Shown here in pieces: positions 1 to 58,681 of a DNA stretch of 58,681 nucleotides (the first letter of the stretch is position 1; the number at the start of each line of letters is the position of its first letter). The stretch covers positions 1 through 58,681 of the forward strand of contig JALTWS010000019.1 of assembly GCA_027048495.1 (NCBI GenBank). The letters run 5' to 3'. A program made the translations under genes and the position numbers. The notes beneath the pieces are model-generated. The model ran no database searches and had not been told where the DNA came from. It worked only from the letters and a program-made list of their open reading frames with translations. The stretch comes from Candidatus Azambacteria bacterium. Its GTDB lineage: Bacteria > Patescibacteriota > Minisyncoccia > GWC2-36-17 > M10-OD1-4.

Positions 1-30
1 GTGGAGTTTACAAGCAACAATTAAAAAATT

Positions 31-56
31 AAACGGCGCAAACGCGCCGTTTTTGC
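31..56. terminator. Hairpin, probable intrinsic terminator
   Basis: aaacggcgc-aaac-gcgccgttt followed by T-run; A-run upstream. Confidence 0.6.
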
Positions 57-75
57 TTATTTTTTGTTTTTTAAG

Positions 76-723
76 TTAACATTTTTTTATTCTCAAAGAT
101 AAAACGTAAGTCCAGCGCAACATAACAGCTCCTATTATCAAAGATAAAATAGGATCTATTAGATTAAAGCCGGTTGTCATTATCAAAACTCCGCCAATAA
201 CAACAGCAATGCTTTGTAAAAGATCTGATAATACATGAAACTTAACAGATTCATGGGTTATATTTTCATCATGCATGTGATCTAAAATTTTGTGTTGTAT
301 GTAATTGCCAACGGTTCCTAAAATTGCAATTGATATCATAATCCAGCTGTTTATCTCTCTTGGCTCAAATATTCTTGCGATAGCCTCATATATTATCCAC
401 AAAGAGACGGCAAGAAGCAGACCGGCGTTTATGTATCCGCTTGTTTTTCTTAGCTTTTTTTCGTTTAATCCTTTTGAGATGTAGTAAGACACAACAATTG
501 CAACAAAAACAGAAGATGCGTCAATTAACACATGCCAAGCATCGGCAAGCAAAGCCAAGCTGTTTGATATTATTCCGCCGACAAGCTCAATTAAAAAAAC
601 AGAAAAAGCAATAAAAAACACCAAGCTGAATTTTTTTAGCTCACAAAGACAATTATGTCTTAAGTCGCATTTATCAAAATGTTTTTTTATTTTTTTGTGT
701 TGTGTGTGACAATTTGCGCTCAT
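76..723 (-). other. Cation diffusion facilitator (Zn/Co/Cd efflux), lacking cytosolic C-terminal domain
   Basis: SNSLALLADAWHVLID and HVLSD metal-site motifs; about 6 TM helices; 215 aa. Confidence 0.85.
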
Positions 724-914
724 AATTTTTGTATTAATTTATAACATAGTTTATTTAATAAAAAAAGAAAAAGCATAAAAAATACTAAAAAACTTTTCCA
801 CAACAAAAATTTGCAAAAACTCAAAAAAAAAAAAAAGATATAGTAGTTTTGTTACCAGGATAATCTTGATAACATTTTGTTCTTTTTATCAACAACCTAA
901 GTGGAGGGTGAAGG

Positions 915-1337
915 ATGAAATTGCTCAAAAGCGCAGTTTTTGGTATGATGCTGGCATTGCCGATGTTTGTTTTTTCTGGGAGTTCTCAGGCTAATGGTGC
1001 CTATGCATTTTCTGTGGATAGGTTTCAGTTTCCTGAGGATGATGAAGAAGATTGGAGAATAATATTTCATCTTTATACTAATTATTCTCCAGATCCAAAT
1101 CAATTCATTATTTATGGATGGACTGCATTTGGCAACTGGAGGGATATAACACAAGATGTGATAGGGCAATCCCCTGCATGGTATGAATGCAAGGCGGATT
1201 TTGTGAGTATAACATTTAATCCTTCTTATCCCAGATATGAGGTTGTTTATAGAATGGGAGACAGAATGTCATATTGGTCACCAGCCTGTCTTGGCTTATC
1301 TAATCCACAATATTATAATTTTTATTTGGATTATTAA
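915..1337 (+). CDS. Hypothetical secreted protein
   Basis: Signal-peptide-like N-terminus; GGAGG upstream; terminator downstream. Confidence 0.65.
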   Translation: MKLLKSAVFGMMLALPMFVFSGSSQANGAYAFSVDRFQFPEDDEEDWRIIFHLYTNYSPDPNQFIIYGWTAFGNWRDITQDVIGQSPAWYECKADFVSITFNPSYPRYEVVYRMGDRMSYWSPACLGLSNPQYYNFYLDY

Positions 1338-1344
1338 TTTTTAT

Positions 1345-1381
1345 TAGGGTTGGTAGATGTTTCTACCAACCCTACTTTTTT
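1345..1381 (+). terminator. Intrinsic terminator
   Basis: 13-bp stem tagggttggtaga/tctaccaacccta plus T-run. Confidence 0.8.
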
Positions 1382-1396
1382 GAAATAATAAAAAAT

Positions 1397-1723
1397 ATGT
1401 TTAAGAATAAAACTTCAAAATTTTTAATGAATAATTATGTTTTGGGGGTCTCTATTATATTTTTTGCTTTTATTTTTATAAATTACCAGTTCTCTTTTAA
1501 CTTTTTTAAATATACAGGTCCTATTTTGGGTGTTTTTATTGAGTGGTTATTCTTTCTTGTACCGATTTATTGGGCTTTTCGTATAATGTTTTATTTTAAA
1601 AAAAATAAGTTAATCTTAGTTTTATTTTTTATATTTTCATTTTTGTATTTTCTTGCTCTGATTTATTCTGGTGTTTTTTCTTATGGCTTTGAAGTTATTT
1701 TAAAAGAAGGATTAAGCAATTAA
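1397..1723 (+). CDS. Hypothetical membrane protein
   Basis: Three hydrophobic segments; very AT-rich. Confidence 0.5.
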   Translation: MFKNKTSKFLMNNYVLGVSIIFFAFIFINYQFSFNFFKYTGPILGVFIEWLFFLVPIYWAFRIMFYFKKNKLILVLFFIFSFLYFLALIYSGVFSYGFEVILKEGLSN

Positions 1724-1825
1724 ACTTAATCATTCAATCATTATTCTTGTTATTGGGAGGTATAATTGGATATTTTATATCAACGAGATAGTTAATATAG
1801 TTATAAAATAAATTTTTTAAAAAAT

Positions 1826-2295
1826 ATGGATAAATTAAAGTTTAATTTACAAAAAAGTATAAAATTAATTTTGGGAGTTTTATTTTTGTTTGCTACTTAT
1901 TTTATGCTTTTCTATTAACTTTTGGCGCTTACAGAAATGCTTTTTGTTCCATGGAATACTATAGATGTTAAATTAAGGCCAGAAGTCGGTAGTTGGGAAA
2001 TATCTTTAAATGATTTTTTTTGAATCAGGAATTGGAGCAAAGCTTTTTTCAATTTTATTTGTTGGTTTTAGTTTAGTTGCTTTATTTTTAAGAGAGGAGG
2101 CTTATATTACAAAATATTATATTTTTTTGGAATTTTAAATTTAATCTTTTTATTTTTTGCTATTTTAATTTTATTTTTAAGTAATTTTATAAATAGTATT
2201 ATTTTTGGAAATAATGTCATAGGATATGAAAAAAATATTATACCAATACTATTTTTAGCGATTTTTAAACTAAAGTTTAAAAGATTTAATTTTTA
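1826..2295 (+). pseudogene. Degraded membrane-protein gene
   Basis: ATG 1826, in-frame TAA 1916-1918, frame continues (LLALTEMLFVPWNT...GSWE); hydrophobic coding resumes in other frames after T-runs (T8 at 2014-2021). Confidence 0.4.
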
Positions 2296-4259
2296 ACTCT
2301 CTCAATCGCCTGATTAAGTATCTCACAGTACAAGTTTAGTCCGATTTGGTTTACCGCTCCGGTTTGGTTTTTCCCTAAAATGTTTCCCGCTCCGCGTATT
2401 TGCAAATCCTGCATAGCAAGCTCGTATCCGGCGCCAAGCTGTGAGTATTTTTCAAGCGCTTCCAATCTTTTTTTGGCGTTTTCTGTGAGTGATTTTTCTT
2501 TGAACATAAAATAAGCGTAGGCTTCTTTTGTGTGTCTGCCTATTCTTCCTCTTATCTGATGCGCCTGTGAAAGCCCTAAAATCTCTGCGCAATCTATTAT
2601 CAATGTATTTACATTTTTAATATCAAGCCCGTTTTCTATTATCGTTGTTGAGACTAAGACATCAAACTCTTTGTTTTTGAATTTTAGCATTGTGTCTCGG
2701 AGTTCTTTTTCTGAGAGTCTGCCGTGGATTTCTCTAAACCTTGCTTCGGGGACCAGTTTTTTTAGGTCTAAAAGAGTTTTTTGTATTGTTTCAATTTTGT
2801 TGTGTAAAAAATAAACCTGCCCGCCTCTTTTAAGCTCATTTTCTATTGCGCTTTTTACTTCTGTTTCATTGTAAGGTATAACTTTTGTGTGTATTGGCAT
2901 TCTGCCAAGCGGGGGAGTATTTATTTGGCTTATGCTTCTTATACCAGACAAAGAAAGATAAAGTGTTCGCGGTATTGGAGTTGCCGACATGCTTAAGATA
3001 TCTATATTTTCTTTTAATTTTTTCAGTTTTTCTTTTTGTTTTACTCCAAAGCGTTGTTCTTCGTCTATTATCAAAAGTCCCAGCTTTTTAAACTCAATAT
3101 CAGAAGAGAGTATCCTGTGAGTTCCTATTATGATATCCACTTTTCCTTCTTTTATGTTTTTTATAGTTTCTTTTTGTTTTTTTGGATTTTCAAATCTGTT
3201 TAGAACCGCAATATTTACCGGAAACTTTTTAAACCTTTCTTTAAAATTTTCAAAATGTTGGTCGGAAAGTATGGTAGTAGGGCAAAGCACTGCAACCTGA
3301 AAACCTGAGTTTACGGCTTTGAAAGCCGCGCGCATAGCAACTTCCGTTTTTCCAAAGCCAACATCTCCGCATAAAAGCCTGTCCATTGGGGTATCAGATT
3401 CCATATCTTTTTTAATTTCTTCTATTGCTTTTTTTTGGTCGGGGGTTTCCGGATGAGGGAACGCATCTTCAAATTCTTTTTGAGAAGAGTCGTCTTTTTG
3501 GCAGGGCGTCTTTTTTGCAACTGATCTTTTTGCGTAAAGCTCCAAAAGTTCTTTTGCAAGTTTCTCTGCATCTTCGGATGCTTTTTTTAGAGTGTTTTGC
3601 CACAAACTTCCGGAAAGTCTGTGAATTTTTGGTTTCTCAAACCCAAGATACAAAGAAAGGTTTTGGGCTTTTTCTTCTGGAACAAAAAGTTTGTCTGGAT
3701 CAGCTCCTTTTTTTGGCGGGGCGTATTCTAAAAGATAGTATTCTTTTTCGTTTAATTTGACTTTTCCTTTGTAAATGCCAATGCCATGGTCTTTGTGAAC
3801 CAAAAAATCTCCCTCTGATATATTTTTTAAATGATGGGCGTCTTGCGCTTTAAACCTCTTTTTTAAGATTTTATCTCTTTTGCCTTCGTCAAAAGTTATA
3901 TCTTTTAACTTTTTTATGCTTTCTATTTGGTTTCCCAAAAAATCCAAAAGCACGGCGCAATTTGAGTTTATCGGAAAAACAACGACCGATCCTCCTCTTT
4001 GTGAAAATTCCCCCGGTAGGGATACAGTCATAACTTTCTGGTAATTTAAATCATCAAGCTTTCTTAAAAGTTCAGATAGTTTTATATTTTGGTCTTTTTC
4101 AAACAAAACAGCATGGTTTTGCCAAAAACTGTCCATTTTCAAAAGCCGTTTTATCTTTTTTTCGTTTTCTGAGAACCACAAAAGCTCCCTTTCCGCCAAA
4201 TGGGGGGTAAGGGATACTATTAAAATTTCTTTTAAATTTTCTGATTCTTTTTTCGGCAC
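2286..4259 (-). CDS. mfd: Transcription-repair coupling factor, short form
   Basis: CarD-like RID (LVHKDHGIG), MDRLLCGDVGFGKT, DEEQRFG, QIRGRIGR, DLQIRGAG; probable GTG start 4259 after TTGACT-17-TACCTT. Confidence 0.9.
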   Translation of the reverse strand: MPKKESENLKEILIVSLTPHLAERELLWFSENEKKIKRLLKMDSFWQNHAVLFEKDQNIKLSELLRKLDDLNYQKVMTVSLPGEFSQRGGSVVVFPINSNCAVLLDFLGNQIESIKKLKDITFDEGKRDKILKKRFKAQDAHHLKNISEGDFLVHKDHGIGIYKGKVKLNEKEYYLLEYAPPKKGADPDKLFVPEEKAQNLSLYLGFEKPKIHRLSGSLWQNTLKKASEDAEKLAKELLELYAKRSVAKKTPCQKDDSSQKEFEDAFPHPETPDQKKAIEEIKKDMESDTPMDRLLCGDVGFGKTEVAMRAAFKAVNSGFQVAVLCPTTILSDQHFENFKERFKKFPVNIAVLNRFENPKKQKETIKNIKEGKVDIIIGTHRILSSDIEFKKLGLLIIDEEQRFGVKQKEKLKKLKENIDILSMSATPIPRTLYLSLSGIRSISQINTPPLGRMPIHTKVIPYNETEVKSAIENELKRGGQVYFLHNKIETIQKTLLDLKKLVPEARFREIHGRLSEKELRDTMLKFKNKEFDVLVSTTIIENGLDIKNVNTLIIDCAEILGLSQAHQIRGRIGRHTKEAYAYFMFKEKSLTENAKKRLEALEKYSQLGAGYELAMQDLQIRGAGNILGKNQTGAVNQIGLNLYCEILNQAIERVKN

Positions 4260-4319
4260 ATTCAAAAAGGTACTAAAATAAAGATAAAAAGTCAAAAATC
4301 AATTAAGCTTTCTACATAT

Positions 4320-4382
4320 CTTTTTGCGGTCCTTCCAAAACAAGCGCAAAGCAAAGCTTCGTTTATTGCTTTTTTAAGTTTT
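4320..4382. repeat. Duplicate of pth 3' segment (matches 5002-5063)
   Basis: About 62 bp direct repeat, 1 mismatch and 1 indel. Confidence 0.9.
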
Positions 4383-4621
4383 TATTTTAGGTTCTTGTAA
4401 GTCTTTTCATTTCTTAGCCTTATGTCGTCTATGATGACTTCTTTGTTTTCGTAATGAAAAATAATACGAAAGTTTTTGTTTCTGACTTTATAAAATTTAG
4501 TATCTTTTATTTTTGAAATTTTAATAGTGTTTTTGCCAGAAATCAAAGAAAGGATTATATTTTCCAATATAGCTCTTTGTTTTTTTGATATTTTTCGCAA
4601 GAGTTTCTCTATTTTATCCAT
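4382..4621 (-). CDS. RelE/ParE-like toxin
   Basis: 79 aa, basic, YKVRNKNFRIIF...RNEKTYK pattern; overlaps antitoxin-like gene. Confidence 0.7.
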   Translation of the reverse strand: MDKIEKLLRKISKKQRAILENIILSLISGKNTIKISKIKDTKFYKVRNKNFRIIFHYENKEVIIDDIRLRNEKTYKNLK

Positions 4622-4871
4622 CTATTTTTTTAATGGCTTTTAGAAAATCTTTTGCGGAAATTCCTTTGCCCTTGTTGTCCCTTGCAGAATTAAATATTAT
4701 CTTTGAATCTTTATTTGAAGACTTGCCTAAAATATCATCAAGCTTTAGTGGTTTTACTTTAAGCACATCACCCTCAAAGCTTACCAGAAATCTATCTGTT
4801 TTAAATTTCTTTCTCCATTTGGAAGGGAGTGTTATTTGACCTTTTGTTGTTGCTTTTAATATGGTGTTCAT
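4614..4871 (-). CDS. AbrB/MazE-family DNA-binding protein (antitoxin)
   Basis: TTKGQITLPSKWRK swapped-hairpin motif. Confidence 0.8.
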   Translation of the reverse strand: MNTILKATTKGQITLPSKWRKKFKTDRFLVSFEGDVLKVKPLKLDDILGKSSNKDSKIIFNSARDNKGKGISAKDFLKAIKKIDG

Positions 4872-4978
4872 TTTTATAGAAATTTTAATTATAAAAAGTA
4901 AGAAATTCTTACTTTTTAAGTATAGGTTTTATTTTGTTTAAAGTCAAATTATATTTCTTACTGATAATCGTTTGCTAT

Positions 4979-5548
4979 TTATTGATTGTAAAGTTCCATC
5001 GCTTTTTGCGGTCCTTCCAAAACAGCGCAAAGCAAAGCTTCGTTTATTGCTTTTTTGAGTTTTCTTAAAGTTGATTCATCTTTTTTTGTAAATTTTTTAA
5101 GGACAATGTCTGCCGCATCTTTTTTCTTTTTGGTTGGGTTAATGCCCACCCTTATTCTCCAAAATCCTTTTGTTTTTAATTTTTTTATAACACTTTCTAT
5201 GCCTTTATGTCCTCCCGAGTTTTTATTAAAAGATATTTTTATTGATCCAAAAGGCAAGTCAATATCATCTTGTACCACAAAAATATTTTCCGGTTTTGTT
5301 TTAAAGTATTTTGCTCCGGCAGAAACAGCATCTCCTGAAAGATTCATATAAGTTTCAGGGAGCATAAGCACAGTTTTATGTTTTTTTAATTTTCCTTCTG
5401 AAATCAAAGATTTTAATTTTTTGTTTTCTGAAAACTCTGGAAAGTTATTTTTTTTGGCAAAATAAAAAACCGTATCGCGTCCGATATTGTGCCTTGTGTT
5501 TTTGTATTCTTCTCCGGGATTTCCCAGACCCACTATTAAATGTGTCAT
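4979..5548 (-). CDS. pth: Peptidyl-tRNA hydrolase
   Basis: LIVGLGNPG, TRHNIG, PETYMNLSG, GGHKG. Confidence 0.97.
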   Translation of the reverse strand: MTHLIVGLGNPGEEYKNTRHNIGRDTVFYFAKKNNFPEFSENKKLKSLISEGKLKKHKTVLMLPETYMNLSGDAVSAGAKYFKTKPENIFVVQDDIDLPFGSIKISFNKNSGGHKGIESVIKKLKTKGFWRIRVGINPTKKKKDAADIVLKKFTKKDESTLRKLKKAINEALLCAVLEGPQKAMELYNQ

Positions 5549-5552
5549 ATCA

Positions 5553-6587
5553 TTATTTCAAGTCAAAAATATTTTCTGCCAATGTTTTAATTTCAGAATA
5601 GTCAAAGTCTCCTGCTTTTGGCTTCAAAACAAAACCTCTTTGCGAGCCAAACATAAATGTATCTGCAATCAAAAGAGAGTCTTTTTTTCCTGCATCAAGT
5701 GATTTGCTTATGACATTATCATAGCTTATATTTCTTAAAACTTCAAAAAAGCTTTTTATTTCGTTTTCCGCTATATTGGTTTGAATATTGTCTTTTGTTG
5801 CTTTGTAAATTGAAATTAAAGTGGGAAAGTCAACCAAAAGGTTAAGTCCGAATATCTTTTTTCTTAACGCTTCAATAACAGCCTGTTGTTGCTCTATCCT
5901 GTCAAAATCTCCATTTGGAGAATATCTTGTTCTTAAATATTTCTGAACTGTTTCCCCGTCAAAGTATCGCCAGCCTTTTTTTACCTCAAAAACTTCCGTT
6001 CCAAATCCGGGTGTTGGAAATTGGGGATCATAAATATCTTTTTTTACAAACACATTAATTCCTCCCAGAGCGTCAACTATTTTTTGGACTGCTGTGATAT
6101 CAAGCGCAACATAATAATACACATCTTGTCCGGTCATCTCTTTTATTTTTTCAGTTAAAAGTTCTGGATTTCTTTCGTTTTCTGCAAAAAGGGAATTTAT
6201 CTTTGCGTATCTTTTTTCTTTTTTTATATAAACCAAAAGATCGCGAGGAATAGAAAGCAGCGCAAGCTGGTTTGTGCTTGGCTTTATGCTGGCAAGAATT
6301 ATAGAGTCGGTAAGGTCGGGCGCGCTGTTGCCTTTTCCGGGAAGTCCCAAAAATAGTATATTTACTCTGTCATTTTCTTCTCCTTTTAAGGTTAGCTCCT
6401 CATCCTTTAAAAAAGAAAAAGCGGTTTTTACCAGAGCTTTTGAGTTTATATCTGTTTTTGGAGGCTTTGAAAGTTCAGGGGTGTTATAAAAAAATAAAAA
6501 AGGCAAAAAAAACAATATTCCCGCCACTCTTAAAATCCATAAAGCAAAAGGAGATATTTTTTTTTGTTCTGTTTGGTTTTTTTGCAT
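5553..6587 (-). CDS. LCP (LytR-CpsA-Psr) family phosphotransferase
   Basis: N-terminal TM, TDSIIL, SIPRD, KINS, GDFDRIEQQQ; probable start 6587. Confidence 0.9.
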   Translation of the reverse strand: MQKNQTEQKKISPFALWILRVAGILFFLPFLFFYNTPELSKPPKTDINSKALVKTAFSFLKDEELTLKGEENDRVNILFLGLPGKGNSAPDLTDSIILASIKPSTNQLALLSIPRDLLVYIKKEKRYAKINSLFAENERNPELLTEKIKEMTGQDVYYYVALDITAVQKIVDALGGINVFVKKDIYDPQFPTPGFGTEVFEVKKGWRYFDGETVQKYLRTRYSPNGDFDRIEQQQAVIEALRKKIFGLNLLVDFPTLISIYKATKDNIQTNIAENEIKSFFEVLRNISYDNVISKSLDAGKKDSLLIADTFMFGSQRGFVLKPKAGDFDYSEIKTLAENIFDLK

Positions 6588-6678
6588 ATTTATATAATAC
6601 CATAAAAAATGTAGTTTTGCGTGAACAAAATCCAAGCTTTTCTTGTATCGGATGCATTTTTATGGTATAGTCTTTATT

Positions 6679-7227
6679 ATGTTAAAGAGCATTTTATCTT
6701 TTTTATGGGAAACGGCAAAGCTAGTTATCGTAGCGCTTATTATTATAGTTCCTTTAAGGTACTATGTGGTTCAGCCGTTTTTTGTTTTGGGGGCTTCTAT
6801 GGAGCCTAATTTTGAAAATGGCGATTATCTTATAATAGATGAAATATCTTATAAATTTTCAAGCCCAAAAAGAGGAGATGTTGTGGTATTTAAATATCCA
6901 TTTAATCCAAAAGAATACTATATAAAAAGGATAATAGGTCTGCCCGGAGAGACCATTAGCTTCAGAAACGGAAAAGTTTTTATCAAAAATAAAGAAAATC
7001 CCGAAGGTTTCTTTTTAGATGAAAAAGAGTATATGCTGGACGGCAAGGAAACTTACGGATCAGGAGAAGTAAAACTTGGGGTTGATGAGTATTTTGTCTT
7101 GGGAGACAACAGAAGTGCTTCTTCTGATTCAAGAAGATGGGGGCCATTAAAAGAGGAATTTATAGTTGGTAAAGTTCTTTTAAGAGTTTTTCCATTTGAT
7201 TCTGCTAAGTTATATTTAAGCAAATAA
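6679..7227 (+). CDS. lepB: Signal peptidase I
   Basis: GASMEP, YIKRIIGLPG, GDNRSASSDSR. Confidence 0.95.
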   Translation: MLKSILSFLWETAKLVIVALIIIVPLRYYVVQPFFVLGASMEPNFENGDYLIIDEISYKFSSPKRGDVVVFKYPFNPKEYYIKRIIGLPGETISFRNGKVFIKNKENPEGFFLDEKEYMLDGKETYGSGEVKLGVDEYFVLGDNRSASSDSRRWGPLKEEFIVGKVLLRVFPFDSAKLYLSK

Positions 7228-7231
7228 CTAT

Positions 7232-8548
7232 ATGCCAAAAAAGCCAAAAAAAACATTCCAAACTTTAAAAGGAACTTATGATGTTTTGCCGCAAGACCAA
7301 AAGTATTGGGAAAAAATAAAGGCTGTTCTTAAAAATTTGTCTTTGCATTATGGGTTTTCAAGGATAGATACTCCCGTTATTGAATATGCAGATCTTTATA
7401 CTTCTTCTGTTGGAGAGGCTACAGATGTAGTTCAAAAACAGATGTATATTTTCAAAACAAAAGGGAAAGATACAGTCGCTTTAAGACCAGAAGGCACGGC
7501 AGGAATAGCAAGAGCATATATTGAACATGGAATGATAAACTTGCCTCAGCCGGTTAAGTTATACTACATAGGCCCTATGTTTAGATATGAACAGCCACAA
7601 GCAGGAAGATTCAGGCAGTTTTATCAGGCTGGTTTTGAGGTTATCGGAGATAAAGATGCGTCTTATGATGCTCAAGTTATTAACTTGTTTATTAAAATCT
7701 GTTATGGTATAGGATTGAAAAATTTAAGCGTTAAAATAAACAGCATCGGATGCAAGCAGTGCAGGTCAGGATACAGAAGCCAGCTTTTGAGATATTATAG
7801 GTCAAGAATAAAAGGGCTATGTTCTGACTGTAAAAAAAGAGTCAAAATAAATCCATTAAGGCTTCTTGATTGCAAAGAAGAAAAGTGCCAGCCTGCAAAA
7901 ATAAATGCTCCTAATATAATAGACAGTTTATGCAAAGAGTGCCATGATCACTTTAAACTTGTTTTAGAGTTTTTAGACGAGCTTGAAATACCGTATTGTC
8001 TGGACCAATTTTTAGTGCGAGGATTTGATTACTATACAAAAACAGTGTTTGAGGTGTTTTTGGAAGATGAGCATATAGAAGGGGGAAGCGAGAAAACTCA
8101 TAAAAGGTCAAGTCTTGCAATTGGCGGAGGAGGAAGGTATGATTATCTTATTAAGATGCTTGGAGGTAAAGATGTGTCTGCTGTTGGTGCTGCTTTGGGA
8201 ATTGAAAGAGTCTTGGACGCTATGAAACAACAAAACGCAAGAGTGTCAGATTTGCAAAAGTCACAGGTGTTTTTGGTTCAGGTGGGTGAGTTAGGCAAGA
8301 AAAAAAGCATGAAGCTTTTTGATGAGCTTTCTTCTGCTGGAATATATGCTATGGAGGCTTTTGGAAGAAACAGCATATCTTCTCAACTTAAAATAGCAGA
8401 CAGAATGGGAGCTAAAATAAGTTTAATAACAGGACAAAAAGAAGCAATAGATGGAGATGTTATATTGCGGGATATGGAAACAGGAGCGCAAGAGATAATA
8501 CCTGTGGAGAAAATAGTAAAAGTTGTTAAAGAAAGGTTAAAAAAATAA
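7232..8548 (+). CDS. hisS: Histidine-tRNA ligase
   Basis: LRPEGTA, FRYEQPQAGRFRQF, VRGFDYY, GGGRYD. Confidence 0.97.
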   Translation: MPKKPKKTFQTLKGTYDVLPQDQKYWEKIKAVLKNLSLHYGFSRIDTPVIEYADLYTSSVGEATDVVQKQMYIFKTKGKDTVALRPEGTAGIARAYIEHGMINLPQPVKLYYIGPMFRYEQPQAGRFRQFYQAGFEVIGDKDASYDAQVINLFIKICYGIGLKNLSVKINSIGCKQCRSGYRSQLLRYYRSRIKGLCSDCKKRVKINPLRLLDCKEEKCQPAKINAPNIIDSLCKECHDHFKLVLEFLDELEIPYCLDQFLVRGFDYYTKTVFEVFLEDEHIEGGSEKTHKRSSLAIGGGGRYDYLIKMLGGKDVSAVGAALGIERVLDAMKQQNARVSDLQKSQVFLVQVGELGKKKSMKLFDELSSAGIYAMEAFGRNSISSQLKIADRMGAKISLITGQKEAIDGDVILRDMETGAQEIIPVEKIVKVVKERLKK

Positions 8549-8549
8549 A

Positions 8550-8885
8550 ATGGATTGTTTATTTTGCAAAATCACAAATAGAGAATTAAATTCAGATATC
8601 ATTTTAGAAAATGACAAGTTTTTGGTTTTTAAAGATATTCATCCAAAAGCGGATGTGCATGTTTTGATAGTGCCAAAAAAGCATATAGATTCTGTTGATC
8701 ACATAACAGAAGAAGATGCTAAGTTTTTGGGTGATATATTTTTGACAGCCAAAGAGGCGGCAAAAAAGCTGGGAGTTTCCCAAGCTTATAAGCTTGCCAT
8801 AAATGTCGGAAAAGATGGTGGTCAGGAAATAGACCATCTTCACATGCATCTTTTGGCTGAAAGAAAGGAGGTGTCAGACACATGA
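8550..8885 (+). CDS. HIT family nucleotide-binding protein
   Basis: DCLFC...HLHMHLL. Confidence 0.92.
   Translation: MDCLFCKITNRELNSDIILENDKFLVFKDIHPKADVHVLIVPKKHIDSVDHITEEDAKFLGDIFLTAKEAAKKLGVSQAYKLAINVGKDGGQEIDHLHMHLLAERKEVSDT
8864..8873 (+). promoter_or_regulatory. Strong Shine-Dalgarno site of rpsU
   Basis: AAAGGAGGTG 8 nt before ATG 8882. Confidence 0.8.
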
Positions 8886-9121
8886 TAGAAGCAAAAAGAA
8901 AAGAAGGAGAATCAACTGGAGCTTTTTTAAGGAGATTTACAAGAAAAATTCAGCAAAGCCATATATTACAAAAAGCAAGAAAAGCAAGATTTTTGGAAAG
9001 AAAAAAATCAAAAAGGCAGATAAGAGAATCAGCTATAAGAAGAGCAAAAATAGCTCAGGAAAAAGAAAGATTATATAAATTAGGTAAAATAAGCGAAAAT
9101 GAGTATAAAAAAGGAAATTAA
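8882..9121 (+). CDS. rpsU: 30S ribosomal protein bS21
   Basis: EGES..FLRRFTRK basic protein; HIT-rpsU-yqeY synteny. Confidence 0.8.
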   Translation: MIEAKRKEGESTGAFLRRFTRKIQQSHILQKARKARFLERKKSKRQIRESAIRRAKIAQEKERLYKLGKISENEYKKGN

Positions 9122-9545
9122 TGATGATTTCAAAGAGGCTTTCAAGTCAAAAGATGATCTTAAAAAAACTGTCCTTGCTTCTTTGAAATCAGAAATAAAA
9201 AACAAAGAGATAGACAACAAAGGTCAGGAGCTTTCTGATGAGCAGATAATTAGCTTGATTTCTTCTGAAATTAAAAAAAGAAGGGAGTCAGCAAAACAAT
9301 ACAAAGAGGGCGGAAGAGATGATCTTGCGCAAAACGAAGAAAAAGAAGCTGAAATATTGCAAAAATATTTGCCAGAACAGCTTTCTGACCAAGAGCTGGA
9401 TGATATGATAGATGATGCCATATCTCAAACTCAAGCAAAAGAAGCGTCTGACATGGGAAAGGTGATGTCTTTTCTGAAGGATAAAATAAAAGGCAGGGCA
9501 GACGGAGCAAAAGTAGCTTCTCTGGTAAAAAATAAATTGTCTTAG
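9099..9545 (+). CDS. GatB/YqeY domain protein
   Basis: IKKRRES..QYKEGGRDDLA..E..IL.KYLPEQLS; GRADG. Confidence 0.92.
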   Translation: MSIKKEINDDFKEAFKSKDDLKKTVLASLKSEIKNKEIDNKGQELSDEQIISLISSEIKKRRESAKQYKEGGRDDLAQNEEKEAEILQKYLPEQLSDQELDDMIDDAISQTQAKEASDMGKVMSFLKDKIKGRADGAKVASLVKNKLS

Positions 9546-9549
9546 TGAG

Positions 9550-9583
9550 ACTTAACGCCAGTTTTGCAAAACTGGCGTTAAGT
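9550..9583. repeat. Perfect 34-bp palindrome abutting TGTTATAAT
   Basis: acttaacgccagttttg|caaaactggcgttaagt. Confidence 0.85.
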
Positions 9584-9610
9584 TGTTATAATTCAAACAA
9601 AAGAAAGATC

Positions 9611-10066
9611 ATGCTTGATCTGGACATTGGTGTTTCAAACAAAACAAAAAAAAAGATAGATTTAAATTGCTTAAAAAAAGCTGCACTTTTAACAACAAAA
9701 GAGCTTTATTGCGGTAAAAAGCAAGTAGAAATAAGTTTGGTTTTTGTCGGAGAAAAAAAAATTAGAGAGTTAAATAAAAAATACAGAAAAAAGAATAAGA
9801 TAACAGATGTTTTGTCATTTAGCTTCTTTGAGAGCGGAGACAACTTTTTATCTGATAAGTTAAATTTGGGAGAGATATTTGTGTGTGTTTCTTATGCTGA
9901 GAAAAATGCCAGAAAAAAGGGTGTTAGTTTAAAAAAGGAATTGGCTTTGCTTGTTGTTCATGGAGTTGTACATCTTTTTGGTATAGACCATGAAAGATCA
10001 GAGAAAGAATATAAAAAGACGGAAAAGATACAAAACAAGATTTTAAGTTTATTATTTAAAAAATAA
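9611..10066 (+). CDS. ybeY: rRNA maturation RNase YbeY
   Basis: TDVLSF, LGEIFV, HGVVHLFGIDH. Confidence 0.95.
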   Translation: MLDLDIGVSNKTKKKIDLNCLKKAALLTTKELYCGKKQVEISLVFVGEKKIRELNKKYRKKNKITDVLSFSFFESGDNFLSDKLNLGEIFVCVSYAEKNARKKGVSLKKELALLVVHGVVHLFGIDHERSEKEYKKTEKIQNKILSLLFKK

Positions 10067-10071
10067 AAACA

Positions 10072-11298
10072 GTGGCAAAAGAACATATAATATGTGGCTT
10101 GGACATAGGGACTGCCAAAACAAGGGCAGTAGTTTTGCAATATAAAAAAGGGGCAGAAAAGCTTTCTGTTGTTGGCGTTGGAGAGGTTTTATCATCTGGA
10201 GTAAGAAGGGGGGTTGTTTCTGATATGAATGAAGTTTCAAATGCTATTTCTGAGGCTGTTGGTTTGGCAGAAAAAACCTCCGGTAGAGAAATAAATTCAG
10301 TTTTTGTAAATCTCTCTGGATCTCATATAGGATCCAGAGTTTCAAAAGGAGTGGTTGCTGTTTCAAGGGCAGATCAGGAGATATCTCAAGAAGATGTAAA
10401 CAGGGTTCTTCAGACAACAGAAGCTGTATCAATTCCTCCAAACAGAAAAATAGTTCATGTTATTCCAAAAGAATTTATGATAGACGGCGAAGGGGGAGTG
10501 GTTGATCCTTTGGGAATGAAGGGCATAAGACTAGAAGTAAATGCTTTGGTTGTTGATTGTTCTGTGCCTGTTATAAACAATGTAACAAAAGCTGTGTCTG
10601 ATGCAGGACTTGATTTGGAAGAACTTGTTGTTTCTCCGCTTGCTTCTTCTAAATCTGTGCTTTCAAAAAGACAAAAAGAGCTTGGCGTTATGGTGCTTGA
10701 TATGGGCGCTGGAACAACAAGCATGTCTATTTACGAAGATGGAAGTATTTCTCATGTTGCTGTTTTGCCAATAGGCGCATCTCATATAACAAATGATATA
10801 GCAATAGGATTAAGGACAGAAGTTGATGTTGCAGAAAAGATAAAACTGGAGCATGGAACAGCAGATGTAAAAAGTGTAAACAAAAAAGAAATGCTTAGCT
10901 TAGCTGAGTTTGGGCTTGAAGATGGCGGCTCTGTTTCCAAAAGACATGTTGCAGAGATAATAAGAGCAAGACTTGATGAAACATTTGAGCTTATTTATAA
11001 AGAATTAAAAAAGGTTTCAAAGCAGGGGCTTTTGCCGGGAGGGGTTGTGCTTGTTGGCGGAGGAGCAAAAATGCCTTATATAGTTGAGTTAGCAAAAGAA
11101 AAGCTAAAGCTTCCTGTTCAGATAGGATTTCCAAATTCTGATATAGATGGAATTTTAGATAATATAGCAGATCCTGAATACGCTTCTGTTTTGGGACTTG
11201 GGCTTTTTGGCTTTGACGAAGTTGAAAGAGATTATTTTTCTTCTTCTGACGGCGCTTTTGGAAAAATAAAAAAATTTTTCAAGACATTCATGCCTTAA
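10072..11298 (+). CDS. ftsA: Cell division protein FtsA
   Basis: GLDIGT, DMGAGTT, VLVGGGA; precedes ftsZ. Confidence 0.97.
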   Translation: MAKEHIICGLDIGTAKTRAVVLQYKKGAEKLSVVGVGEVLSSGVRRGVVSDMNEVSNAISEAVGLAEKTSGREINSVFVNLSGSHIGSRVSKGVVAVSRADQEISQEDVNRVLQTTEAVSIPPNRKIVHVIPKEFMIDGEGGVVDPLGMKGIRLEVNALVVDCSVPVINNVTKAVSDAGLDLEELVVSPLASSKSVLSKRQKELGVMVLDMGAGTTSMSIYEDGSISHVAVLPIGASHITNDIAIGLRTEVDVAEKIKLEHGTADVKSVNKKEMLSLAEFGLEDGGSVSKRHVAEIIRARLDETFELIYKELKKVSKQGLLPGGVVLVGGGAKMPYIVELAKEKLKLPVQIGFPNSDIDGILDNIADPEYASVLGLGLFGFDEVERDYFSSSDGAFGKIKKFFKTFMP

Positions 11299-11356
11299 TT
11301 TGCAAAATATTTTTGTTTGTATTAAAGTATGTAGGTAATTAATATAATTTAAAAAT

Positions 11357-12589
11357 ATGAGTCAAGTAAAACCAGATATAGAAACATTTGCAAGAATAAA
11401 AGTTGTTGGAATAGGCGGTGGAGGAGGAAACGCTGTCAGCCGTATGGTAGAATCAAAAATAAAAGGAGTTGATTTCATAACGATAAACACAGATGCGCAA
11501 GATCTTCATCATTCTGCCGCAAAGACAAAAATTCATATTGGAAAAAGCACTACAAGAGGGCTGGGAGCTGGTATGAATCCAGATGTTGGAAGGCAGGCTG
11601 CAGAAGAGTCAAGAGAAGAGATACAAGAGGCTTTAAAAGGAGCTGATCTTGTTTTTGTAACTTGTGGTATGGGTGGAGGAACAGGAACAGGAGGGTCTCC
11701 TGTTGTTGCAGAAATTGCAAAAAATATAGGAGCTTTAACTATTGGCGTTGTTACAAAGCCTTTTTCTTTTGAAGGCATACAAAGGGCTCGCCTTGCAGAA
11801 GAAGGGCTTGAAAATTTAAAAGAAAAAGTTGACGCTTTAGTTACAATACCAAACGACAGGATTTTTAACATCATAGAGAAAAAAACTTCGGTTATGGGAT
11901 CTTTTGCTTTGGTTGATGCTATATTGCAACAAGCCGTTCAAGGCATCTCAGACCTTATAACTTTACCCGGAATTATAAATGTAGATTTTGCAGACATTAA
12001 AGCGATAATGCAAAATACTGGATCTGCCTTGATGGGAATAGGGGTAGCTTCTGGAGAAGATAGAGCTGTTGAAGCGGCAAAAGCGGCTATTAACTCTCCT
12101 TTGCTTGAAGTGTCTATTGAGGGTGCAAGAGGAGTGCTGTTTTCTGTGGCGGGAGGCCAAGATATGAGTATGATGGAGATAAACGATGCCGCAAAGGTTA
12201 TTTCAGAATATGTTGATCCTGATGCAAGAATAATATTTGGAGCGCTAAATGATCCAAGAATTAAAAAAGGAGAAATTAAAATAACGGTTATAGCAACAGG
12301 ATTTGGAGATGAAGCCATAAAAAAAGATGAAGAAAAAATAACCGTTCCTGATTTTGACAGTTTCAAAAAAGAAAAAGAAGATGCAAAAAATTTAGATTTA
12401 AGCAACAATGATGCTGAATTTAAAGAAGGAATAGTAAGGGTAAAATCAAAACAAAACGAAGATAATTCTGAGAAAAGTTCTATTCAAAACGAGGAAAAAA
12501 CAAGCCTTAAAAAAAGATTGTTTTCTTCTGTTGATGATGATGACTCTTCTGAGTGGGATATACCTGCATTTATAAGAAGAAAAAAATAA
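11357..12589 (+). CDS. ftsZ: Cell division protein FtsZ
   Basis: GMGGGTGTG; C-terminal WDIPAFIRR. Confidence 0.99.
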   Translation: MSQVKPDIETFARIKVVGIGGGGGNAVSRMVESKIKGVDFITINTDAQDLHHSAAKTKIHIGKSTTRGLGAGMNPDVGRQAAEESREEIQEALKGADLVFVTCGMGGGTGTGGSPVVAEIAKNIGALTIGVVTKPFSFEGIQRARLAEEGLENLKEKVDALVTIPNDRIFNIIEKKTSVMGSFALVDAILQQAVQGISDLITLPGIINVDFADIKAIMQNTGSALMGIGVASGEDRAVEAAKAAINSPLLEVSIEGARGVLFSVAGGQDMSMMEINDAAKVISEYVDPDARIIFGALNDPRIKKGEIKITVIATGFGDEAIKKDEEKITVPDFDSFKKEKEDAKNLDLSNNDAEFKEGIVRVKSKQNEDNSEKSSIQNEEKTSLKKRLFSSVDDDDSSEWDIPAFIRRKK

Positions 12590-12729
12590 AATTTTCAGAA
12601 CTTCTATTTTTGGCGCGTTTTTTCGTTCTAATTTAAAATTCTTATCAGTTGTGTATTGAGTACAACTGGCTTCAAATTAAATTTTAACTTACACTTCAAA
12701 TCGCATTTAATATATGTAATAACAAAACA

Positions 12730-12760
12730 AAAACCTGTCAAAATAGGCGGGTTTTTTATT
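12730..12760 (+). terminator. Probable intrinsic terminator
   Basis: aaacctgtc/ggcgggttt (with G-U) plus T-run. Confidence 0.55.
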
Positions 12761-12797
12761 TGTAATAAAGTTCACGAACATGTATAATTTCAATATT

Positions 12798-13316
12798 ATG
12801 AAAAATATAAAATGGGTTTCTGTTGGGGGTGGCAGAAAGATAAATCAAAAAATAAAAGATGATATAAAAAAGGCAGTTTCTGAAAAAATGAAACAGGGTT
12901 TTGGGTTGGTTTCTGGTGGTGCTCCGGGAGTTGATTTTTATGCAACAAAAGTGGCTTTGGAGTTTGATAAAAATGCAGAAAGAATAAAAATTTTTTTGCC
13001 AACGAGTTTAGATATTTATTTTAAATATTTTAAACCGAGAATTGAAAGCGGAAAAATTTCAGAAAGTGAATTTTTAGAATTAAAAAATCAATTAGAGTAT
13101 ATAAAAAGCAAAAATCCTAATGCTTTGGTGGAAAATGATGAAAAAGAGGTAAATAAAGATTCTTTTCACAAAAGAAATGCTCAAATTGTTGATTTTGCAG
13201 ATGAGCTTTTGTCTTTTTGGGTAAATAAAGATTCAGGCACATGGTTTGCAATTGAATATGCAAAACAAAAAGGTGTTCCAGTAAAAATTTATGAATATAA
13301 AATTGATTTTAATTAA
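12798..13316 (+). CDS. SLOG-superfamily (DprA/LOG/YspA-like) nucleotide-binding protein
   Basis: GGGR, LVSGGAPGVD, RNAQIVDFAD, SGT..AIEYAKQKGVPV. Confidence 0.75.
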   Translation: MKNIKWVSVGGGRKINQKIKDDIKKAVSEKMKQGFGLVSGGAPGVDFYATKVALEFDKNAERIKIFLPTSLDIYFKYFKPRIESGKISESEFLELKNQLEYIKSKNPNALVENDEKEVNKDSFHKRNAQIVDFADELLSFWVNKDSGTWFAIEYAKQKGVPVKIYEYKIDFN

Positions 13317-13336
13317 GTTATTTAAATATAAAGTAT

Positions 13337-13783
13337 ATGAAGCACAGCAAAAAAATTAAATTAGTTTTAGATCTTTTAAAAGATGAAGTTAAAGGAGATA
13401 CTAAGTCTGCTTTGAAAAAAATTACAAAAGACTATACTATGACTTGGGTATATAAATCAAAAGATGGATTATTTCCAACGGAAAAAGTTAAATCAGAAAA
13501 TGATATAAAAGATATTTATAATATAAAAAGAAGAAAGTATGAAATAAAAAATATCGCAGAAGGAAAAGATGTTGTGATGATTGAAATGATAGAAAGCTAT
13601 CCCGATCCAAAAACAAAAAAGGTATTTAAAACTCCATTAGTGATCGTGCTTGAATTTAAAAACGGGAAAGTTAGAACAGGTAGACATTATTGTGATCCGA
13701 GAATTTCTTTTATGAATTTGAGCAAAAGGGAAATAAGCAAAATATATAAAAATAATAATGAAAAAAGAATTATTATAAAATAA
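13337..13783 (+). CDS. NTF2/SnoaL-like protein
   Basis: IAEGKDVVMIE...VLEFKNGKV..RHYCD pattern. Confidence 0.65.
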   Translation: MKHSKKIKLVLDLLKDEVKGDTKSALKKITKDYTMTWVYKSKDGLFPTEKVKSENDIKDIYNIKRRKYEIKNIAEGKDVVMIEMIESYPDPKTKKVFKTPLVIVLEFKNGKVRTGRHYCDPRISFMNLSKREISKIYKNNNEKRIIIK

Positions 13784-13822
13784 TTAACTCTATAATTAAT
13801 TATAGAGTTAATTATAGAGTTA
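13781..13822. repeat. Perfect 34-bp palindrome plus extra ATTATAGAGTTA unit; candidate operator
   Basis: taattaactctataatt|aattatagagttaatta, directly before TGATATAAT. Confidence 0.75.
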
Positions 13823-13837
13823 TGATATAATTATTTT

Positions 13838-14017
13838 ATGGCAAGAAGAAAATTAGAAGAAAGAAACATAAGAAAGCTAACCCGCACAGGTAGGGGAAGG
13901 AGCATATTGGTGACTTTACCGATAGAGCTTGTGCGTGAGCTTGGCTGGAGAGAAAAGCAGAAAGTAACAGTCAGAAAAATCGGGAAAAAGCTTATAATAG
14001 AAGATTGGAAAAAATAA
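13838..14017 (+). CDS. Small AbrB/MazE-family DNA-binding protein (59 aa, not in ORF track)
   Basis: MARRKLEERNIRKLTRTGRGRSILVTLPIELVRELGWREKQKVTVRKIGKKLIIEDWKK. Confidence 0.85.
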   Translation: MARRKLEERNIRKLTRTGRGRSILVTLPIELVRELGWREKQKVTVRKIGKKLIIEDWKK

Positions 14018-14030
14018 TTTGTGGTTTTAA

Positions 14031-15386
14031 ATGCTCTCAAAATCTAAAACATTTTTATGTCTGATGCTTTCTTTTTTGGGAGGCGTTTTTTATTTTACCT
14101 TTTTTGGTTTTGAGCTGTTTGGTATTTTGTTCTCTTTTTCTTTGTTTTTGGTTTTTTTGTTCTCTTTTTTTGAAAAAAGAGATTTTTTTATTTTGGGGAT
14201 TTTCTTTTTGGTGTTTTTGTTTGGCGGATTTTGGTATCAAAATTCAATTCCAAAAAATTTGGATCTTAAAAAATATGTTGGCAAAAATCTGCAAATAGAA
14301 GCAAATATAATATCTGAGCCGGAGTTTAAAGGAAATAAGCAAAAGTTCGTTGTAAGAACAAAGCAAAAAGAGAAAATTCTAATAAATACAACAAGATATC
14401 CAGAATATCAATATGGAGATGTTGTATTTATAAAAGGCAAGTTAAAAGAACCGGAAAATTTTTCTGGATTTAACTACAAAGCCTATCTTGCAAAAGATGA
14501 TATATATTTTTTGATGCAAAGGCCTAAAATTGAGATTAAAAAAACAGGAGAGGGAAATAAACTTGTTTTGGCTTTGTTTGCTTTAAAAAAGAATTTTTCC
14601 CAAAACATAAAAGAACTTTTGCCTTCTCCAGAAGCGGACTTTATTGTCGGGATACTTTTTGGTTCAAAATCAGAAATTCCTCCCAAGCTTTATGATGATT
14701 TTATAAAGACCGGAACTGCGCATATTATAGCTTTGTCAGGTTTTAACATTACCATTATTGTTATGTTTTTGGCGTGGATTTTTAGTCATTTTTTAAAAAG
14801 CCAAAAAGTAGTTGTAATATCAGCAATAGTTGTAATTACTCTTTTTGTTATTATGACTGGCGCTTCCTCTTCTGTTGTGCGAGCGGCTTTGATGGGATCT
14901 GTTTTGCTTTTAGCAAGGTATTACGGAAGGGCAAAACATTCTTTGAATGCTCTTGTTTTTGCCGCTTTGCTTATGGTTCTATTCAATCCGAAAATTTTAG
15001 TTTTTGATGTTTCTTTTCAGCTTTCTTTTTTAGCAACTTTGGGACTTTTGTATATTTATCCTTATTTTAAAAATAAATTCACTAAAATTCCGGATTTTTT
15101 CTCATTAAGAGATACAGTATCGGCTACATTATCTGCTCAAATCGCTGTGTTGCCTATTTTGCTTTACAATTTTAAGCAGGTATCTTTGATTGCCCCCGTT
15201 GTAAATGTCTTAATATTGCCTTTAATACCACCAGCTATGCTTTTGGGTTTTTTGGCGGGGCTTATTGGATTTTTTTCCATAGCACTTGCAAAGTTGTTTG
15301 TATTTCCGCTTTGGATGATTTTGTTTTATCAAATAAAAACTATAGAGTTTTTTGGCGGCTTGTCTTTTTCATCAATAGCCTTCTAA
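14031..15386 (+). CDS. comEC: ComEC/Rec2 competence protein, membrane part
   Basis: GTAHIIALSGFN, SVVRAALM, SFQLSFLAT. Confidence 0.93.
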   Translation: MLSKSKTFLCLMLSFLGGVFYFTFFGFELFGILFSFSLFLVFLFSFFEKRDFFILGIFFLVFLFGGFWYQNSIPKNLDLKKYVGKNLQIEANIISEPEFKGNKQKFVVRTKQKEKILINTTRYPEYQYGDVVFIKGKLKEPENFSGFNYKAYLAKDDIYFLMQRPKIEIKKTGEGNKLVLALFALKKNFSQNIKELLPSPEADFIVGILFGSKSEIPPKLYDDFIKTGTAHIIALSGFNITIIVMFLAWIFSHFLKSQKVVVISAIVVITLFVIMTGASSSVVRAALMGSVLLLARYYGRAKHSLNALVFAALLMVLFNPKILVFDVSFQLSFLATLGLLYIYPYFKNKFTKIPDFFSLRDTVSATLSAQIAVLPILLYNFKQVSLIAPVVNVLILPLIPPAMLLGFLAGLIGFFSIALAKLFVFPLWMILFYQIKTIEFFGGLSFSSIAF

Positions 15387-15425
15387 TCTCTTAATTATCC
15401 AACCGCTAAAATTCTAATGTAGTAA

Positions 15426-15474
15426 TGTAGAGGTTCAACCTCTATAAAAAAGTTGTAGAGGTTGAACCTCTACA
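15426..15474. repeat. Inverted pair of GTAG-type REP palindromes
   Basis: tgtagaggttcaacctcta ... tgtagaggttgaacctctaca. Confidence 0.9.
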
Positions 15475-15497
15475 GATATTATTGGTATAATTTTGTT

Positions 15498-16190
15498 ATG
15501 GGAAATAGAAAAATAAAATTTGTAAATGGAGAATTTTACCACGTTTATAATCGGGGAGTTGATAAGCGTGATATTTTTTTAGATAAGTATGACATAGATA
15601 GATTTTTACAAAGTATGATTGAATTTAATAGAGTAAGCCCAACAGGAGGTATGTACATAATTAGCAGACTTAAACAAAATAGAGGTTCAACCTCTACGAT
15701 TTTAAAAAGTAAACTTGTAGAAGATGAAGCTAAGTTAGTGAATGTTATAGCATATTGTCTTAATCCTAATCATTATCATTTTATTTTAGAACAAGTTACT
15801 GATGGCGGTATAAGTGAATTTATGAAAAGATTAAATGGCGGATATACATATTATTTTAACGAAAAAAATGAACGCTCAGGTTCTTTGTTTCAGGGGAGAT
15901 TTAAAGCTGTTCATATAAATTCCAATGAATATTTATTGTATTTGAGTTCTTATGTTAATTTAAATTATAAAGTCCACCAACTTAGCGGTCCGACCGCTAA
16001 GTTGGTGGTTTCAAGTTGGAATGAGTATGTTAAAGATACGGATTTTGAAGTTTGTGACAAAAATATAATATTGAGTCAATTTAGCAACAAAAAGGATTAT
16101 GCAAAATTTGCTGAAAAATCTTTGAAGTCTATTTTAGAAAGGGGGGAGAAAGATTCTAATTTAAATAAAATTTTATTTGATAAGAATTAA
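15498..16190 (+). mobile_element. REP-associated tyrosine transposase (RAYT, Y1 HUH)
   Basis: YHVYNRG, AYCLNPNHYHF (HUH), RSGSLFQGRFK, SSW; REP pairs on both sides; probable start 15498. Confidence 0.93.
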
Positions 16191-16192
16191 AT

Positions 16193-16238
16193 CTGTAGAG
16201 GTTCAACCTCTAAATTTGTAGAGGTTGAACCTCTACAG
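16193..16238. repeat. Inverted pair of GTAG-type REP palindromes
   Basis: ctgtagaggttcaacctcta-aatttg-tagaggttgaacctctacag. Confidence 0.9.
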
Positions 16239-16255
16239 GATGTTTTTGTTGTTAG

Positions 16256-17122
16256 GTGGAATTAAATAATAAATCAGGAATTTATTTTTGGGTTTTTATT
16301 TTTTGTTTTACGATCATTGTATGGTCTTCTGTTTTTTTGTATGGTTTTGACGGAAAGTTAAAGGTCTATTTTTTAAATGTTGGGCAGGGAGATGCGATTT
16401 TTATTGAGACTCCAGATAAGTTTCAGGTTTTGGTAGACGGAGGTCCGGACAATTCCATTTTGTCTGAACTTTCTTCTGTCATGCCTTTTTATGATAAAAG
16501 CATAGATCTTTTGGTCTTAACTCATCCGCAAAAGGATCATATATTTGGACTTATTGATGTTTTAAAAAGATATGAAGTAAAAAATGTTTTGTTTTCAAGT
16601 ATCCAATATAAAAGCAATATTTATGATGAGTTTAAAAAAATAATCAAGGAAAAAAATATAAACTTTATAGAAGCAAAGGCGGGCAAAAGTTTAGTTTTGG
16701 GAGATTTAGTTAAAATGGATTTAATATATCCTTTTTTTGACGCTTCTTCAAAAAAGGTCAAAAATCCAAATGATATTTCCTTAGCTTTTGTATTGACTTT
16801 TTTGGAAAAGAAATTTCTTTTTGCCGGAGATGCAGAGCTAAAAGAGGAGATTGATTTGGTAAATTCTGGCATTGATATTGATGTAGATGTTTTAAAACTT
16901 AATCATCATGGATCAAATACATCAAATTCTGAGTTATTTTTGGAAAAGACATCTCCAGATATTGCTGTGATATCTGTTGGAAAAGATAATCCATACAAAC
17001 ACCCTTCAAAGGAAGTTTTAGAAAGGATAAAGGATATAAAAATTTTAAGGACAGACATTAACGGAAAAATAATTATAAAAACGGATGGATTTAAGTTAAA
17101 GTATCAAACAGAGTTTAACTAG
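16256..17122 (+). CDS. ComEC-type metallo-beta-lactamase-fold nuclease domain (stand-alone)
   Basis: FLNVGQGDA, THPQKDH, HHGS, N.YKHP, RTDING. Confidence 0.92.
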   Translation: MELNNKSGIYFWVFIFCFTIIVWSSVFLYGFDGKLKVYFLNVGQGDAIFIETPDKFQVLVDGGPDNSILSELSSVMPFYDKSIDLLVLTHPQKDHIFGLIDVLKRYEVKNVLFSSIQYKSNIYDEFKKIIKEKNINFIEAKAGKSLVLGDLVKMDLIYPFFDASSKKVKNPNDISLAFVLTFLEKKFLFAGDAELKEEIDLVNSGIDIDVDVLKLNHHGSNTSNSELFLEKTSPDIAVISVGKDNPYKHPSKEVLERIKDIKILRTDINGKIIIKTDGFKLKYQTEFN

Positions 17123-17189
17123 TTTTAATTGACATTTTTTTGTGTTTGGGTTAGCTTGTTTATGTTTTTAATAAAAAAGGAGGTTTGTA

Positions 17190-17381
17190 ATGAAGGTTTC
17201 TCAGATTAGGTTGGTTGTTGATTTTTTGGAAGATGAGAAAAAAGTTTTTGAGCTCTTTATTGTTCCTGAAAATGATGCAGACCAAAACAAAATAAAAGAA
17301 CTTGCAAAACAAAAAGTTGGCAGGATGCTTACTGATGAAATAGGCAAGGTGATGTATCTTATGATAAAAATAGAAGTTTGA
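17190..17381 (+). CDS. Small hypothetical protein
   Basis: TTGACA upstream, AAGGAGGT SD, terminator downstream. Confidence 0.7.
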   Translation: MKVSQIRLVVDFLEDEKKVFELFIVPENDADQNKIKELAKQKVGRMLTDEIGKVMYLMIKIEV

Positions 17382-17388
17382 GCCTTTA

Positions 17389-17419
17389 AAGCCCGATAAA
17401 TTTGTCGGGCTTTTTCTTT
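17389..17419 (+). terminator. Intrinsic terminator
   Basis: aagcccgata/tgtcgggctt plus T-run. Confidence 0.75.
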
Positions 17420-17484
17420 GCAATTTTGTTTTTTTATGATAAATTATTTTTTGTTGGTAATAAGTAATTGTTTATTGTAATAAC

Positions 17485-17958
17485 ATGTCAAAAGCAAAAG
17501 AAAAAACTTTAATAATATTAAAACCAGATGCTGTTCAAAGGGGGCTTTTGGGTGATATTATATCAAGGTTTGAAAAAAAAGGATTAAAAATAGTCGGATT
17601 AAAAATGGCCCATCTTGATGATGTTATTTTAACTGAGCATTATATTCATCACAAAGACAAGCCTTTTTTTGATGATCTGAAAAAATTTATGAGCCAATCT
17701 CCGGTTGTGCTTGCTTGCCTTGAGGGGGTTGAGGCCATAAAGGTTGTAAGGGCAATGTGCGGTCCAACATCGGGAAGGGAAGCTCCTGCAGGAACGATAA
17801 GGGGAGATTTTTCAATATCTGTATCTTCAAATATAATTCATTCGTCTGATTCTGAAGAAACTGCAGAAAAAGAGATAAAAAGGTTTTTCAAAGAAGAAGA
17901 GCTGTTCTCTTATGACAGGTGTGACTTCTCTGTTATTTACTCAAAAGATGAATTGTAA
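17485..17958 (+). CDS. ndk: Nucleoside diphosphate kinase
   Basis: KPDAVQRGL, GTIRGDF, NIIHSSDS. Confidence 0.97.
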   Translation: MSKAKEKTLIILKPDAVQRGLLGDIISRFEKKGLKIVGLKMAHLDDVILTEHYIHHKDKPFFDDLKKFMSQSPVVLACLEGVEAIKVVRAMCGPTSGREAPAGTIRGDFSISVSSNIIHSSDSEETAEKEIKRFFKEEELFSYDRCDFSVIYSKDEL

Positions 17959-18001
17959 ATTTTAAATATTTGTATTATATTTAAAGCGTGGGTTCTTTAA
18001 C

Positions 18002-18439
18002 ATGAGGGCTGGTCCGATGCTTAAGCTTGGTTTTGCGATTTTTTCACTGTTTTTTTCTTTTTTTGCCTTTGCTGAGAATGATGGTTTTGTTTACAAAGAA
18101 GAAGTTCTTTTAAAAAGAAGCATAATGCACCAAAAAGACATAAATGAGCTTGCAATTGCAAGCATTGATCTTTACTTTGAAGTTTTTGATAGATATTTTT
18201 CTGAAAAAGTGTCTTTTGAAATGAAAAAGAATCTAAGCGTAGCGCTTTATTATCATAGTGAAAGCATAAGAAAAGCAGAAGAGCTTTTAAATAAAGGCTA
18301 CAAAAGTTTGGCTTTGTTTCAAATTGGTTTAAATGATGCGGTAACTTTGAAGTTAATTGAAATTGACAGCAAAATAATGAACATTGTTGTTTTTGGAATA
18401 CAAAGCGAAGATGAAAGTTATAAAGGTGTTTTTATGTAA
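18002..18439 (+). CDS. Hypothetical exported protein
   Basis: Signal-like N-terminus (AFA|EN). Confidence 0.55.
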   Translation: MRAGPMLKLGFAIFSLFFSFFAFAENDGFVYKEEVLLKRSIMHQKDINELAIASIDLYFEVFDRYFSEKVSFEMKKNLSVALYYHSESIRKAEELLNKGYKSLALFQIGLNDAVTLKLIEIDSKIMNIVVFGIQSEDESYKGVFM

Positions 18440-18470
18440 TTTTTTGTTGATTTATGATACTATAAAAGTA

Positions 18471-18613
18471 TCCCCGCCCGGCGTTAATGAACCAAGGTCA
18501 ACTATGTCTTTTTGGGATCCTTACATTGCTTTAGTTCGCTGGTTCGTCCGGGGGCTAAAGTTGCGGGAACCCACTTGGACGTTTGCTTGCGTTCATCAAT
18601 GTTGAGGCGGGGA
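18471..18613 (+). ncRNA. 6S RNA-like rod-shaped RNA
   Basis: tccccgcc/ggcgggga closing stem, atgaac/gttcat, central bubble, apical gctttagtt/ggctaaagt; TGaTACTAT about 7 nt upstream; terminator after. Confidence 0.7.
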
Positions 18614-18653
18614 ATAAAAATACTCCGGATTTGTATCCGGAGTATTTTTATTT
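18614..18653. terminator. Bidirectional terminator between 6S-like RNA and rpmB
   Basis: ataaaaatactccggat/atccggagtatttttat. Confidence 0.85.
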
Positions 18654-18836
18654 GTCTTGTTTGTGAATGCTTCTTATACATTTGGTGCAGGCTTTTATTC
18701 TTTTTTTGCCTATTGTTACCCATTGTAAGTTTGGAAATTTCCTTCTTTTTGTGGTTGGATTGTAGTTTCCGCGAAGCTTCACCAAAACTGTATTTACTTT
18801 TGAAGTTTTTTCACAAATTGGGCAAATTCTTGACAT
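18648..18836 (-). CDS. rpmB: 50S ribosomal protein bL28
   Basis: MSRICPIC...TKRRKFPNLQ...CTKCIR. Confidence 0.92.
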   Translation of the reverse strand: MSRICPICEKTSKVNTVLVKLRGNYNPTTKRRKFPNLQWVTIGKKRIKACTKCIRSIHKQDK

Positions 18837-18938
18837 AGGTTTTTTTTAACGATTTATGGGCTAAATTTAACATGGCTTTTAAAAAAAATCAAGTTTTGAT
18901 ATACTTAATTGGCAGAAAAACAATTAATTTTTTAAAAT

Positions 18939-19595
18939 ATGCTTTTGTTTCAATTGTTTCAAAATAATCCAGCGCTTATAATACCTTGGCTTTTTGCTTT
19001 GCTTATTGCAATAACTGTCCACGAGTTTTCTCATGGGTATGCGGCATACAAGCTAGGAGATGATACAGCAGAAAGCGCAGGAAGATTAACTTTAAATCCA
19101 CTGAAGCATTTGGATCTTTTTGGCTCTTTGTTTTTGCTTTTGGTTGGCTTTGGTTGGGCAAAGCCGGTTCCTGTTAATTTATTTAAGATAAAAAAAGGCA
19201 ATCTTGGCCAGTTTATTGTTTCTGTTGCTGGAATATTTGCTAATTTGGTTATGGCAATTATAAGTATAATTTTTGTAAAGTTTCTTATATCTTCAGGATT
19301 TTCTGAGCTTAATTTTGCGGTTAAGTTTTTTGCTTTTTTGATTTATATAAATTTGGCTTTGTTTATTTTTAATTTGCTTCCTATAGCTCCTCTTGATGGA
19401 TACAGAATGTTTGAGGCTTTTGCTCCAAGGGCATTTTCCAGATTTGCTCCTTTTATGGAACAGTGGGGGTTTGTTATATTAATTGCTCTTGTATTTTTGA
19501 CAAATATAATAGGAATGCTTATAGGGGTTTTTATTTACTTTTTTTCTTTGGTATTTAATTTGCCTATATTCTCTTTGGCATTTGGTGGTCTTTAG
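18939..19595 (+). CDS. Site-2 protease family (M50)
   Basis: HEFSH, GRLTLNP, FNLLPIAPLDG. Confidence 0.93.
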   Translation: MLLFQLFQNNPALIIPWLFALLIAITVHEFSHGYAAYKLGDDTAESAGRLTLNPLKHLDLFGSLFLLLVGFGWAKPVPVNLFKIKKGNLGQFIVSVAGIFANLVMAIISIIFVKFLISSGFSELNFAVKFFAFLIYINLALFIFNLLPIAPLDGYRMFEAFAPRAFSRFAPFMEQWGFVILIALVFLTNIIGMLIGVFIYFFSLVFNLPIFSLAFGGL

Positions 19596-19705
19596 AAATT
19601 TAACAAGCACATTTAAAAATAAGTTTGTCGTGTTTTAACTTAATAAGAATAAGGATTGTATATAATATAAAACAAAAAATAAACTTTTGTCTGCTATTTT
19701 TACCT

Positions 19706-19797
19706 CACTCACCCAACTCACGATCGTGAGTTGGGTGAGTGTTTGTTCTTAAAAGTTTTTTACTCATTTGGCTTACGATCGCAAGTTAAATGAGTGA
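19706..19797. repeat. Two CGATCG-centred palindromes
   Basis: Perfect 36 bp cactcacccaactcacga|tcgtgagttgggtgagtg; imperfect actcatttggcttacga|tcgcaagttaaatgagt. Confidence 0.85.
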
Positions 19798-19892
19798 AAG
19801 ATATTCTTGTTTTTGGTGGACTTATGATATTGACATAGGAATTTTTATTTTATAGTCTTTTTTTGGTACTTTTAACTTGTTGGAGGTGTGCT

Positions 19893-20102
19893 ATGGCAAA
19901 AGAATATGAGCTGTTGGGCCAGGTTATCTCAAGCGTTCACAAAGAAAAAGATGAGGCAGGAAATATTCAGGAAGTTGTTTTGGGATTTAATGGAGGAGGA
20001 GTTTTGTCTATCAAAAGATCTGACTCGGCAGTTGTTGACAACACGATAACAAGCGCTGTTGAGATTGCGTTTAACAATGAGATTATCGCAGTTATTTTTT
20101 GA
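19893..20102 (+). CDS. Small hypothetical protein
   Basis: TTGACA..TATAGT promoter, GGAGGTG SD, hairpin downstream. Confidence 0.7.
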   Translation: MAKEYELLGQVISSVHKEKDEAGNIQEVVLGFNGGGVLSIKRSDSAVVDNTITSAVEIAFNNEIIAVIF

Positions 20103-20108
20103 AAAGTA

Positions 20109-20138
20109 GCGCCTGCAAAATTTTTGCAGGCGCATTTG
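20109..20138 (+). terminator. Hairpin/terminator
   Basis: gcgcctgcaaaa/ttttgcaggcgc. Confidence 0.6.
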
Positions 20139-20232
20139 CTTGACTTTATCTGTTTTTTTTGATAAATTTAAGTCCACTTAAAGCGCAAGGCGCTTTTGTA
20201 TTTTTTTAAGTAATTTTTTATTTATTATTTTT

Positions 20233-20649
20233 ATGCCAACAATAAATCAATTAGTAAGAAAAAATAGAAAAAAACAAAAGAAAAAGTCAAAATCTCCTGC
20301 TATGCAAAGGGGCTTTAATAGTTTAAAAAACAAGCCAGTATTTTATCCTTCTCCTTTCAAAAGAGGGGTTTGTACCAAGGTTGCTACAACAACTCCAAAA
20401 AAACCAAACTCTGCCTTAAGAAAGATTGCAAGAGTTAGGTTAACAAACGGCATGGAAGTTACAGCATATATCCCGGGAGAAGGACATACTTTGCAGGAAC
20501 ACTCAGTTGTTATGATAAGAGGAGGAAGAGTGAAAGACCTGCCGGGAGTTAGGTATCATATAGTAAGAGGAGTTTTAGATGCTACTGGAGTTGAGGGAAG
20601 AAAACAAGAAAGGTCTAAGTACGGAACTAAAAAGCCTAAGTCTGAGTAA
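20233..20649 (+). CDS. rpsL: 30S ribosomal protein uS12
   Basis: [27 protein letters not shown]. Confidence 0.99.
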
Positions 20650-20659
20650 TTTTTAGATT

Positions 20660-21127
20660 ATGAGAAAAAAGCAAAAGTTTAAAAAAGATATAGCTCCAGA
20701 TAGAAAATACAACCATGTTGTTGTTGCAAAGCTTATAAAAACTATAATGTTGCACGGCAAGCTTACTGTTGCTGAAAAGATAGTTTATGATGCCCTAAAA
20801 GAGGTTGAGGAGATTACAAAATCAGATCCAATAGAGACTTTTGATCTTGCAATAAGGAATGTTTCTCCCGTTCTTGAAATAAAGTCAAAAAGGATAGGAG
20901 GGGCAAACTATCAAGTGCCAAGAGAAGTGAGAGGAGACAGAAAAATAACCCTTGCTTTAAGGTGGATAATATCTGCGGCAAAAGCAAAAAAAGGAAGCTC
21001 AATGGCGCACAGGCTTGCAGATGAGATTATTTTAGCTTCAAAAGGTGAGGGAGCTGCAATGAAAAAAAGAAATGATACTCAAAAAATGGCAGAGGCAAAC
21101 AAAGCGTTTGCTCACTTTGCTTGGTAG
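20660..21127 (+). CDS. rpsG: 30S ribosomal protein uS7
   Basis: RIGGANYQVP, MAEANKAFAHF. Confidence 0.99.
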   Translation: MRKKQKFKKDIAPDRKYNHVVVAKLIKTIMLHGKLTVAEKIVYDALKEVEEITKSDPIETFDLAIRNVSPVLEIKSKRIGGANYQVPREVRGDRKITLALRWIISAAKAKKGSSMAHRLADEIILASKGEGAAMKKRNDTQKMAEANKAFAHFAW

Positions 21128-21163
21128 AATTTATTTAAAATTAACTTAATTTTTTTAAAAAAC

Positions 21164-23266
21164 ATGGCAAGAAGTTATCCTTTGGAAAGAACAAGAGATA
21201 TAGGTATTATTGCTCATATTGATGCTGGAAAAACAACAGTAACAGAAAGAATTTTATTTTATACTGGAGTGTCTCATAAGATAGGAGAAGTCCATGAAGG
21301 GGAGGCAATTATGGACTGGATGGAGCAAGAAAGAGAAAGGGGTATTACCATAACCTCTGCTGCTACAACATGTTTTTGGATTCCAACGTATGAATCCGGA
21401 GATAAGTCAAAAGAGTACAGATTTAATATCATAGATACTCCCGGACACGTTGACTTTACTGTTGAGGTAGAGCGTTCTTTGCGTGTTTTGGATGGTGGGA
21501 TTGTTGTTTTTGATGGAGTAGCTGGAGTTGAACCTCAATCAGAAACTGTATGGCACCAAGCTGATAAATACAATGTTCCAAGGATTTGTTTTATAAACAA
21601 GTTAGACAGGACAGGAGCAGATTGGAAAAAAGACTTAGATTCCATTCGTGAAAGATTAAATAAAAAAGCAATTCCTGTTCAAATACCTGTTGGCGCAGAA
21701 GCTGATTTTGAGGGTGTTATTGATCTTATAACTCAAAAAAAGATTACATTTTCTGGAGAAATGGGAGAAAAGTTAGAAGTTTCTGAAATACCAGACAATT
21801 TAAAAGAAGAGGCTGAAAAATGGAGAGAAGAAATGATAGATATGATAGCTTCCGAAGATGATGAGCTTGCAGAAAAATATCTTTCTGGTGAGGAGCTTTC
21901 AGTTCAGGACATTAAAAAAGCGCTAAGAAAAGCAACTCTAACAGGAGAGGTTAATCCGGTTTTGTGTGGAACCGCTTTGAAAAATAAGGGAGTTCAGTTG
22001 CTTTTGGACGCTGTGATTGACTATCTTCCTTCTCCTTTGGATATTCCTGCCATAGAAGGAGAGAATCCAAAAACAGGACAAAAAGAAACAAGGGAAGCAA
22101 GCGATGAGGCTCCTTTTGCTGCTTTGGCTTTTAAAATTGCAAATGATCCTTTTGTTGGTTCTTTAGCATTTTTTAGAGTTTATTCTGGAAAGCTTTCAAA
22201 AGGTTCTTATGTTTACAACTCAACAAAAGGCAAAAAAGAAAGGATAGGAAGGATATTAAGAATGCACTCAAATGAAAGAGAAGAAGTAGATGAAGTTTAT
22301 GCTGGAGAAATAGCGGCGGCAGTTGGCTTAAAAGAAACAACAACGGGAGATACTTTGTGTGATGAGAACAACCCAATAATACTTGAGCAGATAACATTTC
22401 CTGAACCTGTTATATCTTTGAGAATTGAACCAAAAACAAAAGCCGATCAAGAAAAAATGGGAATTGCTTTAAGAAGGTTAGCGGAGGAGGATCCTACTTT
22501 TAAAGTAAGAGTTGACCAAGAGACAGGAGAAACCATAATTTCTGGAATGGGAGAGCTTCATCTTGAAGTTTTGGTGGACAGGATGTTAAGAGAATTTAAA
22601 GTTGATGCTTCAATAGGAGCTCCTCAGGTAGCTTACAAAGAAACCATAAAAGGAACCGCAGAAGCAGAAGAAAAATATATTAAGCAGTCCGGAGGAAGAG
22701 GACAATACGGGCATGTTAAAATTAGAGTTGAACCCGCCGAAAAAAATGCCGGTTTTGTATTTATAAATGAAATTAAAGGAGGTGTTATCCCTCAAGAGTT
22801 TATACCCGCAGTTGAAAAAGGAGTAAAAGAGGCATTAGAAAAAGGTATTATTGCTGGTTATCCAATGCAGGATGTTAAAGTAACCTTGTTTGATGGGTCT
22901 TTTCATGAAGTTGATTCTTCTGAGGCGGCATTTAAAATTGCTGGTTCTATGGCGCTTAAATCTGCTGCGTCTTTGGCTAATCCGGTTTTGCTTGAGCCAA
23001 TTATGAAAGTCTCTGTTATAACTCCACCTGACTTTTTAGGAGATGTTACTGGAGATTTGAACTCAAGAAGAGGAAGGATAGAAAGTATGGAAGATAGAGG
23101 AAATATAAAAGTTGTAACAGCGCTTGTGCCTTTGGCAAATATGTTTGGTTATTCAACTCAGTTAAGGTCAATGACAGAAGGAAGAGCTTCTTACAGCATG
23201 GAATTTTCAAGTTATGAAGAAGCTCCTAAAAATGTTGCTGATGAGATTATAGCAGGTAAAAAATAA
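21164..23266 (+). CDS. fusA: Elongation factor G
   Basis: [24 protein letters not shown]. Confidence 0.99.
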
Positions 23267-23294
23267 TTAATAATTTTCTTTGGATTTTTTGCTT

Positions 23295-23603
23295 ATGTTA
23301 GATGATATAAAAAAAATACTAGAAGTTTCAAAAAGAGGGATAGTGGTTATGGAAAATGGAAAACCTGCTTATGTGGTCGTTCCTTTTGATGAGTACATAG
23401 GCGCAATTGAAGCAAGTAAAACTTATAACACAGCAGAGGAAATTGCCGGAAAAGAAATTGGCATAGCAGATGAAGTATTGAATGTTTACAAAAGAAAAGA
23501 AGAAAATGAATTGACGGAAAAAGATAGAAACATTTCTTTTGGAAGGGGAAACTATACGCAAAAAGACTTTGAAGAAATAGGAATAGAAGACCTTCCTTTT
23601 TAA
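23295..23603 (+). CDS. Hypothetical protein, Phd/YefM-like N-terminus with acidic DLPF tail
   Basis: GIVVMENGKPAYVVVPFDEY; ends EEIGIEDLPF. Confidence 0.65.
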   Translation: MLDDIKKILEVSKRGIVVMENGKPAYVVVPFDEYIGAIEASKTYNTAEEIAGKEIGIADEVLNVYKRKEENELTEKDRNISFGRGNYTQKDFEEIGIEDLPF

Positions 23604-23787
23604 AATACGGGGTTGACTTTGTTTTGTTTTTAGATTAAAATACTGAAATATTTTAAATAATAATAATAATTAAGTTAACAAATTTTTAAAGAGTTTGGTT
23701 TAACAGTTGGCTTTAAGTTACTGGAATGCTGATGGACCCTAGTAATTTCAAGCTTAATTGTTAAATCGCTCTGAAAATTTTAAAAAT

Positions 23788-24981
23788 ATGGCAGAAAAAT
23801 TTGAAAGAACAAAGCCGCATGTTAACATAGGTACAATTGGCCATGTTGATCACGGCAAAACAACAACAACAGCTGCAATTTTGCATGCTTTGAATCTTGC
23901 TGGAAAAAAAGCAAGAGTTGAGACTGTGGATCAAATAGACACAGCTCCAGAAGAAAGAGAAAGAGGTATTACCATTGCATTACATCACTCTGAGTATGAG
24001 ACAGACAAAAGGCACTATGCTCACATTGATGCTCCAGGACACGCTGATTACATCAAAAACATGATTACAGGTGCTGCTCAGATGGACGGGGCAATTTTGG
24101 TTGTTGCCGCTCCGGATGGTCCTATGCCACAAACAAGAGAGCACATCCTTCTTGCAAAGCAAGTTGGTGTTCCTGCAATGGTTGTTTATTTAAACAAGAT
24201 GGACTTGGCAGAGGATCCAGAACTTGTTGATTTGGTTGAAGAAGAAATAAGAGAGCTTTTAACAAAATATGGTTACGATGGAGAAAATACTCCATTTATA
24301 AGAGGTTCATCAGTAAAAGCTCTTGAAGCTAACGATGTAAATGATGAAAATGTGCAAAAGATACTTGAGCTTATGAAAGCTGTAGATGAGTGGATTCCTG
24401 ATCCTGTAAGAGAAACAGACAAGCCTTTCTTGATGCCTATTGAAGATATATTCTCAATTGAAGGTAGAGGAACTGTGGTTACAGGAAGAGTTGAGAGAGG
24501 AGAAATAAAAGTTAACGATGAAGTTGAAATAGTTGGAATAAGAGAAACTCAAAAAACAGTTGTTACAGGAATTGAGATGTTCAATAAGAGTTTGGATTCT
24601 GCTATTGCAGGAGACAATGCAGGTCTTTTGTTAAGAGGAATGAAAAAAGAAGATGTTGAAAGAGGACAAGTACTTGCAAAGCCTGGAACTGTTACTCCAC
24701 ATACTGAGTTTGAAGCAGAAATTTATGTTTTGACAAAAGAAGAAGGTGGAAGACACTCTCCATTCTTTAACGGATACAAACCTCAGTTTTACATAAGGAC
24801 AACTGATGTTACTGGAGAGATAACTCTTCCTGAAGGAACAGAGATGGTTATGCCAGGAGACACTGTTAATGTTAAAGTTAAGTTAATAACTCCTATTGCT
24901 CTTGAAGAGAAACAAAGATTTGCTATTAGGGAAGGAGGAAAGACAGTTGGAGCTGGAGTTGTGTTGAAGATTATTGCATAA
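23788..24981 (+). CDS. tuf: Elongation factor Tu
   Basis: [24 protein letters not shown]. Confidence 0.99.
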
Positions 24982-24990
24982 TTGTAAGCT

Positions 24991-25023
24991 AAAGCACTCC
25001 GCATTTTTTATGCGGAGTGCTTT
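24991..25023 (+). terminator. Hairpin/terminator after tuf
   Basis: aaagcactccgcat/atgcggagtgcttt. Confidence 0.7.
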
Positions 25024-25051
25024 AAGCTAAAATTGTATTTTGTTTAATAAA

Positions 25052-25375
25052 ATGGCAAAAGAAGAACAGATTCAAAAGTTAAGGATAAAAATAAGGGCCT
25101 ATGATAATAAGATCATAGACAACAGTGCGCGCCAAATAGTAGAAGCTGCCCAAAGGCAGGGAAATGGCGTAACAGGCCCTGTTCCTTTGCCAACAGAAAT
25201 AAGAAGGTACGCTGTTGGAAGGTCTACTTTTGTGCACAGAAGCGCAGGAGACCATTATGAGATGAGGATTCACAAAAGAATAATTGATATAGAAAATCCA
25301 AGCGCAAAAACTATAGATGCGCTTACAAATCTTAGTTTGCCTGCTGGAGTTGACATAGAAATAAAAATGATATAG
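25052..25375 (+). CDS. rpsJ: 30S ribosomal protein uS10
   Basis: [26 protein letters not shown]. Confidence 0.98.
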
Positions 25376-25517
25376 ATTGCAGATAATTCTGCAAAATGAA
25401 TTTTTGCAGAATTATTTGTAATTTAATGAGATTAAAAAAAGTTACAATTTATTAGATTTAAGCTTAAAAACAAAGCTTGAAAAAATATGAGCTTTGCTCA
25501 TATTTTTGTTTAAAAAA

Positions 25518-26117
25518 ATGAAATTTATTTTGGGAAAAAAATTAAATATGACGCAGATTTTTGACAAAGATGGAAATGTTGTTCCGGTAACTTTAGTTGA
25601 GGTTGATGACTGTACAGTTGTGCAGAAAAAAACAAATGAAAAGGACGGGTATGATGCTGTTCAAGTTGGATTTGGATACAAAAAAAGATTAAACAAACCA
25701 GAAAAAGGGCACATGAAAGATCTGGGGCAATTTGCTGTTTTGAAGGAGTTTAAAGGTGTTTTTGATTATAATGTTGGAGATAAAATAGGTATATCTACTT
25801 TTGAAGAGGGTGATGTAGTTAATGTAACAGGAACATCAAAAGGTAAAGGATTTCAGGGGGTTGTTAAAAGATATAATTTTGCTGGTGGACCTGCAAGCCA
25901 TGGACAGAAGCACAATTTAAGAACTCCCGGATCTATTGGGGCATTGGGCCCTCAAAAAGTATTTAAAGGTAAAAAAATGCCGGGAAGAATGGGATCAAAC
26001 AGAGTTTTTGTTAAAAATTTAAGAATAGTTAAGATTGATAAGGACAATAAAATTTTTGCCATATCTGGTGCTGTTCCCGGAAAAAGAGGAACAATATTAG
26101 AAATAGTTCAAAAATAA
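25518..26117 (+). CDS. rplC: 50S ribosomal protein uL3
   Basis: GTSKGKGFQG, KGKKMPGRMG. Confidence 0.98.
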   Translation: MKFILGKKLNMTQIFDKDGNVVPVTLVEVDDCTVVQKKTNEKDGYDAVQVGFGYKKRLNKPEKGHMKDLGQFAVLKEFKGVFDYNVGDKIGISTFEEGDVVNVTGTSKGKGFQGVVKRYNFAGGPASHGQKHNLRTPGSIGALGPQKVFKGKKMPGRMGSNRVFVKNLRIVKIDKDNKIFAISGAVPGKRGTILEIVQK

Positions 26118-26119
26118 TT

Positions 26120-26776
26120 ATGGTAAATGTTGATTTGTACAACCAAAAAGGAGAAAAAATAGGTAGTGCTGACTTGCCGAAAAATATTTTTTCTGTTAAG
26201 CTAAATCCCGATTTAGTTAAGCAGGCTTATGTTGCTCAGATGGCAAACGCAAGGGTGGCTATTGCGCATACAAAAACAAGAGGAGAGGTAAGAGGAGGAG
26301 GAATTAAGCCTTGGAGACAAAAAGGAACTGGTAGAGCAAGACACGGATCAATTAGATCTCCTTTGTGGATTGGCGGAGGAGTAACTTTTGGTCCATCAAA
26401 AGAAAGAAATTTTTCCAAAAAGATAAACAAAAAACAAAAACAAAAAGCTTTGTTTATGGTTTTATCTTCAAAGCTAAATGACAAAGAATTAGTTTTGGTT
26501 GACAAATTGGAGTTTGGAGAGATAAAAACCAAAAAAGCAAAAGAGTTTACGGACACTTTGTTGTCAAAGGTTTTGAAAGTAGATTATGGAAAAATGCTTG
26601 TTGTGTTGCCATCAGACAACAAAGAGTTGGTTTTATCGTTAAGGAACATACCTTATGTTAAAATTGCGTATGCAAACAGTTTAAATATTGCTGATCTTTT
26701 GCATTATAGATACATAGTTTTATTGAAAGATTCAATTGATGTTATAAAAAATACATTTGTTAAGTTAAGCAAATAG
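26120..26776 (+). CDS. rplD: 50S ribosomal protein uL4
   Basis: KPWRQKGTGRARHGS. Confidence 0.98.
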   Translation: MVNVDLYNQKGEKIGSADLPKNIFSVKLNPDLVKQAYVAQMANARVAIAHTKTRGEVRGGGIKPWRQKGTGRARHGSIRSPLWIGGGVTFGPSKERNFSKKINKKQKQKALFMVLSSKLNDKELVLVDKLEFGEIKTKKAKEFTDTLLSKVLKVDYGKMLVVLPSDNKELVLSLRNIPYVKIAYANSLNIADLLHYRYIVLLKDSIDVIKNTFVKLSK

Positions 26777-26782
26777 AGAAGT

Positions 26783-27199
26783 ATGGCAATTTTAGATAAG
26801 ATTAAAAAAACAGTAAAAAGAGAAGAAAAAAAGGAAGATAAAAAGCCTGTTGTTTCTGGTGCTGGAAGCAAAAAAAGTGATTTGGCAAAAAAGAGCAAAA
26901 ATACTGCTGATAAAAAAAATAGCTTGTATTATAACATAATATTAAGACCTTATATTACAGAGAAAACTTCTATGATGGGACAGGAAAATAAGTATGTTTT
27001 TGTTGTTTCAAAAGATGCAAGCAAGGTTGATATTAAAAATGCTATTGAGAATATATTTTCCGTTTCTGTTTTGAAGGTTTCTGTTGTTAATGTTCCATCA
27101 AAAAAAGTCAGACTTGGTATGCATGAAGGCAAAAAACCTGGATTTAAAAAAGCGATTGTTAAATTAAAAGAAGGAGATAAGATAGATATAGGCATATAA
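26783..27199 (+). CDS. rplW: 50S ribosomal protein uL23, N-terminally extended
   Basis: PYITEK, KKAIVKL. Confidence 0.96.
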   Translation: MAILDKIKKTVKREEKKEDKKPVVSGAGSKKSDLAKKSKNTADKKNSLYYNIILRPYITEKTSMMGQENKYVFVVSKDASKVDIKNAIENIFSVSVLKVSVVNVPSKKVRLGMHEGKKPGFKKAIVKLKEGDKIDIGI

Positions 27200-27210
27200 G
27201 ATAAAACAAT

Positions 27211-28047
27211 ATGTTAAAAAGATACAAACCAACAACACCAGGACAAAGAGGTAAAACAGTAGTTGACTACTCTGTTTTAACAGCGTCCGAACCTGAAAAA
27301 TCCCTTACCAAAGGCTTTAAAAGAAGAAAGGGGAGAGCAACATCTGGAAGAATAACCACAAGACATAAAGGTGGAGGAAACAAAAGGCTTTACAGGTTTG
27401 TTGATTTTAAGCAAGATAAATTTGATATTGAAGCTAAAGTTCTTTCTTTGGAGTATGATCCAAACAGGTCTGCTTTTATTGCGCTTGTCTGCTATGCAGA
27501 TGGAGAAAAAAGATACATTATAGCAGAAAAAAACATGAAGGTTGGAGACAAGATAATAACTTCAGAAAACGCTCCGTTAAAAGAAGGAAACAGGCTTCCT
27601 TTGTCTAAAATTCCGGTTGGGTTTTTTGTTTACAATGTTGAGCTTCAACCAAATAAAGGAGGGCAAATTGTAAGGTCAGCAGGATCTTCTGCGCAGGTTA
27701 TGGCACAAGAAGGGGGTTATACTCATCTTCTTATGCCTTCAAAAGAAATAAGAAAGGTGCAAAGCAATTGTTTGGCAAGTATTGGAGTTGTTTCAAATCA
27801 AGAGCATTCTTTGGTAAATTACGGAAAAGCAGGAAGGTCAAGGTGGTTAGGGAGAAGGCCTGCTGTTCGTGGATCAGCCATGAATCCGGTTGATCATCCT
27901 CATGGAGGAGGAGAAGGAAGGCAAGGAGTTGGATTGAAATATCCTAAAACTCCTTGGGGAAAACATGCTCTTGGTAAAAAAACAAGAAAAAAGAATAAAT
28001 ATTCCGATAAATTGATTTTAAGAAGAAGAAACAGCAACAAAAAATAA
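27211..28047 (+). CDS. rplB: 50S ribosomal protein uL2
   Basis: EYDPNRSA, MNPVDHPHGGGEG. Confidence 0.99.
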   Translation: MLKRYKPTTPGQRGKTVVDYSVLTASEPEKSLTKGFKRRKGRATSGRITTRHKGGGNKRLYRFVDFKQDKFDIEAKVLSLEYDPNRSAFIALVCYADGEKRYIIAEKNMKVGDKIITSENAPLKEGNRLPLSKIPVGFFVYNVELQPNKGGQIVRSAGSSAQVMAQEGGYTHLLMPSKEIRKVQSNCLASIGVVSNQEHSLVNYGKAGRSRWLGRRPAVRGSAMNPVDHPHGGGEGRQGVGLKYPKTPWGKHALGKKTRKKNKYSDKLILRRRNSNKK

Positions 28048-28066
28048 TTTTAAATAATCAAAAGAT

Positions 28067-28348
28067 ATGTCAAGAAGTTTAAAAAAAGGACCATATGTAG
28101 ATGAAAAGCTCTTAAAGAAGGTTGCCAAAGCAAAACCGGGGGAGGTTATTAAAACATGGGCAAGAGCTTCTATGATATCACCCGAAATGGTAGGGCATAC
28201 TTTTGGTGTTCATAATGGAAAACAACATATAGAGGTTTTTGTTACTGAAGATATGGTTGGGCACAGGCTTGGAGAATTTGCCCCAACTAAAAAATTTATC
28301 AAGCATGGAGGAAAAATCCAAAAAGCATTAGAACAGCAGAAAAAATAG
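28067..28348 (+). CDS. rpsS: 30S ribosomal protein uS19
   Basis: [16 protein letters not shown]. Confidence 0.99.
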
Positions 28349-28357
28349 CAAACATCT

Positions 28358-28810
28358 ATGAAGGTAAAAGCAAAATTAAACAATTTAAGAATTTCACCAA
28401 GAAAGGTTAGGCTGGTTGCAGACTTAATAAGAGGACTTGATGTTTCTGATGCAAAAACTCAGCTTAACTTTTTGGTAAAGAAATCTTCAAAACCGATTTT
28501 GAAGCTTTTAGATTCTGCTTTGGCAAATGCAAGCAATAATTTTAAGTTGGATAAGGATAATTTGTACATTTCAGAAATATTTGTAAATGAAGGACCAACA
28601 TTAAAAAGAATAATGCCAAGAGCGATGGGAAGGGCTTTTTATATAAGAAAAAGGACTTCTCATATAACTTTGGTTCTTCAAGAAAAAGAAAAACCAACAA
28701 AAACACAAAGCAAAATTCCTGAAAAGAAAGACAAAGAAAAAAAAGAAGAAAAAAAAGACAAGACAGAAAAAAAGGTTGAAAAAAAAGAAGTAAAAAATAA
28801 GAGCAAATAA
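28358..28810 (+). CDS. rplV: 50S ribosomal protein uL22 with K/E-rich tail
   Basis: [22 protein letters not shown]. Confidence 0.98.
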
Positions 28811-28815
28811 ATTTT

Positions 28816-29493
28816 ATGGGAAAGAAAGTTCATCCATTTTTGTTTAGAATAGGACAAACAACAAGCTGGAGGTCAAAATGGTTTGATTTAAAAAGATACC
28901 AAGGCTTTTTAAGGGAGGATTATCTTTTAAGAAAGTATCTGACAGATAAATTAAAGAGTCAGGGTCTTAGCCATGTTGAGATAGAAAGGTCAGAAAATGA
29001 GCTTAAGGTTTCAATATTTACTTCAAGACCTGGATTGATAATAGGTAAAGGCGGAACTGGAATAGATAATTTAAAAAAGGAATTAGAAAATTTTTATAAA
29101 AAAATAAAAACGGACAAATCTTCAAAAACAGAGATAAAGCTTCAGATAGAAGAAGTTTTAAAGCCGGAAATGAATGCTCAAATAGTAGGACAGCAGATAG
29201 CTGATCAAATAGAAAAAAGGGTTCCTTTCAGGAGGGTTTTGAAGCAGTCAATTGACAAAGTGATGCAAAACAAAGATGTCAAAGGAGTTAAAATTATGAT
29301 TTCAGGAAGGCTTGATGGTGTTGAAATGGCAAGGACAGAATGGCTTGTCAAAGGAAACATTCCGCTTCAGACATTAAGAGCAGATATTGATTATGCACAA
29401 GTTAATGCATATTGTAGGTATGGTGTTATAGGCATAAAGGTCTGGATATACAAAGGAGATGTCTTTGAAGACAAAAACACAAAGCAAAAATAA
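28816..29493 (+). CDS. rpsC: 30S ribosomal protein uS3
   Basis: MGKKVHP, PLQTLRADIDY. Confidence 0.98.
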   Translation: MGKKVHPFLFRIGQTTSWRSKWFDLKRYQGFLREDYLLRKYLTDKLKSQGLSHVEIERSENELKVSIFTSRPGLIIGKGGTGIDNLKKELENFYKKIKTDKSSKTEIKLQIEEVLKPEMNAQIVGQQIADQIEKRVPFRRVLKQSIDKVMQNKDVKGVKIMISGRLDGVEMARTEWLVKGNIPLQTLRADIDYAQVNAYCRYGVIGIKVWIYKGDVFEDKNTKQK

Positions 29494-29529
29494 ATTCATA
29501 ATTTATAATTTATAGTTCATCATTAAGTT

Positions 29530-29940
29530 ATGTTATTACCAAACAAAGTAAAACATAGAAAATGGCAAAAAGGTAGAAAGAGAAAAACTGGTGTAGAAAC
29601 CAGAGGAACTACTTTGAGTTTTGGAAATTATGGAATGAAATCAGAAGGAAGAGCATGGATAGATTCAAGGCAGATTGAGGCTGCAAGGAGAGTTATAACA
29701 AGAACCGTCCAAAAAGGAGGAAAGATATGGATAAGGATTTTTCCTGATAAGCCAGTTACCAAAAAGGGAGCAGAGACTCCTATGGGAGGGGGAAAAGGTT
29801 CTGTTGATAAATATGTTGTTCCTATAAAGCCGGGAAGAATATTGTTTGAGATGGACGGAGTGCCAGAAGAAAAGGCAAGGGAAGCATTCAGAAAAGCTTC
29901 TTATAAGCTTCCTGTTAAAACTAAATTTGTTAAAAGATAA
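29530..29940 (+). CDS. rplP: 50S ribosomal protein uL16
   Basis: RQIEAAR, IFPDKP, MGGGKG. Confidence 0.98.
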
Positions 29941-29946
29941 AATAAG

Positions 29947-30132
29947 ATGATGAAGAAAAAGGAGTTAAAAACAAAATCAAAAGATGAATTAAGAAAAATT
30001 TTAAAAGAAGATTATGAAAGTCTTCATAAGCTTAGGTTTGATTTGGCTTTTTCCAGACTAAAAGATACAAATAGTATAAAAAAATTAAAAAGAGAAATAG
30101 CAAGGATTAAAACTTTACTAAATCAAAAATAA
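29947..30132 (+). CDS. rpmC: 50S ribosomal protein uL29
   Basis: LRF...IARIKT; synteny. Confidence 0.95.
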   Translation: MMKKKELKTKSKDELRKILKEDYESLHKLRFDLAFSRLKDTNSIKKLKREIARIKTLLNQK

Positions 30133-30153
30133 ATGATATAAACCTTTATTGTT

Positions 30154-30399
30154 ATGAAAAAAACACAGACAAACAAAAGAATACTGCAAGGGGAAGTTGT
30201 GTCTGATAAAATGGACAAGACTGTTGTTGTTTTGGTTTCTAAATATAAAAAGCATCCTATTTACCAAAAATATCACAAAGTTACAAAAAGGTATAAAGCA
30301 CATGATGAAAAAAATCAGTTTAAAGTTGGTGATATTGTAAGGATAATAGAATCAAGGCCGATTTCAAAAGAAAAAAGATGGAAAGTATTGTATAAATAA
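30154..30399 (+). CDS. rpsQ: 30S ribosomal protein uS17
   Basis: [18 protein letters not shown]. Confidence 0.98.
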
Positions 30400-30403
30400 A
30401 AAT

Positions 30404-30769
30404 ATGATTCAGGTTCAATCAATGTTAAAAGTAGCAGATAATTCTGGAGCTAAAAAAATTCAATGCATAAAGGTTCTAGGAGGCTCCAAAAGAAGATATG
30501 CCCAAATAGGGGATGTTATTGTTGCTGCTGTAAAAGTTGCTGAACCAAGAAAACAGGTTAAAAAGTCTGATGTTGTCAGAGCTGTAATTGTAAGACAAAA
30601 AAAAGCATTTAGAAGAAAAGACGGTTCGTACATTAGATTTGATGAAAATGCCGCAGTTATATTGGAAGGGCAAGATATTAAAGGAGGTCGTGTTTTTGGT
30701 CCTATTCCAAGAGAGATAAAAGAAAGAGGTTATTCAAAGTTAGCGTCGCTGGCGCCAGAAGTTATTTAA
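30404..30769 (+). CDS. rplN: 50S ribosomal protein uL14
   Basis: [14 protein letters not shown]. Confidence 0.99.
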
Positions 30770-30776
30770 TACAATT

Positions 30777-31082
30777 ATGAAAATAAAAAAAGATGACAAT
30801 GTAATAGTTTTGTCAGGGAAGGATAAAGGAAAGTCCGGTAAGGTCCTGCAGGCTATGCCAAAAGTTGATAAGGTTGTGGTCAAAGGTGTAAACATAAGAA
30901 AAAGGCATATAAGGCCAAGAAAACAAGGAGAAAAAGGGCAAATAATAGAAATGGAAGCGCCAATTCATGTTTCAAATGTTATGATTGTATGTTCAAAATG
31001 CAAAAAACCTTCAAGGATTGGGTATGAGATAAATAAGGAAGGAAAAAGAAGGATTTGCAAAAAATGCAAAGCAGTATTATAA
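30777..31082 (+). CDS. rplX: 50S ribosomal protein uL24
   Basis: SGKDKGK, EAPIHVSNV. Confidence 0.98.
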   Translation: MKIKKDDNVIVLSGKDKGKSGKVLQAMPKVDKVVVKGVNIRKRHIRPRKQGEKGQIIEMEAPIHVSNVMIVCSKCKKPSRIGYEINKEGKRRICKKCKAVL

Positions 31083-31101
31083 TAGGCTTTTAATTTTAAT
31101 T

Positions 31102-31650
31102 ATGAGCAGGTTAAGAGAAAAATATAACAAACAAATAATTCCAGAAATGAAAAAAGAATTTGGCTTAAAAAACGATATGGAAGTGCCAAAGGTGGTTAAG
31201 GTTGTCTTAAATACTGGAATTGGCAGAGTAGCAAAAGATGCGGCTTTGGTTGAAGCTATACAAAATGATATGACAACTATAGCAGGACAAAAAGCAACAA
31301 AAACAAAAGCAAAAAAATCAATAGCTGCATTTAAGGTTAGAACGGGTATGAATATAGGGATAAAAGTAACTTTAAGAGGAAATAGAATGTATGATTTTAT
31401 AGATAGACTGGTATCTTTAAGCATACCAAGAACAAGAGACTTCAGAGGTATTGATTTAAAAAGCATTGATAATGATGGGAATTTGACTGTTGGAATAAAA
31501 GAGCATATAGTATTTCCTGAGATAAATCAAGAAAATACAAAAGGAATATTTGGGTTTGAAGTTACAGTTGTCACAAACAAAAAAGATAGAAAACAAGCAG
31601 AGAAGCTTTTTAGATTATTAGGATTTCCATTAAAAAAAGAAAGTAATTAA
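31102..31650 (+). CDS. rplE: 50S ribosomal protein uL5
   Basis: [20 protein letters not shown]. Confidence 0.98.
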
Positions 31651-31652
31651 TT

Positions 31653-31838
31653 ATGGCAAAGCAATCAGTTATAGCAAGATCAAAGAAAAAACCAAAGTTT
31701 TCTACCAGAGAAGTTAGAAGATGTTTTAGGTGTGGCAGAAAGCATGGTTATATGAGGGATTTTGATCTTTGCAGAATTTGTTTTAGAGAAATGGCAAATA
31801 GAGGAGAAATACCTGGAGTTAAAAGATCAAGTTGGTAA
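31653..31838 (+). CDS. rpsN: 30S ribosomal protein uS14 (Zn-binding type Z)
   Basis: RCFRCGR...LCRICFRE. Confidence 0.98.
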
Positions 31839-31871
31839 TATAGTTTAAATGTAGTTAAATTTTTAAATTTT

Positions 31872-32264
31872 ATGACAGATCCAATAGCAGACATGTTAAC
31901 AAGAATAAGAAATGCAAAGGCAGTTAAAAAAGAAACTGTTAGCGTTCCATATTCTAAAATAAAAATGGCAATAGCAAACACTTTAAAAAAAGAAGGGTTT
32001 ATTGAGGATTGTGAAAAAAAAGGAAAAAAAGTCAGAAAAGTTATAGAAATAAAATTAAAATACAAGCAAAACGGAGATTCTTTTATTATGGATCTTAAAA
32101 GGATTTCAAAACCGGGACAAAGGATATACAAAGGATACAAAGATATGTTTGCTGTAAAGCAGGGGCTTGGTATTGCTGTTGTTTCAACTCCGCAGGGGAT
32201 TATGAGCAACAAAGAAGCAAAAAGGAAAAAAGTTGGAGGAGAGGTTTTGTGTGAGGTATGGTAA
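31872..32264 (+). CDS. rpsH: 30S ribosomal protein uS8
   Basis: DPIADMLTRIRNA. Confidence 0.99.
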   Translation: MTDPIADMLTRIRNAKAVKKETVSVPYSKIKMAIANTLKKEGFIEDCEKKGKKVRKVIEIKLKYKQNGDSFIMDLKRISKPGQRIYKGYKDMFAVKQGLGIAVVSTPQGIMSNKEAKRKKVGGEVLCEVW

Positions 32265-32286
32265 AAAGTAAAAAAGCAAAAATATT

Positions 32287-32829
32287 ATGAGCAGAATAGG
32301 TAAAAATCCAATAAAAATACCAGATAAAGTTGAAGTATCCGTAAATGGAGATGAAGTTGTTGTAAAAGGTCCAAAAGGCGAACTTTCTATTAAAAAAAAC
32401 CCAGCATTGGATGTTAGGGTAGATGACGGAAGTGTTGTTGTTTCTTTAAAAGAAGATTCAAGGCAAAACAGGGCTTTTTGGGGACTTACAAGATCCTTAA
32501 TAGCAAATATGGTAGAAGGAGTGCTTAATGGACATCAAAAGAGCTTGGAAGTTGAAGGAGTTGGTTATAAGGTTGAATTAAAAGGTAATAAACTTGTTAT
32601 GGCTTTGGGGTTTTCTCATCCGGTAGAATTTGAAGCTCCAGAAGGCATAACTTTTTCTGTTGAGAAAAATAAGATAACAGTTTCTGGAATTGACAAGGCG
32701 CTTGTTGGCCAGACTGCGGCAAATATAAGAAAATTGAAAAAACCAGAGCCATACAAAGGAAAAGGGATAAGATATGAGGGAGAAGTAATAAGAAGAAAAG
32801 CAGGTAAAAAGGCAGGAGCTGCAGCATAA
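32287..32829 (+). CDS. rplF: 50S ribosomal protein uL6
   Basis: MSRIGK, PEPYKGKGIRY. Confidence 0.99.
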   Translation: MSRIGKNPIKIPDKVEVSVNGDEVVVKGPKGELSIKKNPALDVRVDDGSVVVSLKEDSRQNRAFWGLTRSLIANMVEGVLNGHQKSLEVEGVGYKVELKGNKLVMALGFSHPVEFEAPEGITFSVEKNKITVSGIDKALVGQTAANIRKLKKPEPYKGKGIRYEGEVIRRKAGKKAGAAA

Positions 32830-32854
32830 TAACTTAATATAAAAAGTAAATTTT

Positions 32855-33190
32855 ATGGCAAACAGACACACAAGACACAAAAGAATAAGAGCAAAAGTTA
32901 TAGGAACTGCCCAAAGGCCAAGACTTTCTGTTTTTAGGTCTTGTGCGCATATTTATGCTCAGATAATAGATGATCAGACTGGAAGAACTATTGTTAGCGC
33001 TTCTGATTTGAAAATGAAAAAAGACAAAAACACAAAAAGCGATTTGGCAAAAAAAGTTGGCATTGAAATAGCAAAAAAAGCAAAAGAAAAAAATATTACA
33101 AAAGTTGTATTTGACAGAGGAGGGCATAAATTTCATGGTCGTGTGAAATTATTAGCAGAAGGAGCCAAAGAAGGCGGTTTAGAATTTTAA
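32855..33190 (+). CDS. rplR: 50S ribosomal protein uL18
   Basis: [20 protein letters not shown]. Confidence 0.98.
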
Positions 33191-33194
33191 TAGT

Positions 33195-33737
33195 ATGGAA
33201 AAAGTTAAAATAAAATCAAAAAGAAAAATATTAAAAGAAAAGCCGGAGTTTGACCAAAAGATACTGGATATAGCAAGGGTTACTCGTGTTATGGCGGGAG
33301 GAAGAAGGTTTAGCTTCAGAGTTACTGCTGTGGTTGGAAACAGAAACGGAAAAGTTGGAGTTGGGGTTGGCAAAGGAGCAGATGTTGCTTTGGCTATGGA
33401 AAAAGCAGTAAATGATGCAAAAAAGAAAATGATAAATGTTAATATAGTTGACGGAACAATACCTCATGAGATTGATATAAAACACAAAAGCGCAAGATTG
33501 CTTCTTAAGCCTGCAAAACAAGGAAGGGGAGTTATAGCAGGAGGAGCGGTAAGAATAGTCTGTGAGTTTGCAGGAATACATAACATAACTGCAAAGATGC
33601 TTTCAAAGAGTAAAAATAAAATAAACAATGCAAGAGCAACGGTGGAGGCGCTAAGGTTGCTAAGGCCAAATCCGGCATTGAAAAAAGTAAAAAAGGAAGA
33701 GAATCAAAAAGAAGAAAATAATAGTAAAAATAATTAA
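33195..33737 (+). CDS. rpsE: 30S ribosomal protein uS5
   Basis: RVMAGGRRFSF, GVIAGGAVR. Confidence 0.98.
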   Translation: MEKVKIKSKRKILKEKPEFDQKILDIARVTRVMAGGRRFSFRVTAVVGNRNGKVGVGVGKGADVALAMEKAVNDAKKKMINVNIVDGTIPHEIDIKHKSARLLLKPAKQGRGVIAGGAVRIVCEFAGIHNITAKMLSKSKNKINNARATVEALRLLRPNPALKKVKKEENQKEENNSKNN

Positions 33738-33741
33738 ATTT

Positions 33742-34170
33742 ATGCAATTGGCAGACCTAAAATTTAAAAAAACAAAATCAGCAAAAAGAGTTGGCAGGGG
33801 AGGCAAAAGAGGAAAAACATCAGGAAGAGGAATGAACGGCCAAAAATCAAGATCTGGGGCAAGTATAAGGCCAGCAGAGAGGGATTTTATCAAAAAAATT
33901 CCTAAGCTAAGAGGATATAATTTCAACAGCATAAGAAAAAAACCAAGTTCTGTTAATCTTTCTGATATTGATAGGCTGTTTTCTGATGGAGAAGAAATTA
34001 ATCCTGAAACTCTTTTTAAAAAAGGGCTTGTAAGAAAAGTTTCAGGAAAGCTTCCTTCTGTTAAAATATTAGGATCTGGCAATGTAACAAAAAAATTGGT
34101 TTTTTCTGGTTGTTTGTTTTCAAAAACAGCAGAAGAAAAAGTAAAATCTGCCAAAGGAGAAATAAAGTAA
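33742..34170 (+). CDS. rplO: 50S ribosomal protein uL15
   Basis: KRVGRG..GKTSGRG..GQKSRSG. Confidence 0.98.
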   Translation: MQLADLKFKKTKSAKRVGRGGKRGKTSGRGMNGQKSRSGASIRPAERDFIKKIPKLRGYNFNSIRKKPSSVNLSDIDRLFSDGEEINPETLFKKGLVRKVSGKLPSVKILGSGNVTKKLVFSGCLFSKTAEEKVKSAKGEIK

Positions 34171-34176
34171 AATACT

Positions 34177-35451
34177 ATGTTTTCAAAAGTAGTAGAAGTA
34201 TTTAAAATAAAGGATCTAAGGAAAAAGATATTTTTTGTGCTTGCTCTTTTGGTTGTTTTTAGAATTGCTGCTTCTGTTCCTATTCCAGGCATTGACCCTG
34301 AAAGGTTAAAGAGTTTTTTTGCGGCAAATCAATTTTTTGGACTTTTGAATATATTTTCAGGAGGCGCTTTAAGCAACATGTCTATAGTTATGCTTGGGGT
34401 GGGTCCTTATATTACTGCGCTTATTATAATGCAACTTCTTACTGTTGTTTTTCCAAAGATAAAAGAGCTATATCAAGAATCTGGGGAAGCTGGGAGGCAA
34501 AAGTTTAACCAATACACGAGACTTCTTACTGTTCCTTTGGCATTTTTGCAAGGATATGGGCTTTTGGCGCTATTACAAAACCAAAATGTTGTTGACAGGT
34601 TGGAAACATTTGAGCTTATAACCAGCCTAATAGTTGTTACAGCAGGAACTATATTTTTGATGTGGCTTGGAGAGATAATAACCGAAAAAAAGATAGGCAA
34701 CGGAATATCTTTACTTATTTTTGCCGGAATTATAGCTGGACTTCCAACTTCAATCAGGCAATTTTATGCAAATTTTGATCCTTCTATGATACCAACAACA
34801 ATAGGGTTTTTGGTAGCATCAGTATTTGTAATAGCAGGTATTGTTTATATGAACGAAAGCGCAAGAAACATTCCTGTCTCTTATGCAAAAAGAGTAAGGG
34901 GTGTAAAAATGTACGGAGGAGTTTCTACTTATTTGCCACTTAAAGTAAACCAAGCGGGAGTTATACCTATAATATTTGCTATATCAATAATGCTGTTTCC
35001 GGAAATGTTGGCAAACATAGCAAAATTTTCAAATATTGTCTGGTTAAGTAACGCTTCTGATGCTTTTTTGAGAGTGTTTAATCAAGGAAGCTGGCTTTAT
35101 CCTACAATTTATTTTCTTTTGGTAGTTGCGTTTACATATTTTTATACAGCTATAACTTTTGATCCTAAACAGATTTCAGAAAACTTGCAAAAACAAGGAG
35201 GTTTTATTCCGGGAATAAGGCCGGGAAGGCATACTATGGAATTTTTGCACAAGATAATGAATAGAATAACCCTTTTTGGAGCGGTTTCTTTAGGTCTTAT
35301 AGCTATTTTACCTTACATATTCAGATATTTTACTGGTATTGCCACTCTTACTATAGGAGGAACTGCGCTTTTGATTGTTGTTGCTGTTGTTATTGATGTT
35401 ATAAAGCAAATCCAAGCCCAAATGGTAATGCACGAGTACGATAAGTACTAA
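34177..35451 (+). CDS. secY: Preprotein translocase SecY
   Basis: GNGISLLIFAGI, AGVIPIIFA, FIPGIRPG. Confidence 0.99.
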   Translation: MFSKVVEVFKIKDLRKKIFFVLALLVVFRIAASVPIPGIDPERLKSFFAANQFFGLLNIFSGGALSNMSIVMLGVGPYITALIIMQLLTVVFPKIKELYQESGEAGRQKFNQYTRLLTVPLAFLQGYGLLALLQNQNVVDRLETFELITSLIVVTAGTIFLMWLGEIITEKKIGNGISLLIFAGIIAGLPTSIRQFYANFDPSMIPTTIGFLVASVFVIAGIVYMNESARNIPVSYAKRVRGVKMYGGVSTYLPLKVNQAGVIPIIFAISIMLFPEMLANIAKFSNIVWLSNASDAFLRVFNQGSWLYPTIYFLLVVAFTYFYTAITFDPKQISENLQKQGGFIPGIRPGRHTMEFLHKIMNRITLFGAVSLGLIAILPYIFRYFTGIATLTIGGTALLIVVAVVIDVIKQIQAQMVMHEYDKY

Positions 35452-35543
35452 ATATTTTTTAAAATTTCTGTTTGCGAAAGAGAACTCAAAAAGGGTCTCT
35501 TTTTTGTTTTTGTAATAATTAAAAATTAAAGTATAATAATAAA

Positions 35544-36224
35544 ATGCAAAATAAAAATCCTTTAAATATAATATTGTTGGGAATTTCTGGTTCTGGAAAA
35601 GGAACTCAGGCAAAGTTTTTATGCCAAAGATATGGTTTAGAATACATAGGAACCGGAGATCTTTTAAGGACTTTTGCAAAAAAAGACAATCCAGCTTCAA
35701 GAAAATTAAAAAAGGACCTATCGGAAGGAAAACTTGCTCCTACTTGGCTTCCTTTTTATTTGTGGATGGATAAGCTTGTTGAAGTTGATGAAAAAAAGGG
35801 AATTTTATTTGATGGAAGTCCAAGAAAGATACATGAAGCGGAGCTTTTGGACGAAGTTTTAGATTGGTATGACAGAAAGAATATAAAAGTTATTTTAATT
35901 GATGTTTCAGAAAAAGAAGTTTTCAAAAGGCTTATTAACAGAAGAACTTGCCAAAGCTGTAAAAAGAGCGCTTATGTAAGCCAAAATCAAGGAGACTCAA
36001 TATGTGAATACTGCGGAGGAGTTATGCATACAAGACCAGAAGATAATCCAGATGCTATCAAAAAAAGAATAGAATGGTTTAAAAAAGAGGTTTCTCAGGT
36101 TATAGATTTTTATAAAAAAAAGGGGATGCTAATAAAAGTAAACGGAGATCAGCCCAAAGAAAAAGTTTTTGAAGACATTATAAATGCAATAGAAAAAAAT
36201 GATAACGATAAAAACACAAGATGA
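35544..36224 (+). CDS. adk: Adenylate kinase family
   Basis: GISGSGKGTQ, DGSPR, Cys4 LID. Confidence 0.9.
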   Translation: MQNKNPLNIILLGISGSGKGTQAKFLCQRYGLEYIGTGDLLRTFAKKDNPASRKLKKDLSEGKLAPTWLPFYLWMDKLVEVDEKKGILFDGSPRKIHEAELLDEVLDWYDRKNIKVILIDVSEKEVFKRLINRRTCQSCKKSAYVSQNQGDSICEYCGGVMHTRPEDNPDAIKKRIEWFKKEVSQVIDFYKKKGMLIKVNGDQPKEKVFEDIINAIEKNDNDKNTR

Positions 36225-36963
36225 GATAAAAATTTTAAAAGAAGGAGGACAAAAGCTATCTGAAGTTTTAGATGAGGTCCAAAAAAATGTAGAAGAAGGA
36301 ATAACAACAAAAGAACTGGATAAATTGGCTTATGATCTTATTGTGAAAAAAGGAGCAAAACCGTCTTTTTTAAATTACAAGCCAAGCGGAGCAAATAGGC
36401 CATATCCTGCTACAATGTGCACTTGTGTAAACGATGAAGTTGTTCATGCTGTGCCAAGCAAAAGAAAGTTAAAAAAAGGAGATCTTTTTTCTTTTGATTT
36501 GGGTTTGTGGTGGAAAGGGCTGTGCGTTGATTCTGCAAGATCGGTTTTGGTGGGAGGAGTTGGTTCAGATGTGGCAAAAAAACTAATAGCTGTCACAGAA
36601 GCGTCTTTGTATGAAGGAATATCAGCTATGATGCCTGGCGCTCGTCTTGGTGATATAGGATACAAAATACAATCTTATGTTGAAAAAAATAGTAATTTTG
36701 GAATAGTAAGAGACCTTTCCGGGCACGGTGTTGGCTATGAGGTTCATGAGGAGCCGTATGTTTTAAATTATGGTAAAAAGGGCACAGGAGAACTGTTAAG
36801 AGAAGGAATGGTTTTTGCTCTTGAACCTATGATAACAGAAGGTGATTTTAATGTTAAATATGCAGATGATGGGTGGGGAATAAAGACAAAAGATGGGAGT
36901 CTTTCTGCTCATTTTGAGCATACTGTTGCAGTAACAAAAGATGGCTATAAAATATTAACATAA
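36199..36963 (+). CDS. map: Methionine aminopeptidase type I
   Basis: VNDEVVH, GHGVG..HEEP, SAHFEHT. Confidence 0.97.
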   Translation: MITIKTQDEIKILKEGGQKLSEVLDEVQKNVEEGITTKELDKLAYDLIVKKGAKPSFLNYKPSGANRPYPATMCTCVNDEVVHAVPSKRKLKKGDLFSFDLGLWWKGLCVDSARSVLVGGVGSDVAKKLIAVTEASLYEGISAMMPGARLGDIGYKIQSYVEKNSNFGIVRDLSGHGVGYEVHEEPYVLNYGKKGTGELLREGMVFALEPMITEGDFNVKYADDGWGIKTKDGSLSAHFEHTVAVTKDGYKILT

Positions 36964-36967
36964 AAAA

Positions 36968-37357
36968 ATGCGCTATCTTGGAATTGACTATGGAGACAAA
37001 AAAGTCGGGCTTGCTTTGTCTGATCAAGAGGGCATATTAGGCATGCCTTACAAAACAATAAGAAATGAAAATTTATTAAAAAAGATCAAAGAAATTATAA
37101 AAAATGAAAATGTTGAGTTTGTTGTTTTAGGTCTACCTTTAAATTTAAAGATGCAAGAGACAGAACAGACAAAAAAAGTATATTCTTTTTTAAATAAGCT
37201 TAAAAAGCATATAAAAGTTCCAATAGTTTTGGAAAATGAGTTTTTAACGTCCTCTCAAGCAAAAAAATCTGGAGCAAAAGGAGAAGATGTTGATTCTTCT
37301 TCTGCTGCTTTAATACTTCAAAGCTATTTAGATTATATACAAAAAAATGAAAGATGA
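36968..37357 (+). CDS. ruvX: RuvX/YqgF RNase-H-fold nuclease
   Basis: LGIDYG.KKVGLA, VLGLP, AALILQSYL. Confidence 0.93.
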   Translation: MRYLGIDYGDKKVGLALSDQEGILGMPYKTIRNENLLKKIKEIIKNENVEFVVLGLPLNLKMQETEQTKKVYSFLNKLKKHIKVPIVLENEFLTSSQAKKSGAKGEDVDSSSAALILQSYLDYIQKNER

Positions 37358-38078
37358 AGTTTTTTTGTCAGTAATAATACCAGCATACAACGAAGAAAAA
37401 AGAATTCAAAAAACTCTTTGTGATCTTTTTTCTTATTTTTCAAAACACAAAGATAAAAAATATGAAATATTAGTTGTAGATGATGGGTCTTCTGACAGAA
37501 CAGAAGATGCGATAAAAAAATACAAAGATCAGCTTGATATAAAAATTATAAAAAATAATAAAAATTATGGAAAAGGCTTTTCTGTAAGAAAAGGAATGTT
37601 TGAAAGTCGTGGAAAATACAAATTGTTTATGGATGCTGACGGTTCCGTTTCTATATTTCAAATCGGAAGCTTTTTTTCTGCTTTAGATGACGGTTATGAT
37701 ATTGCTATAGCTTCTATTGAAAAGGAAGGTTCAAAGATTTTAGAAAAATCAAGTTGGCATAAAAAAGTTTTAGGGAAGCTTTCAAAGTTTATTATAAAAA
37801 AAACGGTTTTGCCCAATATTTCAGACAGCCAGAGAGGGTTTAAATTGTTTTCTGAAAAATCTGCCCATGATATTTTTAAAAGACAGACCTTAGATGGTTG
37901 GGGATTTGATATAGAAATACTGGTTATTGCCAATGATTTGGGGTACAAAATAAAGGAGATACCTGTGGTGTGGGACAATCCATCTGGTTCAAAAGTTAAG
38001 TTTTTTGATTACATAAAAACTTTAAAAGACCTTTTTGTTATTAAAAAGAATAAAATTTTCCAAAAGTATAAGATGTGA
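37347..38078 (+). CDS. GT2 glycosyltransferase (polyprenol-phosphate glycosyltransferase-like)
   Basis: IIPAYNE, VDDGSSD, DADG, DSQRGFK. Confidence 0.9.
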   Translation: MKDEVFLSVIIPAYNEEKRIQKTLCDLFSYFSKHKDKKYEILVVDDGSSDRTEDAIKKYKDQLDIKIIKNNKNYGKGFSVRKGMFESRGKYKLFMDADGSVSIFQIGSFFSALDDGYDIAIASIEKEGSKILEKSSWHKKVLGKLSKFIIKKTVLPNISDSQRGFKLFSEKSAHDIFKRQTLDGWGFDIEILVIANDLGYKIKEIPVVWDNPSGSKVKFFDYIKTLKDLFVIKKNKIFQKYKM

Positions 38079-38090
38079 TATAATTTAAAA

Positions 38091-39098
38091 ATGAGAGAAA
38101 AAAAAGACAAATCAGAACTAAGACAAGATCTTGCAAGCGGTAAGTGGGTTATAATATCAACCGCAAGAGGAAAAAGGCCTCATGCTTTTTTTGGGGCTCC
38201 TGCAAGCATAAAACAGCCAAAATCAAAATGTCCATTTGAAAATCCGTTTGCTGAGGCAGAGCCAAAAGAGGTTTACCTAAAAGAAGGGGGAAAAAATGAA
38301 AAAAAAGATTGGTCTTTGGTGGTTTTGCCAAATAAGTTTCCCGCAGTTTTTCCAGATATTTTAAAAAAAGAAACAAAAGAAGGTATTTATAGGAAAATTT
38401 CAGGTTTTGGGTTTCATGAGCTTTTTGTGGCAAGGGATCATGATAAATTTATACCAGATCTTTCAAAAAAAGAAGCAATAGAACTAGTATCTTCTTATAA
38501 AAAAAGATACGAAAAGTTGTCTGAAAATAAAAATATAGAATATATTATTATAATTCATAACCATGGAAAAGATGCCGGGGCATCTTTAAGGCATCTTCAT
38601 AGTCAGCTTATAGCTTCTCCTGTTGTTCCAGATGAAATTGCTTTGAGCATGCAAAAAGCAGGGGAATATTTTAAAAAACACAAAAGCTGTGTTTATTGTG
38701 ATGTTTTAAAATATGAAACAAAAGCTAAAAAAAGGATAGTCTATCAAAATAAAAAGTTTGTTGTGTTTGTTCCTTTTGCCGCTTCTATTGCTTTTGAGAT
38801 GAAAATATTTCCAAAAGAACATCAGGCAAGTTTTTCTGAAGCCAGAAAAGAAGATCTTGAGTATTTTGCAGACGCTTTACAAGAGTCGCTTGGCAAGCTG
38901 AGAACGGCTTTAAATGATCCGGCTTTTAATTTTTTTGTGCATTCAACTCCAACAAAGAAAAAACAAAAACATTATCATTGGCATTTGGAAATATTGCCAA
39001 AAACATCAGTTTGGGCAGGTTATGAACTGGGATCGGGAATGAAAATATCTGCAGTGTACCCTGAAGATGCGGCAAAGTTTTTAAGGAATGCCAAGTAA
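38091..39098 (+). CDS. galT: Galactose-1-phosphate uridylyltransferase family
   Basis: ELRQD..RGKRP, AGASLRHLHSQ, HWHLEI. Confidence 0.88.
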   Translation: MREKKDKSELRQDLASGKWVIISTARGKRPHAFFGAPASIKQPKSKCPFENPFAEAEPKEVYLKEGGKNEKKDWSLVVLPNKFPAVFPDILKKETKEGIYRKISGFGFHELFVARDHDKFIPDLSKKEAIELVSSYKKRYEKLSENKNIEYIIIIHNHGKDAGASLRHLHSQLIASPVVPDEIALSMQKAGEYFKKHKSCVYCDVLKYETKAKKRIVYQNKKFVVFVPFAASIAFEMKIFPKEHQASFSEARKEDLEYFADALQESLGKLRTALNDPAFNFFVHSTPTKKKQKHYHWHLEILPKTSVWAGYELGSGMKISAVYPEDAAKFLRNAK

Positions 39099-39108
39099 AA
39101 ATTAAATT

Positions 39109-39846
39109 ATGAAATATTTAATAGCAAACTGGAAATCATATATAACAGACAGAAAGGAGGCAAACTCTCTTTTTTTGGGCGTCAAAAAAACAATTCAAAA
39201 AAACAGTGGTTGCAAAGTTATTATTTGTCCGCCTTATCCTTTTTTGTCAGATGCTTCTGAATCTAATTTAACAATAGGCGCTCAAGATGTTTTTTGGGAA
39301 AAAAACGGAGCATATACCGGAGAAGTAACGCTTGATATGCTCAAAAACTTAAATGTTGAATATGTAATTTTGGGACATTCAGAAAGAAGGGCTTATCTTG
39401 GAGAAACAGATGATATCATAAACAAAAAATTAAAAGCTGCACTAAAGGCTGGATTTAAGGTTGTTTTGTGTGTTGGAGAAAAGCAAAGAAAAGAGCCAAA
39501 TGTTATACCAAGTGTAGTTGCAGATCAGGTAAAAGCTGCTTTTTTGGACATTCCAAAAAGTAAAGTTTGCAATGTAGTGGTGGCATACGAACCTATTTGG
39601 GCAATAGGAACAGGACTGTCTGATACCCCTGATAACGCGTATCAAGCTGCGCTTTATATTAAAAAGACCATAGGCAAAATATACAATCCAAAAATAGGCA
39701 CAAACATTAAATTTCTTTATGGAGGTTCTGTTAACTCAAAAAATATTTTAGATTTTATTTCTCATCATGGAATAGATGGAGTTTTGGTGGGCTCTGCTTC
39801 AACAAAAAAAGAAGAGTTTGCAAAAATGATAAAGTTAGTCGGATAA
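39109..39846 (+). CDS. tpiA: Triosephosphate isomerase
   Basis: ANWK, GHSERR, AYEPIWAIGTG, YGGSV. Confidence 0.97.
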   Translation: MKYLIANWKSYITDRKEANSLFLGVKKTIQKNSGCKVIICPPYPFLSDASESNLTIGAQDVFWEKNGAYTGEVTLDMLKNLNVEYVILGHSERRAYLGETDDIINKKLKAALKAGFKVVLCVGEKQRKEPNVIPSVVADQVKAAFLDIPKSKVCNVVVAYEPIWAIGTGLSDTPDNAYQAALYIKKTIGKIYNPKIGTNIKFLYGGSVNSKNILDFISHHGIDGVLVGSASTKKEEFAKMIKLVG

Positions 39847-39852
39847 GAAAAC

Positions 39853-39939
39853 TTAAATTTGGAGGTTCAACCTCCACACAACCTCCAATATTAAATTTGG
39901 AGGTTCAACCTCTACACAACCTCCACACAACCTCCAATA
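39853..39939. repeat. Tandem REP-derived repeat
   Basis: 2x ttaaatttggaggttcaacctc(c/t)acacaacctcca; same GAGGTTCAACCTC core as the RAYT REPs. Confidence 0.85.
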
Positions 39940-39955
39940 TTGTATTTGTTTGTAA

Positions 39956-41278
39956 TTAGTCATTTTTTGAGAAAATTCTAATTCCTTTTAGCCATACAAA
40001 AAGTACGCTTGGCTTTTGAGTTATTGACCAAAGATAATAAAGCTCTATAAATTGTTTTGCTATCCAACCAAAAAATCCCGAAAAAACAAAAGGACCCCAT
40101 TTTGTTATTGCGTGTTTTCCTCCCACAGGGATAGAAAAAGAATAGTCTTTGTATTTGTATAATTTTTTTGGCTTTTTTAGTATTGAGTTTGCTATATTTT
40201 CTGCTGCTATTTTTGCTTGCTTTATTGCTACTTTTGCTGTTTGTGGAACAGGCTTTGATGTTTCAGGATTTAAAAAACAACTGTTGTCTCCTATTGCAAA
40301 AACATTGTTTTTTATATCAAGATGCTGATCTGGAAGGTAACACTTCATTAGCGGGTCGGTTTCTGCTCTTTGCCTTTTTTCTTTTGGTATGTTTAGGTTT
40401 TCCAACAGCTTATTTGCTCTTACTCCGCCTGACCATATTAATATATCATAATTTAATGTTTTTTTTGTTGGAGTAAAATTTTCTTCTGGTTGGTTTGGCA
40501 GGGGGAGCTGCTTTATATAAACTTTAAATTCATCAACTCCTTCTATAACAAAATTATTTATTGTTTTTATATTTAGTTTTTTTATTCTTTTTTGTGCTCT
40601 TTTAACTATGGTATGTTCAAATCCCGGAAGAATGTGGGGAGCTCCGTCAATTAGTGTTATGTCTTGTTTTACATTTTTTTTGTGTATTTTGTTAAGCTGT
40701 CTTATATAGCCTGAAAGTTCTGAGGCAAATTCAACGCCGTTTGGTCCAGATCCGCCAACTATTATTTTTAGTGTGCCGTTGTTGTCTTTAAGCAGGAACT
40801 CTTGCCTTATTTTGTTTCTTATTTTTATTGCGTCCGAAAGCCATTTTAGTGGGTAAGAGTATTTTTTTAATCCTTCTATGCCAAAATATTCCGGTTCTGC
40901 TCCTAAAGCTAAAACTAAATATTCAAAATCTAAGCTGGTGTTGTCGGTGAAGTATATTTTTTTGTTTTTTAAATCTATTTTTTCTACTTCTCCTTGAATA
41001 AACTTAATATATGTTTTTTTTATAATATCTTCTATTTTTGTAGTTATTACTTTTTTTAGCACTACTCCTGAAGCGTCTGCTTTTGCTGTTGTTGCAACTT
41101 CATACAATGACGGAGTATAAAGATGGTAGTTGTTTTTATCTACCAGCACTATATTGAAATCTTTTATTATTTTTTTGTTTATTTTTGCAATTTTGTTAAG
41201 ATGCAGGGCGCATTTTATACCTCCAAATCCAGAACCTAGTACAACTATGTTTTTTTTAATTTTTTTTGAGATTTTCAT
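39956..41278 (-). CDS. Type II NADH dehydrogenase-like FAD oxidoreductase
   Basis: GSGFGG, VGGSGPNGVE, FAIGD, PQTAKVA. Confidence 0.88.
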   Translation of the reverse strand: MKISKKIKKNIVVLGSGFGGIKCALHLNKIAKINKKIIKDFNIVLVDKNNYHLYTPSLYEVATTAKADASGVVLKKVITTKIEDIIKKTYIKFIQGEVEKIDLKNKKIYFTDNTSLDFEYLVLALGAEPEYFGIEGLKKYSYPLKWLSDAIKIRNKIRQEFLLKDNNGTLKIIVGGSGPNGVEFASELSGYIRQLNKIHKKNVKQDITLIDGAPHILPGFEHTIVKRAQKRIKKLNIKTINNFVIEGVDEFKVYIKQLPLPNQPEENFTPTKKTLNYDILIWSGGVRANKLLENLNIPKEKRQRAETDPLMKCYLPDQHLDIKNNVFAIGDNSCFLNPETSKPVPQTAKVAIKQAKIAAENIANSILKKPKKLYKYKDYSFSIPVGGKHAITKWGPFVFSGFFGWIAKQFIELYYLWSITQKPSVLFVWLKGIRIFSKND

Positions 41279-41356
41279 ATCAAAAACTAAGTTGTTAACA
41301 AGTAAATTTTAGCATTATTTGATTAAAAGTTGAAGTATGATAAAATTTATTACATC

Positions 41357-42523
41357 ATGAAGCTAAAAGAAGTAAAAGATGTTGATGTAAACAACAAGCG
41401 CGTTTTTTTACGGGTTGATTTTAATGTTTCAGTAAAAGATGGAAAGATTGAGGATGGGTTTAGAATAGAAAAAACTCTTCCGACAATAAATTATCTTTTG
41501 GATAACAATGCAAAACTAATAATAGCAGGACATCTTGGCAGGCCAAAAGGAAAAAAAGATAAAAGCCTTAGCATGAAAATTTTGGCAGATAAGCTCAAAG
41601 AGTACCTTAAAAAAGATGTTAAATTTTTTCCTGATTGTATTGGCGAGCTTGTTAAAAAAGAAGTTTCTTCTTTGAGTCCTGGAGAAGTTTTGATGCTTGA
41701 AAATTTAAGATTTTATCCGGGTGAAGAAGAAGATGACGATGATTTTGCAAAGGAGCTTGCGTCACTTGCAGAGGTTTATATAAACGATGCTTTTTCTGTT
41801 TCTCACAGAAAACATGCGTCTGTTCATAAAATAGCAAAATATTTACCATCTTATGCCGGATTTTTGATGCAAAAAGAGGTGGAAACTTTGCATAAAGTTT
41901 ATTTTGATCCTAAAAAACCTTTGGTTTTGGTTATGGGAGGGGCAAAAGCCCCAACGAAAGTTAAGCTTGTAAAAAGGTTTCTTTCAATTGCAGACCATAT
42001 TCTTTTGGGGGGGATAGTGTCAAATGTTATTTTAGATGCAAAAGGTATTTCAATAGGAAAATCTAAAGTAAGTGAGGAGATAAAAAAATGTACCAATGGG
42101 CTTGATCTGACTTCTCCAAAGCTTCATTTGCCGATAGATGTTGTTGTGGCAAACGATATTGACAATCCAAAAAAAGCAGATGTTGTTGCTGTTGGTTCTG
42201 TTGACGATAACCATATAATACTTGATGTTGGCCCAGAAACGGTGAAGCTTTTTTCTGATATTGTAAAAAATGCCAAAATGGTAGTATGGAACGGACCTTT
42301 GGGGTATTATGAATATGAAGAGTTTGCCAAAGGAACAGATGATTTTGCAGAGGCCTTGTGTAAAAGCAAAGCTTACAAAATTGTAGGCGGAGGAGAGTCA
42401 ATAGCGGCTTTGGATAAAATTGGAGATTTGGATAAAATTGATTTTGTGTCAACTGGAGGCGGAGCAATGCTTGAATTTTTGGCAGGAGAAGAAATGCCGG
42501 GAGTTGAGATATTAAAAGCTTAA
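41357..42523 (+). CDS. pgk: Phosphoglycerate kinase
   Basis: RVDFNV, HLGRP, LENLRF, STGGGA. Confidence 0.98.
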   Translation: MKLKEVKDVDVNNKRVFLRVDFNVSVKDGKIEDGFRIEKTLPTINYLLDNNAKLIIAGHLGRPKGKKDKSLSMKILADKLKEYLKKDVKFFPDCIGELVKKEVSSLSPGEVLMLENLRFYPGEEEDDDDFAKELASLAEVYINDAFSVSHRKHASVHKIAKYLPSYAGFLMQKEVETLHKVYFDPKKPLVLVMGGAKAPTKVKLVKRFLSIADHILLGGIVSNVILDAKGISIGKSKVSEEIKKCTNGLDLTSPKLHLPIDVVVANDIDNPKKADVVAVGSVDDNHIILDVGPETVKLFSDIVKNAKMVVWNGPLGYYEYEEFAKGTDDFAEALCKSKAYKIVGGGESIAALDKIGDLDKIDFVSTGGGAMLEFLAGEEMPGVEILKA

Positions 42524-42534
42524 ATTTTAAAAAT

Positions 42535-43530
42535 ATGGAAATATTTAATAACTATTTAGAACAAGCAAAAAACAAAGAAGCATCAGACATATATTTGGTG
42601 GCAGGCCAAAGACCGATGGCAAAAATCCATGGAACTTTAGAGCCTTTGGATAACAAAGAAGTTGACCAAGATTTACTTGCGGAGTTTGTGTTTAATATTT
42701 TACCGACAGATGAAGCAAGAGAAAAAGTAGCTCAGGGGTATGAGTTTGATGTAATTTATACCTTAAAAGACACAAGATACAGAACAAATATACACCTTCA
42801 GCAAGGTATGTTTGCCTTGTCTATCCGTATTATTGCAACCGAGATTCCAACTCCAGAGTTTTTAGGATTTCCTCCAGTTATCCATAAATTTGCCCAGCTT
42901 AAAAAGGGCTTAATATTGCTTACTGGATCTACCGCTTCTGGTAAATCTTCTGTTATTGCTGCTATTATAAATATGATAAACTCTGAAAAAAGGGCGCATA
43001 TTATAACAATTGAAGACCCAATAGAGTTTATATATCCCAAAAAACAAAGCATAATAGAACAAAGGCAAATCGGGCTTGACAGTCATTCTTTTTACGATGC
43101 TTTGCGAGCGTCTTTTAGGCAGGACCCTGATGTTATAATGATAGGAGAGTTAAGAGATTTGGAGACAATAGAAACTGCGCTGATGGCGGCAGAAACAGGG
43201 CATTTAGTTTTGGCAACCATTCACAGTTCTTCAACAGTTGAGGCTATTGGAAGAATAGTTAATATGTTTCCTGCTGTGCAGGCAAACCAAATTTTAAATC
43301 AGCTTGCAAGCAATTTAATTGCTGTTGTTTCAAGGGAGCTTTTGAAGAAAAAAGGAGGCGGAAGAATAGCGGCTTATGAGATTATGATAAACACACCTGC
43401 TGTATCTTCTTTGATAAGAGAGCATCGTCTTGCAAATATTTTTTCTGTTATGCAAATGGGAGCAAAAGACGGAATGATAACTATGGCGCAGTCAAAGGCA
43501 GAATTAAGATCGAAAAATTTAATAGAATAG
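42535..43530 (+). CDS. pilT: PilT/PilU-family type IV pilus retraction ATPase
   Basis: GSTASGKS, TIEDPIE, RQDPDVIMIGELRD, ETGHLV. Confidence 0.92.
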   Translation: MEIFNNYLEQAKNKEASDIYLVAGQRPMAKIHGTLEPLDNKEVDQDLLAEFVFNILPTDEAREKVAQGYEFDVIYTLKDTRYRTNIHLQQGMFALSIRIIATEIPTPEFLGFPPVIHKFAQLKKGLILLTGSTASGKSSVIAAIINMINSEKRAHIITIEDPIEFIYPKKQSIIEQRQIGLDSHSFYDALRASFRQDPDVIMIGELRDLETIETALMAAETGHLVLATIHSSSTVEAIGRIVNMFPAVQANQILNQLASNLIAVVSRELLKKKGGGRIAAYEIMINTPAVSSLIREHRLANIFSVMQMGAKDGMITMAQSKAELRSKNLIE

Positions 43531-43536
43531 CCTAAA

Positions 43537-45318
43537 ATGCAAAATAACAAAACAGCAACAGGAAAGTTATGGAGGATTGAAAAAAGCGCTCCGGAAAGTA
43601 TTTTTGATGTTTTGGACCAATATCCTAAAGTTATAGCACAGCTTTTGTACAACAGAGGCATAAAAACAAAAAAAGAAGCGGAGCAGTTTTTCAATCCTGA
43701 TTATGACAAGGATCTTTTAGATCCTTTTTTGATTTATGATTTGAAAAAAGCAACAGAAAGAATAATAAAAGCGGCAGAAAACAAAGAAAGGATAGTTATA
43801 TATCATGACTATGATGCGGACGGAGTTTGCGGTTCGGTAATTTTGGCATCAACCTTAAAAGAGTTAGGTGTAAGCTTCAAAACTTATACTCCCGACAGGC
43901 AAAAAGAAGGATACGGACTTAACAAATCCGCTATTTTGGATTTAGTAAAAAACGGAGTTGATCTTTTAATAACAGTTGATTGCGGAATTACCAATGCGCA
44001 AGAAGTTGATATTTTAAATGATAACAATGTTGATGTAATAATAGTTGACCATCATATTCAGTCAGATGTTTTGCCAAAAGCTTTTGCTGTTGTAAATCCA
44101 AAACAAAAAGCTTGCGGATATGAGTTCAAAGATTTGTGCGCGGCCGCTGTTGTTTTTAAGCTGTGCTCTGCTCTTTTACATTCTGATTTTGGCAAAAAAA
44201 GAGGAATTAAAAATGGGTTTGAAAAATGGCTTTTGGATTTGGTTGCAACAGCCACCATTGCTGATATGATGCCTCTTTTGGGAGAGAACAGAACGCTTGT
44301 AAAATACGGGCTTTTGGTTGTAAAAAAGACAAAAAGGCCCGGGCTTAAAAAGCTCATTTTAGAATCTGAAAAATTTAAAAACGGAGTTGATTCAACTTTT
44401 TTGGCATTTCAAGTTGCTCCAAAAATAAATGCAACTTCAAGAATGACCCATGCTTCTGTCTCTTATGAGCTTTTGTCAACAGAAAGTGAAAAAAAAGCAG
44501 AAGAGCTTTTTTTGTTGGTAAAAAAAGCAAATGACGACAGGAGGAAATTTGTTGAAGAAGCAACAAAAGAAGCTATTTTTTGGATAGAAAAGGATGCAGA
44601 AAGAAAGGGAAAGTTAGACGACGTGATAGTGATAGGAGATGACAAATGGACTCCGGGTATAGTAGGTCTTGTGGCAAGCAAAATTACAGAAAAATATGCA
44701 AGGCCGTCTTTTGTTTACGGAAGGGTTGGAAATGTATTTAAAGGCTCCTGCAGGGGTGTGGATGGATTTGATATAGTAAACGCAATGTCAGAGTGCGCCA
44801 AAAAAGACAAAAGCATATTCAAAGCGTTTGGAGGACACAAAGGAGCGGGAGGATTTTCCATTTATGAAAAAAAGATAGATGATTTCAAAAAACTGATTAT
44901 TGAAGTTTCAGAGCCAAAGCTTAGAAGTTTGAAGCTTGAACCAACTTTGAAAATAGAAGCTAAAGTTTTGCCAGAAGATATAAACTGGGAAACCTTGGAT
45001 TTTTTGCTTAAATTTGAGCCTTTTGGGCAAAAAAATCCAAAGCCTTTGCTTTTTTCTGAGGGTCTTGAGATTTCTGACATTAAAATTGTTGGGAATGGGA
45101 GCAAGCATTTGAAATTAAAGTTAAAAGCAAAAACACAAGATAGAAAGTTAAAATTTTTTGATGCGGTTGGTTTTGGGCTGGGAGACTTTTATGAAAAAAT
45201 TAAGAAGGGTGATAAAATGGATATTGTGTTTGAGATGGACGCAAACGAGTGGCAGGGAAGAAAGGAGCTTCAGTTAAATATAAGAGATTTAAGGTTAACA
45301 TATAATGATATAAATTAA
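43537..45318 (+). CDS. recJ: ssDNA exonuclease RecJ
   Basis: DYDADG, TVDCG, DHH, FGGH. Confidence 0.96.
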   Translation: MQNNKTATGKLWRIEKSAPESIFDVLDQYPKVIAQLLYNRGIKTKKEAEQFFNPDYDKDLLDPFLIYDLKKATERIIKAAENKERIVIYHDYDADGVCGSVILASTLKELGVSFKTYTPDRQKEGYGLNKSAILDLVKNGVDLLITVDCGITNAQEVDILNDNNVDVIIVDHHIQSDVLPKAFAVVNPKQKACGYEFKDLCAAAVVFKLCSALLHSDFGKKRGIKNGFEKWLLDLVATATIADMMPLLGENRTLVKYGLLVVKKTKRPGLKKLILESEKFKNGVDSTFLAFQVAPKINATSRMTHASVSYELLSTESEKKAEELFLLVKKANDDRRKFVEEATKEAIFWIEKDAERKGKLDDVIVIGDDKWTPGIVGLVASKITEKYARPSFVYGRVGNVFKGSCRGVDGFDIVNAMSECAKKDKSIFKAFGGHKGAGGFSIYEKKIDDFKKLIIEVSEPKLRSLKLEPTLKIEAKVLPEDINWETLDFLLKFEPFGQKNPKPLLFSEGLEISDIKIVGNGSKHLKLKLKAKTQDRKLKFFDAVGFGLGDFYEKIKKGDKMDIVFEMDANEWQGRKELQLNIRDLRLTYNDIN

Positions 45319-45380
45319 ACTTTCTGTTAAAATAACATTTTTTAACTTGCTTTTCATTGCCTGTGCAAAAAACGGTAAAT

Positions 45381-45480
45381 TCTTTTTTTAAAATCGTTTA
45401 CTCTATGATGCGCTCACTGCCTTGAATTTTTCAAGGTCTGCGATTCCGTTAACACGTCGTAAACGATTTTAGAAAAAAGA
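45381..45480. repeat. 100-bp inverted-repeat element
   Basis: About 21-bp arms ...taaaatcgtttac/gtaaacgatttta...; inner ccttgaa/ttcaagg hairpin. Confidence 0.65.
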
Positions 45481-45528
45481 GATTCAATATTATTTTAAAT
45501 TCAAATTTAATTTATTAATACAAATAAA

Positions 45529-45945
45529 ATGAATAAATTAATAATATATACAGACGGCGGGTCCAGAGGAAATCCGGGTCCCTCTGCCATAGGGGTGGTT
45601 ATAAAAGATGAAAAAGAAAACACCATAAAAACTTATGGTGAAAAGATCGGTACAGCAACAAACAATGAAGCGGAATACAAAGCAATAATATTTGCTTTGC
45701 AAAAAGCAAAACTGCTTTTGGGCAAAAAAAAGGCAAAAGAGACGGAAGTTCATGTCAAGATGGATTCAGAGCTTGCTTTTAAACAATTAACAGGGGAGTA
45801 CAAGCTGACAAACGAAAATATTCAAAAGTTTTTTATAGAGATTCACAACCTAAAAACAGAATTTAAAAAAGTTACATTTGAACATATAAAAAGAGAATAC
45901 AACAAAGAGGCAGATGCCGCACTAAACAAAGCTCTAGACAGTTAA
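45529..45945 (+). CDS. rnhA: Ribonuclease HI family
   Basis: YTDGGSRGNPG, TNNEAEY, DSEL, REYNKEAD. Confidence 0.92.
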   Translation: MNKLIIYTDGGSRGNPGPSAIGVVIKDEKENTIKTYGEKIGTATNNEAEYKAIIFALQKAKLLLGKKKAKETEVHVKMDSELAFKQLTGEYKLTNENIQKFFIEIHNLKTEFKKVTFEHIKREYNKEADAALNKALDS

Positions 45946-45974
45946 TTTTTATTTGTTTATTTTATTTGTTAAAA

Positions 45975-46166
45975 ATGAAAAGGCGACCACAGATGTGGGT
46001 CGCCTTGGTTATAAAAGGATTTTTGTAATTTTCCCCCGTCAGGGGGCATCTCGGGCATTGTAGCCCATGTTCACCTCCTTGCCCCTCTGGGGCGTAGTTG
46101 CCCCCGCTTGGTTTATTCCCCGGGGGCGGACGTTAACTCATATTCCCCAGGCCCATCCTGAAGAAC
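45975..46166 (-). ncRNA. Candidate GC-rich structured small RNA (may encode 9-aa peptide MGYNARDAP, 46068-46039)
   Basis: TTGACA-17-TAAGGT promoter, five GC hairpins, AAGGAGGTGA, terminator aaggcgacc/ggtcgcctt-TTTT. Confidence 0.6.
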
Positions 46167-46172
46167 ACTTTT

Positions 46173-46223
46173 ACCTTATCATGTTTTAAAATACTTGTCA
46201 AGTATTTTTTTGTGTGGTATAAT
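46173..46223. promoter_or_regulatory. Divergent sigma70 promoters sharing a palindromic -35 region
   Basis: + TTGTCA-17-TATAAT; - TTGACA-17-TAAGGT; aaaatacttgtcaagtatttt. Confidence 0.75.
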
Positions 46224-46238
46224 AAGTCCAGCTTTTTG

Positions 46239-46649
46239 AAAACAGATCAAGGCAAAAAGCGCAATCGCCTGAGCTTTTTTAAAAAAGCAGGGGAGGAAAG
46301 TCCGGACACCTATTTTCGCTTTTTGCGAAATAAACGCAGCGGCTAACGGCCGTCGCACTAGCAGTCAGGCACTAGTTGCTGGTTGCTGGTGTAGAGGTGC
46401 GAACAGAGACGCCACGAGCCGAAAGGCAAGTGGGCTCCAACTTGGAGTAGTCCTTGTGGCAACACAAGGGGTGAAACGGCTAAATCCTTGCGGGGTGCAA
46501 GACAGTATCCTGGCGCCTTTTGTTTTTACAAAAAAGGTGCTGGGGGTGGTCGCATGAGCTTGCCAGTAATGGCAAGCCAAGATAAATGATTGCGGCTTTG
46601 CGTCAGCAAAGTACAGAATCCGGCTTACATTTTTGTCTTGATCTGTTTT
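46239..46649 (+). ncRNA. rnpB: RNase P RNA
   Basis: GAGGAAAGTCCGG...ACAGAATCCGGCTTA signatures; P1 aaacagatcaaggcaaaa/ttttgtcttgatctgttt. Confidence 0.96.
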
Positions 46650-46654
46650 GATGC

Positions 46655-46692
46655 AAAAAACAGGGGTTATGCTCCTGTTTTTTGCTTTTTTT
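46655..46692 (+). terminator. Terminator of rnpB
   Basis: aaaaaacagggg/ctcctgtttttt. Confidence 0.75.
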
Positions 46693-46749
46693 GGCACTTT
46701 TCTTTTTTTGAAAAATTCTATATGATAGCTATATATTAATTTTTTGCTT

Positions 46750-48135
46750 ATGAAAAAATCACAGTTGTTTTTTACTGTTATTTTGGTTCCGCTTGATTTT
46801 TTAATGCTTGTTTTGGCGGCTGTATCTGCTTATGCTTTAAGGACAAGCGAGTTTGTTTCCAACTTGCGTCCGGTTTTGTTTTTTGAGCATTTGCCTTTTG
46901 AGAGATATATGTCTTTGTCTTTGGAAGTTGCTCCTTTTTGGATTTTAATATTTGCTTTGCTTGGGCTTTATAAAGTAAACAGAAAAAAGATGCTGGAAGA
47001 ATTTTTTCAGATAATTTCTGCGGTTTCTTTGGCTATGATGGCTGTTATCGTTTATATATTTTTGCAAAGCGAACAGTTTGATTCCAGATTTATAATTTTA
47101 GCGGTTTGGTTTTTTTCCATATTGTACCTTACTTTGGGAAGGCTTTTGGTTAGAAAAATACAAAAATATCTTATGGTTAAGTTTGATATTGGAGCTTACA
47201 AAGCTATTGTTATCGGATCTGACAAGATATCAGAGATGCTGGCAAGGCAAATGAAGCAAAAGCCTGCTTTGGGCTTTAGGGTTGTCAATAAGATTTCAAA
47301 TTTTGACTTAAATTACATAAAAAAAATTGTTCTTGAAAAAGGAATAGACACTGTTGTTGTTGGCCAGTCAGATTATCCGGCTTATGATATGGTTGATCTG
47401 GCTGAGTTTTGCCAAGAAAACAGGGTAAATTTTAGGTTTGCCCCCACATTGTTTCAATCTTTGACTACAAACATAAATGTTGATACTCTTTCTGGAATTC
47501 AGCTTATGGAATTAAAATATACTCCTTTGGACGGATGGGGCAGAGTTATAAAAAGGACAGTTGATATTTTTGGTTCTGTTTTTGGCATTGTTGTTTTGTT
47601 TCCGTTTTTTGTTGTTCTGGGGATTATAATAAAGCTTGACTCAAAAGGGCCTGTGTTTGTCAGGTTAAAAAGAGTTACCCAAGGCAAGGAGTTTTATCTA
47701 TATAAATTCAGATCAATGGTGGACGGGGCAGAAAAGATGAAAAAAGATCTTATAAAAAACAACGAAAGAAAAGACGGACCGTTATTTAAAATAAAAAATG
47801 ATCCTCGTATAACAAGAGTTGGCAGGTTTATAAGAAAAACAAGAATAGACGAGCTTCCTCAACTTTTTAATGTTTTTTTGGGCCAGATGAGTCTTGTTGG
47901 TCCAAGGCCTCATCAACCAGATGAAGTTGCCCAATACGAAAGGCGCCACAAAAAAGTTCTTGCCATTAAGGCAGGAATGACAGGTATGGCTCAGGTTTCC
48001 GGATCTTCCGATTTGCCTTTTGAAGAAGAGATAAAACTGGATTTGTATTATATAGAAAACTGGTCTTTGTTTTTGGATATAAAGATTCTGTTAAGGACAT
48101 TTTTAATTTTATTTAAGGACAAATCGGCTTGTTAA
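46750..48135 (+). CDS. Priming polyprenyl-phosphate sugar transferase (WcaJ/WbaP-like)
   Basis: KFRSM, DPRITRVG, DELPQL.NV, MSLVGPRP. Confidence 0.95.
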   Translation: MKKSQLFFTVILVPLDFLMLVLAAVSAYALRTSEFVSNLRPVLFFEHLPFERYMSLSLEVAPFWILIFALLGLYKVNRKKMLEEFFQIISAVSLAMMAVIVYIFLQSEQFDSRFIILAVWFFSILYLTLGRLLVRKIQKYLMVKFDIGAYKAIVIGSDKISEMLARQMKQKPALGFRVVNKISNFDLNYIKKIVLEKGIDTVVVGQSDYPAYDMVDLAEFCQENRVNFRFAPTLFQSLTTNINVDTLSGIQLMELKYTPLDGWGRVIKRTVDIFGSVFGIVVLFPFFVVLGIIIKLDSKGPVFVRLKRVTQGKEFYLYKFRSMVDGAEKMKKDLIKNNERKDGPLFKIKNDPRITRVGRFIRKTRIDELPQLFNVFLGQMSLVGPRPHQPDEVAQYERRHKKVLAIKAGMTGMAQVSGSSDLPFEEEIKLDLYYIENWSLFLDIKILLRTFLILFKDKSAC

Positions 48136-48149
48136 ACATAAATTAAAAT

Positions 48150-49235
48150 ATGAAAGTTGCATTGGTACATGACTATTTAACCCAATACGGAGGAGCAGAA
48201 AGGGTGCTTGAGGCGCTTTGTGAGATATTTCCCAAAGCTCCGATATATACTTTGATTTACGACAAAAAGCTTATTGACAGAAAATTTCCCAAAAGAAAAA
48301 TTTACTCTTCCTTTTTGCAAAAAGTACCTTTTGCAAAAAAACATCACAGAAGCTTTTTGGTCCTTATGCCTTTTGCTATTGAGCAGTTTGACCTTTCTGG
48401 TTATGATTTGGTTATTTCCGATTCTGCTTCATACGCAAAGGGAGTAATAACTACTCCAAATACCAAGCATATTTGCTATTGTCATACTCCTACCCGTTAT
48501 GCTTGGGATGATTCTCATAAGTATATAAGAGATTTTCCTTTTCCAGAATTTGTAAAAAAGCTTATACCTTATTTTATGACTTACATAAGAACTTGGGATT
48601 TTCAGGCTTCCCAAAGGCCTGATTTTTACATAGCAAACTCTAACTTTGTTGCAAAAAGGATAAAAAAATACTACAAAAAAAAAGCAGTTGTTGTCCATCC
48701 GCCGGTTGATATTGATAAATTTTCTTTATCTTCTGAGAAAGGAGAATATTTTTTGATGGTAGGGAGACTTTTGTCTTATAAAAGGTTTGACCTTGGGGTT
48801 TTGGCTTTTTCTGAGCTTGGACTGCCTCTTAAAATTGTCGGAGACGGTCCAGAAAGAAAAAAATTACAAAAAATAGCTTCAAAAAACATAGAATTTTTAG
48901 GAGCTTTGAATGACAAAGAGCTAAAAAAATGCTACCAAAAAGCAAAGGCGTTAATTTTTCCCCAAGAAGAGGATTTTGGCATAGTTCCTTTGGAAGCTAT
49001 GGCATGCGGGAAGCCGGTTTTAGCATACAAAAAAGGGGGAGCAAAAGAAACGGTTATTGAAGATATAACAGGAATGTTTTTTGAAAAACAAACGACAAAA
49101 GATTTAATAGATGTGGTAAACAGGTTTGAAAACAAAAAATTTGATCCAAAAAAAATAAGGCAACATGCAGAAAAATTTAACAAAAGCATTTTTAAAGAAA
49201 AAATAATAAAAACAATAAATGAAAATAGGATTTGA
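48150..49235 (+). CDS. GT4 glycosyltransferase
   Basis: [20 protein letters not shown]. Confidence 0.93.
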   Translation: MKVALVHDYLTQYGGAERVLEALCEIFPKAPIYTLIYDKKLIDRKFPKRKIYSSFLQKVPFAKKHHRSFLVLMPFAIEQFDLSGYDLVISDSASYAKGVITTPNTKHICYCHTPTRYAWDDSHKYIRDFPFPEFVKKLIPYFMTYIRTWDFQASQRPDFYIANSNFVAKRIKKYYKKKAVVVHPPVDIDKFSLSSEKGEYFLMVGRLLSYKRFDLGVLAFSELGLPLKIVGDGPERKKLQKIASKNIEFLGALNDKELKKCYQKAKALIFPQEEDFGIVPLEAMACGKPVLAYKKGGAKETVIEDITGMFFEKQTTKDLIDVVNRFENKKFDPKKIRQHAEKFNKSIFKEKIIKTINENRI

Positions 49236-50340
49236 TTTAAGAACAATAGCAAAAGGAAGGCGCACAGGCATTGAGGAGTATACACTAAATATTTTACAAG
49301 AACTTTTAAAGTCAAAAGAGGACGAGTTCTTGCTTTTTTATAATGCTTTTTTAAAAAGCCAAGTTCCAAAATTTATTTTAAAAAGAAAAAATGCAAAACT
49401 GTTTGATTTTAATGTTCCAGATAAGTTGGTTGGATTTTTTTCTTTTTTTTCTCAGCCTAAAGTAGATGACATTTTGGGAGGGACAGATGTATTTTTCTCT
49501 CCTCATTTTATGTCTTCTTATGTGAAAAAGAGCAAAAAGGTGGTGGTTTTTCATGATCTTTCTTTTTTGTATTATCCTGAGTTTTTTTCTTTTAAGAAAA
49601 GATATTGGCATTTTTTACAAAACCCAAAAAAACAGGCAAAAAACGCTGATATGATAATAACTGTATCAGAATCTACCAAGTTTGATATTGTAGAATTTTA
49701 TAAAATAGAAGAGAAGAAAATTAAGGTTATATATCCGGGAGTAAACAGGAATTTTAAGCCTCTTTTTAAAAATGAAATTTTGGAAAGTGTCAGGAAAAAA
49801 TATGATCTTCCAGAAAGGTTTATTTTGTATTTTGGAACAATAGAGCCAAGAAAAAATATAGAAGGAATAATATCTGCGTTTGAAAAGGTAAGAGAAAAGG
49901 AAAAAATAAGCTTGGTTTTGGCAGGGACATTTGGTTGGCTTTTTGATGATATTTTAAACAAGGCAAAAAATTCAAAATTCAAAAACGATATTGTTTTTAC
50001 AGGATTTGTAAATCAAAATGACAAAGTACATATTTATAATATGGCAGAGTTGTTTTTATATCCGAGCTTTTTTGAGGGTTTTGGAATGCCTCCGCTTGAG
50101 GCTATGGCGTGTGGTGTTCCTGCAATAGTTTCAAACTGTTCCTCTATGCCGGAAGTTGTAGGAGACTCTGCTGTTTTGGTAAATCCTTACAACGAAAATG
50201 AAATAGCCCAAGCAATTCTTGCCATTTTAAAAGATGAAAAATTAAAAAAAACATTTAAAGAAAAGGGAATCTTAAGATCAAAAAAATTCAGTTGGGAAAA
50301 AGCAGGAAAAGAAACTTTAAAGGTTTTAAAAAGCGTTTAG
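49219..50340 (+). CDS. GT4 glycosyltransferase
   Basis: [19 protein letters not shown]. Confidence 0.93.
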
Positions 50341-50359
50341 CTTTTGTTATAATCAACTT

Positions 50360-51475
50360 ATGAAAATAGGCATAGATGCCCGAATGTTGGGGGAAGAACA
50401 AACAGGGATAGGGCTTTATATAAAAAACTTAATAGAAAATATTGCAAAAGTTGATGATAAAAATCAGTATGTGTTGTTTTTAAGAAAAAATAATTTTGAT
50501 TATAAGTTGCCTTCTGAAAATTTTAAGAAAGTTTTGGCAGACTGTAGTTGGTATTCTTTTTGCGAGCAGACAAAATTTTTGTTTCAAATCAAAAAAGAGA
50601 AATTGGATTTAATGCACTTTCCCCATTTTAATGCTCCAATTTTTTATTTTAAAAATAGAATAACAACAATACATGATCTTACTCCGAAGTATTTTCCGGG
50701 ACACAAAATGAATTCTTTTTTTAGAAAAAAAGCATTTTGGTTGGTTTTTAATGCAAGTTTGAAATTTAGCAAAAATATAATTGCTGTTTCAGAATACACA
50801 AAAAATGAAATTGTTTCTTTTTCTAAAAAAACCAAGGATAAAATTCATGTTGTTTATCAAGGGATACCTTACAGAAAAAAAGATGGCTGGTTGCCAAAAG
50901 AAAAAAGCGAATTTAAAAGAGAGTTTAATATAAAAAAGCCTTACATATTTTACAGCGGAGTTTGGAGAAGCCATAAAAATCTTGTCGGGTTGGTTAAAGC
51001 CCTTTTTATTTTAAGAAAAAAATATAAAAAAGACATTTGTCTGGTTCTTGGAGGAAAAGAGGATAAGCTATATCCTGAAGTAAGAAAAACTTGGGAAAAA
51101 TTGAGGCTTTCAAAATATATAATAACACCAGGATTTATAGATCCAAAGGACATGGGGGATTTTTTGAAAAATGCAGAGGTGTTTGTTTTACCTTCATTTT
51201 TAGAAGGTTTTGGATTTGGTCCTTTGGAAGCTTTAAGTTATCAAACTCCGTGTGCCGTTTCTGAGACAGGAGCTTTAAAAGAATCTCTTGGTAATGCGGC
51301 TTTGTTTTTTGATCCTCAAAATCCGGAAGATATAGCAAAAAAAGTAAATATTTTGTTGGAAAACAAAAAAATAAGAGAAAAATTGATACAAAATGGAAAG
51401 GAAGTTTTAAAAAAATATTCATGGGAAGAATGCGCAAAAAAAACGCAAAAACTTTACCTTGATTCTGTTACATAA
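50360..51475 (+). CDS. GT4 glycosyltransferase
   Basis: KIGIDAR, HKN, EGFGFGPLEA. Confidence 0.93.
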   Translation: MKIGIDARMLGEEQTGIGLYIKNLIENIAKVDDKNQYVLFLRKNNFDYKLPSENFKKVLADCSWYSFCEQTKFLFQIKKEKLDLMHFPHFNAPIFYFKNRITTIHDLTPKYFPGHKMNSFFRKKAFWLVFNASLKFSKNIIAVSEYTKNEIVSFSKKTKDKIHVVYQGIPYRKKDGWLPKEKSEFKREFNIKKPYIFYSGVWRSHKNLVGLVKALFILRKKYKKDICLVLGGKEDKLYPEVRKTWEKLRLSKYIITPGFIDPKDMGDFLKNAEVFVLPSFLEGFGFGPLEALSYQTPCAVSETGALKESLGNAALFFDPQNPEDIAKKVNILLENKKIREKLIQNGKEVLKKYSWEECAKKTQKLYLDSVT

Positions 51476-51503
51476 AAAAATATTTTATGATATAATTTAC
51501 TTT

Positions 51504-53759
51504 ATGAAAGATCCAAGATTTAATATTGATAAAAAATTATACGATATAAAGCCTCCGCAAAACAACAGGCCAAAAAGTGATTTTTTGGCTAGACCCGCTT
51601 CTTTTCCTTCTGCTGAAAAGACAAAAATAACTTTTGCTAAAAGCTCTGTTTCTCAAAGAGATGTTGATTATGATTTTTCTTCATTAAAAAGCAAAAAACA
51701 GCAAAAACAAAAGCCTGATATTACTTCAAAAAAGCAAGAACCAGACAGCAAAAATATTGTGTACAAAAAAAAGCCAAAGATTAGAAAAAGCTTTTTAATA
51801 AAAAATATTGTTTTTTCTGCTTTGGTTGTAATTTTATTTTTTGCGGTTTTGTATTTTGCTTTCTTTTTTGGAAGTAAAAATGTAAAGGAGCTTGTTTTGC
51901 AAAACAGCATTGATGCATACAAAAGCGTAAAGGAAGCTCAAGAAAGAATGCTGGATTTTGATTTTGAAGGCGCTGGCTTTGCTTTTAGTGAGGCTTATCA
52001 AAAATTTTCTTATGCGCAGAAAATGGCAAATAATATGGGGGCATCTTTGATAGATGCTTTTTCTTGGATTCCGTTTCTTGAAAGCATATCTTCTAAAGTA
52101 AATATGCTTGATGTTGCTGTAAACTTGTCTTATGTGGGAAAGATAGTATCAGAAGCTGCCGATCCGATAATTAAAATGTCAGCAGAAGATATATTTAAAG
52201 TTTCTTCAGACAAAAATGATGTATATGTTTCTGATAATAGTTTTGGCAACGCTTTGCAAAATGCATATTTTAAGTTAAATTTAGCAAAAAATTACATAGA
52301 TAAAGCGGAAAGTGACTTAAAAAAAATAAATCCGTATGATTTTGATCAAGATGTATCAGAACAAATTTTTAATTTAAAAAAAGATTTTCCTAAAATAAAA
52401 AAGAATATAGAAAAAGTTTCTGAATATTTAGAGTTTTCTTTGTGGTTTTTGGGGCAGGAAAACCCAAGACATTTTCTTGTTGTAGCCCAAAATACAGCAG
52501 AGGCAAGAGCAACAGGAGGGTTTATTGGTTCTTATGGTGCAATAGAAACAGAGTTTGGCTACATAAAAGATATTTTTATGGATAATGTTTATAATTTAGA
52601 TGGTCAGCTTTATTACAAAGTTGTTCCTCCTTATCCTATTCAAAAAATATCTACTGCGTGGAGCCTTCATGATTCAAACTGGTTTTTAGATTTTCCAACA
52701 TCTGCAAAAAAAATGATGTTTTTTTATGAAAAAGCTGGCGCTCCTACTCCAGACGGTATAATAGCTATAAATGAAAAATTTATAGAAAGACTGCTTGAGA
52801 TTACAGGTCCGATTGAGCTTCCAGAATATGGCGTTGTTCTGACAAAAGATGATTTTTATGATATTGTTCAATTTCAGGTTGAAGAAAATTATGACAAAGA
52901 AGAAAACAAGCCAAAAAAGATATTAAACGACATTGTTCCGGTTATTTTAAGTAAATTGTCTGGCATTTCAAATGACGATCTTTTAAGCTTGCTTTATCTT
53001 GTTGCAGATGAGTTTAAAAACAAAAACATAATGTTTTATGCTAATCATCCAAAATACCAAGATATTATTTTAAAAAACGGCTGGGGAGGAGAGATTTTAA
53101 AAAATAATGATGCAGATTATTTGGCGGTTGTTGCAAGTAATATAAATGGTTACAAAACTGATAGAGTCACAAAAAGAAGCATGACCAAAGTATCAGAAAT
53201 TCAAAAAGACGGTTCTATAATAAATACTTTAAACATTACTATAAAAAACGAAGGCAAAAACAGTCCGTATGATTGGCAAAATCAGGTTAATTCTTCTTAT
53301 TTGAGAATTTATGTTCCTTTTGGTTCTGAACTTATTGAAGCAAGCGGATTTACTAAGGAAAAATATGAAGCGCCAATAGATTACAAAAAAGCGGGATTTG
53401 TTCAAGACGAAGATGTAAAAAATTCAATAAACTCTGCTATTTTCAGGCAGGATTTTGGGATTGATGAATTTTCAGAATCTTCAAAAACTGTTTTTGCCGG
53501 GTGGGTATACACAAGTCCGGGCGAAAAAACTGAAATAACTTTAAAGTATAAGCTCCCTTTTTCTCTTGATACAACAAAAAAAGGAGACGACATTGATTTT
53601 GTGTTTGAAAAACAGCCGGGACAGGATTTGTATGTTGATTTTAAAGTTAAATTGCCAGATAGCTGGAGTTTTATATATTCTTTGCCGGAAGGGTCATGGG
53701 GAGAGTATAGCGGATATCTTAAGTCAGATATGATTTTGAGTGTTGGTATAAATTTTTAA
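51504..53759 (+). CDS. DUF4012-like membrane-anchored protein
   Basis: QN.AEARATGGFIGS, DSNWFLDFPTSA, YLRIYVP.GS, KQPG. Confidence 0.8.
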   Translation: MKDPRFNIDKKLYDIKPPQNNRPKSDFLARPASFPSAEKTKITFAKSSVSQRDVDYDFSSLKSKKQQKQKPDITSKKQEPDSKNIVYKKKPKIRKSFLIKNIVFSALVVILFFAVLYFAFFFGSKNVKELVLQNSIDAYKSVKEAQERMLDFDFEGAGFAFSEAYQKFSYAQKMANNMGASLIDAFSWIPFLESISSKVNMLDVAVNLSYVGKIVSEAADPIIKMSAEDIFKVSSDKNDVYVSDNSFGNALQNAYFKLNLAKNYIDKAESDLKKINPYDFDQDVSEQIFNLKKDFPKIKKNIEKVSEYLEFSLWFLGQENPRHFLVVAQNTAEARATGGFIGSYGAIETEFGYIKDIFMDNVYNLDGQLYYKVVPPYPIQKISTAWSLHDSNWFLDFPTSAKKMMFFYEKAGAPTPDGIIAINEKFIERLLEITGPIELPEYGVVLTKDDFYDIVQFQVEENYDKEENKPKKILNDIVPVILSKLSGISNDDLLSLLYLVADEFKNKNIMFYANHPKYQDIILKNGWGGEILKNNDADYLAVVASNINGYKTDRVTKRSMTKVSEIQKDGSIINTLNITIKNEGKNSPYDWQNQVNSSYLRIYVPFGSELIEASGFTKEKYEAPIDYKKAGFVQDEDVKNSINSAIFRQDFGIDEFSESSKTVFAGWVYTSPGEKTEITLKYKLPFSLDTTKKGDDIDFVFEKQPGQDLYVDFKVKLPDSWSFIYSLPEGSWGEYSGYLKSDMILSVGINF

Positions 53760-53800
53760 ATTGATGTATTATTTGTGCATTAAAATTAGCAAATGTTTTT

Positions 53801-55489
53801 GTGATTAGAAATTTCTTAAACAAAGAATATAAATTTGTTATATCAGCCGCTTTGATGATCGGCTTTTTTTCTTTGCTTTCCAGAGTGCTTGGGCTTTTAA
53901 GAAATAGAATCTTTGCTGATAAGTTTGGAGCTGGTGAGGAAATGGATATGTATTTTGCCGCGTTTAGACTGCCTGATTTTGTATATAACATATTTGTAGT
54001 TGGTTTGGTAACAATAGTTTTTATACCTGTTTTTTTAAAATACAAACAAAGATCTGAAAAAGAGGCTCTTTATCTTACTAATTTGGTTTTGAATGTATTT
54101 TTTGGATTAGTGGTTTTGGTGTGTGCTTTAATGTTTGTTTTTGCTTCAAAAATTATTCCTTTTTTTGTGTTTGGGTTTTCTGAGCAGAACATACAAACTA
54201 CTATAACATTGACCAGAATTATGCTTTTAAGCCCGATAATTTTAGGTGCATCAAGCATATTAATAAGCTTTCTGCAAGCAAACAAAAGATTTATGTCGTT
54301 TGCTCTTGCTCCTGTTCTTTACAATATTGGTATAATTTTTGGCGCTTTGTTTTTTGTTGATAAATTTGGAGTTTTGGGGCTTGCTTTTGGAGTGGTTTTG
54401 GGAGCTTTTTTGCATTTTTTGATCCAAATTCCTCCAACAATAAAGTTAGGATTTAAATACAGTCCAAAATTTGATATTTCCCATCCTGCATTAAAAGAGA
54501 TGTTTTTTTTAGCTCTGCCAAGGCTAATAGGGATTTTTGCTTATCAGGCTAATTTTATTGTTATAACAGCAATAGGATCGTCGCTTGCTTCAGGAAGCAT
54601 ATCTGTGTTTAATTATGCAAATGACCTGCAGTATATCCCCATAGGGATATTTGCCATATCTTTTGTAACAGCAGTTTTTCCTGCTCTATCAGAAAGTTAT
54701 GCCAAAAAAGATATAAAAGGATTTTTGGATAAATTTTACACAACTACAAATCAGATATTATTTTTGGTTATTCCAATGTCTGTGTTTTTAATTTTAGAAA
54801 GAGCGCAAATTGTTCGTGTTGTTTTGGGAACAGGGGAGTTTGGTTGGGTTGATACTCGTCTTACTGCCGCCGCTTTGGGACTTTTTGCTTTATCTATTTT
54901 TTCTCAAAGTTTGGTTCCGCTTTTTTCAAGGGCGTTTTTTGCCATGGGAAACTCAAAGACTCCAGTTTTTATAAATGTATCTTCTTTGGTTTTGAATATA
55001 TTTTTAAGTTTTTATTTTGTAAATCTTTTGAAAAGTGGAGGATGGTTTGCGGCTAATTTTGCTGAAGTTCTAAAGGTCGCTGATATTCCTGACATTTCTG
55101 TTTTGGGGCTTCCTCTGGCATTTTCAGTAGCTTCCATTATAAATCTTTTGTGGCTTTATTTTGCTTTATCAAACAAGATAGAAGAGTTTTCTTCAAGCAA
55201 AATATTGTTTTCTGTCAATAGAATAAATATAGCTGTTTTAGCTATGGGTGCTGCAATTTATCCTATGCTTTATTTTATGGCAAATACAGTTAATATGCAT
55301 ACTTTTTGGGGAATATTTTTGCAGGGAGCGGTTGCGTTTTTTGTTGGATTTTTTGTTTACCTTTTTGTAGCTTATCTTTTAAAAATTCCAGCATTTTTTG
55401 CTTTTTGGGAGGCGCTTACTTTGCCAATAAAAAAGATGTTTCTTTCAAAAACATATTCAGCAGAAGTTAATGGGTCGGATAAATTATGA
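53801..55489 (+). CDS. murJ: Lipid II flippase MurJ
   Basis: SRVLGLLR, AAFRLPD, APVLYN; many TM helices. Confidence 0.93.
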   Translation: MIRNFLNKEYKFVISAALMIGFFSLLSRVLGLLRNRIFADKFGAGEEMDMYFAAFRLPDFVYNIFVVGLVTIVFIPVFLKYKQRSEKEALYLTNLVLNVFFGLVVLVCALMFVFASKIIPFFVFGFSEQNIQTTITLTRIMLLSPIILGASSILISFLQANKRFMSFALAPVLYNIGIIFGALFFVDKFGVLGLAFGVVLGAFLHFLIQIPPTIKLGFKYSPKFDISHPALKEMFFLALPRLIGIFAYQANFIVITAIGSSLASGSISVFNYANDLQYIPIGIFAISFVTAVFPALSESYAKKDIKGFLDKFYTTTNQILFLVIPMSVFLILERAQIVRVVLGTGEFGWVDTRLTAAALGLFALSIFSQSLVPLFSRAFFAMGNSKTPVFINVSSLVLNIFLSFYFVNLLKSGGWFAANFAEVLKVADIPDISVLGLPLAFSVASIINLLWLYFALSNKIEEFSSSKILFSVNRINIAVLAMGAAIYPMLYFMANTVNMHTFWGIFLQGAVAFFVGFFVYLFVAYLLKIPAFFAFWEALTLPIKKMFLSKTYSAEVNGSDKL

Positions 55490-55555
55490 TATTAGAAAAT
55501 TTAATATCTAAGATTTAATTAAATTTAATTTTTATTTTATTATTTTTTACAAAAG

Positions 55556-55593
55556 TTACTTAACTTTCTCACGATCGTGAGAAAGTTAAGTAA
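55556..55593. repeat. Perfect 38-bp CTCACGATCGTGAG-centred palindrome
   Basis: ttacttaactttctcacga|tcgtgagaaagttaagtaa. Confidence 0.88.
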
Positions 55594-55683
55594 AAGTTGG
55601 TTTGTGTAATGGTATAATTGACTTTGCTTTGAAAAAGTGCTTTTATTTTTATGGTTTTGCTCATTTACAAAAAGGAGGAGTTT

Positions 55684-56175
55684 ATGTTTTTTTCTATTGA
55701 TAGTTGGTTGGTTAACATGCATGAGAGGCTTGCATCTGAGTTTCAGGCAAAAACAAAAAAAGACTGCTTTTTTTTGGCTAGATTTTGCTTGTTGTTTTCG
55801 TTGGTTTGCTTTTTTGTTTCAATGGTTTATCTTAGCGGTTCTTTTTTGAAAGCTTTAATATATTCTTTGTTTGTTATGTTTATTGGACTTTCTGCTTGGA
55901 ATGATGTTTCTCGCTCAGAAAAACAGGCAAAACAAGAGATTGGGTATATGAACAAAAACAAAAAAGATTTGTTTTTTGCAAGAGTCTTTTTGCTTTGTTT
56001 TTTTGCATACGTGTCAGTTGTTCTTTATCTTTTTTCGGAGCTTGAAGTTTTTTTGGTTTTGTGCTTTTTTATGTATATTTCCAGCATATATTTTGCATCT
56101 TGTGATATGTTTCCTCCAAAGCAAAAAAAGCAAGCAAAAATTCAGTATTTTGCTTTCAAAACAACAACCGTATAA
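55684..56175 (+). CDS. Hypothetical membrane protein
   Basis: AAGGAGGAG SD; about 4 TM segments. Confidence 0.7.
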   Translation: MFFSIDSWLVNMHERLASEFQAKTKKDCFFLARFCLLFSLVCFFVSMVYLSGSFLKALIYSLFVMFIGLSAWNDVSRSEKQAKQEIGYMNKNKKDLFFARVFLLCFFAYVSVVLYLFSELEVFLVLCFFMYISSIYFASCDMFPPKQKKQAKIQYFAFKTTTV

Positions 56176-56176
56176 T

Positions 56177-56214
56177 AAAACCCCCAAAGCCTGTTGGCTT
56201 TGGGGGAGTTTTTT
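56177..56214. terminator. Bidirectional terminator
   Basis: cccccaaagcc/ggctttggggg between convergent genes. Confidence 0.8.
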
Positions 56215-56392
56215 ACTTTTTTTCTTTGTCCTTTATTTCTTCTCTTACTATTTTTACATTGGGGGGAGCTTTTATTGATATTCTTGCGCTGTTTTTTTGA
56301 ATTTTTACCACTGTTACTATGATTTCATTTTCTCCTTCTCCAATGATGATGCTTTCACCCGGTCTTCTTGTAAGAACTAAAAATCCACTCAT
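56213..56392 (-). CDS. csrA: Carbon storage regulator CsrA/RsmA homolog (59 aa, not in ORF track)
   Basis: MSGFLVLTRRPGESIIIGEGENEIIVTVVKIQKNSARISIKAPPNVKIVREEIKDKEKK matches CsrA pattern L.LTR..GE.I.IG...V.V......RI.I.AP..V.I.REE; SD AAGGAGGA. Confidence 0.9.
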   Translation of the reverse strand: MSGFLVLTRRPGESIIIGEGENEIIVTVVKIQKNSARISIKAPPNVKIVREEIKDKEKK

Positions 56393-56506
56393 TGGATTTA
56401 TCCTCCTTGGATTTGATTTGCCACATTAGATTATAATAGCAAAACATTAGTGTTAATGTTGACATATTTTGTTTTTTATGTTAGAAAAATTTAAGTTGTT
56501 CATTTC

Positions 56507-56705
56507 TCGGAAAGGTGATGCTGGCAGTTTTTGCAGGACGGATGCAGGATGCGAGTATGTCTGTTTTTGCGAGCTCTTAGGCTTGCATAAGAGAGCAATT
56601 ATTAATCCTCTTATTTTAAAGACCAGGGGCTAAAATCCCTGGCTGCTCTCCGGACAGAGGCGCCTGCAGGCGCTGTAAGAACAAAAGCATTGCCTTTCCG
56701 AACCA
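56507..56705 (+). ncRNA. Candidate multi-helix ncRNA divergent from csrA
   Basis: 16-bp and 10-bp long-range helices with G-U pairs, several inner hairpins, TTGACA upstream, terminator downstream. Confidence 0.65.
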
Positions 56706-56711
56706 AATTTC

Positions 56712-56750
56712 AAAACCTCGCTTGCTAAAGAAGCGGGGTTTTTCTTTTTT
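56712..56750 (+). terminator. Intrinsic terminator
   Basis: aaaacctcgctt/aagcggggtttt plus T-run. Confidence 0.8.
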
Positions 56751-56794
56751 TGGTCTTTGTTTTTTGTAAAATTTATGTATAATCAATCATAAAT

Positions 56795-58600
56795 ATGAAC
56801 GAAAAAGACAAGCAAAATTTAATAAGAAACTTTTGTATTATAGCTCACATTGATCACGGAAAATCTACGCTTTCTGACAGATTGCTTGAGGAGACAAAAA
56901 CGATTGAAAAAAGAAAGATGCAGGATCAGCTTTTGGATACCATGAGTTTGGAAAGGGAAAGGGGGATAACAATAAAAATGCAGCCGGTGGTTATGAATTA
57001 CAAGCACAAAGATGGCAAAGAATACATTTTAAATTTAATAGACACCCCCGGGCATGTTGATTTTTCTTATGAGGTTTCCCGTTCGCTTGCGGCAGTTGAA
57101 GGAGCAGTTTTGCTTGTTGATGCAACCAAAGGTATGCAGGCGCAAACCCTTGCGGTGCTTGAGCAGGCGCAAAAGCAAAACTTAAAGATACTTCCTGCTG
57201 TAAACAAAATTGACTTGCCAAATGCAATGCCAGAAAAAGTAAAAGAAGAGATAGCAAATTTTCTTAATATAGATAAAAATGATGTTTTGGAAATATCGGG
57301 AAAAACTGGAAAAGGAGTGCCTTTGCTTTTAGAAAAAATAATAAGCGAGATTCCAGCTCCCAAAGGCAATCCAAATTCTCCGCTTAAAGCGCTTATTTTT
57401 GACTCTGTTTTTGATTCTTTTAAGGGTGTAATAGCAAATGTTAGGATAGTGGACGGTTTTGTAAAAAGGCATGATAAAATAAAGTCTATGATTTTAAAGT
57501 CAGAAGCCGAAGTTTTAGAGTGTGGAGTATTTAAGCCAGATTTAATTGAAAAGCCAGAACTTTTAACAGGGCAGATAGGGTATATTGCAACTGGACTTAA
57601 AGAAATAGACAAGGTAAGGGTGGGAGATACTATAACACTAAAAAACAATCCGGCAGAAAAAAACCTTCCCGGATATAAAGAAGTTCAACCTGTTGTTTTT
57701 GCTTCTTTTTTTCCGCAGGATGCTGACGATTATGATCTTTTAAGAGACGGTCTTTTGAAGCTTAGGCTGAATGACTCTTCTTTGTCTTTTGAGCCGGAAC
57801 AGTCCGAAGCTTTTGGCAGGGGTTTTCGTTGTGGTTTTTTGGGCATGTTGCATATGGACATTGTAAGAGAAAGATTAAAAAGAGAACATAACATAGAACC
57901 GCTAATAACTATACCCTCAGTATCTTACAGTATATTGCTAAAAAATGGAGAAGAGAGGCTGGTTTATTCTCCGTCTCAGATGCCTGATCCTGCAAATATA
58001 AAAGAAAGCAGGGAGCCTTATGTAAAGCTTGAGATAATGACAAAAAGCGAATATCTGGGGTCTATTATGACTCTTTTGGATAAAGTTCGCGGAGTTTATA
58101 AAGACACACAATATTTAACTGAAGAAAAAGTTTTGCTTGTTTATGAAGCTCCTTTGTCTGAGATTATCGTTGATTTTTTTGATGATTTAAAGTCGGTAAC
58201 CTCAGGATACGCTTCTTTAAATTATGAGCTTTTAGGTTTTAAGCCTGCTGAGCTTGTAAAAATGGATATACTGGTCGCAGGGGAAAGAGTGGAGGCGCTT
58301 TCAAGGATTGTAGTAAAAAGCAAGGCTCAAGAGATTGGAAGAATGATGGTGTCAAAACTAAAAGATATAATACCAAGGCAGCTTTTTGCTGTGTCTTTGC
58401 AGGCTGCGGTTGGATCAAAAATACTGGCAAGAGAAGATATATCTGCCCTAAGAAAAGATGTAACTGGATATCTTTATGGTGGAGATGTAACCAGAAAAAA
58501 GAAGCTTTTGGAAAAGCAAAAAAAAGGAAAAAAGAAAATGAAACAAAGAGGAAAAGTAAATATTCCACCAGAAGTTTATTTTAAGGTTTTGAAAAAATAA
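56795..58600 (+). CDS. lepA: Elongation factor 4
   Basis: IRNFCIIAHIDHGKSTL, GFRCGFLGMLH, YGGDVTRKKKLLEKQK. Confidence 0.99.
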   Translation: MNEKDKQNLIRNFCIIAHIDHGKSTLSDRLLEETKTIEKRKMQDQLLDTMSLERERGITIKMQPVVMNYKHKDGKEYILNLIDTPGHVDFSYEVSRSLAAVEGAVLLVDATKGMQAQTLAVLEQAQKQNLKILPAVNKIDLPNAMPEKVKEEIANFLNIDKNDVLEISGKTGKGVPLLLEKIISEIPAPKGNPNSPLKALIFDSVFDSFKGVIANVRIVDGFVKRHDKIKSMILKSEAEVLECGVFKPDLIEKPELLTGQIGYIATGLKEIDKVRVGDTITLKNNPAEKNLPGYKEVQPVVFASFFPQDADDYDLLRDGLLKLRLNDSSLSFEPEQSEAFGRGFRCGFLGMLHMDIVRERLKREHNIEPLITIPSVSYSILLKNGEERLVYSPSQMPDPANIKESREPYVKLEIMTKSEYLGSIMTLLDKVRGVYKDTQYLTEEKVLLVYEAPLSEIIVDFFDDLKSVTSGYASLNYELLGFKPAELVKMDILVAGERVEALSRIVVKSKAQEIGRMMVSKLKDIIPRQLFAVSLQAAVGSKILAREDISALRKDVTGYLYGGDVTRKKKLLEKQKKGKKKMKQRGKVNIPPEVYFKVLKK

Positions 58601-58681
58601 TTAAAATAAAAACGGAATTATTGTAAATCCGATAAGTGATATTATAACTAAAATTACAATAGTTTTGTAAATATATTGTGT

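What the first reader, a model, noticed from the sequence alone, without database searches (positions are those of the whole stretch)
45975..46201. GC-rich hairpin-string transcript divergent from rnpB with a perfect anti-SD complement and 9-codon ORF
Seen on the minus strand: promoter TTGACA-17-TGaTAAGGT; hairpins cagg/cctg, gcccccg/cgggggc, gcccc/ggggc, gggc/gccc and ccccc/ggggg; a terminator. It is much more GC-rich than its surroundings. An unpaired AAGGAGGTGA (46080-71), complementary to the canonical 16S 3' end, precedes ATG GGC TAC AAT GCC CGA GAT GCC CCC TGA. It also has CAGGATG and four other GGAs. Inference: a ribosome-binding or decoy RNA, a micropeptide mRNA, or a second CsrA ligand.
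Basis: partly seen in the sequence, partly recalled or inferred. Interest (0 to 1): 0.75.

Follow-up and report, generated by a model that had tools for sequence, protein, structure and literature searches.

The report
Orphan GC-rich small transcript beside rnpB
Between the RNase H gene and the RNase P RNA gene of an ultra-small (CPR) bacterium lies a hairpin-rich, GC-rich stretch of about 190 bases that looks like a small gene with a strong ribosome-binding site and a nine-codon reading frame, but it was found in no relative, so it is probably a young, species-specific small RNA or a relic.

Summary
The sequence features are real. On the minus strand there is TTGACA-17-TGaTAAGGT, five G/C-run hairpins, AAGGAGGTGA + ATG + a 9-codon ORF, and a hairpin/U-tract terminator. 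The core is 59% GC in a 33% GC genome.

Two details of the observation fail:
- The SD is not predicted to be free. It pairs with an upstream GUUAACGUCC, though no more strongly than shuffled upstream sequence would give.
- The five GGA motifs equal chance (5 seen, 5.5 expected), so a CsrA-sponge reading has no support, although csrA is in the window.

No Rfam family matches. The element is single-copy. I found no homologue by BLAST or a covariance model in 60 relatives, in 98 to 117 related loci, or in phage, plasmid, genome or viral collections. Close relatives join RNase H directly to rnpB. One sister genus has a different, non-homologous SD + 34-codon unit in the same slot. No RNA data exist.

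Best reading (0.4): a species-restricted small structured RNA or mini-mRNA that loads ribosomes. Main rival (0.35): a functionless insertion or gene relic. Interest is low to moderate.

The parts
46188..46208 (.). 21-bp perfect palindrome AAAATACTTG-T-CAAGTATTTT. It contains both back-to-back -35 hexamers: TTGTCA of rnpB on the + strand and TTGACA on the - strand.
   Evidence: I13: 10-nt arms, 100% complementary, 1 nt between them; rnpB promoter TTGTCA-17-TATAAT, 11 of 12, with TG
46173..46201 (-). Candidate promoter: -35 TTGACA (46201-46196), 17-nt spacer, TG-extended -10 TGaTAAGGT (46181-46173). The start site is inferred at about 46168-46166.
   Evidence: sequence; pattern found 9 times against 2.3 +/- 1.3 expected, several in front of SD+ATG gene starts; not listed by the consensus scan because the -10 matches 3 of 6
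46140..46168 (-). H1: 5'-terminal 12-bp hairpin with loop AUGGG and 4 G-U pairs, which become A-C mismatches on the + strand. It contains CAGGAUG.
46069..46137 (-). Predicted three-way junction. The closing helix pairs GUUAACGUCC (46137-46128) with GGAGGUGAAC (46078-46069). The two arms are H2 (46127-46100, GCCCCCG/CGGGGGC) and H3 (46093-46081, GCCCC/GGGGC).
   Evidence: the sequestration is not beyond chance
46071..46080 (-). AAGGAGGTGA, a perfect 10-nt complement of the genome's own 16S 3' tail.
46039..46068 (-). 9-codon ORF MGYNARDAP with stop TGA. The ATG lies 5 nt after GGAGG. The ORF runs through H4 (46066-46053) and into H5 (46046-46033), and the TGA sits in the H5 loop.
46007..46032 (-). 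A/U-rich spacer. It varies between strains: +TTTC after 46029 and +G after 46015 in run X2.
45971..46006 (-). Intrinsic terminator: a stem with one bulged C, loop AUCU, then UUUUCAUUUUU. In the X2 strain the bulge is deleted and two loop bases change.
   Evidence: I23

Best explanation
This is a species-restricted, independently transcribed small RNA of about 190 nt on the minus strand, made from a GC-rich stretch of about 215 bp that lies between the 3' end of the RNase HI gene and the rnpB promoter.

How it most likely works:
- Transcription starts at a TG-extended promoter whose -35 is the mirror image of the rnpB -35, so the two promoters probably compete for polymerase.
- The RNA opens with a 5'-terminal 12-bp hairpin, folds into three further G/C-run hairpins plus one at the stop codon, and ends at an intrinsic terminator.
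- Its only sequence-specific signal beyond the hairpins is a full-length Shine-Dalgarno site with an AUG at optimal spacing. The most likely activity is therefore in cis: a 30S subunit binds and translates a nine-codon frame. That would make a nonapeptide, protect the RNA from RNase J, which this genome encodes, or do both.

Shown: the sequence signals, the fold stability, the strand asymmetry, the single-copy state, and that no homologue turned up in any data set searched.
Inferred: transcription, translation, and any benefit to the cell.
For: - Promoter architecture is enriched genome-wide (9 against 2.3 +/- 1.3).
- The terminator has its U-tract only on the minus strand. Its strain variants fall in the loop or remove the bulge.
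- H1 has four G-U pairs, and the minus strand folds better (z -4.27 against -3.42).
- The core fold is well defined (MFE frequency 0.11, z -3.76).
- The 10-nt SD occurs only 4 times in the genome counting both strands, and another copy precedes a 215-codon gene.
- AAGGAGGT followed by ATG precedes many long ORFs, so the organism uses SD-led initiation.
- RNase J is present (505.6 bits against a cut-off of 400).
- The DNA is real in two samples: a 5087-nt contig of run X2 spans it.
- The 29-codon +1 frame running through the terminator takes a net +4 nt of indels in X2, whereas the 9-codon frame is untouched (read by hand).
Against: - No transcript evidence of any kind.
- No homologue in 60 relatives by BLAST or by a covariance model.
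- None in 98 to 117 related loci.
- None in the phage, plasmid, genome or viral collections.
- RNase H abuts rnpB directly in G002, G012 and G016. In 10 of the 17 metagenome loci with this gene order the spacer is only 23-81 nt.
- The single-sequence covariance model has little power.
- The -10 hexamer matches only 3 of 6.
- The X2 strain is identical across the core, so there is no covariation test.
- The core is more GC-rich (58.7%) than this genome's 16S (~52%), rnpB (50%) or tmRNA (40%). The genome also carries several GC-rich repeat families. GC-richness alone therefore does not argue for function.
Confidence: 0.4

Rival explanations
1. A functionless insertion or relic. Either GC-rich foreign or mobile DNA landed in a recombination-prone junction, or this is the stump (promoter, leader, start codon, terminator) of a small gene that has since been lost. 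Its signals are left-overs and any transcription is noise.
For: - Orphan status in every search.
- The junction is highly variable. Relatives whose RNase H is 84-86% identical in amino acids (L040-L042) carry other sequence there, including a 77-codon gene. 7 of 17 RNase H->rnpB loci hold other genes or tRNAs there. G001 has an unrelated unit.
- The core GC exceeds that of the genome's true structural RNAs.
- Six strain differences cluster in 38 nt of the spacer and terminator.
Against: - It matches none of 16 other GC-rich islands and is single-copy.
- It has no convincing terminal inverted repeats: the best pair is 10 of 13 (I16).
- A perfect 10-nt SD with an ATG at 5 nt, a promoter of the enriched type and a strand-specific terminator together are unlikely left-overs unless the relic is very young.
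- The core is identical in a second strain, although at the ~0.2% background divergence this carries little weight.
Confidence: 0.35
2. A leader that controls read-through antisense transcription into the RNase HI gene. Ribosome loading or stalling on the mini-ORF (Pro-UGA-C ending) would alter termination at 46006-45971, and read-through RNA would pair with rnhA mRNA.
For: - The only thing downstream on the minus strand is the antisense of rnhA.
- There is a short ORF directly upstream of a terminator.
- The terminator stem carries a bulge in this strain.
Against: - The stop codon lies 33 nt before the terminator stem, beyond a ribosome's reach.
- I saw no alternative anti-terminator pairing, by eye or in the folds.
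- Relatives manage with no such element.
Confidence: 0.07
3. A CsrA-titrating sRNA, in the manner of CsrB/RsmZ.
For: - csrA is encoded 10 kb away at 56222-56380(-).
- The element has CAGGAUG at the top of H1, a GGA in the H2 loop, and AAGGAGG.
Against: - GGA: 5 observed against 5.5 +/- 1.5 expected, P(>=obs) 0.75.
- ANGGA: 1 observed against 1.4 expected.
- Three of the five GGA are in predicted stems.
- No co-conservation with csrA, since the element has no homologues.
Confidence: 0.05
4. Plus-strand reading. The hairpins are a structured 3' UTR or processing spacer of an rnhA-rnpB co-transcript, and it carries a copy of the anti-SD, CACCUCCUU.
For: - The + strand also folds well (z -3.42).
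- There is no good + strand terminator after rnhA.
- G002 has no terminator at all between rnhA and rnpB.
Against: - rnpB has its own 11-of-12 promoter downstream of the element.
- H1 collapses on the + strand because its G-U pairs become A-C.
- The U-tract, promoter, SD and ATG all read on the minus strand.
Confidence: 0.05
5. A diverged member of a known RNA class: SRP RNA, 6S RNA, a riboswitch or an RNA thermometer.
For: - SRP RNA and 6S RNA were not found elsewhere in the genome.
- The three-way junction with a paired SD has the look of a riboswitch or thermometer.
Against: - No Rfam hit above 18.8 bits even at E<=10.
- The genome lacks Ffh and FtsY, so no SRP RNA is expected. The M domain was found in 0 of 151 genomes of the phylum, and absence in many CPR is in print (PMC8080830, passage read).
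- A housekeeping RNA would be conserved in the family, and this is not.
- The SD pairing is no stronger than in 12% of shuffles.
- There is no regulated gene downstream.
Confidence: 0.02

Closest known systems
Small RNAs that also carry a short translated ORF (dual-function sRNAs such as SgrS/SgrT, RNAIII/hld, SR1/SR1P; names recalled, not from a call)
   Same: A stand-alone unit of promoter, hairpins, SD, short ORF and terminator, about 200 nt long, with no downstream gene in the same direction.
   Different: Those ORFs are 26-43 codons and the RNAs are conserved within genera. Here the ORF is 9 codons, no base-pairing target is known and no homologue was found.
STAB-SD 5' mRNA stabiliser of Bacillus thuringiensis cry3A (PMC4113751, section 3.2, passage read)
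   Same: An SD-like sequence fully complementary to the 16S 3' end that could hold a 30S subunit and block 5'-to-3' decay. RNase J is present here.
   Different: STAB-SD does not direct initiation and sits in the leader of a long mRNA. Here an AUG follows at ideal spacing and there is no cargo gene. The SD lies ~90 nt from the predicted 5' end, behind three hairpins.
CsrB/RsmZ-type CsrA-sequestering sRNAs
   Same: A hairpin string, some GGA motifs, and csrA in the genome.
   Different: GGA is not enriched and mostly lies in stems.
GC-rich intergenic-region ncRNA candidates in AT-rich bacteria (GC-IGR approach: PMC6429828 and PMC11109978, seen as search listing and start of abstract only)
   Same: Detected the same way: an intergenic island of high GC (59% against 33%) with a stable predicted structure.
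   Different: Those candidates are accepted on covariation across homologues. Here there are none, and this genome's GC-rich repeats show that such islands need not be RNA genes.
Short leader peptides of attenuators (trpL, ermCL, the 9-codon cat/cmlA leaders; recalled)
   Same: A very short ORF with a strong SD, embedded in hairpins upstream of a terminator.
   Different: There is no downstream gene on that strand, no alternative pairing was seen, and the stop codon is 33 nt from the terminator.

Membership tests
Any Rfam 15 family | Covariance-model score at or above the family's gathering threshold | tested here: not met
   the only hit in the window is RNaseP_bact_a at 46249-46643; the best score within 45900-46280 is 18.8 bits against a cut-off of 50.
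CsrA sponge (CsrB/RsmZ kind) | Excess of GGA / ANGGA motifs, mostly in hairpin loops | tested here: not met
   GGA 5 against 5.5 +/- 1.5, ANGGA 1 against 1.4; 3 of the 5 lie in stems.
CsrA sponge (CsrB/RsmZ kind) | The CsrA protein is present in the organism | tested here: met
   PF02599 scores 62.9 bits at window 56222-56380(-).
CsrA sponge (CsrB/RsmZ kind) | Direct binding of CsrA | not testable with these tools
   Needs EMSA or footprinting.
SRP RNA | Domain IV motif and a partner Ffh M domain in the genome | tested here: not met
   no RF00169 or RF01854 match; no SRP_SPB domain, only a 24-bit P-loop hit to PF00448, and no DTAGR motif (motif recalled).
6S RNA | A long closing stem with a large central bubble, and a match to RF00013 | tested here: not met
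   no match. This is a weak test, because the control rings in only 5 of 14 genomes; the fold is a string of separate hairpins with no end-to-end stem.
Leader-peptide transcription attenuator | A regulated gene downstream on the same strand | tested here: not met
   only the antisense of the RNase HI gene follows.
Leader-peptide transcription attenuator | Mutually exclusive anti-terminator and terminator pairings within reach of the ribosome | tested here: inconclusive
   None seen in the folds or by eye. The stop codon is 33 nt from the stem.
STAB-SD type stabiliser | An SD-like sequence complementary to the 16S 3' end, and a 5'-3' exonuclease in the cell | tested here: met
STAB-SD type stabiliser | Does not start translation, and protects a downstream coding mRNA | tested here: not met
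   An ATG lies 5 nt after GGAGG with a 9-codon ORF, and there is no cargo gene.
GC-rich MITE-like repeats of this genome | Several copies, or sequence similarity to a repeat family | tested here: not met
   single copy; no score clearly above shuffles against 16 islands; the best was 27 against a null maximum of 24.
GC-rich MITE-like repeats of this genome | Terminal inverted repeats | tested here: not met
   the best flanking pair is 13 nt at 77% (I16), against 26-nt perfect repeats in family A.
Translational riboswitch / RNA thermometer | SD sequestration beyond what the composition gives, and a regulated ORF | tested here: not met
   opening cost 5.0 kcal/mol against 3.6 +/- 1.5 in shuffles, with 12% reaching it. 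The only ORF is 9 codons.

The most novel reading that the evidence does not exclude
The RNA is a trans-acting ribosome trap. Its full-length SD recruits 30S subunits onto a nine-codon frame that ends in Pro-UGA-C. By recalled E. coli work on C-terminal proline and on weak UGA-C stops, that ending terminates poorly and stalls ribosomes. The sRNA would then hold or sense ribosomes, or the capacity for termination and rescue, in a minimal CPR cell. At the same time its promoter competes head-to-head with rnpB through the shared 21-bp palindrome.
Probability: 0.06. Interest if true: 0.7.

Novelty: new member of a known kind. Interest (0 to 1): 0.27.

Why it matters
Almost nothing is known about small RNAs or micro-ORFs in Patescibacteria (CPR). 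Two literature searches turned up no paper describing sRNAs of these bacteria. If this unit is expressed, it would be a rare candidate. It would also be an example of how fast small transcription units turn over beside a housekeeping promoter: two genera of one family carry unrelated SD-plus-short-ORF units in the slot beside rnpB, and a third species has none.

The result is also a caution. In this genome GC-rich intergenic islands are often repeats, so GC content plus hairpins alone does not identify an RNA gene.

Tried and rejected
- **RNA evidence.** No RNA holder is listed for the stretch. All four runs laid were DNA contigs. X3-X5 gave no piece across 45983-46163 and none that bridges it.
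- **SRP RNA, 6S, tmRNA.** Rejected. tmRNA is elsewhere, on C18.
- **Homology with the G001 unit.** The local alignment without the promoter scores 94 against 88.1 +/- 6.7, and 58 of 300 shuffles reach it, so homology is not shown.
- **The G001 unit.** It is itself an orphan: 1 of 40 other genomes gave only a 25-nt hit. A local tblastn against the held loci and the own genome found only itself.
- **Sequence searches with the element.**
  - blastn-short and nhmmer against 117 loci gave only 12-16-nt matches.
  - The covariance model R1 found 0 in 60 relatives at E<=1 and 0 in 98 loci at E<=10.
  - The phage collection gave only a 33-nt AT-rich match to the promoter part. The plasmid collection gave none.
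  - Three exact or degenerate patterns in genome contigs (two scans) and viral contigs found 0.
- **MITE reading.** Rejected.
- **Type I toxin reading of the + strand 40-codon ORF (46067-46189).** No SD or promoter by eye, and a proline-rich N-terminus. Rejected without a formal test.
- **Thermophily as the cause of the GC-rich stems.** The 16S is only ~52% GC, so this is not supported.
- **Thermometer or riboswitch.** See the membership test.
- **Supplementary files of papers.** Not consulted.

Full report
**Setting**

The window is contig C19 of a 0.80-Mb assembly: 46 contigs, 98.6% complete, 33.2% GC. It is a Patescibacteria/CPR bacterium; that name comes from earlier notes of this scan, not from a test of mine. 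The finding lies in the 303-bp gap between an RNase HI gene (45529-45945, +; PF00075 and PF13456) and the RNase P RNA gene (46249-46643, +; RF00010, 131 bits). The surrounding genes are housekeeping: a PilT-like ATPase, RecJ, and sugar transferases.

**The observation**

- TTGACA at 46201-46196, then 17 nt, then TGaTAAGGT at 46181-46173.
- A 5'-terminal hairpin H1.
- H2 (GCCCCCG/CGGGGGC), H3 (GCCCC/GGGGC), H4 (GGGC/GCCC) and H5 (GCCCCC/GGGGG).
- AAGGAGGTGA at 46080-46071.
- ATG at 46068 opening a 9-codon frame (MGYNARDAP) whose TGA (46041-46039) sits in the H5 loop.
- An A/U-rich spacer, then a terminator hairpin (46006-45980) followed by UUUUCAUUUUU.

The 143-nt core folds to -66.2 kcal/mol. 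The MFE structure holds 11% of the ensemble, z is -3.76, and 1 of 200 shuffles is as stable. With the terminator included, z is -4.27.

GC is 0.573 at 46025-46174, against 0.29-0.35 on either side.

The 10-mer is the exact complement of this genome's own 16S tail. It occurs only 4 times in the genome counting both strands, and one further copy precedes a 215-codon gene.

**Which strand**

The minus strand is favoured for four reasons.
- The U-tract follows the terminator only on that strand.
- H1 shrinks on the + strand because its G-U pairs become A-C.
- The minus strand folds better (z -4.27 against -3.42).
- The promoter, SD and ATG all read on that strand.

The -10 hexamer is weak (3 of 6), and the consensus scanner listed neither this promoter nor the terminator. 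However, the architecture TTGACA-N13-15-TGnTAnnnT occurs 9 times in the genome against 2.3 +/- 1.3 in Markov-1 random genomes. Several copies sit in front of SD+ATG gene starts, so the promoter call is reasonable.

The -35 lies in a 21-bp perfect palindrome (46188-46208, I13). That palindrome also gives the rnpB -35, TTGTCA. The two promoters are therefore back to back and probably mutually exclusive. This last point is inference.

**Two details fail**

1. The SD is not predicted to be free. It forms the closing helix of a three-way junction with GUUAACGUCC (46137-46128). The GGA of the SD is paired with p~0.99, and opening GGAGG costs 5.0 kcal/mol. This is not a special feature either: with the upstream 90 nt shuffled, the cost is 3.6 +/- 1.5 kcal/mol and 12% of shuffles reach 5.0.
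2. The five GGA motifs are what the composition gives: 5.5 +/- 1.5, with P(>=5) = 0.75. ANGGA occurs once against 1.4 expected, and three of the five GGA lie in stems. The window does encode CsrA (56222-56380, -), but nothing marks this RNA as its ligand.

**Known families**

Rfam gives nothing at gathering thresholds or at E<=10 with lax filters, where the best score is 18.8 bits.

I considered a diverged SRP RNA, because RF00169 and RF01854 find nothing in this genome or in 0 of 41 genomes of the class, own genome included. But the protein partners are missing too.
- There is no SRP_SPB domain.
- PF00448 gives only a 24-bit P-loop hit. In the class, 10 of 41 genomes gave hits, all 24.4 bits or below.
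- There is no DTAGR motif in any frame (the motif is recalled).
- 0 of 151 genomes across the phylum carry the M domain, while 14 of 14 control genomes do.

A paper states that the two SRP subunits are absent in many CPR bacteria (PMC8080830, passage read). No SRP RNA is therefore expected. 6S RNA was not found either, but that control is weak: it rings in only 5 of 14 genomes.

**Relatives**

The element is single-copy.
- BLAST in 60 relatives gave one 37-nt match to the terminator tail only.
- A covariance model built from the single sequence and its MFE structure (R1) found nothing in the 60 relatives at E<=1, and nothing in 98 held loci at E<=10. Such a model has little reach.
- rnpB was located in 29 of 31 genomes. 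I profiled GC upstream of it in 29 loci and read 12 of them, chosen by kinship or GC peaks. In G002 (same family), G012 and G016, the RNase H gene abuts the rnpB promoter with no insert.
- Through the RNase HI protein I fetched 80 metagenome loci (the best 80 of 118) and read 14 of them. Relatives at 84-86% amino-acid identity (L040-L042) carry other sequence after RNase H. In L041 and L042 this is a 77-codon gene and no rnpB.
- Of the 70 loci with at least 150 nt downstream, 17 have rnpB within 1.2 kb. Ten of these have spacers of 23-81 nt, and seven hold other genes or tRNAs.
- blastn-short and nhmmer against 117 loci found only 12-16-nt matches.
- Phage, plasmid, species-genome and viral collections gave nothing relevant.

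**A positional analogue**

G001, in the sister genus, has in the slot divergent from rnpB a TTGACA-17-TAATGT promoter with TG, hairpins, AAGGAG plus a GC-rich 34-codon ORF, a second SD with a 4-codon ORF, and a terminator. Short blocks look alike around the SD and start codon. The alignment without the promoter is not significant, however: 58 of 300 shuffles reach it. The G001 unit is itself an orphan, and its far flank is a different gene. The junction therefore gains unrelated small SD-bearing units in different lineages.

**Strain variation**

No run on record as RNA holds the stretch, which says nothing about expression. A 5087-nt DNA contig of run X2 spans the whole 1.6-kb stretch with 6 substitutions and 6 gapped letters. 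All differences inside the element lie at 45992-46029.
- Two are in the terminator loop.
- One deletes the bulged C, making the stem perfect.
- One removes a basal A-U pair.
- Two are insertions in the spacer.

The core and promoter (46030-46201) are identical. At a background divergence of ~0.2% that is not informative. The indels (net +4) break a 29-codon +1 frame that runs through the terminator, so that frame is not coding. The 9-codon frame is untouched. I read both of these points by hand.

**Is GC-richness evidence of an RNA gene here?**

Less than usual. A scan for 100-nt windows of at least 52% GC gave 107 islands. Besides tRNAs, rRNAs and rnpB, they include several repeat families.
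- Family A has at least 6 copies, one with 26-nt perfect inverted ends.
- Families B, C and D each have at least 3 copies. Copies of C (C28, C14, C10, C38) lie at contig ends.

The present element matches none of the 16 islands compared and lacks good inverted ends. Its core (58.7% GC) is richer than the 16S (~52%), rnpB (50%) and tmRNA (40%). That fits foreign or repeat-like origin at least as well as selection for structure. The 16S value also gives no sign of thermophily.

**Mechanism**

The non-random signals are the promoter type, the strand-specific terminator and, above all, the full-length SD with an ATG at 5 nt. The organism clearly uses SD-led initiation.

My best reading, at 0.4, is a young, species-restricted small RNA that loads a ribosome on a nonapeptide frame. 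The 5' hairpin, the bound 30S subunit and the terminator would all stabilise it in a cell that has RNase J. This works like the STAB-SD stabiliser (PMC4113751) or like sORF-bearing sRNAs, but the element is a member of neither.

The main rival, at 0.35, is a functionless insert or the stump of a lost small gene in a recombination-prone junction.

Minor rivals are control of antisense read-through into rnhA (0.07), a CsrA sponge (0.05), a plus-strand spacer (0.05) and a known RNA class (0.02).

**Verdict**

This is a new, orphan member of a known kind (a small RNA or small-ORF unit). Interest is low to moderate until a transcript is shown.

Noticed in passing
whole genome G000 and 151 genomes of the phylum: No SRP system was found. 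There is no SRP RNA (RF00169 and RF01854), no Ffh M domain (0 of 151 genomes in the phylum, against 14 of 14 controls), and no SRP-type GTPase (only P-loop hits of 24.4 bits or less in 41 genomes; no DTAGR motif in the own genome). A paper already says the SRP subunits are absent in many CPR (PMC8080830, passage read)..
   Followed up: partly
window 56222-56380 (-) and ~56540-56790 (+): A csrA gene (62.9 bits). Divergent from it lies a GC-rich sRNA-like stretch on the + strand that begins GCAGGACGGAUGCAGGAUGCG and ends in a terminator (AAAACCUCGCUUGC...GCGGGGUUUUUCUUUUUUU).
   Followed up: no
G000: C26:3821-3990, C33:5702-6018 (two copies), C11:47270-47383, C21:3141-3252, C38:7722-7832; also C45/C28/C16 (family B), the contig ends of C28/C14/C10/C38 (family C), C14/C37 (family D): Several families of GC-rich repeats in a 33% GC genome. 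Family A has at least 6 copies at 71-88% identity, and one copy has 26-nt perfect inverted ends. Family C sits at contig ends, so it probably breaks the assembly.
   Followed up: partly
G000 C16:45036-45200 (+): Another stand-alone sRNA-like unit. It has a TTGACA-N15-TGtTACTTT promoter, a long hairpin GAGGCUGAAA...UUUUCAGCCUCC with a CCUCC (anti-SD-like) word inside, and then a terminator..
   Followed up: no
G000 C30:~541-700 (+): A GC-rich 51-codon gene for a small basic protein (MAKKSQKF...KCKKN), with promoter, AAAGGAGG SD and terminator..
   Followed up: no
L029 (G001) 1076-1437, minus strand: A non-homologous orphan unit divergent from rnpB in the sister genus. It has a promoter, hairpins, AAGGAG plus a 34-codon GC-rich ORF (MHNNDPNHQ...), a GNRA hairpin followed by a second SD with a 4-codon ORF, and a terminator..
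   Followed up: partly
L041 / L042 downstream of the RNase H match: In relatives whose RNase H is 84% identical in amino acids, the RNase H gene is followed by a 77-codon gene with its own terminator and then the sugar-transferase gene. There is no rnpB between them, so the gene order at this junction differs among near relatives..
   Followed up: no
window 45992-46029: Six strain differences (3 substitutions, 3 indels) cluster in 38 nt of the terminator and spacer in run X2, against 3 substitutions in the other ~1560 nt..
   Followed up: partly
window 46104-46117 and 46329-46342: The H2 loop word of the element's RNA (AAUAAACCAAGCGG) is 12 of 14 identical to a word inside rnpB RNA (AAUAAACGCAGCGG). 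This is probably chance., I8.
   Followed up: no

What the first reader, a model, noticed from the sequence alone, without database searches (positions are those of the whole stretch)
56213..56750. Unannotated CsrA homolog back-to-back with a ~200-nt structured RNA: candidate compact Csr-type module in a CPR bacterium
Seen: an intact 59-aa CsrA/RsmA-like ORF (minus strand, 56392-56213) that keeps the N-terminal LTRR and the R of VREE, below the ORF-track cutoff. About 115 bp away on the other strand is a non-coding folded unit with CAGGACG (56534-40), CAGGATG (56545-51) and a hairpin-loop CCGGAC. Known: CsrA binds GGA in hairpin loops and SD sites, and is titrated by CsrB/RsmZ RNAs with CAGGA(U/A/C)G repeats. 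Inference: a linked regulator/antagonist pair in a reduced genome. Caveat: only 5 GGAs, some paired, so it is not a classical CsrB.
Basis: partly seen in the sequence, partly recalled or inferred. Interest (0 to 1): 0.85.

Follow-up and report, generated by a model that had tools for sequence, protein, structure and literature searches.

The report
Orphan CsrA gene beside orphan RNA
A tiny uncultured bacterium carries a genuine but lineage-unusual copy of the RNA-binding regulator CsrA next to a strongly folded small RNA gene of no known family, but nothing testable so far shows that the RNA is the regulator's decoy.

Summary
The 59-aa ORF (56213-56392, minus) is a real CsrA: Pfam PF02599 E=1e-17, with hits to solved CsrA structures. 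About 100-115 nt away, on the plus strand, lies a real RNA gene. It has a perfect -35 box, an extended -10 and an intrinsic terminator. Folding gives -108 kcal/mol, z=-7. It is single-copy and matches no Rfam family.

The decoy reading is not supported:
- GGA is not enriched: 5 observed against 3.65 expected, P=0.29.
- No GGA lies in a hairpin loop in the best fold or in 2000 sampled folds.
- A covariance model of the RNA found nothing in 60 relatives or 156 csrA loci.

csrA itself is sporadic: 0 of 40 relatives and 5 of 400 genomes of the class carry it. Both genes sit in a spacer between a membrane-protein ORF and lepA that the nearest relatives lack. One relative without csrA has a different orphan RNA at the same site.

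Most likely these are two lineage-specific genes in a fast-turnover spacer. A functional pairing remains possible, at about 0.2.

The parts
56213..56392 (-). csrA coding sequence, 59 aa
   Evidence: ORF. Pfam PF02599 E=1e-17. PDB CsrA chains E=4.7e-8 to 6.6e-6. No differences in the strain variant of run X2.
56381..56432 (-). csrA leader. The SD AAGGAGGA (56402-56409) and the start codon lie inside a predicted weak stem, AAAUCCA/UGGAUUU. Candidate self-binding site for CsrA.
   Evidence: Sequence read. Fold of -9.8 kcal/mol. Autoregulation is inferred, not shown.
56433..56462 (-). promoter-like site for csrA (TCAACA, 18 nt, TATTAT, with TG before the -10)
   Evidence: This is a consensus match only.
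56459..56487 (+). promoter-like site for the RNA: TTGACA (56459-56464), 17-nt spacer, extended -10 TGT-TAGAAA (56479-56487). Its -35 overlaps the csrA -35.
   Evidence: Read from the sequence. The scanner missed it because it requires T at the last -10 position.
56507..56705 (+). core of the structured RNA: a closing rod of about 43 bp (P1-P4) and a three-way apex. Hairpin loops are CUUA, AUUUUA and CUAAAA.
   Evidence: No Rfam match at E<=10. Single copy in the genome.
56534..56551 (+). GGA cluster CAGGACGGAUGCAGGAUG on the 5' strand of the rod. It is paired in the full-length fold. In the nascent 66-156-nt transcript GGACGGA forms the loop of a 7-bp hairpin.
56712..56752 (+). intrinsic terminator of the RNA
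   Evidence: 12-bp stem followed by a T run.
56181..56206 (.). bidirectional terminator shared by the membrane-protein ORF (+) and csrA (-)
56776..56797 (+). lepA's own extended -10 (TGTATAAT) and start codon. The promoter is conserved in relatives that lack the RNA.

Best explanation
These are two real but separately evolving lineage-specific genes in a variable spacer of a Candidatus Azambacteria-like genome.

(1) csrA encodes a CsrA-family homodimeric RNA-binding protein. By family knowledge it binds GGA motifs at or near Shine-Dalgarno sequences and blocks translation. Its own leader places the SD (AAGGAGGA) and AUG inside a GGA-bearing stem-loop, so self-repression is likely (inferred). 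The genome has no FliW and no flagellin, so the usual non-gammaproteobacterial partner is missing.

(2) The divergent gene makes a very stable rod-shaped RNA of about 200 nt (about 250 nt with its terminator) with a three-way apex. It belongs to no described family and is not built like a CsrB/RsmZ sponge. I read it as an independent orphan small RNA. Its only long single-stranded stretch is the AU-rich apical loop AUUAUUAAUCC (about 56592-56602); the UCUU that follows it closes a weak 4-bp hairpin in the predicted fold. If the RNA acts in trans, it would most likely do so through that loop (inferred, weak).

The adjacency most likely reflects accumulation of inserts in the murJ-lepA spacer rather than a dedicated regulator/decoy pair.
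For: - CsrA membership.
- No FliW or flagellin in a genome that is 98.6% complete.
- csrA is sporadic: 0 of 40 relatives, 5 of 400 other genomes of the class, 37 of 400 of the phylum. The best homologue anywhere is 60% identical.
- The RNA is real and strand-specific.
- It is not a repeat: single copy, whereas three GC-rich hairpin repeat families exist elsewhere in the genome.
- It is not sponge-like: GGA 5 against 3.65 expected (P=0.29), 0 of 3 apical hairpin loops with GGA, and 0 of 2000 sampled folds with a GGA in a hairpin loop.
- The spacer is variable. G001 has murJ, a homologous membrane ORF and lepA. G002 and G012 have murJ directly followed by lepA. G003 has murJ, a different single-copy structured RNA (z=-5.1) and lepA, without csrA.
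- The RNA model finds no relative in 60 genomes or in 156 csrA loci.
Against: - csrA and the RNA are both missing from the syntenic relatives, so they could have arrived as one unit.
- Their -35 boxes overlap back to back, which would couple their transcription.
- The two CAGGAYG words resemble high-affinity CsrA sites (resemblance recalled, not tested). They are the only such close pair in the genome.
- In the nascent transcript, GGACGGA is displayed in a hairpin loop.
- The independent function I propose for the RNA has no direct support. There are no homologues, so no covariation, and no expression data.
Confidence: 0.5

Rival explanations
1. A compact Csr-type module. The RNA binds and titrates CsrA through the 5' GGA cluster (CAGGACGGAUGCAGGAUG), one dimer per RNA. 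Binding would occur on the nascent transcript or after the rod is remodelled. The overlapping divergent promoters would balance regulator and antagonist.
For: - The two genes sit together in a stretch absent from relatives.
- The -35 boxes overlap.
- This is the only close CAGGAYG pair among 67 in the genome.
- The nascent 66-156-nt RNA shows GGACGGA in the loop of a 7-bp hairpin.
- No FliW is present to serve as antagonist.
Against: - The GGA count is at chance level (P=0.29).
- All 5 GGAs are in stems or internal loops, and none is in a hairpin loop in 2000 sampled folds.
- Opening the cluster costs about 17 kcal/mol.
- One site per RNA cannot sponge efficiently.
- No similar RNA is found beside any of 156 other csrA genes, 35 of them from the same phylum.
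- A relative has an orphan RNA at this site without csrA.
Confidence: 0.2
2. The folded unit is a decaying or selfish insert, a remnant of a mobile or phage-derived element. It is transcribed or not, but has no function for the cell.
For: - It is an orphan: no homologue in 60 relatives and none by BLAST in 40.
- The genome holds several families of GC-rich hairpin repeats.
- A 30-nt stretch just upstream of the RNA resembles the lepA promoter region just downstream (73%), as after an insertion.
- The apical hairpin's 20-mer recurs in one phage family's intergenic hairpin.
Against: - It is single-copy.
- It has a perfect -35, an extended -10 and a strong terminator.
- The 25.6 kcal/mol advantage of the plus strand, with 9 G-U pairs, points to selection at the RNA level.
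Confidence: 0.15
3. It is a leader or attenuator of lepA. Transcription from the upstream promoter would read through the structured RNA, and the terminator would tune lepA expression.
For: It has the same orientation as lepA and lies immediately upstream, with a terminator between them. G003 has the same layout.
Against: lepA keeps its own conserved extended -10 downstream of the terminator, including in relatives with no RNA. Most of the 90 lepA loci examined have spacers under 190 nt. No alternative antiterminator pairing was seen.
Confidence: 0.06
4. It is a highly diverged housekeeping RNA (6S or SRP RNA) that Rfam models miss in this clade.
For: Rfam 6S, small SRP and large SRP models find nothing in this genome. 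The small SRP model finds nothing above its cut-off in 20 relatives. Those RNAs are therefore unaccounted for.
Against: - There is no 6S or SRP hit on this stretch, even at E<=10 in a 3-kb search.
- No hairpin loop is a GNRA tetraloop, and the 3' side has no unpaired stretch facing the 5' junction region. That a GNRA tetraloop marks SRP RNA domain IV and a two-sided central bubble marks 6S RNA is recalled.
- The RNA is absent from same-family genomes with 79-84% identical LepA. A housekeeping RNA would still be recognisable there.
Confidence: 0.04

Closest known systems
CsrA/RsmA/RsmE family translational regulators (Pfam PF02599; solved structures 1y00, 2bti, 2jpp)
   Same: Full-length match to the family profile. 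The N-terminal LxLTRR strand and the V-x-I-x-REEI strand align with the solved proteins. The size is similar at 59 aa.
   Different: It has a 3-residue insert (GEG) after the second strand and a very short lysine-rich tail where the C-terminal helix would continue. It is at most 60% identical to any protein in 1.8 billion representatives. It sits in a lineage where csrA is rare, and in a genome without FliW or flagellin.
CsrB/CsrC/RsmX/RsmY/RsmZ decoy RNAs of Gammaproteobacteria
   Same: It is a stand-alone, promoter- and terminator-bounded non-coding RNA. It carries two CAGGAYG words like the repeats of those decoys (the resemblance is recalled).
   Different: The decoys display many GGAs in hairpin loops. 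Here there are 5 GGAs at chance frequency, none in a hairpin loop, embedded in a 43-bp rod. No Rfam decoy family matches.
Orphan structured RNA in the murJ-lepA spacer of the same-family genome G003 (L010:1097-1254)
   Same: Same site and orientation upstream of lepA. It has its own terminator and is single-copy. It has a long closing stem with a three-way apex, and a GAGA...UCUCCG stem next to the junction.
   Different: There is no detectable sequence homology. The model scores it at 15.6 bits, no better than unrelated hairpins at 16.0. It is shorter at about 158 nt. G003 has no csrA.

Membership tests
CsrA (PF02599) | Significant full-length match to the family profile | tested here: met
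   E=1e-17, 64.3 bits against a cut-off of 27, profile positions 2-51 of 53. In the genome search, 62.9 bits.
CsrA (PF02599) | Conserved RNA-binding residues on the first and last beta-strands. The list of critical residues (E. coli L2, L4, R6, R7, V40, V42, R44, I47) is recalled. | tested here: met
   In the alignment to the E. coli and Yersinia chains, L, L, R, R, V, I (for V42), R and I occupy these columns.
CsrA (PF02599) | Interleaved homodimer that binds GGA-containing RNA | not tested
   No fold or complex job was run. Binding needs a bench assay.
CsrB/RsmZ-type CsrA decoy RNA | Many GGA motifs, enriched over composition | tested here: not met
   5 observed against 3.65 +/- 1.63 in 5000 shuffles, P=0.29.
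CsrB/RsmZ-type CsrA decoy RNA | GGA motifs presented in hairpin loops or single-stranded linkers | tested here: not met
   The hairpin loops are CUUA, AUUUUA and CUAAAA. None of 2000 sampled structures has any GGA in a hairpin loop. Only the nascent 5' fragment shows GGACGGA in a loop.
CsrB/RsmZ-type CsrA decoy RNA | Match to a described decoy family | tested here: not met
   No Rfam family reached E<=10 on the RNA core.
CsrB/RsmZ-type CsrA decoy RNA | Co-occurrence with csrA across genomes | tested here: inconclusive
   No relative has csrA or the RNA. Of 156 csrA loci from elsewhere, none holds a similar RNA; the best hits are E=1.5-5. None of those CsrAs is more than 58% identical to this one.
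CsrB/RsmZ-type CsrA decoy RNA | GGA-dependent binding of CsrA | not testable with these tools
   Needs EMSA or a similar assay.
6S RNA (RF00013) | Match to the covariance model, a rod with a two-sided central bubble, and conservation in relatives | tested here: not met
   No hit in the genome or on the stretch at E<=10. The junction has no unpaired 3' side. Not found in the 3 same-family genomes searched.
Repeat element (MITE-like) | Several copies per genome | tested here: not met
   One copy in 803 kb. True repeat families in this genome have 3-6 copies.

The most novel reading that the evidence does not exclude
This would be a self-contained two-gene Csr system acquired by a minimal CPR genome that lacks FliW. 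CsrA would be paired with a single-site antagonist RNA whose GGA hairpin (GGACGGA loop) is exposed only while the RNA is being made or after its rod is opened. The RNA would then act as a kinetic or conditional trap rather than a multi-site sponge. Because CsrA overproduction is generally harmful, such a pair could even behave like a protein-toxin/RNA-antidote module.
Probability: 0.15. Interest if true: 0.7.

Novelty: new member of a known kind. Interest (0 to 1): 0.33.

Why it matters
Outside Gammaproteobacteria, CsrA is mainly known to be controlled by the protein FliW. A FliW-less, non-flagellated, 0.8-Mb genome that keeps a CsrA raises two questions: what the protein regulates, and what restrains it. 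If the neighbouring RNA were its antagonist, this would be the smallest and most portable Csr circuit known, and the first in the CPR. On present evidence it is a well-founded annotation (a missed csrA gene) plus an uncatalogued orphan structured RNA. That is useful for annotating these genomes, but it is not a demonstrated circuit.

Tried and rejected
- Rfam on the stretch at E<=10, and on the whole window at gathering score: only RNase P at 46249-46643.
- Rfam 6S, small SRP and large SRP in the genome: nothing. My own SRP domain-IV pattern scan, with motifs recalled, gave no convincing candidate. Twenty GC-rich non-coding stretches of the genome gave no informative Rfam hit.
- BLAST of the RNA in 40 relatives: only 19-46-nt matches to the terminator or short words.
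- Covariance model R1 (built from this one sequence): 0 of 60 relatives. Over 93 csrA loci and 7 lepA loci there were 0 hits. Over 63 more csrA loci there were 4 hits at E=1.5-5.
- The closest homologue, P0003, could not be placed on any contig in genome contigs or metagenome contigs. A two-sequence profile found 36 metagenome loci, none over 57% identical and none with the RNA.
- Exact word searches: a 21-mer of the GGA cluster gave no hit in genome contigs. A 20-mer of the apical hairpin gave 8 viral contigs that are all one phage family's intergenic hairpin, with no similarity beyond about 45 nt. A degenerate GGA-cluster pattern gave 4 unrelated viral hits.
- Upstream regions of 6 other csrA genes with long spacers: only one (L171) is strongly folded, and that is the gene's own GGA-bearing leader on the coding strand.
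- Sequencing runs: no RNA holder listed. Three DNA runs of one study hold the locus.
- The strain variant (X2) has 14 differences in 1735 nt: 10 in the membrane ORF, 0 in csrA, 1 in an internal loop of the RNA. That is too few to show constraint or covariation.
- Homology between this RNA and G003's RNA could not be settled. The score is 15.6 bits against 16.0 for an unrelated hairpin, and the MAFFT alignment is unreliable in the centre.
- A 13-nt match between the RNA's 3' arm and csrA codons 4-8 (D4) was judged chance, as one of six similar repeats in 800 AT-rich bases.
- Earlier notes of this scan held nothing on this genome's locus or on look-alike sequence. The word search returned other genomes' GGA-hairpin candidates, which did not bear on this case.
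- Literature: two full-text searches (CsrA with Patescibacteria; CsrA with Candidate Phyla Radiation) found no paper on a CsrA partner RNA in CPR. In PMC9938205 I read one passage, which lists csrA among highly expressed genes of ultra-small groundwater prokaryotes.

Full report
**What is there.** The minus-strand ORF 56213-56392 encodes 59 aa. It matches Pfam CsrA over nearly the whole profile: E=1e-17, 64.3 bits, cut-off 27. It is the only CsrA-family match above the cut-off in the 803-kb, 98.6%-complete genome. Against solved structures it aligns with E. coli, Yersinia and Pseudomonas CsrA/RsmE chains at E=5e-8 to 7e-6. The LxLTRR strand and the V-x-I-x-REEI strand are kept. There is a three-residue insert after the second strand and a short lysine-rich tail. 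A strong SD (AAGGAGGA) precedes the ATG. The gene is intact and plausibly functional.

**The RNA.** On the plus strand, 56507-56705 folds into a rod of about 43 bp capped by a three-way junction. With its flanks the energy is -108 kcal/mol, z=-6.99, and 0 of 200 shuffles fold as well. It is followed by an intrinsic terminator at 56712-56742. It is preceded by TTGACA, a 17-nt spacer and TGT-TAGAAA (read). The scanner missed this promoter only because it demands a final T.

The plus strand folds 25.6 kcal/mol better than the minus strand and uses 9 G-U pairs of 69. That argues for an RNA rather than a DNA palindrome. GC is 49% against 33% for the genome, as for tRNAs and RNase P in this genome. 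It is single-copy, whereas the genome holds three families of GC-rich hairpin repeats with 3-6 copies each. No Rfam family matches, even at E<=10.

**The organism.** The nearest LepA relatives (83% and 70% identical) are titled Candidatus Azambacteria. Genomes of the group are 0.5-1.4 Mb. The CPR assignment holds. The DNA occurs in three runs of one study labelled hydrothermal vent metagenome.

**Tests of the Csr-module idea.**
- (a) *Motifs.* The core has 5 GGAs against 3.65 +/- 1.63 expected (P=0.29). The hairpin loops are CUUA, AUUUUA and CUAAAA. All GGAs lie in stems or small internal loops. In 2000 Boltzmann samples no GGA ever lies in a hairpin loop. Forcing 56533-56551 open costs about 17 kcal/mol.
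- *Motif points in favour.* The two CAGGAYG words are the only pair within 30 nt among 67 in the genome. In the first 66-156 nt of the transcript, GGACGGA sits in the loop of a 7-bp hairpin until the 3' strand is made.
- (b) *Partners.* The genome has no FliW and no flagellin.
- (c) *Distribution of csrA.* It is found in 0 of 40 relatives, 5 of 400 other genomes of the class and 37 of 400 of the phylum. Those CPR proteins are only 32-55% identical to this one. The best hit in 1.8 billion representatives is 60%. Viral contigs hold many CsrA genes: 196 of 210 candidate stretches, at most 51% identical.
- (d) *Distribution of the RNA.* No BLAST match to the core in 40 relatives. No covariance-model match in 60 relatives. 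Nothing significant in 156 csrA loci: 35 CPR, 5 other genomes, 80 viral and 36 metagenomic.
- (e) *Expression.* No RNA run is listed, so this stays open.

**Synteny.** G001 has murJ, a membrane ORF 29% identical to the window's ORF 55651-56175, a terminator and lepA. G002 and G012 have murJ directly before lepA. csrA plus the RNA therefore occupy about 540 bp that are specific to this lineage, which is the best argument for a joint origin.

Against that, G003 (same family, no csrA) has its own single-copy structured RNA with a terminator in the same spacer and orientation (z=-5.1). It has a similar rod-plus-three-way-junction build. The model scores it at 15.6 bits, no better than an unrelated hairpin, so homology is open. 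Either way, the spacer hosts orphan RNAs without csrA.

A 30-nt stretch just upstream of the RNA resembles the lepA promoter region just downstream (73%). This hints that the RNA unit may have been inserted on its own. Of the 90 lepA loci examined, most have short spacers.

**Strain variation.** Run X2 holds a variant with 14 differences in 55566-57300. Ten are in the membrane ORF, none in csrA, one in the promoter spacer, one in an internal loop of the RNA (56526) and two in lepA. This is too few to show constraint or covariation.

**Verdict.** The RNA is a real, uncatalogued, orphan structured RNA. Every computable criterion for a CsrB-type decoy fails, and co-occurrence cannot be assessed because no relatives carry either part. 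I put about 0.5 on two independent lineage-specific genes in a fast-turnover spacer, with CsrA acting as an SD-occluding repressor that probably also represses itself. I put about 0.2 on a true CsrA-RNA partnership of an unusual single-site kind. The rest is split between a functionless insert, a lepA leader and a diverged housekeeping RNA.

**Literature.** Two full-text searches found no report of a CsrA partner RNA in CPR. One passage of PMC9938205 lists csrA among highly expressed genes of ultra-small groundwater prokaryotes.

Noticed in passing
L010:1097-1254 (+), genome G003, murJ-lepA spacer: Another single-copy, terminator-ended structured RNA (z=-5.1) at the same site and orientation as the window's RNA, in a genome without csrA. 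It has no Rfam match. Homology to the window's RNA is unresolved (15.6 bits).
   Followed up: partly
G000 contigs outside the window: C26:3840-3990 and relatives on C33, C11, C21, C38; C45:8200-8345 and relatives on C28, C16; C10:5321-5410 and relatives on C38, C14, C28: At least three families of GC-rich elements with long AT-rich inverted ends (MITE-like hairpins), 3-6 copies each, in a 33%-GC, 0.8-Mb genome.
   Followed up: partly
whole genome G000 and 20 relatives: Rfam 6S, small-SRP and large-SRP models find nothing in G000. The small-SRP model finds nothing above its cut-off in 20 relatives, although controls ring. The SRP RNA of this clade seems to escape the standard model or this search.
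   Followed up: partly
window 56619-56640; L290-L297: The RNA's apical hairpin (GACCAGGGGCUAAAAUCCCUGG, 22 nt) is identical to an intergenic hairpin of one family of uncultured phages, seen in 8 contigs at one locus. There is no similarity beyond about 45 nt. This may be chance or a shared terminator-type hairpin.
   Followed up: partly
window 55651-56175 (+); likely start 55684: A membrane-protein ORF without a Pfam match. It is only 29% identical to its G001 counterpart and carries 10 of the 14 differences between two co-occurring strains. It is a fast-evolving surface or membrane protein.
   Followed up: partly
window 56467-56496 and 56749-56778: A 30-nt direct repeat (73%) brackets the RNA gene. 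The RNA's promoter region resembles the lepA promoter region. This may be a footprint of an insertion or a duplication.
   Followed up: no
window 46249-46643 (+): Bacterial RNase P RNA class A, 131 bits. It is the only Rfam family above gathering score in the window.
   Followed up: no

Follow-up and report, generated by a model that had tools for sequence, protein, structure and literature searches.

The window, by which we mean the whole stretch of 58,681 nucleotides analysed here, belongs to contig C19 (JALTWS010000019.1) of a Candidatus Azambacteria genome of 803 kb with 33 % G+C and a completeness of 98.6 %; the genomes of its relatives all have sizes between 0.4 and 1.9 Mb. Three sequencing runs hold this stretch, all from one study and labelled hydrothermal vent metagenome. 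None of the three is an RNA data set, and one is possibly the source of the DNA itself. Near its end the window carries a structured RNA element between csrA and lepA, in the following setting:

53801-55489, + strand: murJ-like open reading frame
55651-56175, + strand: open reading frame of 525 nt for a membrane-like protein of 174 amino acids
56181-56206, both strands: bidirectional terminator
56213-56392, - strand: csrA, 59 amino acids, divergent from the element
56462 to 56433, - strand: promoter-like site of csrA, back to back with the -35 of the RNA
56459-56487, + strand: putative promoter of the RNA, found by eye (-35 TTGACA at 56459-56464, spacer of 17 nt, TG at 56479-80, -10 TAGAAA at 56482-56487)
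56507-56701, + strand: structured RNA element
56712-56752, + strand: intrinsic terminator that ends the RNA, with a stem of 12 pairs (56712-56742) and a T run behind it
56776-56783, + strand: extended -10 of lepA, TGTATAAT, 11 nt before the ATG, downstream of the terminator and outside the RNA unit
56795-58600, + strand: lepA, with its ATG at 56795

The family set used for comparison consisted of the host genome (G000) and three genomes of a sister genus (G001, G002 and G003), and the interval between murJ and lepA is different in each of the four. Neither a reverse transcriptase nor IscB/TnpB nor an IS110 recombinase is encoded among the neighbours (csrA, the 174-amino-acid membrane-like protein, murJ, lepA). 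Retron ncRNA, omega RNA and bridge RNA were rejected as identities on the absence of such an adjacent partner gene.

The + strand of 56507-56701 folds with a minimum free energy (MFE) of -91.8 kcal/mol (z -6.68), and none of 200 dinucleotide shuffles was as stable. The - strand of the same region reaches -67.2 kcal/mol (z -3.23), and this deficit of 24.6 kcal/mol supports the + strand as the RNA strand, which the initial annotation had chosen on account of the G.U pairs. P1 and P2 together contain four of these, two each, and those in P1 form a tandem U.G/G.U. Both helices exist as described in that annotation, and all of their pairs are standard. The MFE fold is a rod of about 43 bp (P1-P4) capped by a three-way junction, with the following parts, all on the + strand:

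56507-56522 / 56686-56701: P1, 16 of 16 pairs standard, two of them G.U
56527-56536 / 56673-56682: P2, 10 of 10 pairs standard, two of them G.U
56537-56552: purine-rich internal loops with the 5' strands of P3 and P3b (MFE fold)
56539-40 / 56671-72: CG/CG mini-helix of 2 bp, flanked by GA, GA and GG (MFE fold)
56543-48 / 56663-68: P3 (MFE fold)
56550-52 / 56660-62: P3b (MFE fold)
56553-56557 opposite 56657-59: internal loop, GAGUA opposite GAG, just below P4 (MFE fold)
56558-56563 / 56651-56656: P4, 6 bp (MFE fold)
56568-75 / 56580-87: hairpin A, 8 bp with the loop CUUA, first arm of the junction (MFE fold)
56591-56650: P5 domain with a 7-bp stem (56591-97 / 56644-50) and an A/U-rich 5' internal loop
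56623-29 / 56636-42: apical hairpin of the P5 domain, CCAGGGG (MFE fold)

From the 5' side, the junction consists of a U-rich linker, hairpin A, the trinucleotide UAA and the P5 domain, which abuts the 3' strand of P4 with a linker of 0 nt. Rod and three-way junction are kept in the ten best of the 1272 suboptimal folds within 4 kcal/mol. The loop GAGUA/GAG presumably resembles the recurrent loop-E or bulged-G module. A multi-branch arrangement, in which P1 and P2 enclose five hairpins, had been proposed before. One of these hairpins, CCAGGG/CCCUGG, is present (56623-28 / 56637-42), and the segments of the other four (GACGGA/UCUGUU, CUCUUA/UAAGAG, CUCU/AGAG and GCGCC/GGCGC) exist as well. Their multi-branch architecture is disfavoured: at -67.0 kcal/mol the five-hairpin fold lies 24.8 kcal/mol above the MFE, and the last base of GCGCC/GGCGC clashes with P2. 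In the MFE fold the segments of these four pair across the molecule and extend the rod as P3, P3b and P4.

The putative promoter was absent from a consensus scan because the last base of its -10 is not T; judged from its position, transcription of the RNA would start near 56494. The terminator behind P1, pointed out in the initial annotation, proved to be an intrinsic one. With a probability somewhat better than even, 56494-56752 on the + strand is a self-contained small RNA gene made up of promoter, structured RNA of about 200 nt and intrinsic terminator. A position upstream of lepA on the same strand, together with an end in a terminator, is also what a leader or attenuator controlling read-through into lepA would display, and such a function had been suggested for the element. 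However, the terminator ends the RNA and is followed by a promoter of lepA itself, whose extended -10 TGTATAAT block stands between terminator and ATG in all four family genomes, and two of these, G001 and G002, possess lepA without any such RNA upstream. Since P1 with its 16 bp does not overlap with the terminator stem, an antiterminator alternative is not apparent. An attenuator of lepA is very improbable, because lepA has its own extended -10 past the terminator, common to the family genomes. Between 56776 and 56797 a Shine-Dalgarno sequence is missing, with the same arrangement in G001-G003; as the ATG follows the extended -10 after no more than 11 nt, the lepA mRNA is probably leaderless or nearly so. 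From a fold of such stability and strand preference, framed by transcription signals, we infer a stand-alone small RNA with its own transcription, acting in trans rather than on lepA.

A comparison of the window with Rfam 15 at gathering thresholds had RNase P RNA (46249-46643) as sole match. For 56380-56800, a search at E<=10 retrieved 15 matches, all of them far below the thresholds (best 20.7 bits versus 49) and most of them covering the terminator. The statement of the initial annotation that the fold matches neither tRNA nor SRP RNA, tmRNA or 6S RNA was thus borne out, and the RNA has no known family. ARAGORN recognized no tRNA or tmRNA gene in the window, and the tmRNA and 5S rRNA of the genome are located on other contigs. 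The ACCA following P1 is present at 56702-56705 and is probably a chance occurrence, because the candidate counterpart in G003, described below, has none. With these observations a tRNA or tmRNA identity was rejected. In the literature on SRP and 6S RNAs and on structured RNAs of the phylum, including PMC8321541, nothing on this RNA was found.

With 6S RNA the element has in common a rod of about 200 nt, ends paired in a long closing stem and a stand-alone gene with promoter and terminator. A structurally atypical 6S-like RNA binding the RNA polymerase holoenzyme would agree with the size (~195 nt), the rod shape and the transcription signals of its own; furthermore, a canonical 6S RNA was not found elsewhere in the genome. 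The 6S family keeps shape and structure rather than sequence. Among 61 genomes of the class, a 6S match was obtained for two, one of them above the cut-off, and with so few matches the 6S RNAs of the class may escape the model. The 6S RNA over the Rfam cut-off (G028, L039:1501-1671, 52 bits) lies downstream of an ndk-like gene; the second genome has a weak match and the remainder none. Against such an identity, RF00013 had no match at E<=10, neither on 56380-56800 nor genome-wide, and the two-sided central bubble of 6S RNAs is absent from the MFE fold and from the ten best of the 1272 suboptimal folds. The element has a three-way junction in its place, with a 3' junction strand of 0 nt, and a short apical domain that in G003 consists of only a 7-bp stem. 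The RNA is also absent at this locus from two of the three sister-genus genomes, and we consider a 6S-like function improbable.

Bacterial SRP RNA (4.5S; RF00169 and RF01854) is likewise built as an elongated, hairpin-like rod whose termini pair and leave a short single-stranded 3' tail. The element shares this plan, its 5' end pairing with its 3' end and ACCA coming next, and a search of the whole genome with both models gave no SRP RNA. A divergent, 4.5S-like SRP RNA is nevertheless exceedingly improbable. Scans for helix-8 motifs yielded nothing convincing, the element has neither helix-8 loops nor the tetraloop, and it was not found in G001 or G002. Moreover, searches of the genome for Ffh and FtsY found neither, in contrast to 391 bits for SecY. 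A further comparison concerns the packaging RNA of phi29-type phages, in which a helix of the 5' and 3' ends is joined to a U-rich three-way junction with two stem-loops. The likeness is one of shape alone; the rod of the element is much longer, a phage context is missing, Rfam gave no match and no complementary loop pair was seen.

The signal recognition pathway of these bacteria deserves a remark of its own. In the host genome the ffh model (TIGR00959) retrieved a P-loop match of 16 bits and the ftsY model one of 17 bits, compared to 391 bits for the SecY control, and the motif DTAGR is absent from all six frames. In the class, ffh was detected in 0 of 41 genomes, with positive controls in 14 of 14, the small SRP RNA in 0 of 61 and the large SRP RNA in 0 of 1. 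Hence Ffh, FtsY and SRP RNA are not detectable in the host, nor are Ffh and SRP RNA in its relatives. No paper on an absence of the SRP pathway in this lineage was found, and this non-detection may matter more broadly than the RNA does. For 6S RNA (2/61) and SRP RNA (0/61) the standard models mostly fail in the class.

The neighbour csrA starts 115 nt from the element on the other strand. CsrA was found in one of 61 class genomes, the host alone; across the phylum it was found in 35 of the 401 genomes sampled, with identities of at most 56 %. Its nearest public relatives, among them proteins from planctomycete and deltaproteobacterial metagenome-assembled genomes, are at most 58 % identical over a full-length match. 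Owing to this distribution and distance, csrA was probably acquired horizontally by this genome. By eye, the key RNA-binding residues are present in the 59-amino-acid product. An RNA that arrived together with csrA as a module and titrates or otherwise controls CsrA, in the manner of CsrB or RsmZ, would account for the divergent neighbourhood with promoter-like sites back to back, which is the only real argument for this link, for the restriction of CsrA to the host within the class, and for the lack of both csrA and RNA at the locus in G001 and G002. Like the CsrB/RsmZ-type RNAs, the element is a stand-alone structured small RNA in a genome encoding CsrA, here even adjacent, and it contains one CAGGAUG (56545-51), which we take to resemble the CsrA site consensus, with three GGA within 14 nt. 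But GGA is not enriched, with five occurrences versus 3.5 expected and 25 % of shuffles reaching five. None of them lies in a hairpin loop, either in the MFE fold or in the ensemble, and two have both G paired. Known CsrA sponges string short hairpins together and do not form a single long rod, and no CsrB, CsrC or Rsm family of Rfam matched. In 56 loci of CsrA relatives (at most 58 % identical) the covariance model of the element had no match beside csrA, and in 20 of these, which were checked, a comparable long-range inverted repeat was not seen. The closest CsrA relative (L101) has an inverted repeat on its upstream side, which was rejected as an ordinary multi-branch fold without strand preference. 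Finally, a possible counterpart of the RNA exists in G003, a genome in which the query with CsrA had no match. A CsrA-linked function is therefore unlikely, and the independence from CsrA assumed in the initial annotation is favoured by the unenriched GGA and by the situation in G003.

The element is single-copy in the 803-kb genome, with other matches being words of at most 21 nt, and a search for extended complementarity elsewhere in the genome gave nothing. BLASTN of the RNA region against 60 relatives gave noise from the AT-rich flanks alone; as a control, the RNase P RNA of the genome was found by the same means in two of three same-family genomes. A covariance model built on the single sequence had no match in 100 relatives nor in a second set of five, a weak negative, because the same filtered search missed the match in G003 that an unfiltered search does find. 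BLAST against phages and plasmids and a scan with viral patterns returned nothing. In the regions upstream of lepA of 40 relatives, three of them from the same family, nothing alike was seen in the 39 besides G003, and the lepA loci of G001-G003 were without an Rfam match. A remnant of the 3' end of P1 in G001 as scar of a deletion was considered and dropped, as the case is ambiguous and MAFFT favours another register. A second strain, represented by run X2 of the same study, differs at 13 positions in 55600-57000. Ten of these are in the 174-amino-acid open reading frame, one is at 56454 just upstream of the -35, one in lepA, and one in the 195-nt core, at position 56526 of the loop that separates P1 from P2. 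These numbers are small, and the distribution is compatible with constraint on the RNA.

The element could also lack a function as RNA: it might be an inverted repeat with a role at the DNA level, what is left of a mobile element, or junk at an intergenic hot spot of variation that separates murJ from lepA. In favour of this reading, each of the four family genomes has a different interval here, perfect palindromic repeats are abundant in the genome, and significant sequence conservation was not seen beyond this species; an inverted repeat of this length, with few imperfections, could also act as DNA or be in decay. Several properties speak against it. The element occurs once, its helices tolerate G.U and not the A.C of the opposite strand, it has bulges and internal loops and is not a perfect palindrome, and promoter-like and terminator signals flank it. 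A MITE or insertion-sequence remnant in particular was rejected, with one copy in the genome and no target-site duplication seen in the flanks. On balance a non-functional origin has a low probability. The palindromic repeats form a family with a ...CTCACGATCGTGAG... core, are often paired and occupy many intergenic regions of the host genome, e.g.:

C17:17754-17913, C46:27708-27867 and C28:27176-27335: palindromic repeat sites
C16:61359-61518, C27:12393-12552 and C11:46245-46404: palindromic repeat sites

Another arrangement, an inverted array of GGAAAT-type units of about 11 nt, forms a hairpin of about 40 bp at C11:25660-25900.

The sister-genus genome G003 carries an RNA at L043:1087-1260 (+) which, like the element, lies between murJ and lepA, upstream of lepA and in the same orientation. 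The whole unit, L043:1009-1290, appears as a stand-alone one, with a leader of about 45 nt, a rod-plus-junction RNA and a terminator, and has no match in Rfam. Its promoter, TTGACA-16-TGnTATAAT, agrees with the consensus at 12 of 12 positions. The core between promoter and terminator folds with -59.9 kcal/mol (z -4.3), and for 1085-1262 a value of -52.9 kcal/mol compares with -45.0 on the other strand. Independent MFE folds of the RNAs of the host (G000) and G003 give the following picture:

Segmented rod: about 43 bp in G000, 39 bp in G003
Internal loop directly below P4: GAGUA / GAG in G000, AGUA / GAAAA in G003
P4: 6 bp in both, with different letters
5' junction strand: U-rich in both
Linker before P5: 3 nt in G000, 1 nt in G003
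P5: 7 bp in both, starting with GAGA and ending with UCUC
P5 to the 3' strand of P4, which begins with CG: no linker in either

In addition, a GG-CG-G / GA-CG arrangement in the G003 RNA is similar to the loops around the CG mini-helix of the host RNA, while the letters of the helices and the apical loops differ. With filters off, the best full-length match of the G000 model in the three family loci was the G003 RNA (15.5 bits, E ~0.004), and on the reverse strand of this RNA the model had no match at E<=10; the score itself is no better than that of plain terminator hairpins against P1 alone. Forty-four pairs could be aligned between the two RNAs: 18 are the same in both, 21 differ on both sides, three differ on one side and two are broken, leaving 42 standard pairs, a count that leans towards structure because the alignment was fitted to the model. 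The similarity in primary sequence is at chance level (local z 0.5; 288 of 1000 shuffles as high). A reciprocal model built on the G003 RNA did not recover the host RNA in the window at E<=1, with unrelated hairpins scoring 10-20 bits, and BLASTN with the G003 RNA found nothing in its congeners G001 and G002. A strict pattern of the shared motifs retrieved from 401 class genomes the RNAs of G000 and G003 and three false positives without a rod, compared to one match for the reversed control; with a loose pattern, the matches equalled those of its reversed control. We regard the G003 RNA as fairly probably homologous to the element, a relationship that is not statistically established. If it holds, the RNA would be older than the insertion of csrA, and G001 and G002 would have lost it or carry something else in its place.

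The element is thus probably a lineage-restricted, independently transcribed structured small RNA. In the proposed mechanism, the promoter near 56459-56487 would drive an RNA of the + strand that ends at the intrinsic terminator and folds as an imperfect rod with purine-rich internal loops, a three-way junction, a short hairpin and the P5 stem-loop. The RNA may then bind a protein, as scaffold or decoy. This candidate role is a guess and more tentative than the gene itself; the recognition sites would be the AGUA/GAG loop, the GA-CG-GA/GG-CG loop and the junction. Recognition by a protein is favoured over base-pairing with mRNAs, because the shape and the internal loops recur in the G003 candidate and the helix letters and apical loops do not, and because no extended complementarity was found in the genome. 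A farther-reaching and rather doubtful proposal regards the element as the first representative of a rapidly evolving family of regulatory RNAs, with rod and three-way junction, in small, AT-rich and apparently SRP-less bacteria. Such a family would keep the shape and two internal-loop modules, one of them loop-E-like, and would capture a protein. Candidates are RNA polymerase, for which the RNA would be an architecturally new counterpart of 6S RNA, or a GTPase of translation such as the adjacent LepA. Of the new ncRNA class contemplated in the initial annotation, the novelty is possible, with no match in Rfam, and the class would rest on one genome and one uncertain relative. As a lineage-specific bacterial small RNA the element belongs to a broad known kind and is not a demonstrated new class.

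Altogether the finding is modest, a single locus to which one uncertain relative can be added. The element is real, is probably functional as a small RNA and represents a family not described before, with members in one species, a near-identical strain and possibly the relative in G003. Very little is known about the regulatory RNAs of uncultured bacteria with tiny genomes, and the element, beside a csrA that was probably acquired horizontally, gives expression mapping and binding tests a concrete target in this lineage.
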